A stretch of DNA of 63,215 bases, counting the filler, from Perkinsus chesapeaki ATCC PRA-425 (Eukaryota; Protista; Perkinsozoa), in NCBI GenBank assembly GCA_013115145.1. It is 6 parts of 6 records of this genome, joined end to end, with 100 filler letters (N's around TTAATTAATTAA, not from the genome) between each part and the next. Parts side by side here need not be neighbours in the genome. Positions count along the whole stretch, not along the records: positions 61,863 to 63,215 come from JAAPAO010002022.1; 5 more parts are not named here. One strand, given 5' to 3'. Positions 1-63,215 of this stretch are shown here, one piece after another (position 1 is the stretch's first letter; every line of letters starts with the position of its first letter). The position numbers were made by a program, and so were the translations under genes. Under the pieces are notes generated by a model, which was given only the letters and a program-made list of their open reading frames with translations, did no database searches and was not told where the DNA came from.

Positions 1-151
1 TTCAGCTGTTTGTGTCACTGTCCCCTGACGCGAAGGTTTCAACCTCAGTAAAACGGCCAGTCTTCCTTGCGCACGAACCAGGCATTTTATGACCACTGTC
101 AAATTCTTCCACTCAGCGCGAGCTTGTTGTTTCAGGTTATCCTCATTCCAA

Positions 152-559
152 ATGACCAACTACATAATCCTTGTTCTCTCCACGTTGGTGGTGGTTGCCA
201 GCAGTGCTGCACCATTTGATGGCAAGTACAAGGCGTTCGTGGAATCCATCGGTTTCCAACTCGATGTGACCGTCGCTTACCCTAACGTTGATATCGGCTT
301 CACGTGTGACAAGAAAGCTCCACCTTACCAAGGAAGCTTTCAGTTCGAGTTTGACGTATCAAAAAGTATACTGAGCCTCTCCGATGCTGCTCAAAAAGCC
401 CCGCCCTATAAAGGCTTGCTTAAGGCGTTCTCGGAGCTTTGCTCTGACATCAAACTGAAGCCGCAAGAGAAGCCTTTAAGTTTGTTTGCGTACAAAAAGA
501 AGGACAATGATCTAGTAACTGCCGTCGGAGGAAATTTGGTTATACTGCAGAAGGTCTAG
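152..559 (+). CDS. Small secreted protein, copy 1 of a tandem pair (lineage-specific family)
   Basis: Intronless ORF MTNYIILVLSTLVVVASSAAPF... with an N-terminal hydrophobic signal. ATG152 follows the acceptor-like TTTCAG|G at 136. A near-identical paralog lies 1743 bp downstream. Confidence 0.75.
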   Translation: MTNYIILVLSTLVVVASSAAPFDGKYKAFVESIGFQLDVTVAYPNVDIGFTCDKKAPPYQGSFQFEFDVSKSILSLSDAAQKAPPYKGLLKAFSELCSDIKLKPQEKPLSLFAYKKKDNDLVTAVGGNLVILQKV

Positions 560-595
560 AAGTATTACACATTCACGTCTCTATTTTGTTCGTAC

Positions 596-905
596 AACTG
601 CTCTGTCGGTTATATCGGCTTTTCGGCTACTCTTTCATACGCCCATAGCGCCCATTGCTGTCCATGTGGTGATTTTTCTACTATCACCGATATCCTATTA
701 TCTATCGGCTCCTTCTGTAAGATCTCTACTCTCGAGCTTTCATGAACTCCAGAGAGATGCTGCAGAATTGAAATCCGTCTACCACCACAATGATGTTGTG
801 CCCTTCGGGCAGAGCATATGATGACTACACTTCTAGGCTGGAAATTCAGTCCATCTGTAGTCGAAGAATCTTTAGGTCCCCGTTGGTGAGGTGTTGTGTT
901 GCTGA
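596..905. repeat. Duplicated downstream block, copy 1 (homologous to ~2335-2665)
   Basis: Direct alignment by eye, e.g. CATGTGGTGATTTTTCT, CAGAGAGATGCTGCAGAA and CTAGGCTGGAA.TTCAGTCCATCTGTAGTCGA are shared by both copies. Confidence 0.8.
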
Positions 906-1894
906 GTAGTCTACACCTTTTCAAGATGGCGATGGCTAGTTTTTGTTGGAAAGATAACGCGTACAGTTGACAACGAGAGAGGAGCGAGTGAGACCTGCAG
1001 GCATCAGTAGGCAATCCGTGCCACCATCGTTGACGCTTAACAACCAAACTTATGGACCATTGCGGAATGAGCGCAGAAGTGTAGCACACACAGTATAGCT
1101 AACTCGGTGAATGGTAAAAGTGTGTTTGTCTTGGAGATTTTGGGGCCCTACAAGCTGCGGAACAATAGCCTATTGTCAATAGGGTACCTTGTCGTGTACG
1201 GCAGCGAGTCTACCGCGCCGAAATCTGTAGGGAGACAGCTCATGTGCGTGCCACGTGCAGCGCGTGTCACGGAACGTGCCGACGTTAGCAAGAGAAAAGG
1301 TTGACCGCAACTCTGGCCGCAACTCGGCCAACGGTGACTACAAGTCTACGGTGAAGCACAGCTCACCGTTAGTAGTGTTACAATAAGTTGCGGTCGTATG
1401 TGACATCTCGAGTAGAATCTTTCGGTACTATTCGGCCACTTTTATCGACTCGAGGAGCGTTGACTGTTTTTCCCGGGGTGAAATCCAAAGTCAATGAAGA
1501 CAAATACTCCGGCAGTCTAATATGACCTGTCGCTAATCACAGAAACATCGGCGTCGGCTCCCCTGTATCGAGAGCAAGTAGAATGAAATGGAGCTCAAGC
1601 ACTGATGTAGGAATTAGTAGCAATAAGTTGCTCCCATTCTCTGACGGATCCAGTTTGATGCAGATCGCTTTTCAAGCAGAATTCCTGGATTCGTAGTAGA
1701 CAACACTTCTATCTTTTCACGGTCACCATCAGTTTCGCTAAGGAAAGTGAGCAACGATAACAGCACTGGTTACTCTTGTAAAGATTGTTCCATTCGTGAC
1801 TCATTCACTCGCGATGTTGGAGATCAGTGTAATCTGTAACAACTTCTATCTTCCATAATTTCTAACTTGCTATGCCAGGTTATCCTCATCCCAA

Positions 1895-2302
1895 ATGACC
1901 AACTACGTAACCCTTGTTCTCTCCACACTGGTGGTGGTTGCCAGCAGTGCTGCACCATTTGATGGCAAATACAAGGCGTTCGTGGAATCCATCGGTTTCC
2001 AACTCGATGTGACCGTCGCTTACCCTAACGTTGATATCGGCTTCACGTGTGACAAAAAAGCTCCACCTTACCAAGGAAGCTTTCAGTTCGAGTTTGACGC
2101 ATCAAAAAGTATACTGAGCCTCTCCGATGCTGCTCAAAAAGCTCCGCCCTACAAAGGCTTGCTTGAGGCCTTTTCGTCCAGGCTTTGCCCTCATATTAGT
2201 GAGCCGAAAGACAGGCCTCTAAGTTGGTTCTCGTACCGATCCTCTGACGACGAGCTGGTAACTACCATTGCCACGAGTTTGGTGATACTGCAGAAGGTCT
2301 AG
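1895..2302 (+). CDS. Small secreted protein, copy 2 of the tandem pair
   Basis: MTNYVTLVLSTLVVVASSAAPF...LVILQKV. The first ~90 codons are almost identical to 152-559. Confidence 0.75.
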   Translation: MTNYVTLVLSTLVVVASSAAPFDGKYKAFVESIGFQLDVTVAYPNVDIGFTCDKKAPPYQGSFQFEFDASKSILSLSDAAQKAPPYKGLLEAFSSRLCPHISEPKDRPLSWFSYRSSDDELVTTIATSLVILQKV

Positions 2303-2334
2303 GCGCACTCAACAGTAACTCCCTGATTTCGTTG

Positions 2335-2665
2335 TGTCAACTGCTCAGTGGGTCATACAGGCTTTTCGGCTACCCTCTCACACGCCCACAGGGCAAGCCC
2401 ATACCTCTTTTGCTGTTCATGTGGTGATTTTTCTGCAATCACCGGTATCCTATTATATATCGGCTCCTTGTGTGAGATCTCTCCTCTGGAGCTTTCATAA
2501 GCGTCAGAGAGATGCTGCAGAAGTGAAGCCCGTACGCCCCTACAATCACTTTGTGCTTTGTGCCCAATGGGCAGAGCTTATAATAACTATACTCCTAGGC
2601 TGGAAGTTCAGTCCATCTGTAGTCGAGGAATCCTGAGGTCCCTGTTGGCGAGGTGTTGTGTTGCT
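2335..2665. repeat. Duplicated downstream block, copy 2
   Basis: Homologous to 596-905, including a 12-nt indel. Confidence 0.8.
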
Positions 2666-3170
2666 AAGCAGTTTACAATGATTGAGCCACTGACAATGAC
2701 AATGATAGGGTGAGATGGGCGATGGAGCCATTAGAGACCCGGCTACATGAATAGGGAAGATGGGAGAATCGGACAATAGAAACCGCCGGGCCGGGGGGGG
2801 GCTAATCGTAGTGCACAAACAGAATTAGCAGATTCTGACGAAGAGGGGGCCGTGGTGTTGCACGGGTGATCGTACAACCACTAACTATCACTGTCAATGA
2901 CTCATTAAATATATTCGCAACTGACCGAACGCAACTCGGGGCGCAATAATCGCAATTACTGACCTTCAGAACTTACGATACCCGCAGGAAGCGGGGTGAT
3001 ATTGCACGAGAGATGCGCTCGCAAGGCGCTGACTATCGCACTAGTCATAGAGTCTGATAATGTATGGAAGCCTGGGGGCGTCTGATCATGTACACTCGTC
3101 GAGCTACAATGGAAAGGGTGACAAGCAACAAGAGTAGCAGCTTTTTTGACAAGAGAAAGATAACGGAAGG

Positions 3171-4376
3171 TTATGCGAACCTGATCAGCCTGCGACGAGT
3201 TGTCGGTCTACCAAGGACAATACTTAGACCAAGGCTGTCGAGAGAGAAGGTGATAGTCTCCGCATCTTGGTCGTAAGTCAGCGTGGCTCCTAACATCAAG
3301 TGTGACGATAAACCCGGCGAGTGATCAGCTACCTGCAATGAGGCCCCTGTAAGCTTCAGGGATGCTCGACAGATCTGTGAGTTGGATATTGGCACCGTCA
3401 ATCTCATAGGGGAGGTTGGTCAGCTGTATATTCGTACTCGCAACCGTGACGTTCCTAAGAAGCAATAATTAGGAGTTAAGAGACAGCCCAATAATTGACT
3501 CACATTTCTTGGACGAGAGTCTCGGACTCTGCAAATAGTGCCCTGGCGGTCACTGTTGTTTCGCCGAGAGTAGTGCTGCCCTCGTAGAGGCCTGTGGGAT
3601 AACCTGAGGCTCAAAAGAGATACACCACATGACAAAACCTAAAGAGAGCTTCTCTCACCTGGGTGCACAGGCGCGGCGGTAGTAGTCGGGCCAGGTTCGG
3701 CAGTAGTGGTAGGGCCAGGCTCGGCAGTAGTGGTAGGGCCAGGCTCGGCAGTAGTGGTAGGGCCAGGCTCGGCGGTAGTAGTCGGGCCAGGCTCGGCGGT
3801 AGTAGTCGGGCCAGGTTCGGCAGTAGTAGTCGGGCCAGGCTCGGCGGTAGTAGTCGGGCCAGGTTCGGCAGTAGTAGTCGGGCCAGGTTCGGTAGTAGTA
3901 GTCGGGCCAGGTTCGGCAGTAGTGGTAGGGCCAGGCTCGGCGGTTGTAGTCGTAACTCCTCTACAGAAGACTTCTCGACCTTCGGGGCATTCTTCCGGGT
4001 TAGTGTTGTAGAAGCACACATCACTACTGTTGGGAAGATGATAACTGACAGTGAAAAGCGTGACACATCATTCGCCCTCCTGAAGCTTACAATCCTTGGC
4101 AAACTCCAACTCCGTCCTCAGGGTTACCGAAGGGCTTGCAGTAAGAGCCGTACTTGCCACAGTCGGTCAGGCCGGAAGAGCCGCAAAGCGATTGACAGTA
4201 CTCCTGAGCACAATGAAAACTTCCCGGAACTGGCGGAATATACAGGAAGGCCTTCGTCGCCTTACGTCTTCTTGAGTAAGAGTAGGGCTTGCAGCGCTAC
4301 CATCTTCTAGCTTGACGGAAGAGAGGCCTTCCGCCAAGTTATGGAGGACCAGGAAAAGGGCGATATTACCAATCAT
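3171..4376 (-). CDS. Secreted Cys-rich/mucin-like protein (multi-exon)
   Basis: Hand splicing at GT-AG sites gives signal peptide MIGNIALFLVLHNLAEG, then a Cys-rich domain (HCAQEYCQSLC..DCGKYGSYCK..VCQGFYHLPNSSDVCFYNTNPEECPEGREVFC), a (TTTAEPGP)11 stalk, and a C-terminal domain GYPTGLYEGSTTLGETTVTARALF...LIRFA*. Confidence 0.8.
3672..3953 (-). repeat. 24-bp coding tandem repeat (TTTAEPGP x11)
   Basis: Unit GGTAGTAGTCGGGCCAGG(T/C)TCGGC on the + strand, no spacers. Confidence 0.95.
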
Positions 4377-6077
4377 CTTCAATGTTTGGAAAAACGAATA
4401 AATCTCGGCGGCCCGTTCGCGGCGGGAACTTTCCGCGGGAACATCTTAGCTACAAGCCCTCGAAAACATGCTCCACGCTTTCATCATCGTAAATAACGCT
4501 GTTTCATTCTTTATTTCCAGTATTTGAGTGCTGTTGTGTCGTAATCAGTATGTGAAAGCCCGCCATCATGGCCTCCTGTTATCTGAGGCCCAAGAAGCAA
4601 CAGTGAGAGAGGCGCGCATTCTCTGGAGAGCTAATTTCGTAGTATTATGCATTCCTAGTTGTTGTACTGCGGGATTCTCGCACTTCGACTTTCAGACAGT
4701 TCCTACTCGAGAAGCTTGCGTCGGTCTGTTATCAATGGTCCTCTATAGCAACGCAAAGAACTGAAATTTTCGCGACTGTCGACATGGTTTCATATCCGCA
4801 CGCATACGCATGTACTTGGTGAAGCAGGCTTAGGGGCGCAGCAGCGCTCCACGTGGAAACCTCACAACAGGCCGCCGGCGACTACTAAGAGTGTCGTTAT
4901 AATTTATCGTGTTTTTTAAATTACAACGCTTTGTAGTGTCGGCGGCTGCGCGGCACACCGAGTGCGTGGCCGCGGTTCGGTGAGCACGCATGCGTTAGAT
5001 AATGCTTATAATAGCAGAGAAGCGAAGAAATAGAGAGCATAGGCATGCTAACGACACCTGCCGAGGCACTGTCGACGTCTCAGGCGTGTCACCTATAGCA
5101 AGCGGCCTGGCGTGGTTGCACTCAACGTGTGCTCGCACACGGGGCGACTCGCCCCGGGCGAGTAGTGCGTCACTGGAGCGCGTATCTTTCCACGTTCATG
5201 CACTACCGCACTCCGAATATTCCCTATCGTATGTCGGTAGTCCTTTGTTGCGAACGTTGTTCGTGTAACTCCACGTTTTTTCAACCTCCCACTCCGCCCT
5301 GGGGATCCTTATGCTATCTGCGCGGCCCTGTCTACTCTACTATCCTTCACGGTCCGTTTCAGCAGTCACCCTGCGGACGGGTTTATCGGTTTACTCTCAC
5401 GGCCGCTCATCCCGCCGCAGCGCTGTACCACTTGTCACCATATTCCCGAATATCATCCGCACAAGGCGTGCGGGCTAAAGGTTTCCCATGTCTACTCTAC
5501 GCTCGTTGTGTTGCTCCAGGGGTCAGAGCGCTAGTTTATGCTCCATGTGAGGCTACCACATTGAGGCACGCAACCACTGGAGTGCCATCCAACTGTGAGG
5601 AAGCCGGAAGCTGGAATACACAAAAGATGCTATCGCGACTCGAAGAGTCTCCGACAACCGCACCGCCCAAAGTCGAGGATCCGAGGCTTCAGACACTACC
5701 TACCTGGCGCTAGCTTTGAGCACTTGAAGCTTTGAGCTTTTACTTCATAGACTGTCTACCTGTAAACTGAATGCGTCGAAATCTCCTTCGGTTGATTTCT
5801 CATGAAGTTTGTGGCTTACGAATGTCCGAATTTTTGGCCTTGATCCTTCCGAAGTTTCGTGAGGAAACGGTGAGACTACTCTTTGGTGATGATGCGAAGG
5901 CTAGAGCTGAAGCTGAATGAATGTCGGGCCTCTATGTGGGTGAGGGACTCACTCACTTTGGTGATAACTGTGAAGCATGGAGAAGGTAAAGCTAAGGTCC
6001 TTAGCCTAAGGTCGTTATACGATATAATAATTAATGACAATGATAGGAATCTTTCTAAGGGTAGACTGATTTATACG

Positions 6078-6786
6078 CGGCTCGTTCATTAAACTTTGAA
6101 GAAACTGGTTCTGGAAATGGTTTTCAAAACTGGTTTTGGAAACTGGTTTTGAAATTGTGTTCATAGAAATGGTTTCATAAATTTTCCATACTGGTTTTAG
6201 AACCAGTGCTTGCAAGCGTTCACTCAAACGAGTTTTCAAAACCAGTTCTCAAAGCCGGTTCCAGGGCTATTTTAGGAGAAATCCTTCTGCCCAGGGTCGA
6301 ACCCGAAAGCAAAATCAGCAAATCGACTTAACTGCCCCAGCCTCGGTTCGTGCCTACGCCTCACGTGCGTAATCATGCCCGCCTTGACTAAAATTCCATG
6401 AACCGTGTTAGCAGTAGGCATACACTTGTTAATGAAATACTCTTCTTAAATTTCCTCGCATATACAAGTGCCATTGATCACGAATAGGGCTGGACGCCTG
6501 GTCGCATAAGATTTCGGAGTCGTGTACTCATCATGCGCTTTCTAACCCCGAGTCCCTCTGGCGCTGTCACGCGCCACAAAAATCTCGGAACTGCTCGGAC
6601 CAGTTTTGAAAAATGGGTTTTGAAAATTAGTCCCGAGACCAGTTTTGGTCTTCAATGAACGCTCTCAAAACTGGTTCCGAAATGAGTTCTGAAACTGGTT
6701 CTAGAACCCGTTTGGTGAACGCAATTTCCACGAAACCGGTTCTAGAACCGGTTTTGGAAATCAAAACCAGTTAAATGAACGAGCCG
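6078..6786. mobile_element. 709-bp MITE / non-autonomous DNA transposon
   Basis: TIRs CGGCTCGTTCATTAAAC (6078-6094) and GTTAAATGAACGAGCCG (6770-6786), 16/17 complementary. Flanked by a 3-bp direct repeat ACG (6075-6077 and 6787-6789). At least ten subterminal A(A)CTGGTT/AACC(A/G)GT motifs. No transposase ORF. Confidence 0.75.
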
Positions 6787-6851
6787 ACGGAGTCTCGAGG
6801 GGAAGAACACCTAGAATAGCCCACTACCACTCACGCGAAAAATTTAGCACA

Positions 6852-6933
6852 GACACTTTGGCCGAGTGGTTAAGGCGGCGGCCTGCTAAGCCGTTGGGCT
6901 CTGCCCGCGAGGGTTCGAATCCTCCAGGTGTCG
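6852..6933 (+). tRNA. tRNA-Ser(GCT)
   Basis: 82-nt cloverleaf GACACTT...AGGTGTCG, D-loop TGGCCGAGTGGTTAAGGC, anticodon arm GCGGC-CTGCTAA-GCCGT (GCT at 6885-6887), long variable arm, T-loop GGTTCGAATCC. Confidence 0.96.
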
Positions 6934-8215
6934 TAGATGTTTAGTTCCAATTTGAGTTTTCCGGGTTTACCCGAGTCCTTCCTCCCGGACGGTTGGGTGT
7001 CGATACCCGAAATTGGAAACCGAAACCCGCGACCCGCAAGCCAGGGCAGGGCAGAGCTTCCAATATCGTGGTACTAAGCGCTCAGCCTGTCAGGCGATCG
7101 GCAGCCGATCTCGGCTGCCATCAACTAGCATCAGAACTTAAACCGTGCTAGCTGGCGTGTTAGATCCTGAAGATCTATATCTGTATTCGACTAATTAACA
7201 ACTATTAGATCCTTAGTATTGCTCAGTTATAACCATACGCAGATTCTTCATAGTCCGTGACAGTATCCTTAATGTTTATCTCGCCCGCCATACTGTAGCC
7301 GTCGCGTATATATAGTTGAGTGAATGCTGAGTTGAGATTAAGTCAAGATTCTGTTGGTATTATTATCATTTTCTATCTTACCGACTCGAGTTAACATCTC
7401 CTACAACTGGTTAAATCTAACAGCGGAGCCGAATAGCCTGGTGGGGAGAAGCTTCATCAGGGAGGGCGGGTGGTAAAAATTAACTAACTGTAGTTCATTG
7501 GACTACAATTTGTAAACAAACCGGATGAACATTCAAGATTCACTAGGCGTGCTGTCGCTGGACTCGCTCGCCCACCTATCACACCCGAAAGAATCTGCAG
7601 CATCGCGCCGGCAGTCATACCGAGTAAACTTGGTCAACTACGTCAACCCTCATAGTTTCTGGGTTGAGCAGCGATATCACCGTACCGACAATCTCGATTG
7701 AGCGGTTCTTAATCTGGCTGTACAGCAGGACACAGACACGATCCTGTTCTTTCTCTGAGCAGAGTCAGCTACCTGCTGACACTGTCAATTTTACAAAAGA
7801 CCAGGGATTCAAGGATGCCTTCACGCGCAATGATACCCATTAGCGCATTCAGAAGGATACGGCTGGCGAAAGATGTAGTTATGAGGCACATAGGGTACGT
7901 GATATAACGAACAGCGATGGCGATCATACGGCATTCAGCGATGCTCATATTAGGCAGTGCAATACAGAAGCTGCCCAAGAGGTTCAAACCTCTCGCATCT
8001 GCAAATTGCAGACTGCAATTTAAGTTATCCTGCATCTCGGCTTTGAGTCACTAATGGACTTCATATGTTCCCACGGGGAATGTGTCTGTTGTCTGTTTAG
8101 GGTTTAGAGAGATATTCTCGTTATATCCCGGAAGGTTAGGATAAGTTATGCTCTCCATATTTCAGACTTTACAACGCAAGGCGAGCCTCGAATAGGAAAG
8201 AGCTTCCTCGAAAGT

Positions 8216-10490
8216 CTACTTCTCCTTTTTAGTTTCAGTCTCCTCCACAGTCTTCTGCTGCTCCGCTGCTCGTTTCTCCTCCTCGTTCAATCGTCTTTGG
8301 ACCTCAGCCTTGGCATCGGACTCCGACACATTCCTGAAGCACACTTAGGCCCCACTAGAGACTGTCGATTGCTCACGTGCAAAGGAAAATCGAATAGGCG
8401 GTGATCGCCATCATGATGAACACAGAAACCGAGAACCCCACAGCGACGATAATGGGGTGGTCTCGGACAAACTTCGACTGTATCTGAAGGACCATAAAAT
8501 CATCTTCATGACTTCACCGATGATCCTGAAAATGCTCTCGACTCGGGAGTCCCGAGCGTCGAGGAACATCAGACGTTCTCGGAAGAGATGATTCAATTTT
8601 TCATTTTACTTTAGAAGCAAATTCTTTGCCGGACGTCGCATTATATATCCACACTAGACCTCGGGGACCACTTAGCGTGGAGAAATGCTGACGGCATTAT
8701 GCCGTAAACTTTCCATTATAAAGAGTTTTTTCTTCCCAGAAAGTTTGTGGACCATTCTTTTCAGTCGTCGACCACCCAGCCTGGGTGACCCAGATCATGT
8801 TCCTGTTAAAATTTAATCAAAAAATAGAGACATCAATGATTCTCTGCTTTCTGATTTCTTTAGGCCCTCTCGAACGCCTTGCATGACTCACCAGCTTCTC
8901 AAACTGTGCCATCGCGCGCTTCAATCCACTCGGGGGTTTCGGGACATCCTGCGCACAATTAGATCCCTCACGGAAAGATACTCCTACTTGGCTCTCAGCT
9001 GCCTTCACCGTGTACACTTCCGGTGAGCTGGCAAACTCCATCAGAGCCTCCAGTGTTCTTGGTCCGCCGTAGCGGTACATCTTACCGTGGTTTATCAAAT
9101 AGAGTGTCGGCAGCCTTTTAATAGTGAATCTACAGAAAACAAGTAAATACGCATAACAAGTATTTCGAGAGTTTGGACTCGGCAACTTGGATTACATTAG
9201 GGGCATTTCTAGGGTATACAGTGAAGGAATTAATCGAAAACTCGTTTCACTTAGTGAATGACCGAGTTGTCAAGAAGCGCGCGTTCTAGATGACGCGTAC
9301 TGTAAATATATTGACCCTCGAATTCATCAGCAATAAAAGAGAAAAGATGCATTTGTTTTTCATTGCTAATACATATCTCGACTAAAATCGGCATCCCGAA
9401 AAAAATCTTCGACACTTTTCCGTTAAGTTAGATGATTCCCACATGAGCTTAGTGGTATAATAAACAGACTTCAGCGCAGCAACTAGGAGTTTCGGGTCTG
9501 TCTCGGCCAACGAAGTTCAGGAAAATCTTCCCATATTCTACTCCACGGTGGAAAAACCTATCAAAAGAATACCTGTGCTGGAAATATTTTTCAAATAGCC
9601 GACGGAAAACAGCAGATGAAGTCATACACGAGTCGAAAAGGAGGCGCTACTTACCGCGATCCAATCTCAGTGTTAGCAGTCACATCAACAGCAGCGACAT
9701 TCACTTGCCCGAACCTGAAACACTCTTCGAATCGACAAGCGTGCTCGTATCTTGCACGCTTAACCTCAAGATACTTACATCTCATCCGCAAGATCCTCCC
9801 AAGTCGGCAGCAACTTTTGACAGTGGCCGCACCAGGGGGCATAGAACATAACGAACCATGGGCCTGAAATCAGGAACGACTCAGAACACAAGGAAGAGAA
9901 GATTTCCAGAGAAAAGGGATGTGAACACGCTCGACTTTCCTCCCCCAAAATCTCGAAGCGTCCATCCGCACCGTGAGCCACTATGAATCCGAAAAATGCC
10001 TCTCTTCCGAAAACAAACCAAAGAGTCGCATTTTTGGTACAGTAACGCTCTGGTGATTGATTTTCTGCAAAGTCGTTCTTAACACGGCCACTAACACGGC
10101 CACACAATCCTCCCAATACTTGAAATTTTTCAACTAGTTAATTGAAAATAATATAAGAGCATGACAGTCATATTTCCAAGCATCCTGCGATAGCGCTATC
10201 GAATGAATCAAGCCTCGCAAAAGCGTGTTCCTAATGTGGAAATATAATACTGATCACTCTGGAAAATAAAAAGTGAAATGCATCCCTGCTGGGAAGATTC
10301 TGTCTTTCTCCAGGACTCCGCGACAACACTCACCGGTAGTGCTGCCAGTCGAAGCCTGAGTGTCATGCTCGAAGCTCTCATCTGTGAGTATCCTCAACTT
10401 GCTGCCTTCACGGAACTCATGACCCTCCGTTAGGAAAGTGCCAAGAGCGCTCAGGATTGCAAGAATCGATACAAATCTCTTCGAAAACAT
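8216..10490 (-). CDS. Membrane-anchored thioredoxin/PDI-family protein (TMX-like)
   Basis: Signal peptide [23 protein letters not shown], spliced exons [28 protein letters not shown]|[20 protein letters not shown]|[22 protein letters not shown], then [27 protein letters not shown] and a charged tail ending TKKEK*. Confidence 0.88.
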
Positions 10491-10588
10491 TTGATTAATA
10501 CAAAACAACTACCAAATCGATCGCTCGATCGATTTCAAAACACAACCAATCACAGAACTTGACACTTAAAATCATGCAAAAGCATATC

Positions 10589-11375
10589 TCACGCAATCCT
10601 CTCCCTCGAGGCAGATCGGCTCCGGGCAGGCACCAATAAATCTCCCCTCAAAGGTACTGGTCGATACTTCTCGAAACCGGCGCAAAAAGCGCTCGCCCGA
10701 TTGATCGATTTTGACATTGGCGGAGGCCTATGTCCGACCGTGTTTTTCGGTGATGTCATCGGATTACCTCGAGAAGATGCGAAAATACTATGCTTGATGT
10801 TTTTCACAGATGTAGAAATACATAATCAATCGCTCGATCGATTGTCGTACACTGCTGGAATATCTTTTAGTCTGCAAAATCTTCGCTGAAAAATCCTCAC
10901 AAATTGCAAAAATATTGAAAAATTATAAAATTTCCGCAATTTTTCAGCGAAAAAAATACAAGATTTACCAAAATTTTCCCTCTGCCTAATCATCACAGAC
11001 GCGAAGCGAGTTGAGCCTATAATCGATCAAAGCTTTGCGCACGCGTACAAATCGCAATTTAACAAGATCATTCGGTCATTCTCAAACATCTCACTTGGTA
11101 AACCTCCAGCGTAGCTCCGCAAAGGACTAATTCCTCTCGATAAATTACGCCTCCTTATAGACACCGGACGTCGCTTCGCAGAATAACCATCAACTGAAAA
11201 TAGCTAAAATCGATCTCTTGATCGATTTCTTACCTTTCACCCTCTCCCCAAATATCTTCGGTGCCCGCTGTCTCGCCACCGCTCGACACTCCGCCAAGAT
11301 TCGCTCGTCGCTATCATGCTCATGCGCCGAAGAAAACGCAACCAACTCATCCAGACTTAGCGATATTAAGCTCAT
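10589..11375 (-). CDS. Possible small intron-containing hypothetical gene
   Basis: ATG11375 MSLISLSLDELVAFSSAHEHD... splices in frame via GTAAG..TTTCAG to VDGYSAKRRPVS... Later exons are uncertain. Confidence 0.3.
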
Positions 11376-11513
11376 GTAAAAAACTGATAAAATCGATCAC
11401 GTGATCGATATTTAGCTAACACAACAATACCGATAATACCGCAATAGATCCATGTCAATCAGACATACATTCGATGTAAAAAGCGCTCGCCCGATTGATC
11501 GATTTCCTCGTCC

Positions 11514-14500
11514 TCACAGAGCGTCCAAGTCGCGCAATTTCGCCTTAATGTTGCTTATTGCCAACTCCACACTCGCCAACCTGAAGCCATACAGGTCCGA
11601 TCCTTTTTGTTATGCTCAATTTAAGTCCAACCGTCACTCGCCACGAAATTCAGATCGAATATTGCCGTCTAGAGAACTATCTAAACAGGGATTCATCCCC
11701 CCTCACGAAATTGTGTTCCGCGAGCCCAAAAACCCAGTAAATTCCGGTCAGTATTTTTTTGGTGAAAAAGAATTCCCAAAATGCTTATCCTTCTTAAATC
11801 GAGCCTGCCAGCATATATCCTATCGACCCTGGACGAACTAACCCAGGTTCGATCCCGGCACCCGTCACCTCTGTTCTTTCTCCCTCTTATCAATTCTCTC
11901 ATTAAGCGTTCGCCCAGCGCTGTTTGTCGGATATTTATTAAGTGCGTTTTCCAGCGCGTTCTTCTCAGCGTTGCAGTGCATCAACTGCTGCTCCAGCTGC
12001 CGACACTGCTCCGACAGGGATAAACTGGGTGATAAATTCCGAATTCGGGAAGAATCACGCACGATTATCCTGTCAGTGCATCCGACGATACCCTGAGAAA
12101 TACGCCTATGCAGTCGAAAAGTGCTCCTGTGAATCAATCACAACTCTCGAAGCCTCGATGCCTCTGAAAAAACCTACCCGAAAATTTGCAGGAAAATTCC
12201 GAAGAAGCGCTATTTTTTCCCTGACAGGAGCCTAAGCTTTCCTACCGAAAATTTTTCTCGAAAAAAATCGTAAGAAATTTCCTCCAGAAATTTTCTTTCT
12301 TACCTCATCCATGTAGTTTGCTAAACGCCGGCTTAATGTTGGCTTCCCAGCCGCCGTACTGTCCCGTTTGGGAGAAAAACACGCCAAACGCTTCGGACTC
12401 GCATACCAACTTTTCCTCGAATCGATGCCAGAACCATGCTCCGCACTGGTAAGGGGAATACCCTCGTGGGTAGCCCACGGTGGAGGGGGTAAAGCTGGTC
12501 GGAAGGAACTTGGAGAAGCCGGAAGAGACGGCGAATGTTGGGCATGTCTCTGAGAAGGACCAAAAAACAAGTTTGCGGTATTCTTTAGAAGTGTTTTTCC
12601 TGCATATATCTCAGAAGTTCTGAGTCAGAACCCGTATCACTTCAGGACATCTGTTCGCCTTTCTCACTCGGAAAATCGGCCGGAATTTCCCCTCCACCAA
12701 CATAAACGATTCCATGCATATCTTCGTTCCCTCACCTGGGTTTTCCTCAATCTCTCTTGGGTCTCCGATAGCTCCCCTCTCAGCTCCTTCGCTTCTTGTC
12801 TGAATCGAGCGTTTTCAGCCGTCAATTCCACCAGCTAAAAATACTCTTAAAATGCCCTGCCTGGGATTCGAACCCGCTACCTTTCCCTCGATATCCCCCT
12901 TCACTTTCTCCCAAACCATTTCTCTTCCTCGTAAATCCTCCACTCTTTTCTCCACCTCATTCTCAAGTCGCTTTATCGCCACTCTCAGCGACCTTTCCAT
13001 CTCGTCTCGTTGATCAATAAGTATCTTTTCTCGGGAGCTAAAGTCCGCTTCAAGCTCGGATATTTTCATTCTGCATTCGTTCATGGTATCCTCCTCTCTC
13101 GCTCGCGCCTCCATCAGCAACCTTCTCTCATTCTCCAGCGACGCTTTCAAGCTCGTCACCTGAAGCAAAAAATCATAAAATTTTCCAAAAAATTTCAAGC
13201 CACTGGCAAAAAATGATACTGAAAAGTAAAATTTTGCAATTTTTCCCGGGAATTTTTTCACCTCGCGACTCCGAACGCTCCTTTCCGTTTCGCATTCGTG
13301 ACGAAGGACTCCAATCTGATGTTCCCTCTCCTCGACTAATCGACGGTGGTCGGCATGTTCAACTCTGACGAGAGAAAATCGGTATGCACGCATGCGCACG
13401 GCTTACCTGATCCTCTCGCTGTTGTCCATGATGGTGTCGCTGAGTTTTCGCTCCAGATCGATATTCACTCTCTCAATTTCAGAGAGTCGGCTCAAATAAC
13501 TGAGGAGGTTAACCTATATTGTATCTTGCACGCATCAACCTAAGATGCTTCTCTCTTAACAAGAAATCGGCGGGCCCAATTTTTGCAGCTGATAATGGAA
13601 ATCGACGAGAACACCGAGATTTCCGATAAATTTTAGAAAAAAGCTAAATATACATTTTCAGGTATTTTTTCCTTCGAAATGGGGAAAAATGGTAAAAGTT
13701 TCCGACTTTTCATCAATCCAAGTTGAATTTCTACCCCGAAAAATTTTCCCGATTTTTTTTCAAACTTTCCGAAGCTCCACCCTACTGATGACATTTGCCC
13801 TCCAATTCGTGAACAGTGCTCAAAAGCCTCTCTCGTTCTTCCTCCAGTTCTCGTACTCTCATCTGCGAGCCTGGAGATGCGGGCAGCCACGCCTGCGGCA
13901 ATCCAAAGGTCCCTGGTTCGATCCTCGGCGGACGCATTACCGTTTCCTGTGGTAATGGCGGAGAATGGACTGGTGAAGAATTTGGAGATATCCGAACTCG
14001 ACGCGTGCCCGATGGACTTGGAGGGAGCGATGGCCTCATTCCCAGTGGAGAATGCTTTAACGGAGCTAACCTGAAAAATCTTGCTCCGCTTGATGAATCT
14101 TACATTTCCGCAACTTTTCGACCGAAAATTTCGACACATTTTCAAACAAAAATCGCGTAAGAGAAGACCCTGCCCCAACCAGATTACCGCTCCGCTCTCA
14201 ACGGCTCATCGTGACGCAAAACTGTCTCCTCATGGACATGGTGGTGTCCGCCGTGCGCATGCTCCGAAATATCCCGGACATCTCTATACTCATAACCGTG
14301 GCCATGGTAATATCGATCGTGTGATCGATTATATCGATCAGCTGATCGATTCATGGGCGACGAAACCGCTTTTATGTGCCTCAATTCTCGCTGAAGTTCC
14401 TCCAGCCGTCTGTCTAATTTCTCCTCGTCGTCGTCACTTGACCGCGATCGCCCCGGACTCCCCAAATATGGTTGAATTCCTCCTCGATGAGGAGGATGAT

Positions 14501-14546
14501 GATGGTGATGCATTGGGGGAAGATATTCTACAGGGTGCGATGCCAT
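11514..14546 (-). CDS. Coiled-coil protein with His/Pro-rich N-terminus and MPHOSPH9-like C-terminal motif
   Basis: Exons MASHPVEYLPPMHHHHH..., ...RVRELEEERERLL..., ...GDIEGK|LVELTAENARFRQEAKEL..., ...LENALNKYPTNSAGRTLNERIDKREKEQR|LASVELAISNIKAKLRDLDAL*. The terminal motif resembles the MPHOSPH9 C-terminus (recalled, not searched). Confidence 0.72.
11841..11863 (+). repeat. tRNA T-arm-like intronic motif ACCCAGGTTCGATCCCGGCACCC
   Basis: 22/23 identical to 22742-22764. The 17-nt core is identical at 14985-15001. Lies 5 nt inside the donor of intron 11581-11868. Confidence 0.75.
13893..13940 (-). other. 48-nt GT-AG intron candidate that is an antisense tRNA 3' half
   Basis: GTAA...GCCGCAG. 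The + strand 13901-13936 reads ATCCAAAGGTCCCTGGTTCGATCCTCGGCGGACGCA. No tRNA 5' half is present because the upstream sequence is a coding exon. Confidence 0.7.
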
Positions 14547-14817
14547 TAGAGAAAAAATATCTTAGGTTGAGCGAGTTGGGTAAACATGGATACAGGTTCC
14601 CAGAGAAAAATCATTCCGGAATTACTGCCGATCCTTTATAGCCTTCTTATGGCGATCCAATGAGCCACACCGGCCGAAGAAATCACTGTTTCGACATGAG
14701 GTATCCTATGTCGAAGCGCGCAAGATACAAAATAGATCAACTTCCCACCAAATCAACTCATCCCTAATCGAGAAACTGTTAAATTATTACACCAGTAAGA
14801 GGAAAACGCATCGTAGC

Positions 14818-17356
14818 CTATCTGCCCGCACTTGTTGCCTTTCTTTCTCGCTGTTCTATAATCTCATTCGCCAACCAATCCATTCCTTCCGCCAGTCCTT
14901 CCCCCGTTATAGCGCAGCATGACTGTATGTGCCAGGAGTGCCCTCGAATAGACGTCAAATCAAGATCCTTGCCTAACCATGCACGTTCGATCCCGGCACC
15001 CCGCTTTTTTACTACATATTTCTTCCGCTGACCGCGCTCCTTGAATATCCGATTTGTTAGCAAAAACCAGAATGCTAGCGCCGTGCAGGTCCTCCGATAG
15101 CAGAGCGTTAAAGAGCTCCATCTTCGCCAAAACAAGATTCCGTACATCATTGCTGTCCACAACCTGTCAACAAAATTACGAATCTTAGATGCTCCCGTTG
15201 GTCCACAATGCATTCGCTTTCGTTGGGCAAGTCGCAGAAAAGTTAACCTATCACGTATGCATCGTCCAATCACAGTGAAACCCTCAGAGCTGCAGCTGTT
15301 TGACAAGCCCAATAGATCGGTATGACTTTAACGACAAAACTCTCAGCGGTTTCATCAGGAGGACAATCGAGAAAACGACAAACATTATTAAGCGCTCGTT
15401 TTTGCTACCGTTTTTATTGCGACGCTCCTTGGCCTAGTCAAACTCACATCAGACATCTCCGATAGAAACGTTTGTGATGATATTTTCTCGTCTACAATAG
15501 TAATACATTTCCTATCACAACTGACACTCGCTGGTCTGCAAGGGGCACATATTCACCACGCCAGATGACTCTCCGGTTGACGAGCAAAATCCTCTAGTAT
15601 CCGAGAGCCAATCCGAACTTTCCGAAATTTTATTCCCCGCCATTTTTTATAGCCGATCATGGGCCCATATTTCAACACACGTCCTTCCCCTTCACCAATC
15701 TACTAACTCCATTTTCGGAAAAGTATCATCTTTCCGCAGAAAAGCTGTTCTTCGGGTAACAGAGATCGGAAAATTATTTTTTTCCCGAACTGAAAATAAT
15801 TTCCATAATACTATCGACAAAAGATGAGAAAAACGAGGAAGCGATAAAATTTCAACCTACTGACACGGGAAAAATATTTCGCTATTCACCTGTACAACCG
15901 CAAGAGCGACTGGGGAAAACGATTTCTATTTCCCAAAAAACGGTCATACGCAGAGAATGCACACAATAATAAAAGATATTTTCAGAAAATATCAGTAAAA
16001 CCCGAAACCCGAATTCCCATTATTACAAATATCAAGCCATCAGTATTTTGAAAGTAGGCGGACCAACTAGGGCGGAGACTATCCTGACCGCCGAGGTCCC
16101 ATACCTGAATGAATTCATACTTCCCAAAGGACATACGGTAATTCAATACTAGACCATACCGGAGATTCAAGAGGGAAAGAACTGAGGAATGCTGACAGAT
16201 TCATCATCATCTCGAAAATGAAACCGAGTATATCTCACTCTCGAGATATATCTGAGATCTGATATATCAGATATATCAGATATATTCGAGATTCGAGACC
16301 ATTTCAAATATCTCTTCGTCTCTAAAGTATCGCTGCCTACGAATCGCTGACAAGTTGACAGAAAAATTTACGAGGCGGAAATTTTCCCTTTTCGCATACC
16401 TTCCCAAACAGATTTACACGTACGCACGCGCATGCTATCTAGTGTAATCCAACCTAAAGATTCTCCTCGCAGCAACATATTCAGTCACATCCAGTAAATT
16501 TCACCGACACCTTCGGATGGCAAATTCCGGACGACGATTTTTACCTCGCTATTTGATCGGGTACCACCGCGAATAATAAAGATTTTAATGAAGAATTTTT
16601 CCCGGGAATACACACATCGTAGCTGACACGAAGAAGAGGACGAATATAAGACATAATATAGTTGATAATGAAATGAAAAATATTAGTAATGAATTGTAAA
16701 ATACGAATATAATAATATCAAACTTGTAATAGAGCAAAACTAATACAACGTATTTTATATGGTCTAGTGGTGGAGTACTGACCCGTCATTCTTACGGGTG
16801 CGCAGATGCAAGAAGATACGTGCAACATTGTACAGCTTCAGCGATGACAATGTAAATATATTAGACGATAATCGTGATTCGTTTAGTTTTTCCTAGAGGA
16901 GATATTCCAAAGCTTGTATCTTATTAATCATAATAATTCATGAGTGCAGAAGGACCGAATCACCTCGGATTATATTCTAGCTCGGCGTAAAGTCTATAGT
17001 AAATTGAGATTTCTATATAAGTAAATAAGATTTCTATACTCTAAGTTCTATATTCTAGTAAAGCTGAGAACAACTATGTGTACAATAGACGATAATAAAT
17101 ACGCTACCTCATCGAGCCCTTCAATACCCCCCTCTGAATCCACCCCATTTACTACCTGGAATTTGACATTCTTGTGTGTCACCTCCTCCACATTGGACCC
17201 AATGGTGGGCTGAGTGACAACAACCTGGCCGAGGTTCAATTGATATAATATAGTTGTTTTTCCGGCGTTGCTGAGTCCGACAATGACGATCTTTGATTCC
17301 TGTTGGCCGCTTGCACCGGACAGTTTCTGCCATATACTAGAAAATATGGCACCCAT
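14818..17356 (-). CDS. ARL5: ADP-ribosylation factor-like GTPase 5
   Basis: Four exons (17356-17156, 16104-16027, 15163-15016, 14972-14818): [35 protein letters not shown]..|[18 protein letters not shown]..|VVDS..FANKSD..|..[27 protein letters not shown]. These match ARL5-typical motifs. Confidence 0.92.
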
Positions 17357-18699
17357 GAAAACACACAAAAACTGCGAGCAAGCTTCAACCAAAGATTCAT
17401 CTAGCTCCGCTTGGAGGTACTCTTTAAGGCCCTAAGGGAGATTTAAGAGAAGTTCTTTCGATTTTCTCTGGGAGTCAGCTCTAGATACTCGTACCCGTCA
17501 ATAAAGGGTACGGGCGACCATTCCTCATATTTTCGCCCTCGGAAATATAAAAGTATCACAGAAAAGACCTGAGGTACTTCAATAAAGAATTTGTTGGAAA
17601 GTTAATCAATCCGAGTGAACGGTTAACGGGACTCCTCTCAACCCCGAATGCGGAGGTTTGTGAGAATCTCTTTGCTAGCACAACAAGGAAAAGGTACGGT
17701 TGCCTTGAATTTGAACATTACTTGTAATCTCTGAAGCTCGGTTGAAGGAACATCTCAGGAAAAATGGAGAAATATTGTCGACAAAGTTTTCTCCGACTTA
17801 GTGCAAAAAACTCTAAGTAGAAATAAAGTCGCTCATTAAGGTTCCTGAGCGATCGTCTCAACGCCAACTGAGTCACGAATCCTGACTCAGCTGGCGTTGA
17901 GACGATCGGCTTCATCATCATCTTTTTTTCAGGGAAAATATTGTCGAGTGGTAAATTCCTGTCACAAGTGACTTCACACTTTCGCGGTAGCAGCTCCGGT
18001 TTCCCCGAAAAGTCGAAGAGTAGTTACTTGTCAGTTTAACCCACATGCCCACGAGATGCCACTCGGAGCGACCGAATACCGATGCCCTGCAAAGGTAGCT
18101 TCCCCTCACCTATTCGCTGTATACGAGCGTCGCCCGTACACCACTTGCGCACTTGCTCTCACTTACTTTTTCTCAACGCAAGCCTGTTGAGATTTCCTCC
18201 ACTTTCCAAGGCGAGTGTCTATATTTTTCTTGGTTGTTGTTGGGTTCGCAGTGCATCTTTGGGTCGAGTCTTATTCCTAGTCCTGACAGGCTCTGGTATA
18301 AAACTTGAAATAAATAAACGATCCATCATTTATGTGAATAATGATGATCAGATCATCCAATGTTAATTAAACGTAATTCTTTGTATCTTGATAATGAAGC
18401 AGAGAGATGCACTTCCAGTGGGAAGTCCGTTTTACTGACCTTGTGTGATAAAGAGGGGGAGTGAAGTTGAAAAACAGAGTAGAAAATCCCTCCGGTCGAT
18501 TTTCCCGTTAATAACGACTTGACGAGGAGATTGCAGCCGAGATTCCAACACTGACCATTGACTCCAAACACAGGGCAGCTTTTCGTATGAGATTCAATAG
18601 GCGCACTCTCAACACTCTTTGAAGCATGTTAAACAGATGGTTGAAACGTGATGGTTAAGATTCACAGAAAACTTTAAAAACCCATGATAATATTATTGG

Positions 18700-20356
18700 T
18701 CAACAGTGGCTTATCACTCGTTGGATCGACTTGCTTTGCCATCTGGGGAATCTGAGTCTCTGATAGAATCCCAACTGTTCTTCATCGGTAAACCAGCTTA
18801 GCAGCTGAAGTGGAGCTCGAACCATGGAAGATACGATTATCTTGTCAGTGTGTTCTTCATCATGGTTGCTTTCCAGCACACCAAAAGTCTCGCGTTCGGT
18901 ATTCGATATCGGCCACAACTGCCAAATTTACGGAAAAGATTGTTTAACGATTTTTAATGAGCTCTACCCCTCCTCCGAAAAGTAACCTTCCCACGCCCGA
19001 CACCAAAGCCACCGATACTTCGCCATATCACAAAGTGCGTCGTATTCGACAGCGGAGCAGCAGGATTGATACTAGTAGTGATAGGAAAGGTTTCCAATTT
19101 CTGGAAAGGGATCACTTAACAACTGAGCAGGGCGCCCATGGGCCAATGGGTGAAAGAAAATCCCACATTTTTCCGCTTTGTGAAAAATCAGCAAGAAATT
19201 TAGGAGGAAGCAACCAGCAGGCGGGCTCGACAGTCGGCCATGCTGGAGTGAGTCACGTATGGAGAGTCGATTGTTGCTAGGTCGAATGCACTTGGAGTTT
19301 CTTTTGTATGGTGACATTTTTTAATATTAAAACTGCTATTATAGGGGAGCTTTTTAGAAGTCGACTAATCTCCGGTCATCAACCCGCTCTTTGGCCGTGA
19401 TAGTATCACGACCGTAAGCGTTACGGCGTAAGGCCGCCGCGATGAAAATGACGGTTCGCTGCTCATTGATCCTTCCTTTTCGAAATTGCTTCCTTTCCTC
19501 GTCAAGATACCAAGGCAACCATTTCTATTCCAAGACTTGTAAATTTTATGAAGTATACGACCCGAAAGTCGGAGGAAAATGCAGGCGCTCAATCTTTCAG
19601 CTTTTGAAAGCCGCTCTTTTCCACACGTTTTTTCGATTTTACTAAGAACAATCAGCTGGAGATTTCTTGTAGTAATGCAAGTTTTACGCCTCCGTGACTC
19701 TCGAAATTGGTAGGAATAATTCCACACTGCACACCAACGATGAAGAGAACGCATTATATCTTTGTCAGGATCTTCTTCTACTGGCAAGCTGCGGAAGCTC
19801 AGGGTAAACGCGGGCGGTTTTGTGGGGTGGAAATGCGCCGCTACTGAGAAAATCGAGAGAAACTGTGACTGGGGAAGTATACTCCATATCTGTTGACTCC
19901 TCCTCGTTGACTGGGGAGATTTTTCCGATCCATATTTCGGCATCATGGACCACACCACGGTATAGAATGCTTTGCTGGCAAGGGAAGGTGGACAGTTTCG
20001 ACAGGAGGGAGACAGCTGTGCACAAATTTATCTGACAGACGCTCGAGTCTGTTCCCGCGTCATCACGAGCATCACTTGGCTCAACCTACACCGGTGACCA
20101 TCCCACTAGTGCTACTTCATTCGGCCTGAGGGGACCGGTGGCATCTGAGACAATGACATTCAGCGAGCAACAGGGACAGAATATTGCACAATATGGAAAT
20201 GCGGGATATTGGTTGCAAATATGGTGATACGGGTTTCAGGTTTTGGGGAATTTCTTGGAGGGGGTCGTAGAAAGATACGCGTTGTTGACTGCATGCTGGA
20301 GCTAACTTGGGTGAATTTTTGTCCCACAGCATTAGAAACGAGAGTGCGAAGGACAT
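18700..20356 (-). CDS. Probable intron-rich hypothetical gene (structure unresolved)
   Basis: Several protein-like open segments bounded by AG/GT (e.g. INLCTAVSLLSKLSTFPCQQSILYRGVVHDAEIW, KWLPWYLDEERKQFRKG, AWPTVEPACWLLPPKF). No family recognised and frames not uniquely joined. Confidence 0.3.
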
Positions 20357-21226
20357 GGAAATACTTTTTAGTACTATTTTAGAACTAAGATCACTTTTTC
20401 ACAGTCATTTACATTACAGTTGACTTTTCACTGGTACATCACAAATAAAGAGAGACTCCTCACAGGGAGAAATAGTGACTAAAAAGTAGGCGTGATACTG
20501 GAAAGTAGTAGTCGCGGTACATTACGAAATTATACTTCCAGACCAATCACAGAGACGAATCTGCATGACGTTTCCTGAGTCTTCTCAGTTTGCTCGTGAG
20601 AAGAGTGTGTATCCCCTACATCGAAAATTCAGGGCTTAGGAATGCTACCTGAACCTCGCGACACCTCTGCAATCTGACACAAACCGTTTCGTGTTCAACC
20701 TCAGGAAAATACTACTGAAATTGTCAGGTTTTTTTTTTCGTGTTTACCGTTTGAAAGATTGACGTTTTGGTGATAGTCTTGTTGATTGTCGAAACTGTGG
20801 TGATGAAAGAATAGTGGAACAAATGTACAGTAATTAGTGATAATATTTCGTAAAACTGCTCAAAATGTCTCGTGTGAATACAGAAAATATTGATATTGAA
20901 TTGACTGTTAATTTCGTAGATTTCTTGACCTGGACGGGTCATATAACTTTGCTTTTTAGAAAATGTCATTTTTTTTAACTTTCCATTTTCAAAATGAAGG
21001 GACAATGAGGGGAAAATGGAGAATATTATATTATCATATTCTCGCTATGATAATGAACTCTTGGGAAGGCACATTTGAGAAGTCGGGAAGAGCCACTAGT
21101 TCATCATTTTTAAGGGATATATATCAATCATTGTGAATATTAATAATGTTAATATTAATCTAATATTTACTTATTTACCTACTTAGCACTTATGAGTATT
21201 ATTAGCATTTGTCAGTTACTTCACAG

Positions 21227-24200
21227 GCCTCTCCAACATGGTTCTGCAGGGAGGCTTCAAGGCAGCTGGTACCTTGGAGGCGACAATCAACGGGGATCTG
21301 GCATTCCTAGGCAACGCAATTCTGTAGGGCTTACCAGTTCCGACCCGACCTTGAGGAGATTCCATCAGATACGCGATTTTTGCGTGCGGCTGTCTTTTGA
21401 TGCCGCCGATGATACGCTGGTTTGAGTTGCGGTCTCAGATCAAATTTATTGCATTTGTGGGCGGTTTTGGATACACATTCTATTTGTAAACACAACGGCA
21501 AGCTGTACCATTCGTCTGTGTTCCCCGGACTGAACGGAAAGAAATAATATTCAATTTCATGGAAAAATTTTCCGTATCGTTCGCGACGGTTCGTTGCACC
21601 GGAGAGTTGGTAGCTTCGAGTTACTAGGCTGTGAATGTCGTCGTGAGGGGCCTGATTTAGGAAAGTACTGGTAAATCTTGAAAGTGTTCTCAGATCGAAA
21701 GATATCCGATTCTTATGGGAGCATCTGGCGATCCTTTATGACTCACCGTCAAACACTGGGATGGAAATTCGCCTTTATTTCTTATTTTTACCGGCATGAA
21801 TTTTTCATGGCGAGAGGGAATGGGGACAATTAGATTGTGTAAAATGACAAGATACTTTCACGAAGAATATCTTGGTGACTCGGCGAACACAATTGAGTAG
21901 CTTCGCATGGATTTTCATGGAAACATTCGGGCCTGTGGGGCAACAAGTCAAATTTGCGGGAAAAAATCTGAAATTTTGCTGTTTTTTATGCAGATATTGG
22001 GGAAAATTTAAATCTCGCTTTTTCTCAGCTTGCCTCGAATGCGAAGATATTTTCGAGGTCAAGGAATATTAAAGCGTTATCAGGTATGTTAATACTACAA
22101 CACCTTCAGAGGACCCAGGTGCAGCGAGTTGGGTTATCTATCTCATCGGCAGTACCATGGTGGGCCTTGGCGCGCCACTGGTTTGGATCCCCACGTTAGA
22201 GATGGTTGGACGATCAGCGTAATTTGCAGGGTTTCGGGTTTTGAAGCACGGACATGTGGTAGAGAGTTTGATAGCTTATTCGTTGCCAACGAATACAAAC
22301 CGAAGACAAACCAACGAATCGTTGGTTTGTCTTCGGTGCTGCTTGTGTTGATGGAGAGTGGTGCGGGTCTAGGTTTCGCTCAAGGAGACAGCTTTTGTGT
22401 CACCGTTTTGTTCTGGTAGATACTTCCACGTTCGAGACATGTCCCGGCCGACATCGCCAGCAGGTGGCGCAGAAGTAGCATTGTTCAACCGAACTAACGA
22501 AAATGGAGAGCGGCAGGAGGTGGGTAAATTAATGATTGAAAAAATCTTAATTTTCCGGATAATAAGGAAAATTATTTGAGTAGACGCGGATTGGTTCCCC
22601 AGGTTGGGAACGAGCGCAGTGGGCTACAGGCTGACCGTCGGAGGCACCAACGGGGATCTATCCTATCGTCCGCAGGAGGGGACTCACCAAACACTTCCTT
22701 TTACCGCCGTCTCGACAGGAACTTGTCGAGGTAACCCTTTCACCCAGGTTCGATCCCTGCACCCTTGTCAGATTTAATGGTATTTTCTTTGCAATATTCC
22801 AGCTACATGGGCTGGTTCTTTACCCTCTAGGCGTTATAGTCGCTAACAGCGATGACAGCACCGAGTGAGAACCCTTCTCTCGTTTGCGTATTGTTCCTCC
22901 AGTTGGCGGCAACCACTTTTCTGGACCGTCGCAATGTTGCCTCTGGCGGCCTCCTTCGTGTTCCTGATGATCCCGCCGATACCGAAGAGCGATTTGATTC
23001 CAGGCGAGTCCAAAAGGTCTCGGAATATTAATAAGTAAACTCTGCAGGCACGCCGCCTCCGGATGTCCGACTGTGGAAATCGATAAAGTTCATATTTGCC
23101 GAAAAGATATTTCGCAGACTTGCACCGTCGATAATCGTGAATGGAATGGTAGGTCGCCAGTTTTTAATTTGTTATTTATAAAGCAGGTGCTCGGTTTCCT
23201 TTTTGGTGACTTTGGCAAATTTTTCGTTTCGCCGACGCTGGGAGTGGACTCTGTTCTCATCGTCAACGCCTCTTTCTTTTGCGCGTGTGCTATTGCTACA
23301 GTTGCATGGGCCAAGTTGATCGTTTGGAATAAGATTTCGAGGCGAACGGTAAGTTTGGGATTGCAAGAAACATGGCGGGCTCGATATGATTGATTATCGG
23401 TATTGCGAGCTGCGGCATCGATCACCTGTAGGCACTTGTTCGTAAGGTCAAGGAAAATGCATTTTATTTTCGAGACTTGCTGCCTAGAATGTCGTAGACA
23501 TCTCGACGCCAGTATAACTTTTCATGCCTAATGATGGACTTCAAGTAAGCACTCTCATCATGCTCCGGCATACACGACATTTCTTCATCATATAACGATG
23601 TGGTTAATAAAAGTATAAGATCGTAAAAGTGGCATACTTTGACTATCTTCGTGCAGAATCTGTGATACTGCAGAGCAGATTTATTGGACGTTTTGAAAGG
23701 TCAAGGCTGTTCTGTCAGGTTATTTTAATTAGTATGGTGACACAATGTTGCTTCCTTGTCCTTCATATTACCCTTTATACAACCAAAACGGCCATCGGAA
23801 CTAACTACATCCAAGTAGGTCGAAAAATTTTTGGATTTTTTCCGAAGATTTTTCAGGATCCTAACGATCCTACATCGTGGAAGATGGTGGAGAAGCCTCA
23901 GGCATATCACTACACTATAATAATCTCATCTGTTATTTTGCTGGCAATAGGTGACAGCGCCTATGAGTCTCAACTCCCGGCTGCCGTGCAGAACGCTTAT
24001 CAGTCTACACCGTAAGGAAAAGGGGAGGATTAGAGACCGTAGGAATGCCTGGCGGGCGGGATATGCGAATTTTGTGTCCCCATGCTATTACCTACTGTGT
24101 AGCATACTTTTCAAATGAGCAAGCAAGGAGCGAGCGCCAAACAGTAGCTGTAGAGCTCGCTTTGGATCATAAGATATGCTTCATCGAGTTCTCGGGTATT

Positions 24201-24259
24201 AGTGGTACCAAGTGGTGGTGGCGTGGATACTGACGCTGATACTGCCAGTATCATACTGA
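21227..24259 (+). CDS. UNC93-like MFS membrane protein (5' end uncertain)
   Basis: Exons GLSNMVLQGGFKAAGTLEATINGDLAFLGNAIL, SWVIYLIGSTMVGLGAPLVWIP, LAPSIIVNGMVLGFLFGDFGKFFVSPTLG, LLAIGDSAYESQLPAAVQ..AGYANF and a final TM follow the order of UNC93A motifs (GLGAAPLW, SGFEQAFLSGDY, ADAVWQTQ, AAFANY). Middle exons were not fully resolved. Confidence 0.65.
22299..22337. repeat. Perfect inverted repeat, 19-bp arms with 1-nt spacer
   Basis: ACCGAAGACAAACCAACGA-A-TCGTTGGTTTGTCTTCGGT, preceded by ATTCGTTG-C-CAACGAAT (22278-22294). Confidence 0.95.
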
Positions 24260-25160
24260 TGAGAGAACGACGAACTCCACCGTGTATTCGGTCTTCGACC
24301 CGAATCGACCCAGAGATCTCTGGGGTTTCTCAGCCTGCTCTTGGGATTCTCAAGAGTGGCGTCCTTCAGAGATGTTCCTTATGGACGCGGAAGAGCACTA
24401 TGCTCAGTGTCACTCTAGACACTCTTGGGGCTCTTTTTCTTCGGTCGCAACTTAGGCGAAGCCTGAGTAATTCTGGAGTCGAAAGAGTTCGCGGTTTCTG
24501 TTTTACCGTAAAACTTTTGCTGGAAGATGGCATCAAGTCTAATCCCGTGGGACGAGTTCTGCGCAGCAGAGTACTGCCAGTAGTCCGCCGGGTTCTCGTG
24601 GAAGGCATAGCGATGGAACCGCGGGTATCTTCTGTACCCTCAAGACCTTCTAATGCAATGCTTGCATGGCGGAACCAGCGGTTGGTACTTTCTTAGTAGC
24701 TTGGTAAGGAGTGTAACACCCAACTGTGCTGCTCTATTCTTCCTAAAGATAGGGTTTGGAGCTTGCCAAATGCGACTGGAAACCACTTGAGTTTCCTGAG
24801 ACGAGAGTTCTCCGTCATGTGAGATATATTCGCTGCTGTGAGCTCATTCACAATCCAGCACAATTGGATCAAGTCAATTGAACTTGTCCATGAGTCATCG
24901 ATGATGACACTATTGGTCTATAGTGTAGACGTATCTTTCTTGGTCACCATTGGTGACTCACCAATAATTGGTTGGTTCGCGCGGACATCAGACAAATGAC
25001 GATAATACGAACATGGAGTGGAATCCACTCAGTGGATGGCCGATTACTTGGTGGCGAATCACGAATGGTGATTCACAATGGTCGAGGCAGTTGGTTAGCT
25101 ATCATAACTAGTCATTCACCCGCTCTCTTCGATTTACAAACCGATCACTGATCGGATCGA

Positions 25161-25191
25161 CGCCGATCATACGACGGTCGTATGATCGGCG
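25161..25191. repeat. Perfect inverted repeat, 15-bp arms with 1-nt spacer
   Basis: CGCCGATCATACGAC-G-GTCGTATGATCGGCG, preceded by CCGATCA-C-TGATCGG (25141-25155). Confidence 0.95.
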
Positions 25192-25599
25192 ATCAGGGCG
25201 ACATGGATTATAGCGGGGATTCTCCCGAGTTTCCATGGTCCCTTTTCTAGCACCTTTGATTCAAAGCTGTGAACCAGAGGCTTTGAACCCATTTGAGGGT
25301 AATCAGTGATAGTGGGGCGTCAATGAACAGTGATGAAGGGACGGCAGTTAACGTTTCCTCAGTGACCGTGTTCCTGATTGTCCTCTTTGGCTTCTACTAG
25401 GAGCCATCTGGTGAGCCATGCACATCCGTCAGAGTAAAAACAGCGAAATTCCTGAATTTACGCCTGCTTCCACGGTAATGGAATTGTGACAATTTGCATG
25501 GATCATGCGTCCAATTCAGATTATTCATCTCTGTCAGTTTGCACATCACAGCAAACGCTAATTACAAGGCCGCACAGTCCTGGGGTTTCCTCCTACAGT

Positions 25600-26490
25600 T
25601 CGCCATTGATGTCATTTTCGAGAAAGTTGGCGGAGTTAACCCTGTCGTGCCCGCGTCTATCGTTCTGGTAAACCTCTGATGTGCGTGAGTGTTCCCGTGA
25701 TTCTTGACTCTGAAATTCGTTTTCCTCCGACTGAAGTTCGTTTTCCGCCGACTACCAGGTTCTTAACGATATTCGGGCCTACGCATTTTGTCATCTGGAG
25801 AGATTAGTTTCTTTTAGAGCCGAACTGAATATCTGGGTTTGCCTTCGTGCGGTATACCGTAAGAAACTCCTCATTTGCGTGAACTACGACAAAATTCATA
25901 TGAATGAAACGGTTGATCGATTTGTCACTGGAGTAACTCGACATGCGGGAGCATAGTTATATTTATCAGAATCCCGTTCGACTTTTAGTATTATAGCAAC
26001 TTTCTGCCTTACAGTACTATCATCTTTGCTATAATTATTCAATCAATAATGATATCCTCGTTTTTTTCTTCCAACTTGTATCCCATTCCAGGCACTATTG
26101 CTTATTTCCTACATTCCCCTCCGGTCTAGTGAGGCACTATGTTGCGATATAACTTCTTTAACTAATATTCAACCCAGTGGTCGAAGGATCTCTGATCGCC
26201 GTAGAAGCAGTTCTTGCAGCATGCCGAGTGCGGTTGGCGATCGAAGGTCTTCGCTCGGCTCACTTGAGGTGATTGAAGAACCTCACTTGAGTGAAGGTAA
26301 ACTCTACCTGTGTTAAGTTTCTTTCGCATTTACTGTCCTTCAGAACACGACCGGTCTGCTGCTGGCACTGGGTCCATGGGGCGTCAGAGCAACGGAAGGC
26401 GCTCGAGGTGAGGAGTTGGTCGCTCAATTCAGCCGCATAGCTCGCGCTACGGTGCTTGGGGATTGCGAGAATGAAACGAATTTCTGTCAT
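25600..26490 (-). CDS. Possible hypothetical multi-exon gene
   Basis: MTEIRFILAIPKHRSASYAAEL... splices in frame (GTAAAT..ACACAG) to RVYLHSSEVLQSPQ..CCKNCFYGDQRSFDHW. No family recognised. Confidence 0.25.
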
Positions 26491-28312
26491 CTTTCAGCGT
26501 CCGTGTCCGAGAGATTGCGAAGAATTAAGATTTTCGCAGCGCACTTTCAGTCTCGCTTTGTTCACATGTTATGATTGCTGTTATTGTCCTTTGTAAAGCT
26601 TCAGCAGAACGACACCGCTGGACCGTTCTTTTTCGCGGAAATGTCATTTTTCCAGGATTTCTTACGTGACTTTTCGGCCGTGGACAAAACATTTCGTAGC
26701 CGAAGGCATATTCCAGTTGATGACAATTCGGGTTTCCAAAACCCGAAAACCCAAATTGCTAAATATTTCTTGAATAGTTTTTTTGCAGCGTCCCCTTCGT
26801 GAATTCGTCATCGTTCCTGGACAGCAGTCTGATCAACACACAGTACCGTTACGAGCTTGACCGCTGCGCCGCTTAATTCCTAATTTTCTAAGACTCCTCA
26901 TCTCTATTCTCCTTCACATGTTTCTTCCAGGAAGACTCTTTTGCGTTCTAGTTCGGTTGGGAATGTAAATCAGTTTTCGTAGTTGACCGGCGGAAAATGT
27001 CAACTCTCAATCCGTTTTTTCGTGCAAGTCTGCCAACTTTTGCGCGAAAATTCGGTCAGAGATTTTGTGCGTCCGTAGCTGCTGCCGGTCGAGGGAATGA
27101 GTTCACGTTGCCCCAGATCCTGGGGACAGTGTAAGTGGTGGTCACAAATGCGTGGCTTTCTCGAATTGCCTTCCAGAAATTGTGTGACATTGAAAAATCT
27201 GAGGGTGAGAATTTGCACTAGTGTAAGTAGGTGTTTTGGTGGCGCTTTCTGTCTCTCATTGGGAGATTTGACAACCTTATAGATTTTGCTGGTACAAGAT
27301 ACTGTCTCTCCGCTGTAGGGTTGAGCCTAATTGAGAGTGAGCGGACTCCAATTCGACCTGCCATCTACCTGTTCAGAGGAATTCTTCTTACGAAAAATCG
27401 ATATTGGTGAAGTCCTCGCAAAATTCCCCGCATTTGAGTGACTGACAAAAGAATTAGCAGGGCAGCTCGGGTAGCGTTAACTTTATTACTTCGCCCATGC
27501 TGGTCGAAAAACCGGCCTTAAGAGACTGTTTATCACCCCAACTCAACTCACAAAGAGCTACTACAGATTAGCAGTACTTGTTAGGTTAGCAGTCAGCTAG
27601 CTAATACTGCACAAGATACGGGGCAGTACAGGCTTTTCACTTGACTGCTCCACAGGTACCTGAATGATGCGATTTCAAGTAGGCATTTACCTGGTATAAA
27701 GGAATGGATTGAAGGCTCAGATTGTTTGAGAAATACGTAAGCAAAATACATTGAAATTGAGACGGACGAACAAGTAATTTAGATCTCCCCCGGGGGCGCT
27801 TTCATTGAAAAACCTTTGCCAAGGCAGTCTCGAAGAGTACTACTTGACCTTAACGAGACGGCCACGGCTGTCATTGGCGCAAGAATGACCGACGACGACC
27901 TTCACAATGACAACAGGTTGCCCCTCTGATAGTTAATTTCTCCTTTGAAGACATTTGAAATATTCAGTGCTTCGCTCCGCTAGGTTTTATAGCTGGAAAG
28001 ATGAAATTTTACTGTCGGATATAAACGCAAAGTTAAAATGGAGAATTTTGGATCATTTTTATAATAAAGTCTTTCCTATCAGAGTAGCGTGTTCGTGCAG
28101 GTATGGCCATACATTGAATTTGCTGCAGATAAGAATGCCTAAAGATAAGGATGATGCTGGTGAGGGTGGAATGCGTCCATTTCAGCCATATTCCCAAATG
28201 GAACGGACAAGGCATTTATTGTTGGCGACCAACTTTCCGCACTAGTAACATATTTCCTATCAAACTCCTTTCTATTATATCTCCTCTTCCGTATCACTAG
28301 TAACATATTTCC

Positions 28313-28412
28313 NNNNNNNNNNNNNNNNNNNNNNNNNNNNNNNNNNNNNNNNNNNNTTAATTAATTAANNNNNNNNNNNNNNNNNNNNNNNNNNNNNNNN
28401 NNNNNNNNNNNN
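28313..28412. other. Assembly gap with stop-codon linker
   Basis: N-run with central TTAATTAATTAA. Confidence 0.98.
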
Positions 28413-28954
28413 GAAAGAAAGTGGCCAGGGAAGAAAAAATGTGGCCAGAAGTAGAAAAATTTGTGGCTCGCGCGAAGATGACGCGACAATGATGCACTGA
28501 GCTCAGTCTCGGTCCTAGCCCTCTGGGATACGGGAGCATCTGGTACGTTTGTCCGCGTTGATGTCTTGGAGAGATTGGCACATAAAGCTGGTCTCCGTTT
28601 TGACAAACCAGTTAAACCCGGTCGCGCTAGGGGGGCTACTCTGGCAGATAGTCAGACTCAGATGCAGTTGTTGGGAGTTACGTCTATCTCCCTAAGTTCT
28701 CCCAGATCTTCGGCCGTCGTAGACGCCTATGTTACGGAACAACTTTCTTACCCCGGACCGGAATGCGCACAGGTTGGGACCGGTGGGCTTTTGTTGGTGT
28801 GTAACTCAGTGGAAAAAAATCCGCAGGCACGACAATAAAACTGCAGTAAAAATATACCAACCGGGGTTCGAACCTAAGACCTTCTCTTGTCCTCTCACGT
28901 CTCCCTCATTGTAGGTAGGCCGGTGATAGATATTGCCTTGGTTGTTTATATCAC

Positions 28955-30657
28955 ATGACATCTTCATTATCACCTACTATAGCATCATCGACATCTATGA
29001 TGCTTAATAGGGTTAATATTATATATTTATTTATTAACCCTATAAGTGGTGGTACAGCAGCATCAGAATACCTTACTCTTGGTTTACAATATATGAAATT
29101 TAGAAAGGATAAATTAATAGATGACACTGATGTAATAGTATATAATATCTATAATACTATATATAATAGGTATATATATATGATATACGGGAAGGAGTAT
29201 CAGGTAATAAACCACCATTTATTAAATTATATCAACATATCAATAATACCGTACTCAACAACAATCCTATAAGGGTTATAGTGGCGGGTGGTGATGGTAC
29301 TATAATGTGGTTTTTAGATGAAGTAATATATTAATATTTATAATAACTATATCATTTTAGGCTATTAAACATGGTATCAATACAGATAATATTGCTATTG
29401 GTGTTATACCATTTGGTAATATGGTTATTATCATATAGTCTATAATAGAGATGTTAAGGTACTGCCAATGACTTCTCTAGAACTCTAGGATGGGGTTCTG
29501 GGCCACCTAGAGTCATATTTGGTAAGCATTTATATTCATTTAAGAATATGATAAAGGAATGGTGTAAGGCTGTTATAATACCATATGATATATGGGAAGT
29601 AATATAGGATAATATTCATATGTTAAAAATTGTATACTTTAGTTAGAGGTTAAATGTACAGCTAATGGATCTATACAACAAATCAAAGGATCTATAAAAA
29701 CACCATTAAAAAAGGATAATAGCCCAGAAGGGGAGGTATATAGTAATATATACCATATAATACAGTACATTATTAGATACTTAGAAGTATTGTTAAACCG
29801 ATATGTAACTATTTTAGTATTGGGGTTGAATCAAGAGTTGGTTTGGGGTTTGATAAACATAGAACTAAAAGTAAATTCCTAAATAAAGCAGTGTAATAAT
29901 GAAGATATGGTATATGAATATTATTAATATTATAGATATGTGGTAGAAGGAACTAAGAAAATAACATTTACCAAAACTCCTAATATACCCAGTTTGATAC
30001 AGTGTGCTAAGGAAGCTGATGGTAATAATGATATTATATTTACCAGTAAAGTTAATGAAGATAAAGCATTTAAAGGTGGTTATACTTGGTAGGGTAATAG
30101 GTAATGGTATAATGTTGTTGATTATAGGTAAACCAGTGAGTATTATAATGTTGAATATACCATCAATAATGGGAGGATGTGATCTATGGTCAAAGTGTAA
30201 TAAAATGGGGACAATCAATAATGATGGGGATAATACAGCTGTATTAGAGGGACAACAGGTATTAAATAATAATATAGATATATAATGTAATGAATAGGAT
30301 CCTGGAGATGGCACTTTTGAAATGTTATCATATAATACGTTATTTGCTTTATCTGCGGAACAACTACGAATACCTCCATTTAGCGGTAATGGTAAAAGGT
30401 TATACCAAGTAATACGGATAGAGTATTATATTTGATAATGTTGGTGTTATTATTATTAGGGTAAAGGACCAATAGATATATGTTTTAAAAGCAACCTAAA
30501 TGATAGTATTAAAACATACTTTCAAGTTGATGGTGAATATTTTATGTGTAAACATCCTAATACTATGACAATACGGTAATAATATATTATTAACATATCC
30601 AATACTGTCATTATTATCAGGCATAAAACCAAAATACAAGTCCTCAAAAGACAATAA
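28955..30657 (+). CDS. Diacylglycerol kinase-like, copy 1
   Basis: Spliced motifs YLFINPISGG, RVIVAGGDGTIMW, IGVIPFG|TANDFSRTLGW, CNYFSIGVESRVGLGF, MLNIPSIMGGCDLW, DPGDG, YFQVDGEY. Catalytic and accessory domains only. Confidence 0.9.
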
Positions 30658-30891
30658 TAATAGTAGTAAAGTAGTAATAATCCTTATGGATTATAGTATA
30701 TTAATAATAATATTAAACCACCACCACTTTGTGGTATATCACACTACATATGAAATAATAATAATAGCATGTCTATCTTGCAGTAGTCGACGGTTTTACC
30801 TCATCTATGACAAGTTTCATCATTATATGTTTTTTACATTGTTAATAATGACCTCTCAATAACTCAACTCTATATTAGACCTTGTTTTTAC

Positions 30892-32775
30892 ATGGCGACT
30901 GTTCCTGCTACAGCACCTCCCATCACAGTGGGTAATAGGAAGAAAGTGGCATCATCATCAAGAGCTGCTGAGAAGTATCTTAGTACAAAAGAGGGCTTAC
31001 AGGTGATGTTAATGTTGAAGGTGGTGTGTTATATTATGAGTAGTAATGTGTGTACATATAGGCACCAAGCTACCCTAATGTTTATATATTCGTAAATCCA
31101 ACATCGGGGGGTAATAAAGCTGGAGAACTAATGAAACTGGGAATGGAAAGGATGTCATTTCAAGAACCTGGTCTAGAAGCTGATGTACGAAGTGAATCCT
31201 AAAAAACATATATAACATATATTAGATAATAGGTATCAATATTTGATATTAGAGAAGGCCCATCAGGTGAAAAACCGGCATTTATACAACTTAGAGATTA
31301 TTTAAATACTCTACCCTCAAATGGTGGTGATTATGTAAGAGTAGTAGCAGCTGGTGGAGATGGTACTGTTATGTGGTTATTACAAGAGCTAATAATGCAT
31401 GGAATTAATACTGATAGGGTATCAATAGGTATAATACCATTTGGTACTGGTAATGACTTCTCAAGGTAATAATATTAGTGAGGAGGTTATTTAAAACAGT
31501 GGCATGATCATTATGCTCTTAGGGCTACAGGATGGGGTGCCACAGCCCCATCTGGCTTCCCTGGATCTAGATTAGATGGTCTTAGGAAATGGCTTAAACA
31601 TTGGTTAACAGCTGAAGTGAAGAAATTTGATATATGGAAGGTAGTAACGGTGTTGTGATAGGGTGGTGGTTATTGGTTATATAGATTGAGGTAACATTAC
31701 AAGAGGATGGTGGTGTTATATATCAACTTAAAGATGGTAAAAAGGTACCTATAACCGAGAATGATGAACAGGTAATAATATATTTTAATATTATTATTAT
31801 TGGTGTAATTCTCATTTTAGGGTAATCCTACAGATCGTTTAGTTAAATGCCTTTCCAAACCGATGTGTAATTATTTCTCAACCGGGGTTGAATCTAGATT
31901 AGGTTTAGGATTTGATAGGCATAGAAAGAAGAACCCAATAGCTAATAAATTAGTGTAATAATAATAACAACAGGAATCTATACGGCTTAACCCTTTAGTA
32001 TTATTAATGCTAGGTATGGTGTTGAAGGTACTAAAAAAATGTTATTTAAAAAGACACCTAAAATAGATGATACTATAGATAGGGTTATGGTAATATTGAT
32101 AATAATGGGTTGGTAGTAGTAGTAGAATGTGCTTATTATTAGGATATTTCTGGAACATCAACATCATCAAATGAAGATGTAATATTCCAAACAAGCTCTA
32201 AGAATGGAGATAAATTTATAGAGGGTAATAGTAATATCATCATATAGTAGAATATTGGTATTATAATAATAGGTAATCCTGTATCATTAATAGCGGTTAA
32301 TATACCATCGTTTGCTAGTGGATGTAATGTGTGGGGAATGGCTAAGAAATTAGCTATAAAAGGAGAGGATAAAGTATAATAGTATGATAATATAAATTGA
32401 TAATTATTATATTTATTAGGGTATATTACAAGCTAAACAAGATATGGGAGATGGTAAAATAGAATTAGTATCATATAATAGTCTTATGGGGATGGGCATG
32501 GAACAATCACATGTAGCAATGATAAATATAATACATAATATATGTAAAACAATAATACTTGTTGTTGTTGTTATTAGGTATATCCATTAGCTGGTAATGG
32601 TTATAGAGTGTATCAAGGTAATGGTCCTATAGAAATACATTTTAAAGATGATTTAGCAAAGGATACAAGAATATATTATCAAATTGATGGGGAGTTTTAT
32701 ACATGTCGTAGACCTAATAAAATAATAATATCACATAAACAATCTATAAGAGTAATGGTTAATAATAATAAATAA
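30892..32775 (+). CDS. Diacylglycerol kinase-like, copy 2
   Basis: YIFVNPTSGG, VVAAGGDGTVMW, IIPFGTGNDFS, CNYFSTGVESRLGLGF, VNIPSFASG, YYQIDGEF. Confidence 0.92.
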
Positions 32776-33411
32776 TAATATGTATACTATTATATGATAC
32801 TATTACTGTTCTATTGCTGATAATATAATATACCCTACCCCTCACTGATGATAGTGTTCTTCTTCTTGTTTATACTTGCTACTGTTCAACGTAGTGTTTA
32901 TCATATTACTAGTGTTTAGTTAGTATAGTTTATTCATTATAACAGAGTGCCTACCATTATAACGGGGATCAATTTAGGGTTATAACCCCTTGAGCAATCG
33001 TGTGTTATCCGTGGGCTGCGGGGGGGGCGCACACAACCGTTGAGGTTCTTTCCATATTATTAAATATATAATCCTTCATACTTGGGAGGGGAAGGGCAAC
33101 AAAGAAAACAATATATTATAGTATTACCTGTTACTATAGTATACCAACAACACAATGTAGGGTATTTTTATAGTAGTAGTTATCAATCGAACTTGCTGCT
33201 CCAGCTTACCCCGCACAGGGAGCCCCCCCCCCGCACGGTGACACCGCCTCCACCATTCGGAGCTGCGGTTGTGGGGGTGACGTGGAGACTGTGTCACGTC
33301 GCCTCCTATCTTAAGGTTGGTTTATTAATAGCTTATAACCTGTCTATTATAGTGTAACAATAATGTGTACAGTGTAACAATTACTATATATATTATAGTT
33401 ACTATCCTTCA

Positions 33412-35448
33412 ATGGTGATGACTTCCCCTTGCCATGGTAAATATCGTGGTAGTACTAGTAGTACGACCAAACCTCATCATCGAATAACATCATCATTATA
33501 TATGATATTATTATTGATAACATTATTGCTGACTGATGGTGAATGTGCCGTTGATGAAAGGGAATTATCTAAAAAGAACAAAGATGTGGTAGTGATTATT
33601 ATTATGATAATAATAATTTGTCCAATGATCCCTATTAGATTGTTGATATCCCTTCTGATAGAGTGTATATATTTGTTAACCCACGATCTGGCGGACGTAA
33701 AGCAGGTGATTTATTAACCATACCAAATCCCTATGTATATAATAATATATCAGTAAGTATTAGTATTATTATAATAGGTATTATTATACATATATTAGGT
33801 TTATCGTTTAAATATATCTAATTATAATAAGGATGATAAAAAGTTATTTAAAGAATTCTATAAGAATATATCAAAGACGCCATCTAACATGTATACAAGG
33901 ATATTAGCTGCTGGTGGAGATGGTTCAGTTATGGGGACTGTTAATAGAGTAATAACACCAACAAACACTACTCTATGCTCAACTCTATTACCTTCAGTTA
34001 AGAGAAGCTGGTATAGATATGAATAAGATTACCTTTGGTCATATTCCATATGGTACCGGTAACGATTTTGCTAGGTAATACGTAATAGTATATATTAGTA
34101 TTATATATAGTTTTTCAGGGTCACTGGTTGGGGCACAACGCCACCAAGTCTACTTGGACATGATAATGAAGGTATAAATAAACTTATTACTAAATATATT
34201 AATGCTAAAGTTGATAACTTTGATTTATGGAAAGTAATATGAGTCCATTGTTAATTATAATAATACTATATCCTCTTTATTAGGTCACTTTTACTGTTGA
34301 CAAAAAGCTTGGTAGTTTCTGGAATGTTGTTGGTGGGAGTGATAATATGTTAGCTAAGGTAGTAATTGTAGTATTTAAATATTATATATTATTATTATTA
34401 CTTTCATCAATATAGCGTGGTAAACCGATACGTAAACTAGAGTTATCTATGATGAACTATTTCTCAATGGGTTTGGAATCTAAGATTGGTAGAGAGTTTG
34501 AAAGGCATCGAGGTTCAAGTCAGGTTGGGAATAAGATAAGGTAATAGTAGTAGGAGTAGTAGTAGTATTGTAAATATATAATTTATATAGTACTGTGTTA
34601 ATAGATATGCATGGGATGCTATACGTCAAATAGGTGAAGACTTCCCTATGGTTAAGGATTATATAAGTACTGTTAGGGTAGTAGTAGTATTATTATTATG
34701 ATATATAGTATTAATAATGGTTATAGGAAAAGACAAGAGACACTGAGCAAGAGTTAATCTTTCATACCGCTTATTGCCCTACAAATACAACAACAACTGA
34801 GGAGCAGGATGATGATGATGATGGAGATAGGAGGGGACTCAGAAGTGGAGGTAAAAGTGAGTATAAAGATATGTGTGGTCTACCGGAAGATAGATTATTA
34901 AATGGTAATAGTAGAATATAATTCACATTTATTATATTTACTTTATTATTAGATGATGCTGTATCACTTATTATGTTAAATATACCATCATTTGCCTCTA
35001 GTGGTGATATATGGGCTAGAGCTGATCATTGGTGGAATAGAGTATCAGTTAATGGTAGACCAAAGGTAGTAAATATTAATAATATTACAATAAATGATGG
35101 TATTCTGGATTATAGGATAAATTAAGCGGTAAAAGTAGTAGCTTTAGTGATGGTAAACTAGATCTATTAACATATAAAGATACACTTAGTTTTTATTTAG
35201 ATGTAATAATAATAATAATTACTGTATACTATTATTATGTCATTAACCTTGATCAGGTGGCTTTAAAACTTGGAAATGCAAGAAGGCTATATCAAGGGAA
35301 CGGTCCATTCGATATAACTTTTAAACAATCTACTAAGGATAAACGTTATTATACTTATATGCAAGTCGATGGAGAATATTATAAAGTATATAGCCCAACA
35401 AAAGCCACTGTTGCATTTGACCATAAAATAAAGGTTCTTGTTGCTTGA
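33412..35448 (+). CDS. Diacylglycerol kinase-like, copy 3, with signal peptide
   Basis: N-terminal MILLLITLLLTDGEC (ATG33502, or the upstream in-frame ATG33412), then YIFVNPRSGG, ILAAGGDGSV, IPYGTGNDFA, MNYFSMGLES, YMQVDGEY. Confidence 0.9.
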
Positions 35449-35878
35449 ATACTATCATCATCATCATCATCATCCTTTTCCATATGTCCTTTTATCACTC
35501 CCGTCACACGGGACTAGCCGTATTGCTGTATATGTTCTGTTGATAAGCAGTAGCATTAGCAATAACGGTTAACATCATCACTACCTTTTCGTACGGTTTT
35601 CTTACCAAACTTTTCAGTATATAAATAGTACTGAGTTTATACTAGTGGCATAAAGAAGCTTGATATAACTAGCCATAGTAGATAGCATCAGCAGTAGCAT
35701 CAGCTGCACGAGTATGGAATTTTAATTATGAAGGGGGCGAGCGCAGACTACATCAACTTATCGAGCAAAACACATTTCCATCCGATATATTACTTGTCGA
35801 CAAGTGCACAATTATAAGGTCATGCTAATGCTGCTGATGATGCTGTGCAGATTTATTACTTCCTGTATAAGAACTGCG

Positions 35879-37868
35879 ATGTACCTGAATATAACTGCAT
35901 TATTATTAAACATACTACTGTTGGCAGCGGGGGCGGCAAGTGGTACTACTTTATATGGTAGTAGTAGTAGTATTGAAGATGATAATGTAACATTGAATAA
36001 GTTGTCGCCTAGATGCTGCTGTATTAAATGTTGTATCTATTTTAGATAGTATGTGATAGGTTTAATAATGATGTATATGTACTTGTTAATGGTAAATCTG
36101 GTGGTAATAAAGCTGCTAAATTAATGGATATAGCTGAAGAAGGAGAAGCATATATACATGGTTACACTGAGGTGCTGGATTGTATTATACAACACCACCT
36201 TTATACATTATTATTATATAGGTTTATACAATAGATATATTCAAACTTAATAATAATGATACTGATTCGATGGCAATACTCAACAAGCTTAAGAATGGCA
36301 TTATTGGTTTAGATGATGATAGATGTGGTAGAGTTATCATTGCTGGTGGTGATGGTTCGGTGATGTGGGGAGTTGACCTGGTAATAAAACTAATAATAGG
36401 TTTATTACTACCTATCCTATTAGCTTATGAAGGCTGATGTTGATTTAAGCAAGATAGCTTTTGGTGTTATTCCTTATGGTACTGGTAATGACTTCTCTCA
36501 GTAATATATTAAACAACTATATCATTATCACTCCTAATCAGATCTCTTGGTTGGGGTAAAACTGTTAAGTCTGGTTTTCCTGGTAAAGATAACACAGGTC
36601 TTAATAAGTTTATTGAAGATTGGAATACAGCTGTTGTTAAAGGATATGATCTGTGGGATGTAGTATCATCATACATTATATCAATATACCCATACTCATA
36701 TTAGGTTAACTTTGAACTTTATGAAGATGGTAAATTTGTGGTAGCTGGGTCCAATAAGGAAATGATGGATGATAACTCAGTGAGTTATCTACTACTTATC
36801 ACTTGCTAACTTATATTAAGGATGGAAATCGGCAGGCTGTTACTACTATAAGTAAACCTATGCTTAATTATTTCTCACTTGGAGTGGATGCAGCTATCGG
36901 TAAGACCTTTGAAAACATGCGTACTGGATCGAGGATTGGCAACAAAATGATGTAACTAATAATAAACCATTTCCTTTCAAACTCGACTATTGCTCATATT
37001 TTCAAAGGTATGGCATGGCTGGAGCCAGGAGGGCCATCGGGTCTAGAATCGGGACTGAGCAGTTCTTAGAATCAGTGACAGTAATAATAATAAGTTGATT
37101 GTTCAGAGTAGTTGTCGTCGTATGATTATGGTAAATCAGGATAAAGATGAAGAGCTATTCCATGTGGGTGGTAGCAAAGATAATAAAGGTAAGAGGAAGG
37201 CAACAGAGAAGATGCTTACCAGTAAGAGGGTTATTACAATGCAACAACAACAACAGTCATATATTCTATATCCTTTTTAGAGAATGCTGCCGCGCTAATA
37301 TGCCTTAACGGTCTCTCTTATGGTGGTGGTCGTCGTATATGGGATAAATCTGCTGGAAAGAAGACAGCAATTGTTGGTTATGAAGTAATAATGATGAACA
37401 TTTACTATATTGTTAATGTCACTACCACTCCTAATTATATAACATAATTTAGGACGCCGATTCCCTTATGCGTGCTGAACAAGACTTTGGTGACCATAAA
37501 CTAGAGCTTATGATGTATCCTGATATATTATCATTATCCGTAGAAGTAAGTATATCATCAATACTCGATTATTATCTATAATTTAGATCGCGACGGGCCT
37601 TAAATCATCTGGTGTAAGAGTTCATCAAACTACTGGTCCATTAACCTTCACATTCAAAGCTGGACAAAAACCAATAAAGGCTCATTTCCAAATAGATGGT
37701 GAATTCATTACTGCACATCATCCTAAATCAGCTACTGTAACACATAAGATGACAATCAATGTACTCACTAGAACACCACCACCGCCACCATCATCATCAT
37801 CCAGAAAGAGGAAAGACAAACTGCAGAGGCGTGATGGTGTTAGAGCTAAGAAGTTAAAGGGACTGTAG
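35879..37868 (+). CDS. Diacylglycerol kinase-like, copy 4, with signal peptide
   Basis: MYLNITALLLNILLLAAGAASG, then VLVNGKSGG, IIAGGDGSV, IPYGTGNDFS, MLNYFSLGVDA, HFQIDGEF, and a basic C-terminal tail. Confidence 0.9.
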
Positions 37869-38174
37869 CTCATTGAGACAGCTACTCGAATTCATTCCAT
37901 TCAACCTCGTTAGAGCGCAGCTTAAATGATTGTTGGGAGGGGCTATGTTTAACAAAATTTATAAATTAATTATTAAATTATTAATTATCATGTATATTAA
38001 TAATACTTTATATGTTATATGATACTAATTATATGACACGTAACTTTATCAACAAAAACAACATGCATTTTGGTGTTCTGCATTTGGTGTCCTTCGTCAC
38101 TACTAAAGTTGCGTTACTACTACTAGCAGTATATAACATAATTTAGTACCGTAGTGCTGATTGTTATAATAATA

Positions 38175-39040
38175 ATGATGACTGATATTGCTATCAATCC
38201 TTATCCCCTCGTTCGAGTGCATAATGATATCCATCGTTATCAACATGTTGATGGTAATGCTGACGGCAGCAGCAGCAGCCTTCTAGTCTCTTCTGAAGAG
38301 GATGATGATGATGATTCGGACGAGTAGTCGGACTAACTACCCTTTAGGCCGCTAATTGTTGATTTTTTTCTCAGCGACAACACCTCACCTACTCGATTAA
38401 GCCGTACCATTTGTCGAGTATCATCCTTAACTATCATAGCTCTATCAACTATCCTCAATGCCAGTGTATCAATAATAATTATAAGTACTGCCCAGCGAGG
38501 TGCAGGACTATGGGGAGGTACACGGCCTTTCAACATATCCACCCCGTTTTCATCTTCCCATTTCAGGAACACTTTGCGCTTTTTCGGTACTAGTTTTTAT
38601 CATTTCGGTTGCACCGACGTGGTACAGCCTTTATGTCATCATCAACTCTTCCCACTCTTCTATATCGCCCAGATTGAGGAGGCTCTGGAAGATGGCACTG
38701 TTATTGTGTATTGGCATAACCGCTTTACAACTAGTAGCAGCTGTGGTATTGTATAATACCCGATTGATTATTGCACCACGTAAGTTGTTGTATTTTAGGT
38801 AGCAGTGAGTCGTAAATGGATGCCACGTTGGGCCGGTGCTACATCATTATTAGTAGCTATCATATCAACAGTGCAGGTAATGATTATGATGACGATGTTG
38901 TTATAATTATGTGTCACCATCCTCATTAACCAATGTTTTAGTTACGCAGTCTTATACGTCTGTTACACTCCAAACCATGGATGATAATAATAGAGCATGA
39001 TACACAATCATCAATGTCTCAGACTTTAAACCAAATATGA
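38175..39040 (+). CDS. Multi-pass membrane hypothetical protein
   Basis: GT-AG splicing joins an acidic N-terminus to several hydrophobic segments (VSSLTIIALSTILNASVSIIII, TLCAFSVLVFIISV, MALLLCIGITALQLVAAV, AGATSLLVAIISTV). Confidence 0.55.
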
Positions 39041-39159
39041 TGATAGTGCATTATTGTGATAAATTATTTTCCATTCTTACTATGTGTTGTTGGTGTCTAT
39101 ACGTAGTTATATAATACATACTGCTATGTAATTCTAAGGTCTGCTGTACTATCCCATTA

Positions 39160-40497
39160 ATGCCAATTATTCAACACTACCTTATTGCAAGTGTCGTGTC
39201 ATTTGCCTTATCCGCTCTGGCTAATGTGGTAGATGGTAGTCTTCGCATACCCCTTGAGTTAGCCTCTTCTTTACCTATTGATGGTAACGGTACAATTGGT
39301 ATTAATTCAACAACCTCTACTATTGTAACTAATACCACTTCGCTATCTTCTAGTAATGGCTTAGTATCATTACCTCTTTCTAACGTGTTCAATATGTATT
39401 ATTATGGTTCTGTGCTCATCGATGGTCAACTTATACGTGTAATGTTTGATACTGGAAGTGGTGTGGTTTGGGTCCCTAGTGTTGGCTCTAAAGGGGTTGA
39501 CTGTGAGAATCAACATCGATGCCTTATTACAAGCAGTAGTGATGATGGCCCACCGGATGTAATACGGCAAGTACCCTACTCTTACGGCAGTGGTAAAGTT
39601 TTACTTAATTTGACACATGCATCGGTATCGCTCAGTGGGTATGAGGATATGACCCTTAATAATTTCGTTCTTGGCGTTGAAGTAGAACTATCTGTTCATG
39701 GATATGATGTTGCCCAATATGATGGTATTTTTGGAATGGCTTGGCCTGCCTTAGCCAGTGGTGGGGACTTGTTTGTCCCAAAGCTTTATGAGCAGGGACT
39801 TATTGATAATAATTTATTTGGTATATATATATCTAGAACTGGATCTGAAATGTCATTAGGAGCGGTTGATGAAAGTAAGTATACTGGTCAATTACAATAC
39901 TTGAAGATATTATTGGAGGCTTGGTGGACTCTTGATCTGGAATCGCTAAAAGTTGGTGATGCAACTTCAAGTGGACGAGATGCTCTAGATGGTCGGCGGC
40001 TTGCTATAGTCGATACCGGAACTTCGCTCATTACTGGTAACGTCGATGATGTTATTGCCCTAATGCTGCTTATCATGGAAGAGAGCGGTGCTGAGATTCA
40101 GTACTCGCCAGAGCTCAACTTCTTTATCTTTGATTGTGAACATATCCTCAATCTACCAACGATAACATTTGTACTTCGTGGGGCAAATGGAGAGACCATT
40201 GCTCTTCCAATATATGGTTATGAGTACTCTATGATGTTTGTTGATGGTTGTATACTAACCATTCAACCTCATCTTCGAAGTGGATTTGGTCCACAATGGA
40301 TTCTAGGTGATCCATTTTTACGTGGATATTATACTGTGTATGATTACCAGAATTCTCGAGTAGGCTTTGCACCCGTTAATGGACGGCTGGTTCCACACTT
40401 GGCTACAGCCGATGATGCCATTCCAATGAGTGTTCCAACAACATTTACGAGTTTACTAGTGGCCTTTATTAGCTTGCTAATTATTAACTCATACTGA
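39160..40497 (+). CDS. Pepsin-family (A1) aspartic protease, signal peptide, probable GPI/C-terminal anchor; intronless
   Basis: 445-aa ORF with MFDTGSGVVWV, YDGIFGMAW, AIVDTGTSLI, WILGDPFLRGYYTVYD and a hydrophobic C-terminus. Confidence 0.95.
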   Translation: MPIIQHYLIASVVSFALSALANVVDGSLRIPLELASSLPIDGNGTIGINSTTSTIVTNTTSLSSSNGLVSLPLSNVFNMYYYGSVLIDGQLIRVMFDTGSGVVWVPSVGSKGVDCENQHRCLITSSSDDGPPDVIRQVPYSYGSGKVLLNLTHASVSLSGYEDMTLNNFVLGVEVELSVHGYDVAQYDGIFGMAWPALASGGDLFVPKLYEQGLIDNNLFGIYISRTGSEMSLGAVDESKYTGQLQYLKILLEAWWTLDLESLKVGDATSSGRDALDGRRLAIVDTGTSLITGNVDDVIALMLLIMEESGAEIQYSPELNFFIFDCEHILNLPTITFVLRGANGETIALPIYGYEYSMMFVDGCILTIQPHLRSGFGPQWILGDPFLRGYYTVYDYQNSRVGFAPVNGRLVPHLATADDAIPMSVPTTFTSLLVAFISLLIINSY

Positions 40498-40622
40498 ATG
40501 TAATATAATTACAGTTTCTTTTGGCTACAGCTGTTTATTTGTGTTACGTAGTTTGAGTCAATGTTTAGTATTCTAACACTTGAACAAGAACAAAACAATA
40601 ACATGTTATAAGGCAAACGACG

Positions 40623-42404
40623 TTAATCCTCAAGTGTATCCTTGAGTTCACTCGTTTTCATACGCCTTGCTCGTTGATTCTTAAGTCGAGCCTCAAGAGT
40701 CAAATCATCACTGAAGTGCATACGTTTAGCCATATCCGAGGCATACTAAAACTATGGAATGAATTTCAATTTCCTACCTTAAGCCTTACCTTATTGTGGC
40801 CTTTAGCCTTCTCCTCGGCCGCAGCTACTTGTTTCTCCAATTCTTCTTCTCGGCTTACTTGCTTCTCAAACTCAGACCACCGTTCCCTACAAAGCCGTAT
40901 TCAATGGCAATAACGTCGATTATTATTTAACTTACTTCCCAGCTTGTAGCATTTCCTCAGCTGACATACCACCACTCTTGGAGCTGCTGCTTTCACTCTT
41001 ACCATTATCGTTCCTTTGTTTCCTCAATGCAGCTTCATGTCGTAGACGAGCTTGTCTGATATGCAAGAATAACATCATCAATATAATGACAGGAAATGGG
41101 AAGGTGCGGGTATTTAAGAAGTATCTCTTGTGGGGGGAATAGAGTTCAACTTACTCTTCCTTCTCAAGCTGCATCTTACGTCTATCACTCATCTCACCAA
41201 GACCAAGGGATTTACGAAGGTCTTCATCATTCGCCTCGGACTTCATCATCACGGGACGACGGGACCTGTAAGAAATATGATTATAACATTCAGGACCATG
41301 CCAGCTCACTCTTCTCGAGGGCGCCTATAATCCTGCAGTCCCCGTCTATCATCTTTATTGTACTGTGGCCTCTGCTGTGACCCTCGACGTGGTGATTCCC
41401 TCCTATATCTCAACAACAATAACTGCCATATATTCCTCACTAGCGTGTCTTACTCTGGCTTGTGATACGATGAACTTCGCTGTCGTCGGTCAATGGACCC
41501 ATGCCTCCGCCTATCTCTACTTCGCGATCGACTTCTATCATCTCGATGGCTGCTTCTATGATGATGGTGATGCCCTCTAACAGTAGGGCTAACCATTTAT
41601 TGGATATTGTTACATACCTTCGACTTGCTGCCTCTCGTCGCCTCTCATCTGTATCAGATCTAGACTCGGACTTTGTTCGATGTGCTTCCCGTTTAAGCTT
41701 TTTCTTCTCTTTCCTTTTCTCTTCCTTAGCATGCTCTTTCTTCATCTATATCAATTCCTATAATACTTCACTTACTCTACACGTTACCTTCTTCTTCATT
41801 GCTTTCAACTCCTCCATTTGTCGTAATCTCATTTGTACAAGAGGATTATTCATCTGTTGTTCCATTGCTTCCATCTCTTTCTTTTTTATTTGGAAAAGTG
41901 GATCCTAACAGTCCATAATAGTTATGATGCCCCCAGCCAGCAGCAGGAGCATGCTACCTCATTAAGCCGTCGCATAGTATCCGAGTTAGGGTGTGTTACA
42001 TCATTTAAAAAGATAGATCCTAATGTAGGAGTGAATATGTATAATGATTATATAATATATATGGAATACACACCACTAACTTCACCAGCTTGCATCTTTT
42101 TAACATCATCATTCTGTCCACCAGATGTATCCACTGCTTCATTCATCAACTCCAAATCCGTCTTAGTCTAATATATAGTATCAATAATATAGATGATGTG
42201 GGGGCTTAAATCTAATTATTATTATTATTACCACACCAACACCTGGATCATACATCCATTCCAATCTCCTAGTTGGAGGAGCAGCAGCAGCTCCCTCCTG
42301 AGCAGCAGCCTAAACACAGTTATATACTTCTTCTTCTTCATTCTTGATTTATTAGATATTACTGTAGCCTCGGCAGATACTTGGGCTAGTTTAGATGATG
42401 ACAT
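40623..42404 (-). CDS. CWC25: Pre-mRNA splicing factor CWC25-like
   Basis: RRLEWMYDP, DPLFQIKKKEMEAMEQQMNNPL, Lys- and RS-rich middle, C-terminal LEARLKNQRARR. These match CWC25 motifs (LDWMY, EDPLF..NNP, LEDR). Confidence 0.72.
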
Positions 42405-43142
42405 TATATCACTTATAACAGCGGCGGTGGCGGCCCCTCTAATATATATCCAACTAAAACAGTGCATAACGTTCGAGCCGCGAGGTATGTCTATTGGTTC
42501 AAGGGGTAAACTCTGACGTATCTAAAAAAGAAGACCAATCCGACAAACTAGCTGGGAGTTTGTCTGGCCCGCGCGCTATAGCGTAATCGATCGAGGGGGG
42601 CGCGCGGGATGAGCAAGCGCGTAGCGCGCCTCGAAACCTCTACGGCTCGACCTACCACATTTTAACGCGCCAATCGCTAACGCGATTACCTTGCTTAAAT
42701 CTTGTATTAACACAATATTGATATTAATTGGTAAGTGAAAAATACATTACTCACTCAATTATTATTATTGTTGGTGATTGGTAAGAGGAATATTTATAGT
42801 TGGTTATAGGGGCAAATATAACATATACTAGGGTGATGATGACGGTGGTGGTAGTGGATGGTACTATCATTAACCTAGTATTCCTCATATAGGTTGATAA
42901 GAGTAATGTTATTAATAACGACAACAACAGTGTACATAGCCATTATTAGTATATCATATAGCAACAACAGAGCTACAGCAGTAGTAGTAGTAGTAGTCGG
43001 GTTATCTATACATCATGCCTTAAGATTTAGACCTGAATGAATAAATGAATAATATAAAAGCAGTGAATATAAGTAGTAATAATAATATCACTTACTACTA
43101 CAAGGAAGAGTGTAATGATAAAATATAATAGTGAATATATTA

Positions 43143-46100
43143 TCATGAATGACATCTCTTACTGAAATAGTTATAAGGGTTTATCATCTTTACCATAGGG
43201 AAGGCATTATGAATATGGTGTATAGAGTATAATAACAATACCATAAGAATAATAAGACTCACTTAGTAGAACTCCTAAGTAGTTTTGAAAACTTCTTTTT
43301 CCCTTCATGAACCCTCCCTTTCTTATTTGTAGATGGCGCCACACCTGTTGCTGCTGCAGCTGGGTTAGCTGGTCCAGCGTTTGGTACTAATAATAACAAC
43401 AACACATGAGATGATGCATTTATATACGTATATAGCAGTATACTACCTGTCTTAGGCCCTGCTGCTGACTCATAGGCTGCTCCACCTCCTCTAGCATCTT
43501 TATTAGGAGCAATCTCAGATTCACCTGAGTGGATGGATAAAAGGGTAAGGGTTAAGGATTATCTTACCAGGTTCACGAAGTGTTTTAATTGCAAGCTTAT
43601 CAAAGTCTTGCATAGCTTCACTTCCAGTAACAATAACAGGTAAGCTTTGGGCCTCTTTAACTATTCTATGTGCATCAGATTCATCATCATATGCATCCAA
43701 ACCAACAAACCTAATAATAACACCAATAGTAATACTCATAATGCTGTTGATAATGACTATGGTACTCAGCTAGATTTGGTAAAGTATCAGCATCATTAGT
43801 TAGAGTAGAATGCATTGCCTGGGAATCGAACTTACGACCTCTCTTGGCCAAATCCAATACAGTATACCTAAATAGTATATGCTGAAATAGTGGTAGCAGT
43901 GATACGTACGTCCATGCATAAACAAAGTTCTGTAGGAATTCCTCCCTTACTAATATATCCCAATCACATAACTCAGGTACCTAACAAGAATGATGATAGA
44001 TAGCAGCAACCCCAAGAACCCCATATCTGCCTGTATCCCTCTTACTCTAGCTAAGAATGATGCTATACCTTCCTGACTAGTAACACCATCAATAACACCA
44101 GCAAGATTAACAGGTACTAAAATCATAATATATAACCACTTGTTCTTGTTGTTATGTGGTTATCATTACCTCCATTCTCAGTCATGGTACAATATAATCT
44201 ACGGAATATATCTTCATTAAGATCAACATATACCATTCTAGCAGCCATAACACATGATATGTTATGACCCACCTTTTCAAGATATGCCATTGTCTCATTA
44301 ACAACCTATTAAGGATTATTATTATAATTTGGGTATATTAACAAATAGGTGATAACAATTACCTCATCAGATTTGTCATGCATATCTTTATTATCCCGTT
44401 CACATGCCTTCAACTTTATATCATATTCATTAGTACCTAATGATAATAATACGACCACCACAATAATCTAATATTATTATACTGTATTATTATTATAATA
44501 ATTCAACTTACTATATTTATTCTGTGTCTTCAATACCTTCCTTATACGTTTTTCCTCATCAACAATCGAAGCATGTATTGTACCACGCATAGCAGTAAGC
44601 TCATCATGGGACTTGGCAATATCTTGTAAACGAACCTATAGTACTTTATACACTCACTCAATCATTATCAATCTACACTTTACCATTTGAGCTGGTAGTT
44701 GGAAATCAGGGTCTTCAAGGAATTGTTTAACTACAGGTGTATCAATGAGAACCTGATAATAAGGACGGTTGGTAGGAAGAATAAGAATAGCAGTGATAGA
44801 TGATTAGTTAAAATAACAATATGTGATATTCTTACAAAATCAGTGCATAAGTTGAAATCCAAATCAGATGATGATGATCCAGGTGGGCCTGCCATTTCAG
44901 CTTCTGATGATGATGCCATCGATCCCTAAATAAATAATAACGATTCTTTAGTCGTTTTATTTGTATATAATACTATTACTTGATCATCATCAGTATCAGA
45001 GTAATCCTGTGACATACCTCTAGGTACCTGTAATTGTGCTGCTGTTGCAGCACTACGTGCTGCAGCTGTATCATTATACCTATGAGATAATAATATACCA
45101 TGTTAATGTTAATTATTACATTCTAGGGATATTCTTTTTACTCCCTCTCTTCCAAAACTTATCCTTCCTTGCTTGCTTCTCCAGACTCTTAACCAATGCT
45201 TGCTTAAAAGCAGGTGGTAGCTCCCTTTCATCTTTTCTTGTTCGTACCTTTATGCTTTGCATACAGTATATTGTAGATATGTTATATTATTACAATCCTA
45301 TTAAATGCTCTACTAGCCTTAATACTTATAGGGAATACTAAACCAACCTCATCACCAGCTGGAGATGATCCACAACAATCAGCATACTTTACTATACATC
45401 GTTCCAAGTAATTATTAAATATAGGTATAGTAACCCCAGTTGATATAGGTACTGTATTAGCTGCTGTAGTTAAGGATTCATTCATAAATGACCATAGATC
45501 AACACATTTAGATGAATGTAAAACCTATATTATAACAATAATACCTATCACTACTACTACTACTACTTTCCTTACAGCTGGTGGTCTAGTTGGTGTCCAT
45601 CTAGATCCATCTTGTGATGTTGCTATACATGTCTTACTAACTACATCATCTTCGAAGGCTTCTAATCTAGCATTCAATGCTGCTGTTAACTTAGGTACCA
45701 TTAAACTCTATATTAATGATAGTAACATATATTTACGACTAAGCATTATATTACCAATAAACTAGTATCAGGTGTATCAACAGCAAACTTAACATATCTG
45801 CCCCACACTACTGTAGCTGTTAAAAAGTCACTACCACCTTCAGGTATCTGTATAATTATATTTAATAGTAATGATGATGTTATCCTTATTATTACCCATT
45901 CAGTTGGCCATAAGAATTCATCCTTAGCTATAGTCTCATAAAGTGGCCTCAATTGCTCATTAAGAGCCCATGACCATATATTATGATCAGTAGGTGCATC
46001 AATATTACCAAAGTTAGTAACACTTTTTAACTAAGGAACAGCAGCAGATAAAATCATTATTAATATTGTATATTACTACTACTACCTCCTTAGCTGTTTG

Positions 46101-49100
46101 TAATTCAAAGCATGCTCTCCATACATATTGTGTAGCTTCCTCTAACCAATCTACCCTAGCTTCAGGTGATGAATGGGCTCGAGCTAACTGTACAGAATCT
46201 AGTAATGTAGTTGATAAGGGTATGGCCCTCTCCTATATGACAATCAATAATAACAACTATATAATGGTATTGCTTCTTATCATTACTGCTGTTGATGCTG
46301 CTGTTTCAGCTTCAAAATGTCTAGGCATAACAAATGTTAAGAAATGATCCGCTTCCTCATCAGTTGGTCTACTACTATCTGGTGTTTGTGAATTCATTAA
46401 TATCTATTAAAGTTGTTCTTGTATATAGTACTACTACTAACCCTATTTGTTATTATTACTGCTAACTCCTTCCATGCATTTAATACTGCATTAGGACTCT
46501 TCTCTTGTTCCTGTAATTGACCACGATAATCACAAAGTGCACTAACAGTAGCATCACGGAATGGGGCTGTCTGAACTCTCATACAACATCTAAAATAACA
46601 AAAGCTTGCTGCTGTTGTTGCTGTTGTTGCTGCTGCTGCTGTTGCTATGTCATCACTCACTCATCGTATTGTTCCTCTAATATATGCCTATTATCCCTTT
46701 CTTCATCAGCACCCCTTCTAAAGGATTTAAATAGCTCTGTTGAAGCTTGCTCAACAAAGCCAGGAGTTATAACCTTAATATAACTGTTAATAGTACTACT
46801 AGTGTAGTATTACCTCTTCAATAGTAGCTGCTGCAGGCCCTGGCCATTGCTCTTTACATTTATCCAACCATGTTGATTGAGCTAGATGGACTCCATGATA
46901 TCTAATATTACAAACAACAATAACAATACTAATAATGTATATAAATGCTAATAGTACTCATATGCTCCTCTAGTAAGGACATTATAAAGTACTGAGGCTA
47001 GATCATTAACCTGTGGATGGAGCTGGCCTGATTGTATAATGATAATAATTATGATATGGTATCATTAATAGTATTTATTATTATTACCCTCTCCTTTAAC
47101 ATCAACACCAGCCTTCCATAATCTAGGTAGTAATGGGTGTAAGCTAGCTGATGGATAGTGTAGAGTCTAATAATATATCATGGTATGGAATTGTTTGATA
47201 ATATATTACAGAATCAGACACCTTAATAGCTTGACCATCTGAATCACTAATTGGTTGCATAACATCTACATATAAAATAATATCATCCTTATTATTATAT
47301 TATTATTATTTACATTACCATTTAATGCATGTAACATTTGTTTCCATGATTCTGGTTGACTTGGATGGAAGTTTATCATAGCATTCTTAACTATCTCTAA
47401 GATTAGCAAAGCCAGAGTAAGCATATCCTACAGTATATATGCTATTATTATTACCAGGTACACCGCCCATTATCTTTTGTATACAATATACTACCCATCT
47501 TACCATTGAACATTGCCTAATGAAACCATTAAAAATAATAATTACCAATACCTACCAACTATTAGACAACTATTATTACCTAACAACCCATTGTGAATAT
47601 ATCTTCTGACTAATAGCTACTCTAGATTCATTTATATCAAATGCTAATAAACGATACAGTCGGAAGCGTACATCCAATGGAGGGCCTAATAACAATAAGG
47701 ATGATAGCAACACATAGCATTACAGCATTACTACAATGACATGGTTATTATTATTACATAGCTTATGTCCATTTAAATCAGGTAATAACATCTCAACTAT
47801 TTGTTGATGTAATGTTGCTGATATACGTAAACGTACACGACACATTTGTATACTCTCTCTAATAGGCCGAATAGTGTATTTTAATACTGCTACATTACTA
47901 TTACCGTAAAGCATCTTTCTCATCCTTAGTCATCTTAAATGTATTACCATCATCATCAGTAGCTTTGAAGTAAGCCAATAATAGCATCTCGTACGCTACT
48001 AAATCCCTAACATACATTATTAATAATGTATATAACCTATTATTATTTACCATTGCCGATCCTCCATTTTAAACCATGTAAGATCCCTAGATGGTGTCTC
48101 CCCATCTGCTAATACTGGTAATGGTAATACCTTTAATACCGTTAATAAGTAGTACTCTAGTTTATTATTACATGTAACCTTTGATGCTTTTCAGCAACAG
48201 CAACTTTAAAATGATGCATCTCATGTACTAGGAATGATTGTTCATCATTCTTAGGTAATGGTAAGGGGAAGGTATAACAAAGTAAATGATCCTAATAATA
48301 ATATGATGATATTATTATTAGTATTCGGTATAAGTCATTACATCATAACCCTCATCAGGTGATGTACCTTCATTAGTCTCTAATTCATCTGATGGATTTA
48401 ACTTAGCATGCATAATACCAAGTGTATCTATTCAATAGTCCTCCTCCTGCCACTCCTTATAACAGCCCAATAACCCCCTATTACCTCTCTGACGTAGCTC
48501 ATCAAGTTGCTTCCTAACATCAGCCAATTCATCATTTAATAATACTATCCTTTCCTCCTTTAATGTTAACATATCTATTAATTATAATTATATAATATTC
48601 CATAATTATAGAATCTATTATACCTTTCTCAGTATGTTTATATGCCTCTGCCGACTTCAATGCCGATGACTGTTCTAACTTAGCACGATCCTCTATAACA
48701 AAATCAATAGATATCTTCATGATAGTAACTCCATATATATTAATACCTATACTAAGCTCCTCTTCCATTTGCTCTGCTAAGAATATCCTTTGTTCCAGGT
48801 TAGCATCCAATGGAGCCACTCTAATATGTACCTGTAACCGCCGTCGCCGCTCCCGCCATCCCTCGTAGTAGAGTGCAGAGGTATATCTCCTATTACATCA
48901 CTAAATGTTATTGATCTTCTAATATTCTCAGCTAATTCAGACATTATAGCTAATAGTTGTTTAGCTGTATCAACTAATGTAAAGAACTTTGATAGTTCAC
49001 ATTTATCAATAAGTGCCAATAATGATCCCCTACAACAACATTAACAAGTATAATCATTGTCAAAGATACACTTACTGTTTTTTGGCTCTAATCTTTATTA

Positions 49101-50637
49101 ATTCCTCTAAACGTTCAGTTAAGGAGTCAACCTTTGATACACAATCCATTTGATTCTTCTCAGCTGCATCAACTTTAGCATCAATCTAATAATAAATCTA
49201 TAATATTCTCCTTATAATATTATTACACTTTTTAATATCCCTTTAAGACTTTTCTCCATAGCCTCACCAACATTACCTGTACCTTCTCGTGTTACAGCAT
49301 ACCTTATATAATTACCATTCCCCCCTCTTACTCCGCCCCCAAGCCCCTTTATTATTACTACCTTCGTTTGGTTTCCGCTCTCACACTGAGTGCACTAGCT
49401 AGATTCTGGTCAGCTACTATCTTAGCAGATTTAGCAGCATCAAGCTCTTCTTGTAATACTTTAATACGACGATTAAGCTCTATTATTTCAGCTAATGCCC
49501 TATTGATTATTATTATAATATTATCCCTGGTATATTCCTTTTACTACCTTTCTGTTGCTCTAGTATGCACTTTAATAGCAACCTTTAGATTATCATCTAA
49601 ATGCCTTCGTTCAATATCATCTACAACAGTCTCAAAGTGCCGTGCTATTGATTGGCCAAGTCCAGTTAATGAGCTAATAACACTAGTATAGAATGTATAA
49701 TGATAAAGCATCATTACTGAGCTGCCAGAGTATATCGTTCTGGTTGCTGCTGGAATTTCATTGGTTCCTGTTTTGCAGGGTCTCTTAGTTCACCTCTAAT
49801 AGTTTGCTAAACACATCATGATGATAATGGTAATGTGATAATAATAATGTATAGTACAGAGAATGCCTTTGAGCTATCCTCTAAAGCTTCTGTTAAGTTC
49901 TGTAAGGTACTTAATGATTGATATGTCTCTCTAGTCTTCTCTGCTAGGAAATCCATATCAAGGGACTATAAAGCATAAGTTAACAATAAACAATAACAAC
50001 AACACTTTAACCTTACCCCTTCATTAATAGTTTGTAGCCTTGGTTCATAACCTTTAGCAATATTTGGTATGATACCCTTATCAATAAGCTCATCATCAGC
50101 CGATACACCACTATGTGGTGGTGTTGATGATGGTGATGAGTTAACAGTGTGAACAGGCCTTCCACCATCTAATAAATATAACAACTATATAACTATCCTT
50201 TAATATAACAACTATATAACTATCATTTAATATAACAACTATATAACTCTCTTTTAATATAACAACTATATAACTATCTTTTAATATAACAACTATATAA
50301 CTCTCCTTTAACATAACAACTATATAACTATCCTTTAATATAACAACTATATAACTATCCTTTAATATAACAACTATATAACTCTCCTTTAATATAAAAA
50401 CTATATAACTCTCCTTCAATATAACAACTATATAACTATCCATTAATATAACAACTATATAACTATCCTTTAATATAACAACTATATAACTATCCTTTAA
50501 TATAACAACTTTATAACTATCCTTCAATATAACAACTTTATAACTATAATTTAATCTCCTCTCTTTTTGCCCTTATTATTACTAGTTGTTGTTGTAGCAG
50601 GAGGAGCAGTGGTACTTGGTGGAGGGGATCTATTCAT
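43143..50637 (-). CDS. Large Munc13-like (MUN / PATROL1-DUF810-type) protein with N-terminal coiled coil
   Basis: About 35 short exons that join in frame where checked. Motifs VDLWSFMNESL, VRLQDI, AARMVYVDLNEDIFRRLY and YTVLDLAKRGRKFDSQ...NDADTL line up with MHD1/MHD2 motifs of plant PATROL1 (SAVDLF, CVRLNTL, TKIIFYDLREPFIENLY, VLLDGG.SRVF). The family call is from memory. Confidence 0.6.
50175..50547. repeat. 27-bp minisatellite (~14 units) in the first intron of the Munc13-like gene
   Basis: Unit AATATAACAACTATATAACT(A/C)TC(C)TTT, lying between donor GTAATAATAAG and acceptor TTATTAG on the minus strand. Confidence 0.93.
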
Positions 50638-51275
50638 AATCCAAACACCGCTACCAATAAAACAAAAACTAACAATATAATCAACAGTAGGCAAGATCGT
50701 AACTGATATTATATCACATCGTTTACACTCCAATTGATGTGTACTGTATAACTCAATATTAATAATTAGAAACGCTTTTATTAGTATACATTGCCAATGG
50801 CAATTTGCCATACTTATCCCTCCTCATACCGTCTTATCAACTCTATTACAGTCCTTATTAAGTTATGATTATAATGCCCCTTTCCTCCATTCCTTTAAAC
50901 CTTCCTATTCTCCCTCCCATTACTAGCAAACCCAACGGTACCTTCATACGATGGCGAAGAAAGTTGCCTCAGAGGAAAAATACTTCGATCAAATTTCGAA
51001 AAAATTAACTGATTAGTCTACTCTGACCGTTGAAAAGCATACCTATAGAGGTGTTATAGTGAGTGACTCTAATAAATCGATATCCTAGCCTAGGATGCTT
51101 ATCCTAAATCGACGATGCGCGATAAGGAGGACATGCTTGTCTTGAACACTTACAGTTCCCTAACGATTAGAGACGGCACAATTAGAAATAACAAACCCCG
51201 TTACTGTTCCATTTTTAAAGTCGACTCATAAATGGTTGTACACTACTGTCCTAATACCCAAGGAACTTGTATTAG

Positions 51276-52121
51276 TTGTATATGAATATGAACCGTCAAA
51301 TTTTAACTAAGGCAGCAGCTTCTACAGGTCTCCTCGCTCGTAGTGGAGCATTCCTGAGCAATTCACCAGCAATATTATCAACAACTCTGTCTAGGAGATC
51401 TATGTATAGTACTAGCCGTCCCTTATGGACTGATGTAGATCCTATTAAAGGAGCAGCTAATAAGGAAACTAATAAGTTTGAAGCTGCTAAGAAGTTATCT
51501 GACGAGATGGATAGATCTGCGGCAAAGTTAAAGGATACATTAGATGAAGCTACTCGAGCTACCAATGAGCCTATTGAAGAGGTGGCAAAGGATACTGAGA
51601 AGGAGCTTACTGAAGAAGAGAAGAAGGCTAGAAGGGAACAGGCTGAGAAGCTCGCTGAACAGGCTGCTGCTAGTGAAAAGTTATGGAATATACTGGTAGT
51701 AGGGTGTGATAAGGAATTAGACATGGACAAGGAGGATACTAGGATTGTTATTGCAGGTTCCTGAGAGAAATATGGGTATTACATCACCAGCTTTCCTTAT
51801 ATTGTTAGTGTTTACTATTCTACTTCATATGTAATGATAGTGTTGATAGTAATAGTGATAGGTTAAGATATAATTAGGTATAATAATCATATTGATGGTG
51901 AGATTGATGAAATGATGAAGAAACAGCGTATTCTACGTATTAAGAGAGAAAAGCTTGAACGTGAGGGTAAAGTAGATATGTCATACTTTCAACCAGCAAC
52001 AACAGAAGAGGAAGATACTATTGAGGATACTAATGATAATGATGATGATCAACATCATCATCATGAGTTATCCAATACCACTCAGGCTACTCTGCCTACT
52101 ACTGATACCACCCAAAGTTGA
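51276..52121 (+). CDS. Mitochondrion-targeted single-pass membrane protein (hypothetical)
   Basis: Arg/Ser/Leu-rich acid-free presequence (RQILTKAAASTGLLARSG..LSRRSMYS), coiled region, then after splicing LWNIL|VPERNMGITSPAFLILLVFTILLHM|YNN. Three exons. Confidence 0.7.
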
Positions 52122-52240
52122 TGTATTCATTTATTGTGTTTCTATTTATGTTATAATATCAATGTCTATTGTGTTCAAGTACCTTGATCAACCAACTATG
52201 TAGTTTTCCCATTTTCCCGGATAATCCACCATCCACCCAT

Positions 52241-55048
52241 ATGGTGCGTACGGCGGCGGACGGTGATGGTACTTCATCAGTATCTAGCTCGGAGCCAAGG
52301 GACAGTGTTGCTAGTAATCGATTTACTAGGTAATTATATCTTTAAGCCTTGTCTTATAGAAATACATACAGGTCTACATTATCCCGTTTGGAGAAGGAAC
52401 GTTCTCGTTTAATATTGGAATTAGATGAGTATAGAGAATCTAATGTGGCACTGCGATCTGATCTCGAGCAATGTGTTGATCGGTATGACTGCTGACTGCT
52501 GTTATTAGTAGGATGTTGATAATCGATAGGTTAAATGCTTGTGAGGATGAATTAGTCTTCCAGCATAATGAACTTGAACGATCTACTAAAGAGGGATTCC
52601 ATTTAAAGAAGAAAGTAGAAAAGATGGAAGGGTAGGTTATAATGGTAGTAGTAGGGATGGATATGATGATGATGGTCTATAGGCTATTAAAGAGAGAGTT
52701 TGGTGATGATGCTGCAACACAGTATAGTGCATTATTAGATGAGAATGAGAGATTACAAGATGAATTAGATGATATGGCAGAGGAAAGGGAACAATTAGAA
52801 GCAGAAGTAATAAATAGCAGTCATCACCTACTACCTTTATATTGAATAATAATATTAAACTAGTTACAGCATCATCAGAATACAGGAGGAGATATAGATG
52901 ATATGACAAAGCAGTTGGAACAACTAACGGAAGAGAATAAGGATCTAACTAGTGAAGTAGATGATCTGAAGGAAGGTATTATAGGAAGGGTACAACACTG
53001 AAGGGGGGTTCTCTAAGGATGCTGTATGCTGTTTATTATATGCATGCTCCAACGCCGCCACACTCATCTCTTTAGAGTCGGATCGGCTGCGGCGTAAATT
53101 AGCAGTGCTTCGTACAGAGCATGAGGTTGCTGTTGCCAAGCTCTCTGTAATAGAAGATGAATGATATAGAAGGATGATATGTATGTTATAGGCTATTGAT
53201 CAAGCTACTCAACCAGTGGTACAGGAAGGTGTACAGACTGATGAGACATGGTTACCTACTATTAAAGAGGAAGGGCAGGAAGATACGAATACTGAGGGCT
53301 CTACTACAACACCACCTGAAGCTGCCGATAATTCATCTACAAGAGGAAGTGATATTATGTATGTATAGAAGGTTATATTAATATGTTTAATTAGGGAGTT
53401 TAAGCCAAGATACACAACTTAATACCCTTCGAATGGCTTATGATTTATTACAGGAAGAGAATGAGGAGACTAAACATCAACTTGTACTAGTATATAGTGG
53501 ATAATATATAGAATAGGGGATATTTATTAGGCGATACTTACTGATGCATCTGAAGATAGTGGTGGTGCTGCAGCTAAGCTTGTAGACCTTCAAAAGCAGT
53601 TTGATGAATATCGGAAGGAGCATCCAGATGTAGGTTATATTAATAGCTTCTTATAGCTCTTTGATACTGTCACTCTAGACGCCTTCTACCAATGCCACTT
53701 GTAGTGGAGAGGCAACACCAGAGAAGGAACAATCAAGAAGTAACTCGTCCTCTACTGCTAACTCAGCTATTGGTAATATGGATAGGGAGGTATTATGGCG
53801 GTATTATTATGTCAGTACCACCACCTCTGGTAAGGGAAGATTCAAATGATGTGGATCCGTTAGAGAAGAATGTAGATGATCTGGAGGGAGCCTTGCGAGA
53901 GAAGGATGGCAAAATTGCTGAACTGCAAGAGTATCATCAACCTTACTAGTATTATTAGAAATAAACTACTCGGATAGGTATATTGCTGATCTAGAGAGGA
54001 TGCAAAAAGAAGGCGTTATATTAGATTGTAAAGGTAATGAAGTTATTCCTACCACAACACCAGAAGGGGATAAGGGTGATAAGATTGATAGTATTAAATA
54101 TAATACAAATTAATAATATTGTTAGATGACGATGATATTACGAAGAGGGCAGCTAGGTTAGCTGCGGAGATTGAAAGCTATCAAGAACAGTTACGTGCCA
54201 AAGATGAGCAAATAAATGAACTTAAAAAGTAATATAATGTGGGTTGGGTGTAAGGAAATGTTGGTACATTAACCTTATAGAATATATAGTTATATTAGAA
54301 GGTACAAAGAAGATAACTCCACCCAACAACAGGTCACTTCTTTTAATGAATCCTCCGCTGAAACAAAATCATCTGATGAGTATAAACGGGGGTTAGCCAT
54401 GTTGTTTGATACGGGGGGCGGGACGTTGAATATTAGGTCATTCATACTTTGTGGTTTAGGCTGGCTGAGCCGGTTATAACTAAGAGAAGATCATCAGCGA
54501 GGAGTGATGGCTCCAAAAGTCAAGGATCTAGAAGTAGAGGCCCGTCTGGCGGAAGTAATGATGCTACTACCGCGTATGACTTGGTGAGTGCCCACATAGT
54601 GGTTCAGTAAAGTCGATCGCTTGTCAATATCGCAGGATGGTAATGATGTTGATTCATTAAAGAGCCGTTGCAAGAAGCTTGAAGAAGAAAAGAAGTTATC
54701 GGATTCCCAATTAGAGTATGTACAATCAGAGGTGATATGGTGGGTAATTAGAGATACAGTATGTTTAATGGTTTAAGTGTTTTAGTATGAGAAGCTTCGT
54801 AAGGAGAAAGAGAAGCAGGTTATGGAATTAGAGCATACCATTGTTGATACCAAACTTAAACTAGCTCAGGTAGTAGTAGTAGTAGTACTGGTGGTGGTAT
54901 TATACTTTTGTATACTTACATATAGGTGCATTCACAGGCAGATGGTAATGAATACGATAATTATCGATCACTTCGAAAAATGGAAAGTCAATACGGTCGT
55001 GATTCACCTAGAAAACACGACAGCAGCAGTCATCGTAGGGCATTTTAA
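52241..55048 (+). CDS. Long coiled-coil protein (hypothetical, multi-exon)
   Basis: MVRTAADGDG..., STLSRLEKERSRLILELDEYRE, LLDENERLQDELDDM, MELEHTIVDTKLKLAQ|ADGNEY...RRAF*. Confidence 0.75.
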
Positions 55049-55578
55049 CAACAACAGGCAATAGTTGATAATGTATCTTAATAGATTCTGGAGGTTCATC
55101 CATCCGATCACGAAGTAAAGGTATCGCTAAATCAGTTGGAAAGGCTCTTGGGAGGAAATCGTCCTCGGCTAATATAACCAAACCTGATAATCATTGATCC
55201 ACTTAATCTAACTGTGTAAACTCCTTTGTGTAATAACAGCTTCACAGTCTTCATATCTTAGTTTTCCAGCTGTATCATTTTAAATCGCAAGGGTGGCGGT
55301 TGTTGTTAGGATACTTACAATATACTTATCGAGTCAAATAACTTGACAGGTTCCTTTTTCTGATAATTTAAATGTTGATTTTGCAAGTTTGACAGTTTGC
55401 TATAGCTCCATGTTAGTTGTACACTCGCCGCCGCCGCCGCGCCCGCCGTTGTTCCTTTTCTTGTTTCTTCTACTACCTTCTCTCCCTCCAAGTCTTCCAA
55501 CAAGGATAACAATCATCATCGTTATAATACCAACTGTATAAGAACACCCAGCAGTAGCAGTAATAATAAACAATAATA

Positions 55579-56563
55579 ATGCGGATCAACGAGCATACCC
55601 GATTGGAAGGGAAGGCCTGCATACTCATGCCTTATACAAAGGATATGGTAAAAACAGCAGCACCATCATCCAACGGTTGTGTAAGGCTAATAGCATGCTG
55701 CTCACTTATCTAGGTTGATACCTATAATTCATGGATGGCTAACTCCGAGGAATTGCGTACCGAAACTGAGAGTGAGCTCCTTACCTTGAAAGAAGAGTAA
55801 GTCCGTGCTGCCTCCACATTTATTGTTATTTCTTCGAAAGTGAACCATTGTGATTAAGGTATGAAATGCAGGCATCCTGGAGAGAAGATCCAGATAAGCT
55901 CACTTTTATAGTTCTCGACAGGGAGGTTGAACCAGATCCCAATCTGGGGCATATTGCTGATGGTAAGTACGATGAGTCTGATAATAAGCAGATCGAACTG
56001 ATACCGCAATTTGGCAGGCAAAATACAATTTTGGAAATATCGGTCTTTGGCTTTCGGTGAAATGCAACTACTTCATCTGTTCACTTTTAGGAGGTGGTAT
56101 GTGCGGAGATGTGAACTGTTTTGTATCGGAAATAACAGATGATGATGCTTACCCTGACCGAACCATTAAAGGTAAGTTCCAAAGACCAATCATGTCTGGC
56201 GATGGTTTCTCAGAGGGCGAGATCTCGGTTATGACAGCAGTGCCTTCTAGTAGACATAAAGGTATCGCACGTGAAGCAGTAACAATGATGGAGACGTATT
56301 GCCGTGATAAGCTGCATATAGATAGGTAAGATAACTAGCTAGCCTAGCCAATAACCTAAGTATAGTTTTACCGCTCATTACTGCTTGAAGCTTACTCACA
56401 TACTCCTTGAAATAGTAGAACACAGATTGTTGTTATCAGGTTCATAGCTAAAATACGGATTACTAACCATGCATCGAGAGAGCTTTTCCGTTCCTTGGGT
56501 TACAAAGAGGTTAAGATTGTTAAGTGTTTCAATGAAGTTCACTGCGTCAAGAGTTTCATATAG
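55579..56563 (+). CDS. NAT9: GNAT N-acetyltransferase 9-like
   Basis: Six exons give MRINEHTRLEG..LMPY..YNSWM..LTLKEEYEMQASWREDPDKLTFIVLD..MCGDVNCF..GEISVM..RHKGIAREAV..FIAKI..NHASRELFRSLGY. Confidence 0.9.
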
Positions 56564-56969
56564 ATAAAGTACTCTCATGTTTTGTATTATTATGTTAATT
56601 ATTGTTGATGGACATTGTTACTCATTCGACACTTATCAACACCATGTGTATTCCCCGAGGATACTAGAGGAATCCCAGCTGTATCTAGAAGCTGCAAGAA
56701 GCTATATGCACAGAAACACATCTGGATACGTACCAGGCTGAAATTCGGCTGCACCAGAGGCAACTGCAGGAAACAAGTTTTGAACAGCTGTTTCTAGTAC
56801 CTGAGCGTTTTCAACTCACATATCGAGTGAATCGACTCGAGTGTAGTTAGTCGCGCGCTGCAGTTATACACTTTGGATGTGTGCTTGTGGGCAGTTTGGC
56901 AACCAAACATCGGCAGATGCATCAGCTTCGCTCTTCGACATCTGGACTGCCTCTGAATAAGCTTCAAAC

Positions 56970-57072
56970 TAGAGATGGGCAAACCGTAATGATTAGTTAC
57001 GGTACGGTACGGAATACGGGATGGTAAGAAACCGTAAAGCACGGTACGGTACGGCATTACGGACCAGTCTTA
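56970..57072 (+). mobile_element. Possible hAT-like transposon left end truncated by a gap
   Basis: TAGAGATGGGCAAAC followed by clustered TACGG/CCGTA repeats, running into the N gap. Confidence 0.4.
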
Positions 57073-57172
57073 NNNNNNNNNNNNNNNNNNNNNNNNNNNN
57101 NNNNNNNNNNNNNNNNTTAATTAATTAANNNNNNNNNNNNNNNNNNNNNNNNNNNNNNNNNNNNNNNNNNNN
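57073..57172. other. Assembly gap with linker
   Basis: N-run with TTAATTAATTAA. Confidence 0.98.
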
Positions 57173-58119
57173 GGGCCTCCATACCAGCACGGATAGCAGT
57201 CGGTGGCGTCACTCTTGTCGTTGCCAGCTGCAGAGACGAGTATGATATTTTGCTCTTGAGCCTTCCGCAAAACGGTCTCTAGTAAAGACCTCTCGCCCGA
57301 TGAATAGCCGTTGATAAAATATCTCAGAGACATAGAAATCACGTCAACTCCAAGGTCCATCGCCAAGTCAATAGCTTCCACGAGATGAACGATAGGACAG
57401 TCGCCTCCACGGCATGCTTGAAGAGGTACCAGGCGAACATGGTCTGCGGCGACACCAACCATGCCGTAGGAATCATTGCCTCGAGCCGCAAGTACGCGAC
57501 TGACGTACTGCCCATGGCCAGATTCCACGGTAGGGAGTGCACAGTCATCCACGAAGTTCCACCCTCCTTTGATGGTTCTACCATCACTAGTATTGAGTGA
57601 GCACATCAAAGGTTTCATGTCGGGATCAACGAAGTCGACTCCCTGATCAATGACAGCAACTGTTATATTGGTGCGGGCATACTTTTGGAGGGTCTCCCAA
57701 ACCTCCGCCATCCTCATACGGACGAGTTGGGCCTCCATCCTTGCAGCGGGGTCATTAACGTACAGTTCATCATCAAGTTGTGTGAGCTTGCCATTGATAT
57801 TCTTACCGCAAGTGGTGACAAGGCCCGGCAGGTGCCGCTTGGCTTCATGTATGTAGTCACAAAGGTCAACATTGCTCACTGAATCCATCGACGTTACCGC
57901 AATCTGACACTCGGCATATCTTAGAGTCTTGATATGGGTATTGTTGAAGAAGGAGGTAATCCTATCATCTCTTTCAACACCGGCATGTGCAAGAAGGTCT
58001 GGGAGGGTGCGAACATCAATCATAGAGCCTTCATAAAAAACCGAAAGGACAGTCCGGTTATCGTAGACATCTTGCGAAGCTGCGTACCAAGTGAGTAGCA
58101 GAGCAGGAATCGAGCGCAT
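57173..58119 (-). CDS. Subtilisin-like (S8) serine protease, 3' end lost in the gap
   Basis: Signal MRSIPALLLTWYAA, prodomain, VAVIDQGVD (Asp), SGHGQYVSRVLAA (His), VISMS, VSAAGND (oxyanion Asn). The catalytic Ser is not visible. Intronless in the visible part. Confidence 0.85.
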
Positions 58120-58189
58120 GAAAGTAGACGGAAATAAGCCTAACACTAAGCGTTGGTCAATCGAAGCTCCAAAGGGCACCACCACGATT

Positions 58190-58289
58190 NNNNNNNNNNN
58201 NNNNNNNNNNNNNNNNNNNNNNNNNNNNNNNNNTTAATTAATTAANNNNNNNNNNNNNNNNNNNNNNNNNNNNNNNNNNNNNNNNNNNN
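58190..58289. other. Assembly gap with linker
   Basis: N-run with TTAATTAATTAA. Confidence 0.98.
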
Positions 58290-58291
58290 TT

Positions 58292-59167
58292 GCCATTCTT
58301 TGTTTAACGAGCACGGTTGCCATGATCCAGAATCGTCCCAGTCAAAGCCCCTCGTTCAAGTTCGATGATGATACATTGTCTGATCTAATCGAAACCCTGA
58401 AGCAGGCCGAGGCTGAAAACAAGGAAATGAATGAGAAACTAGTTGCTTCTTTCCCCAAAGGTGTTCAGCAAGCTTCGGTGTCATCCAACGGCACTTTCTC
58501 TTACCCGGGTAATTGTACCACACCCAACCGAAATCTAAGTGAGCGTTATTGCTTCCACGGCTCAGTTCAAGAACAAAACAAATCAGCAGACGACACTACT
58601 AAAAAAACTCAAGTCCACGCTGGTGTGGACTTCTTTGACATGTTCAAACCGTACGAGAGTACAGCTATTGGCCTGAAAGCTTTCTATGAAGATGAGGAGG
58701 CGCAGAAGCTTAACGTTGAAGCTGACGGTGTTGCTGAACTGCTATCCTATGGCAATAAAAGCAATGTTGCTGTATCAATCTTCCTTGCCAACCATGTCGA
58801 AGAGCTTCATAACCCTGGTCAGCTAGGAGTCATGCGCAACTCATTCGTTTCTATAGTCCATTTCAAGTTGTATATCTGGGATATGCTGATTATGGACATG
58901 GAAAGTATTCCGGTTCAGTCAAGCGAGGTTTTCGCCGGTAAATCGTTCAATCTCGGCTTTAATATGTCGGCTACTTATGAAAAGGCTATTCCGGGTATTC
59001 CGTTCACAGCAAGTGGCGGTGCATCAATTGAGTTAAGCCTTCGCACTGCGAAGAATGACCTTCACAAATGGACTCTAGTTGGAAAGGCGGATGCTTTCAT
59101 TAAGTTTCCAATAACCACTTCTCATTTCACTCACGAATACATTCCAGAGATTTCTATATCCGTATAA
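58292..59167 (+). CDS. Intronless hypothetical, probably secreted protein; start lies in the gap
   Basis: The frame of ORF 58322-59167 stays open back to the gap, reading AILCLTSTVA (signal-like) before MIQ. Beta-rich body with GNCT...RYCF. Confidence 0.65.
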   Translation, partial: AILCLTSTVAMIQNRPSQSPSFKFDDDTLSDLIETLKQAEAENKEMNEKLVASFPKGVQQASVSSNGTFSYPGNCTTPNRNLSERYCFHGSVQEQNKSADDTTKKTQVHAGVDFFDMFKPYESTAIGLKAFYEDEEAQKLNVEADGVAELLSYGNKSNVAVSIFLANHVEELHNPGQLGVMRNSFVSIVHFKLYIWDMLIMDMESIPVQSSEVFAGKSFNLGFNMSATYEKAIPGIPFTASGGASIELSLRTAKNDLHKWTLVGKADAFIKFPITTSHFTHEYIPEISISV

Positions 59168-59373
59168 TCATGTAAGTTGTATCAGTACATTTCTAACTTT
59201 TGCTTTTGCCAACCAGCCACCAGGCCATTTACTTTTTTTGTGTTATTGTCCTATGCTATCTTTATATTATTATGTTTATTGCTATAATCCTATGATTATA
59301 GTAACTACAAAGATAAGCCGGTGCATTACTCTTGAGTATATTGAAATATGTTCCATCTACTAGGATTTCTAGG

Positions 59374-59473
59374 NNNNNNNNNNNNNNNNNNNNNNNNNNN
59401 NNNNNNNNNNNNNNNNNTTAATTAATTAANNNNNNNNNNNNNNNNNNNNNNNNNNNNNNNNNNNNNNNNNNNN
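59374..59473. other. Assembly gap with linker
   Basis: N-run with TTAATTAATTAA. Confidence 0.98.
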
Positions 59474-60153
59474 CCCTTAGGCATTCAGGCCCCCTCGAGC
59501 TGAGGGAGCGCCACTGCCGTTTCACCGTCGGACTCACGGTCCTGCTCATCGGCGTGAGTTGCGCAGTCTGAGCGCATAAAACTGATACTCTTGACTCAAA
59601 TAAACAGGTTCCGACCACTAGATGCATGTTATTCACAAGGTCTATCCGAGGTCTATGCGGCCTCTCATTGGAAGCGTTATCAATAATGAATGCATCAATC
59701 AACTGCCTCAATTGAACTAAGCCAATATTAGCCTATCGTGACTACTAGTCACTGACTAGCTGCTGGTCAAACGCCAGTTCGCACCAGTTTGATCCTGAGG
59801 ATCAAAGCTGGAGGCTCTAGCTTCCAGATTCTCGAAGCTTATTGTTAATAAGTCATTTAGAAGACAATAGCAAAGTCTTCGAATAGCGTTAGGTTAGTCG
59901 CTACTGCAACAGTAGCATGCAGTATCTTCTATTCAACTCTCAGCAGGGTGTTTCAGCATAGAGGAAGTACCGCAGTGCAAATCCACGCACGTGATGGGCG
60001 CTGGTTAAGATTATCATTACTCAGGTTAGACCGTCACGGCCATCCTGCTATACTAGCATTACTACAACTTTTTTTAAATGCCCATCTCAAACAGGGCGAG
60101 ACGATCTCTTGGCGGCTAGATAATGTTTGTATGAATGGTGGGGAACCCGTGAG

Positions 60154-60518
60154 TCAGATATCAGCACTCTCTTTTGTTCGAGAGTTTAATCTTTCAATCA
60201 CTATGGTGATTGTACGACGCAATCTGCGTCTAGTGGCAGTCTTCGCCACATCCTGTACGATTATTTAGGGTGTGCGTGCGGTACTCCCTTAATCTCTGGA
60301 GATTTCACAGCCGCTACATTCGCAAACTCAATCCGCTTATCAGAAAAACAAATCTCCATATGAACTGCAAAATATGATGCATTGTAACTGCTCGCATCTA
60401 GATAACGAAAACGGACTGCGGCCGGTCGACCGAGGCCGACACAATGGGCCTCCAACTCAGAGGCTAGGGACGCCTTAAGGCGCTCATAAGAGTCTAAATG
60501 AGCGTAAGTGGGGACCAC
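60154..60518 (-). CDS. Possible hypothetical gene fragment
   Basis: Protein-like ...SYERLKASLASELEAHC..VRFRYLD.. can splice (GTACC..GTACAG) in frame to DVAKTATRRRLRR. Not recognised. Confidence 0.25.
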
Positions 60519-61762
60519 TATGGTACTACCACAAATGACACTTCAATAATGATTAGCTCCTAGAATATAGTCCCTCAAGAACTTTTAAAGTTCAACTTTA
60601 CTATTTAGACTTGCAGTGCGCTAGGCGCATGCCCAAGACGGAATATGTTGAAGGCCTTTTTGAAAACGGAAGCTGGCGGTTTCGATAACGGTATCCGATC
60701 ACCATGCGGACATTTGATAAGACTTTACTAAAGTCACTTTAGGGCCCTCTCTCGTAAGGAGGTCTTCAACGTTGTCTCTGTATACTGTGCGAACATTTGT
60801 AAGGCCTTGTCCATGAAGCTCCCGACGGTAGCCTCCGGACACCACGCCGCCTATTAATGCTGACCCCGCTCATCTTACCTTGTCTCATGTCTTCTTGTTA
60901 ACACCCTTTCTTGGTATCGCCATTTCGTTTGTGTTCGTCAACCTCTACTCTTGAAATGTTAGCCGCAGGTACCAGTATAGCACTTTTGACCCCATTAGTG
61001 CTCAAGTCGTTCCCTCAAGGTCGTCCCAAACAGGTGTTTGGCTTATTACTTCGTAGCACAGTTACACGGGATCAGACGCTTATAACGTGCTCGCTTTCCT
61101 GTTACGCCTCCCCGCATGGTTAAGGCTGAGACACTCGTAATGCAAATACTGTAATGACTTTAGGAAATACGTACGAAACGGCAGCATGATATGAGCAGTG
61201 TACCCTCGTCAATATCAGGCCGTTCTGTACTGACTGTATTGTAGCATTTTTGTGTTCTCACGGTCTGTGAGTTGTGAGCAGTTGTGAGTCACTGACCGTA
61301 GGATCTCCATGTATGGTCATCCCACGTAAGGCATTCGATAACTACATTACTTTGCCATCTGTCTCACAGTGGAACTCTCACTCAGTGGTGAAGGCTGAAC
61401 CCTGCGCAGAGGCTTTTTGGCATAGGTTGGAGTTTCGAATACAAATATACAGTATTAACGGGATCAAGTTACAATTAGTAGTTTCATGCCAGTGAATTGC
61501 ACTCACATCTGACTCTAATTACTTGCTCACAGGATCCGTACAATCATCATATAGTTTATAGCAAAGTGGCTCATGAGATGTGCAGTCGCGTAGCTTTAAT
61601 CGGCCTTGCGAAACACTTGGTATACTCCCTGAATACTGAGTAAATCGACACATTCTCAATAACCTCCTGTGATAAAGGATGTCTCCATCCAGAATAATTA
61701 GACTCATGGAGCTTGCAAACACGGAGAGTATACTGCATCTCAGCTAGTATGATGAGACTTTA

Positions 61763-61862
61763 NNNNNNNNNNNNNNNNNNNNNNNNNNNNNNNNNNNNNN
61801 NNNNNNTTAATTAATTAANNNNNNNNNNNNNNNNNNNNNNNNNNNNNNNNNNNNNNNNNNNN
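61763..61862. other. Assembly gap with linker
   Basis: N-run with TTAATTAATTAA. Confidence 0.98.
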
Positions 61863-62121
61863 TCGTACAGACATTAGGGCGAAGCTTCGCTGTGATCGAC
61901 AGTGAAGAGGCAGGCAGCTTGGCAAAAGAAACCAAGCAAAAGCGGATTTAGTCAGGCAGACTCACTCATCGAGGGTATTCATTCCCACTATTGGTTAGCT
62001 TAATCCTTCATATTGATATATACCATAGTATATTCGGACTTAGCCGCATTAAGTCAGTTGGTTCGTCCAACATTCAAGCAAAACTTTACATCCGATTTTG
62101 CTGGATTGGATTCTTGAATAG

Positions 62122-63215
62122 GAAATACTGATCGGTATGGAAATGTGCATCATTTCTATCAGTCGGCAATTCCCGCCAATCGACCAAAACAAATGTGCCA
62201 ATGCGGTAGAGGCCGAGATGGGCACCTTACCACTTTGCTTCCCTGGTACGGCAAGAGTCCGAGTTAAAGGAAAAGGGATGATAACAATGGACAAGTGAGC
62301 TGAAATGTCTCCACCTTAACTGGAGTTGCTTACAAAGTCAGCTTGGAAGTCGGAGATCTCGTGCTCACTGCGGACACCAATGGCACAGTTAGTTTTCAGA
62401 AGATGGTTGCCTGGTTGCATTACAGTCCTGACGAGGTGAATCAGAAGCATAACAGATCAACATCCACCTCTTTGAAGTTGTGATTGAAATCAATGGAGTT
62501 GAGACTTCTTATCCTTACTTAGAGCAACATTCTTTTTCAGTGAAGAAATTTCTCTTCTCTTGTTTTTAAGCGGATCAGTTCCACGACAGTGAATCATCCA
62601 AGTTGTCATCTCTTTATCTCAGCTGGCTTCGTTTATACAGCTGCACGGGAAGAAGAAAGTATCGGTGACTCTATCGGCGGACCACTTAATTTACGATGCC
62701 ATAAGGACGACGTTCGTCACAGCCTCCCACGCTCGCACGATAACGACTTTGGACCCCTTGGATGGAGCATGCAACACCACAGTACATTTAACCGGCTCCG
62801 CCACAGTTCATTCAAGAGGTATGCAGCCCACGCGACAGTGCAAAAATCCAAAGAGAACGTGGAATTCGTTAACTGTCAATGTAGAGTTGACCGTGGTATG
62901 AAAAATCGGGTTCCAATTCCAACCTTGGCTCTTTGATAGACAATGGAGTTTCCTGCTCTTCAACTATATGATCATACCGTGACTCCTACGGTATCAAAAT
63001 GAGTACCTTATTCAGGTATTTTCTGTCCGCTTACATCGAATGGTACCATAATAGTAGATGATGCCCTCTGCAGCTGTTTTGTCTCGCCGAAAGGGTTCCA
63101 TTTCACAATAAGGTGAATGTTTTCATTGATATCTGTCCAGTTTTTCCCTCAGTCACCTTCACGGTCTCATCGCCACGGCTCCCCTTAGGCTGCTATACCA
63201 CAATTACAATACTCC
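62122..63215 (+). CDS. Hedgehog-type Hog (Hint + SRR) autoprocessing domain protein, incomplete at both ends
   Basis: GT-AG introns 62295-62341, 62436-62622, 62819-63015 and 63113-63152 give in frame ...GTLPL-CFPGTARVRVKGKGMITMDNLEVGDLVLTADTNGTVSFQKMVAWLHYSPDELASFIQLHGKKKVSVTLSADHLIY...RGIFCPLTSNGTIIVDDALCSCFVSPKGFHFTISHLHGLIATAPLRLLY. Confidence 0.9.

Follow-up and report, generated by a model that had tools for sequence, protein, structure and literature searches.

A Hog domain of the Hedgehog type can be divided so finely by introns that no open reading frame (ORF) betrays it, and the question raised by this locus is whether such a domain is encoded in the last piece of a stretch of DNA from the protist Perkinsus chesapeaki ATCC PRA-425 and, if it is, whether the gene belongs to this organism and is still in working order. 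The stretch, called the window here, is 63,215 nucleotides long and consists of six parts of six records of assembly GCA_013115145.1 joined end to end; the piece in question (positions 61863-63215, from JAAPAO010002022.1) comprises 1353 nt with a G+C content of 44.6%. With a probability of about 0.78, the locus is a genuine Hog gene fragment of the labelled organism that, as predicted from its sequence, is probably functional. Two points make it stand out, namely that introns conceal the gene and that a natural histidine occupies the position of the catalytic general base.

A gene model across five visible exons

Hog coding sequence is found on the + strand in five stop-free segments whose frames differ from one segment to the next. 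When these are joined by script at the coordinates listed below they give a stop-free reading of 169 codons (509 nt), from the codon of Cys1 at 62236 to the end of the piece. The initial annotation had proposed that four canonical introns join the Hint blocks in frame, and the joined reading agrees with this: the introns measure 47, 187, 197 and 40 nt, every one runs from GT to CAG with a pyrimidine-rich 3' end, and their G+C content (0.37-0.45) is somewhat below that of the exons (0.43-0.52). The gene had also been described as absent from the ORF track, which is indeed the case, because the longest ORF in the piece has 115 aa and lies in a frame unrelated to Hint. Hog genes whose exons are only 20 to 65 codons long slip past ORF-based and automated annotation. 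The features of the locus are as follows.

62137-62235, + strand: upstream part of the exon 1 frame, 33 codons from ATG to Leu(-1), putative C-terminal end of the cargo
62236-62294, + strand: exon 1, Hint part (block A), beginning CFPG; PF01079 11.7 bits, profile 13-31
62295-62341, + strand: intron 1, GTGAGC...GTCAG, 47 nt; sole in-frame, stop-free GT..AG solution between the flanking blocks
62342-62435, + strand: exon 2, LEVGDLVL...WLHYSPDE, with His46; PF01079 17.2 bits, profile 33-61, and Atlas look-alikes
62436-62622, + strand: intron 2, GTGAAT...TCTCAG, 187 nt; unique donor, four possible acceptors
62623-62818, + strand: exon 3, ..FIQLH.., block B VTLSADHL and the variable middle of the Hint fold; by-eye match to Drosophila HhC 52-75
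62819-63015, + strand: intron 3, GTATGC...TATTCAG, 197 nt; unique donor, two possible acceptors
63016-63112, + strand: exon 4, (G)IFCPLTSNGTIIVDDALCSCF...., motif J with Cys137; PF01079 24.0 bits, profile 140-160, PDB alignment and Atlas
63113-63152, + strand: intron 4, GTGAAT...CCCTCAG, 40 nt; two donors and two acceptors keep the frame
63153-63215, cut by the end of the piece, + strand: exon 5, HLHGLIAT-APLRLL-YHNYNT, start of the first helix of the sterol- or adduct-recognition region (SRR/ARR); motif comparison

All of the conserved stretches that had been read from the unspliced DNA are recovered from this model. CFPG opens with Cys1 (codon 62236-62238), LEVGDLVL opens exon 2 at 62343, and WLHYSPDE..FIQL closes exon 2 and resumes in exon 3. 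The SxxH element TLSADHL has its histidine at 62683 (codon 62683-62685), GIFCPLTSNGTIIVDDALCSCF straddles the junction of exons 3 and 4, and the H..H…APLRLL element is present in exon 5 as HLHG...APLRLL. Two junctions divide a codon: exon 1 ends with the AA of Asn20, the C of which is supplied by exon 2, and exon 3 terminates in a split Gly codon.

To list the possible splice sites, the five conserved blocks were held fixed and all frame-keeping, stop-free GT..AG introns between them were enumerated. Among these options there is no alternative to intron 1 or to the donors of introns 2 and 3. Intron 2 could also end at 62640, 62652 or 62655, intron 3 has one further in-frame acceptor (intron end at 63003), and for intron 4 the frame is likewise kept with a second donor (63095) or a second acceptor (63140). 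The chosen junctions have the best pyrimidine tract and CAG among the candidates, and the acceptor chosen for intron 2 also preserves Hedgehog residue numbering. It could be argued that the resemblance to Hog is a product of chance, built by the free choice of splice sites, given that GT..AG freedom provides open paths through many sequences and that junctions in this gene have alternatives. In-frame joinability alone is weak evidence, and the weight rests on what the joined exons encode. Against chance, three independent matches to one Pfam family out of 24,736 are collinear and abutting, catalytic residues fall at exact Hedgehog numbers and the controls are empty, and these leave the chance reading with next to no probability and effectively refute it. 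Six residues would be lost, and the Drosophila spacing from S-C-F to A-P-L-R-L-L reproduced exactly, if donor 63095 were paired with acceptor 63152; that donor (GTTCCA) is much weaker than the one at 63113 (GTGAAT).

If left unspliced, every exon frame meets a TGA at the donor or at most 27 codons beyond it. The first stop on reading through is TGA at all four donors (62296-62298, 62481-62483, 62899-62901 and 63114-63116), a uniformity that is probably due to chance. Translation through the introns under any ciliate code is out, as the exon frames change and a TAA follows in intron 1.

The model is open at both ends. The frame is still open at the final base of the piece, so that the gene is cut at its 3' end (63215). 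On the 5' side, the frame of exon 1 is open for 38 codons before Cys1, with an in-frame TAG at 62119-62121 and an ATG at 62137. The 33 residues that precede Cys1 include two cysteines, lack a clear signal peptide and match nothing in Pfam. Residue -1 is Leu, as opposed to Gly in Hedgehog, and no Hedge domain ending in Gly(-1) is present in the 33 upstream residues, with the proviso that more exons may lie beyond the piece. An acceptor-like site, catttctatcag (tttctatcag), is found at 62162 (window 62150-62163), which suggests that the true exon may begin there and join cargo exons situated outside the piece or at its very start. The description of the gene as 'five-exon' is accurate for the five segments in the piece, but with the gene cut at 63215 and perhaps further exons upstream, it covers the visible part only.

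Family assignment and catalytic residues

The exons were scanned individually against 24,736 Pfam families, and PF01079 (Hint) is the sole family matched by any of them. Exon 1 from Cys1 (E 0.2), exon 2 (E 0.0041) and exon 4 (E 3.4e-5) match at the profile positions given above, and the three matches are collinear even though the genomic frames differ. The matches of exons 1 and 2 skip only profile position 32, which is the codon divided at junction 1. A search with the PF01079 profile had been put forward as a check on the spliced peptide; exons 1, 2 and 4 do match it singly, but each lies below the gathering score of 29.7 bits, and it is the rough sum of 53 bits, taken over exons that were scanned separately, that lies above it.

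Elsewhere in the locus, Pfam returned nothing for exon 3, whole or in halves, for exon 5, for three upstream ORFs and the longest antisense ORF, or for the 33 codons before Cys1, whether alone or combined with exon 1. These are the ten control segments, seven of them non-coding or off-frame and three of them pieces of exon 3 or exon 5, and none gave a Pfam family at E<=10; Rfam and repeat searches were also empty. A phmmer search of the PDB aligned exon 4 (31 aa) weakly, with E of about 0.5, to residues 125-145 of the Drosophila Hedgehog chains 1AT0 and 6TYY, its S-C-F falling on the S-C-Y that contains Cys143; the same search with exons 1, 2, 3 and 5 and with the block B part of exon 3 found nothing relevant. 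Independent support comes from the language-model comparison of the ESM Atlas, where exon 4 most resembles clusters named 'Hedgehog protein Hint domain' (score 0.93, 174 shared features) and the look-alikes of exon 2 all belong to Hint-clan families; exon 3 was not recognised. Exons 3 and 5 have no statistical match of their own and are assigned by position, frame and by-eye match.

The Hint active site consists of C1, D46, T69, H72 and C143, and the Drosophila HhC sequence is printed together with it (PMC12054796). Aligned by eye to residues 1-75 of that sequence, the spliced peptide needs no gap and has 16 identities (about 21%), and in this alignment C1, H46, S69 and H72 have exactly the Drosophila HhC numbers. 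Blocks common to both are C-F, L-x-(V/I)-G-D-x-V-L, N-G, F-(I/V)-Q-L-H, T at 67 and H-L at 72-73. Cys1 (62236-62238) opens C-F-P-G in block A, and the block B histidine is present as His72 (62683-62685). The general base Asp46 of Hedgehog is replaced by His46 (62418-62420) and Thr69 by Ser69 (62674-62676), the latter a conservative change in which the hydroxyl is kept; both substitutions had been noted in the initial annotation and are confirmed at these residue positions of the spliced peptide. Cys137 (63075-63077), in the S-C-F of motif J, is the equivalent of Hedgehog Cys143.

Exon 5 reads H-x-H...A-P-L-R-L-L at 63154-63195, within which an H..P-x-R-L motif occupies 63178-63195. Its A-P-L-R-L-L core parallels the A-P-M-R-L-L of Drosophila. 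A conserved 'HPR' motif opens the first SRR helix (PMC7906309), and the spacing from His to Pro in exon 5 is two residues greater than in that motif; the counterpart of the A-P-x-R-L-L stretch of exon 5 in the survey of Burglin (2008; PMC2362128) is motif K. About 20 SRR residues are contained in the piece before the cut at 63215. For this reason the initial designation as a Hedgehog-type Hog is well founded in the Hint coding sequence, Cys1, the SxxH, the Hog cysteine and the start of the SRR, but extends to only about 20 residues of the SRR itself, and the further claim of an intact autoprocessing and lipidation module goes beyond what such a length, together with the empty RNA runs described below, can support. 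A contig of 1814 nt assembled from DNA run X3 spans 62036-63215 and continues for 634 nt beyond, and the remainder of the SRR, possibly with the stop codon, should thus be available in public data.

From its sequence the gene product is classed as a Hog-type domain, in which a Hint fold is combined with a sterol- or adduct-recognition region, and not as an intein. The assignment to Hog rather than to inteins or bacterial Hint domains follows from the motif J cysteine, which replaces His-Asn, and from the SRR-like helix that comes after it; at the place of block G in inteins the peptide reads A-L-C-S-C-F-V and then enters the SRR-like motif, with no His-Asn/+1 nucleophile. It is highly improbable that the domain belongs instead to another branch of the Hint superfamily, be it an intein, a bacterial intein-like or PT-HINT domain, or Vint. 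Such an origin might be suspected from the best Atlas look-alikes of exon 2, which are bacterial PT-HINT fragments, and from exon 3, which is unrecognisable alone. Yet PF01079 is the only Pfam family matched by any exon, the S-C-F of motif J puts the Hog-specific cysteine where inteins have the His-Asn of block G, the A-P-x-R-L-L motif of the SRR follows, the introns are of spliceosomal type, and neither an endonuclease insert nor an interrupted host protein is apparent. The motif J cysteine, the SRR motif and the sole match to PF01079 put the intein, BIL and Vint readings out.

Relation to known Hog proteins and a possible mechanism

Hog proteins outside animals were surveyed by Burglin (2008; PMC2362128), who described them with non-Hedge N-termini in the alveolates (dinoflagellates, Cryptosporidium and Tetrahymena), in red algae, mosses, a cryptophyte, a jakobid, a haptophyte and a cercozoan (Cercozoa), and in the glomeromycete fungus Glomus. 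The initial annotation spoke of reports from some alveolates, which is correct for that group but understated, given the many more groups in the survey. Most non-animal Hog proteins carry motifs J and K (PMC2362128). The Perkinsus gene resembles them in its Hint domain, which carries motifs J (S-C-Y/F) and K, in its non-Hedge N-terminal region and in its non-animal eukaryotic host, and differs in that the search with exon 3 found no close sequence relative and that neither the cargo nor the full ARR/SRR is visible in the piece. The locus fits the description given by Burglin; as the family and its spread among protists are already established, it adds a member and not a principle.

The closest described counterparts in detail are the Hedgehog domains of Drosophila (HhC, 1AT0) and human (SHhC). 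In common with these, the peptide has Cys1 in C-F-x, identical numbering up to residue 75, the elements P-L-T-x-x-G-T-I-(I/V)-V...S-C-(F/Y) and xxH-L, and A-P-x-R-L-L at the opening of the SRR. It departs from Hedgehog in having His for Asp46, Ser for Thr69 and Leu for Gly(-1), in the lack of a Hedge domain in the upstream sequence seen and in the division of the domain by at least four introns. Relative to Drosophila HhC, the middle of the domain is six residues shorter and the distance from S-C-F to A-P-L-R-L-L six residues longer.

A second line of comparison is offered by an engineered enzyme. Hedgehog with the substitution D46H/D303H (PDB 6TYY; Zhao et al. 2019 via PMC9163320) keeps its structure and its transfer of cholesterol and tolerates a broader range of sterols. 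The variant has an RMSD of 0.4 A, the same pKa and a similar efficiency with cholesterol (PMC8529194, PMC9163320), and it gains activity on coprostanol and epicoprostanol (PMC8529194, PMC9163320). In addition, D46H Hedgehog autoprocesses in cells (PMC12054796). The Perkinsus domain shares with the engineered protein a histidine at position 46, the remainder of the active site being Hedgehog-like; the difference is that D46H/D303H is a laboratory mutant, whereas the histidine is natural here, in another background (Ser69, Leu(-1)) and with an activity that is predicted only. The natural His46 Hog thus parallels an engineered D46H Hedgehog that has a wider sterol range. It had been proposed that His46, along with Ser69, points to a possibly different nucleophile, an argument that is weakened because D46H/D303H Hedgehog retains cholesterol transfer and is changed only in its wider tolerance of sterols. 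His46 is compatible with sterol transfer, possibly with relaxed specificity.

Hog domains on non-Hedge cargo also occur in the nematode proteins Warthog, Groundhog and Quahog and in choanoflagellate Hoglet. For the nematode Hedgehog-related proteins and Hoglet the adduct is uncertain, which accounts for the name 'ARR'. The cargo of these proteins (Wart, Ground or CBD) and their signal peptides have no visible equivalent in this piece. Class 1 inteins have in common with the gene the Hint fold, Cys1, the xxH of block B and a first step by N-S acyl shift; they differ in possessing the block G His-Asn/+1 nucleophile, where the Perkinsus protein has an SRR-like helix and no ligation of a C-extein would be expected.

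By homology, the locus would be the central portion of a nuclear gene with introns, encoding a protein with a Hog domain of the Hedgehog type at its C-terminal end. In the first step of the proposed reaction, the thiol of Cys1 would attack the carbonyl of Leu(-1) to form a thioester by an N-to-S acyl shift, presumably with the assistance of Ser69 and His72. The thioester may then move to Cys137 to give a branched intermediate, as has been shown at Cys143 of Hedgehog (PMC12054796). In the third step, His46 would activate the hydroxyl of a sterol, of another bound nucleophile or of water, held in place by the C-terminal recognition region, and the N-terminal fragment would finally be freed, possibly with a lipid esterified to its new C-terminus. 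In this scheme, transcription of the gene, the cleavage step, the kind of adduct and the cargo's identity are inferred from homology only. The coding sequence itself, its splice-compatible structure, its membership of Hint and the presence of the catalytic residues are directly shown.

A bolder version of the scheme would make the protein a natural Hog enzyme with a swapped general base (His46, Ser69 and Leu(-1)) that ligates a non-cholesterol sterol or another lipid to a very short peptide, a suggestion that must be considered decidedly doubtful. Were ATG 62137 the true start, the N-terminal peptide would be 33 residues long and contain two cysteines, and were the swapped-base reading true, it would imply a lipidated peptide signal in a protist and a relaxed sterol specificity that is ancestral to, or natural in, Hog enzymes. 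The gene would offer an inexpensive route, through cloning, to the question of which nucleophiles are employed by protist Hog domains, the organisms' own sterols or others.

Origin and state of the gene

Five DNA runs, which come from two samples and two studies and all bear the same species label, contain the stretch; its word depth is 464x in DNA run X3 and about 15x in DNA run X7. Two RNA runs carry the species label, the only ones to do so, and neither of these tiny sets (about 5 Mb each) contains any part of the stretch. Proteins related to the gene were sought with exon 3, for which an exhaustive HMMER search of 1.84 billion representative proteins found no relative; two matches, to multi-repeat proteins of the WD40 and LRR/STAND types, were rejected as spurious. 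A metagenome scan with the same exon confirmed none of 600 pattern matches, and ten metagenomic loci retrieved with the DNA pattern for P-L-T-x-x-G-T...S-C-(Y/F) proved random on translation. Exact look-up of eight ORFs of the window in a collection of 15 billion proteins found none of them. In the libraries searched, the gene has neither an annotated product nor a close relative.

These data bear on the possibility that the DNA is a contaminant from another organism, such as a small animal rich in Hog genes. The contig is only about 1.4-1.8 kb in length and the Atlas clusters nearest to exon 4 are mostly of rotifer proteins, both of which would be in keeping with a foreign source. However, the full stretch recurs at 464x and about 15x in DNA runs of two samples from two studies with the same species label, the lack of any close relative among 1.84 billion representative proteins speaks against a well-sequenced animal, and the 33 residues before Cys1 are not a Hedge, Wart or Ground domain. 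Contamination is consequently rated as very unlikely.

A further explanation to be weighed is that the locus descends from a Hog gene but is decaying or silent, a pseudogene that is no longer transcribed or functional. The stretch is found in none of the RNA runs (two tiny ones with the species label), no product with these exons is present among the 15 billion proteins, and there are three departures from Hedgehog, at Leu(-1), His46 and Ser69. Of these, the His46 substitution is proven to be active in Hedgehog, and further observations speak against decay: 169 codons are open over five exons with all splice sites canonical, Cys1, His72 and Cys137 are intact, and the substitutions listed from DNA run X7 fall in introns and not in exons. 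A pseudogene is on balance unlikely, and the reading of the locus as part of a probably functional Hog gene of Perkinsus is preferred.

The substitutions listed within the gene in DNA run X7 are at 62317, 62544 and 62545, all of them intronic. In exon 3 (62690-62749), the same run contains an alternative unitig of 60 nt that differs in one letter, with a summed depth of 45 against 15, which implies a polymorphism near 62719-62720 in this coding exon. Upstream of the gene, at 62004-62065, a multi-allele bubble is present in X3 and X7 (T>C at 62034, C>T at 62035), made up of several unitigs of 60-61 nt with a summed depth of up to 1167 against 464; it looks like heterozygous or strain variation common to independent samples. 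DNA run X7 also has a deletion of 1 nt at 62096.
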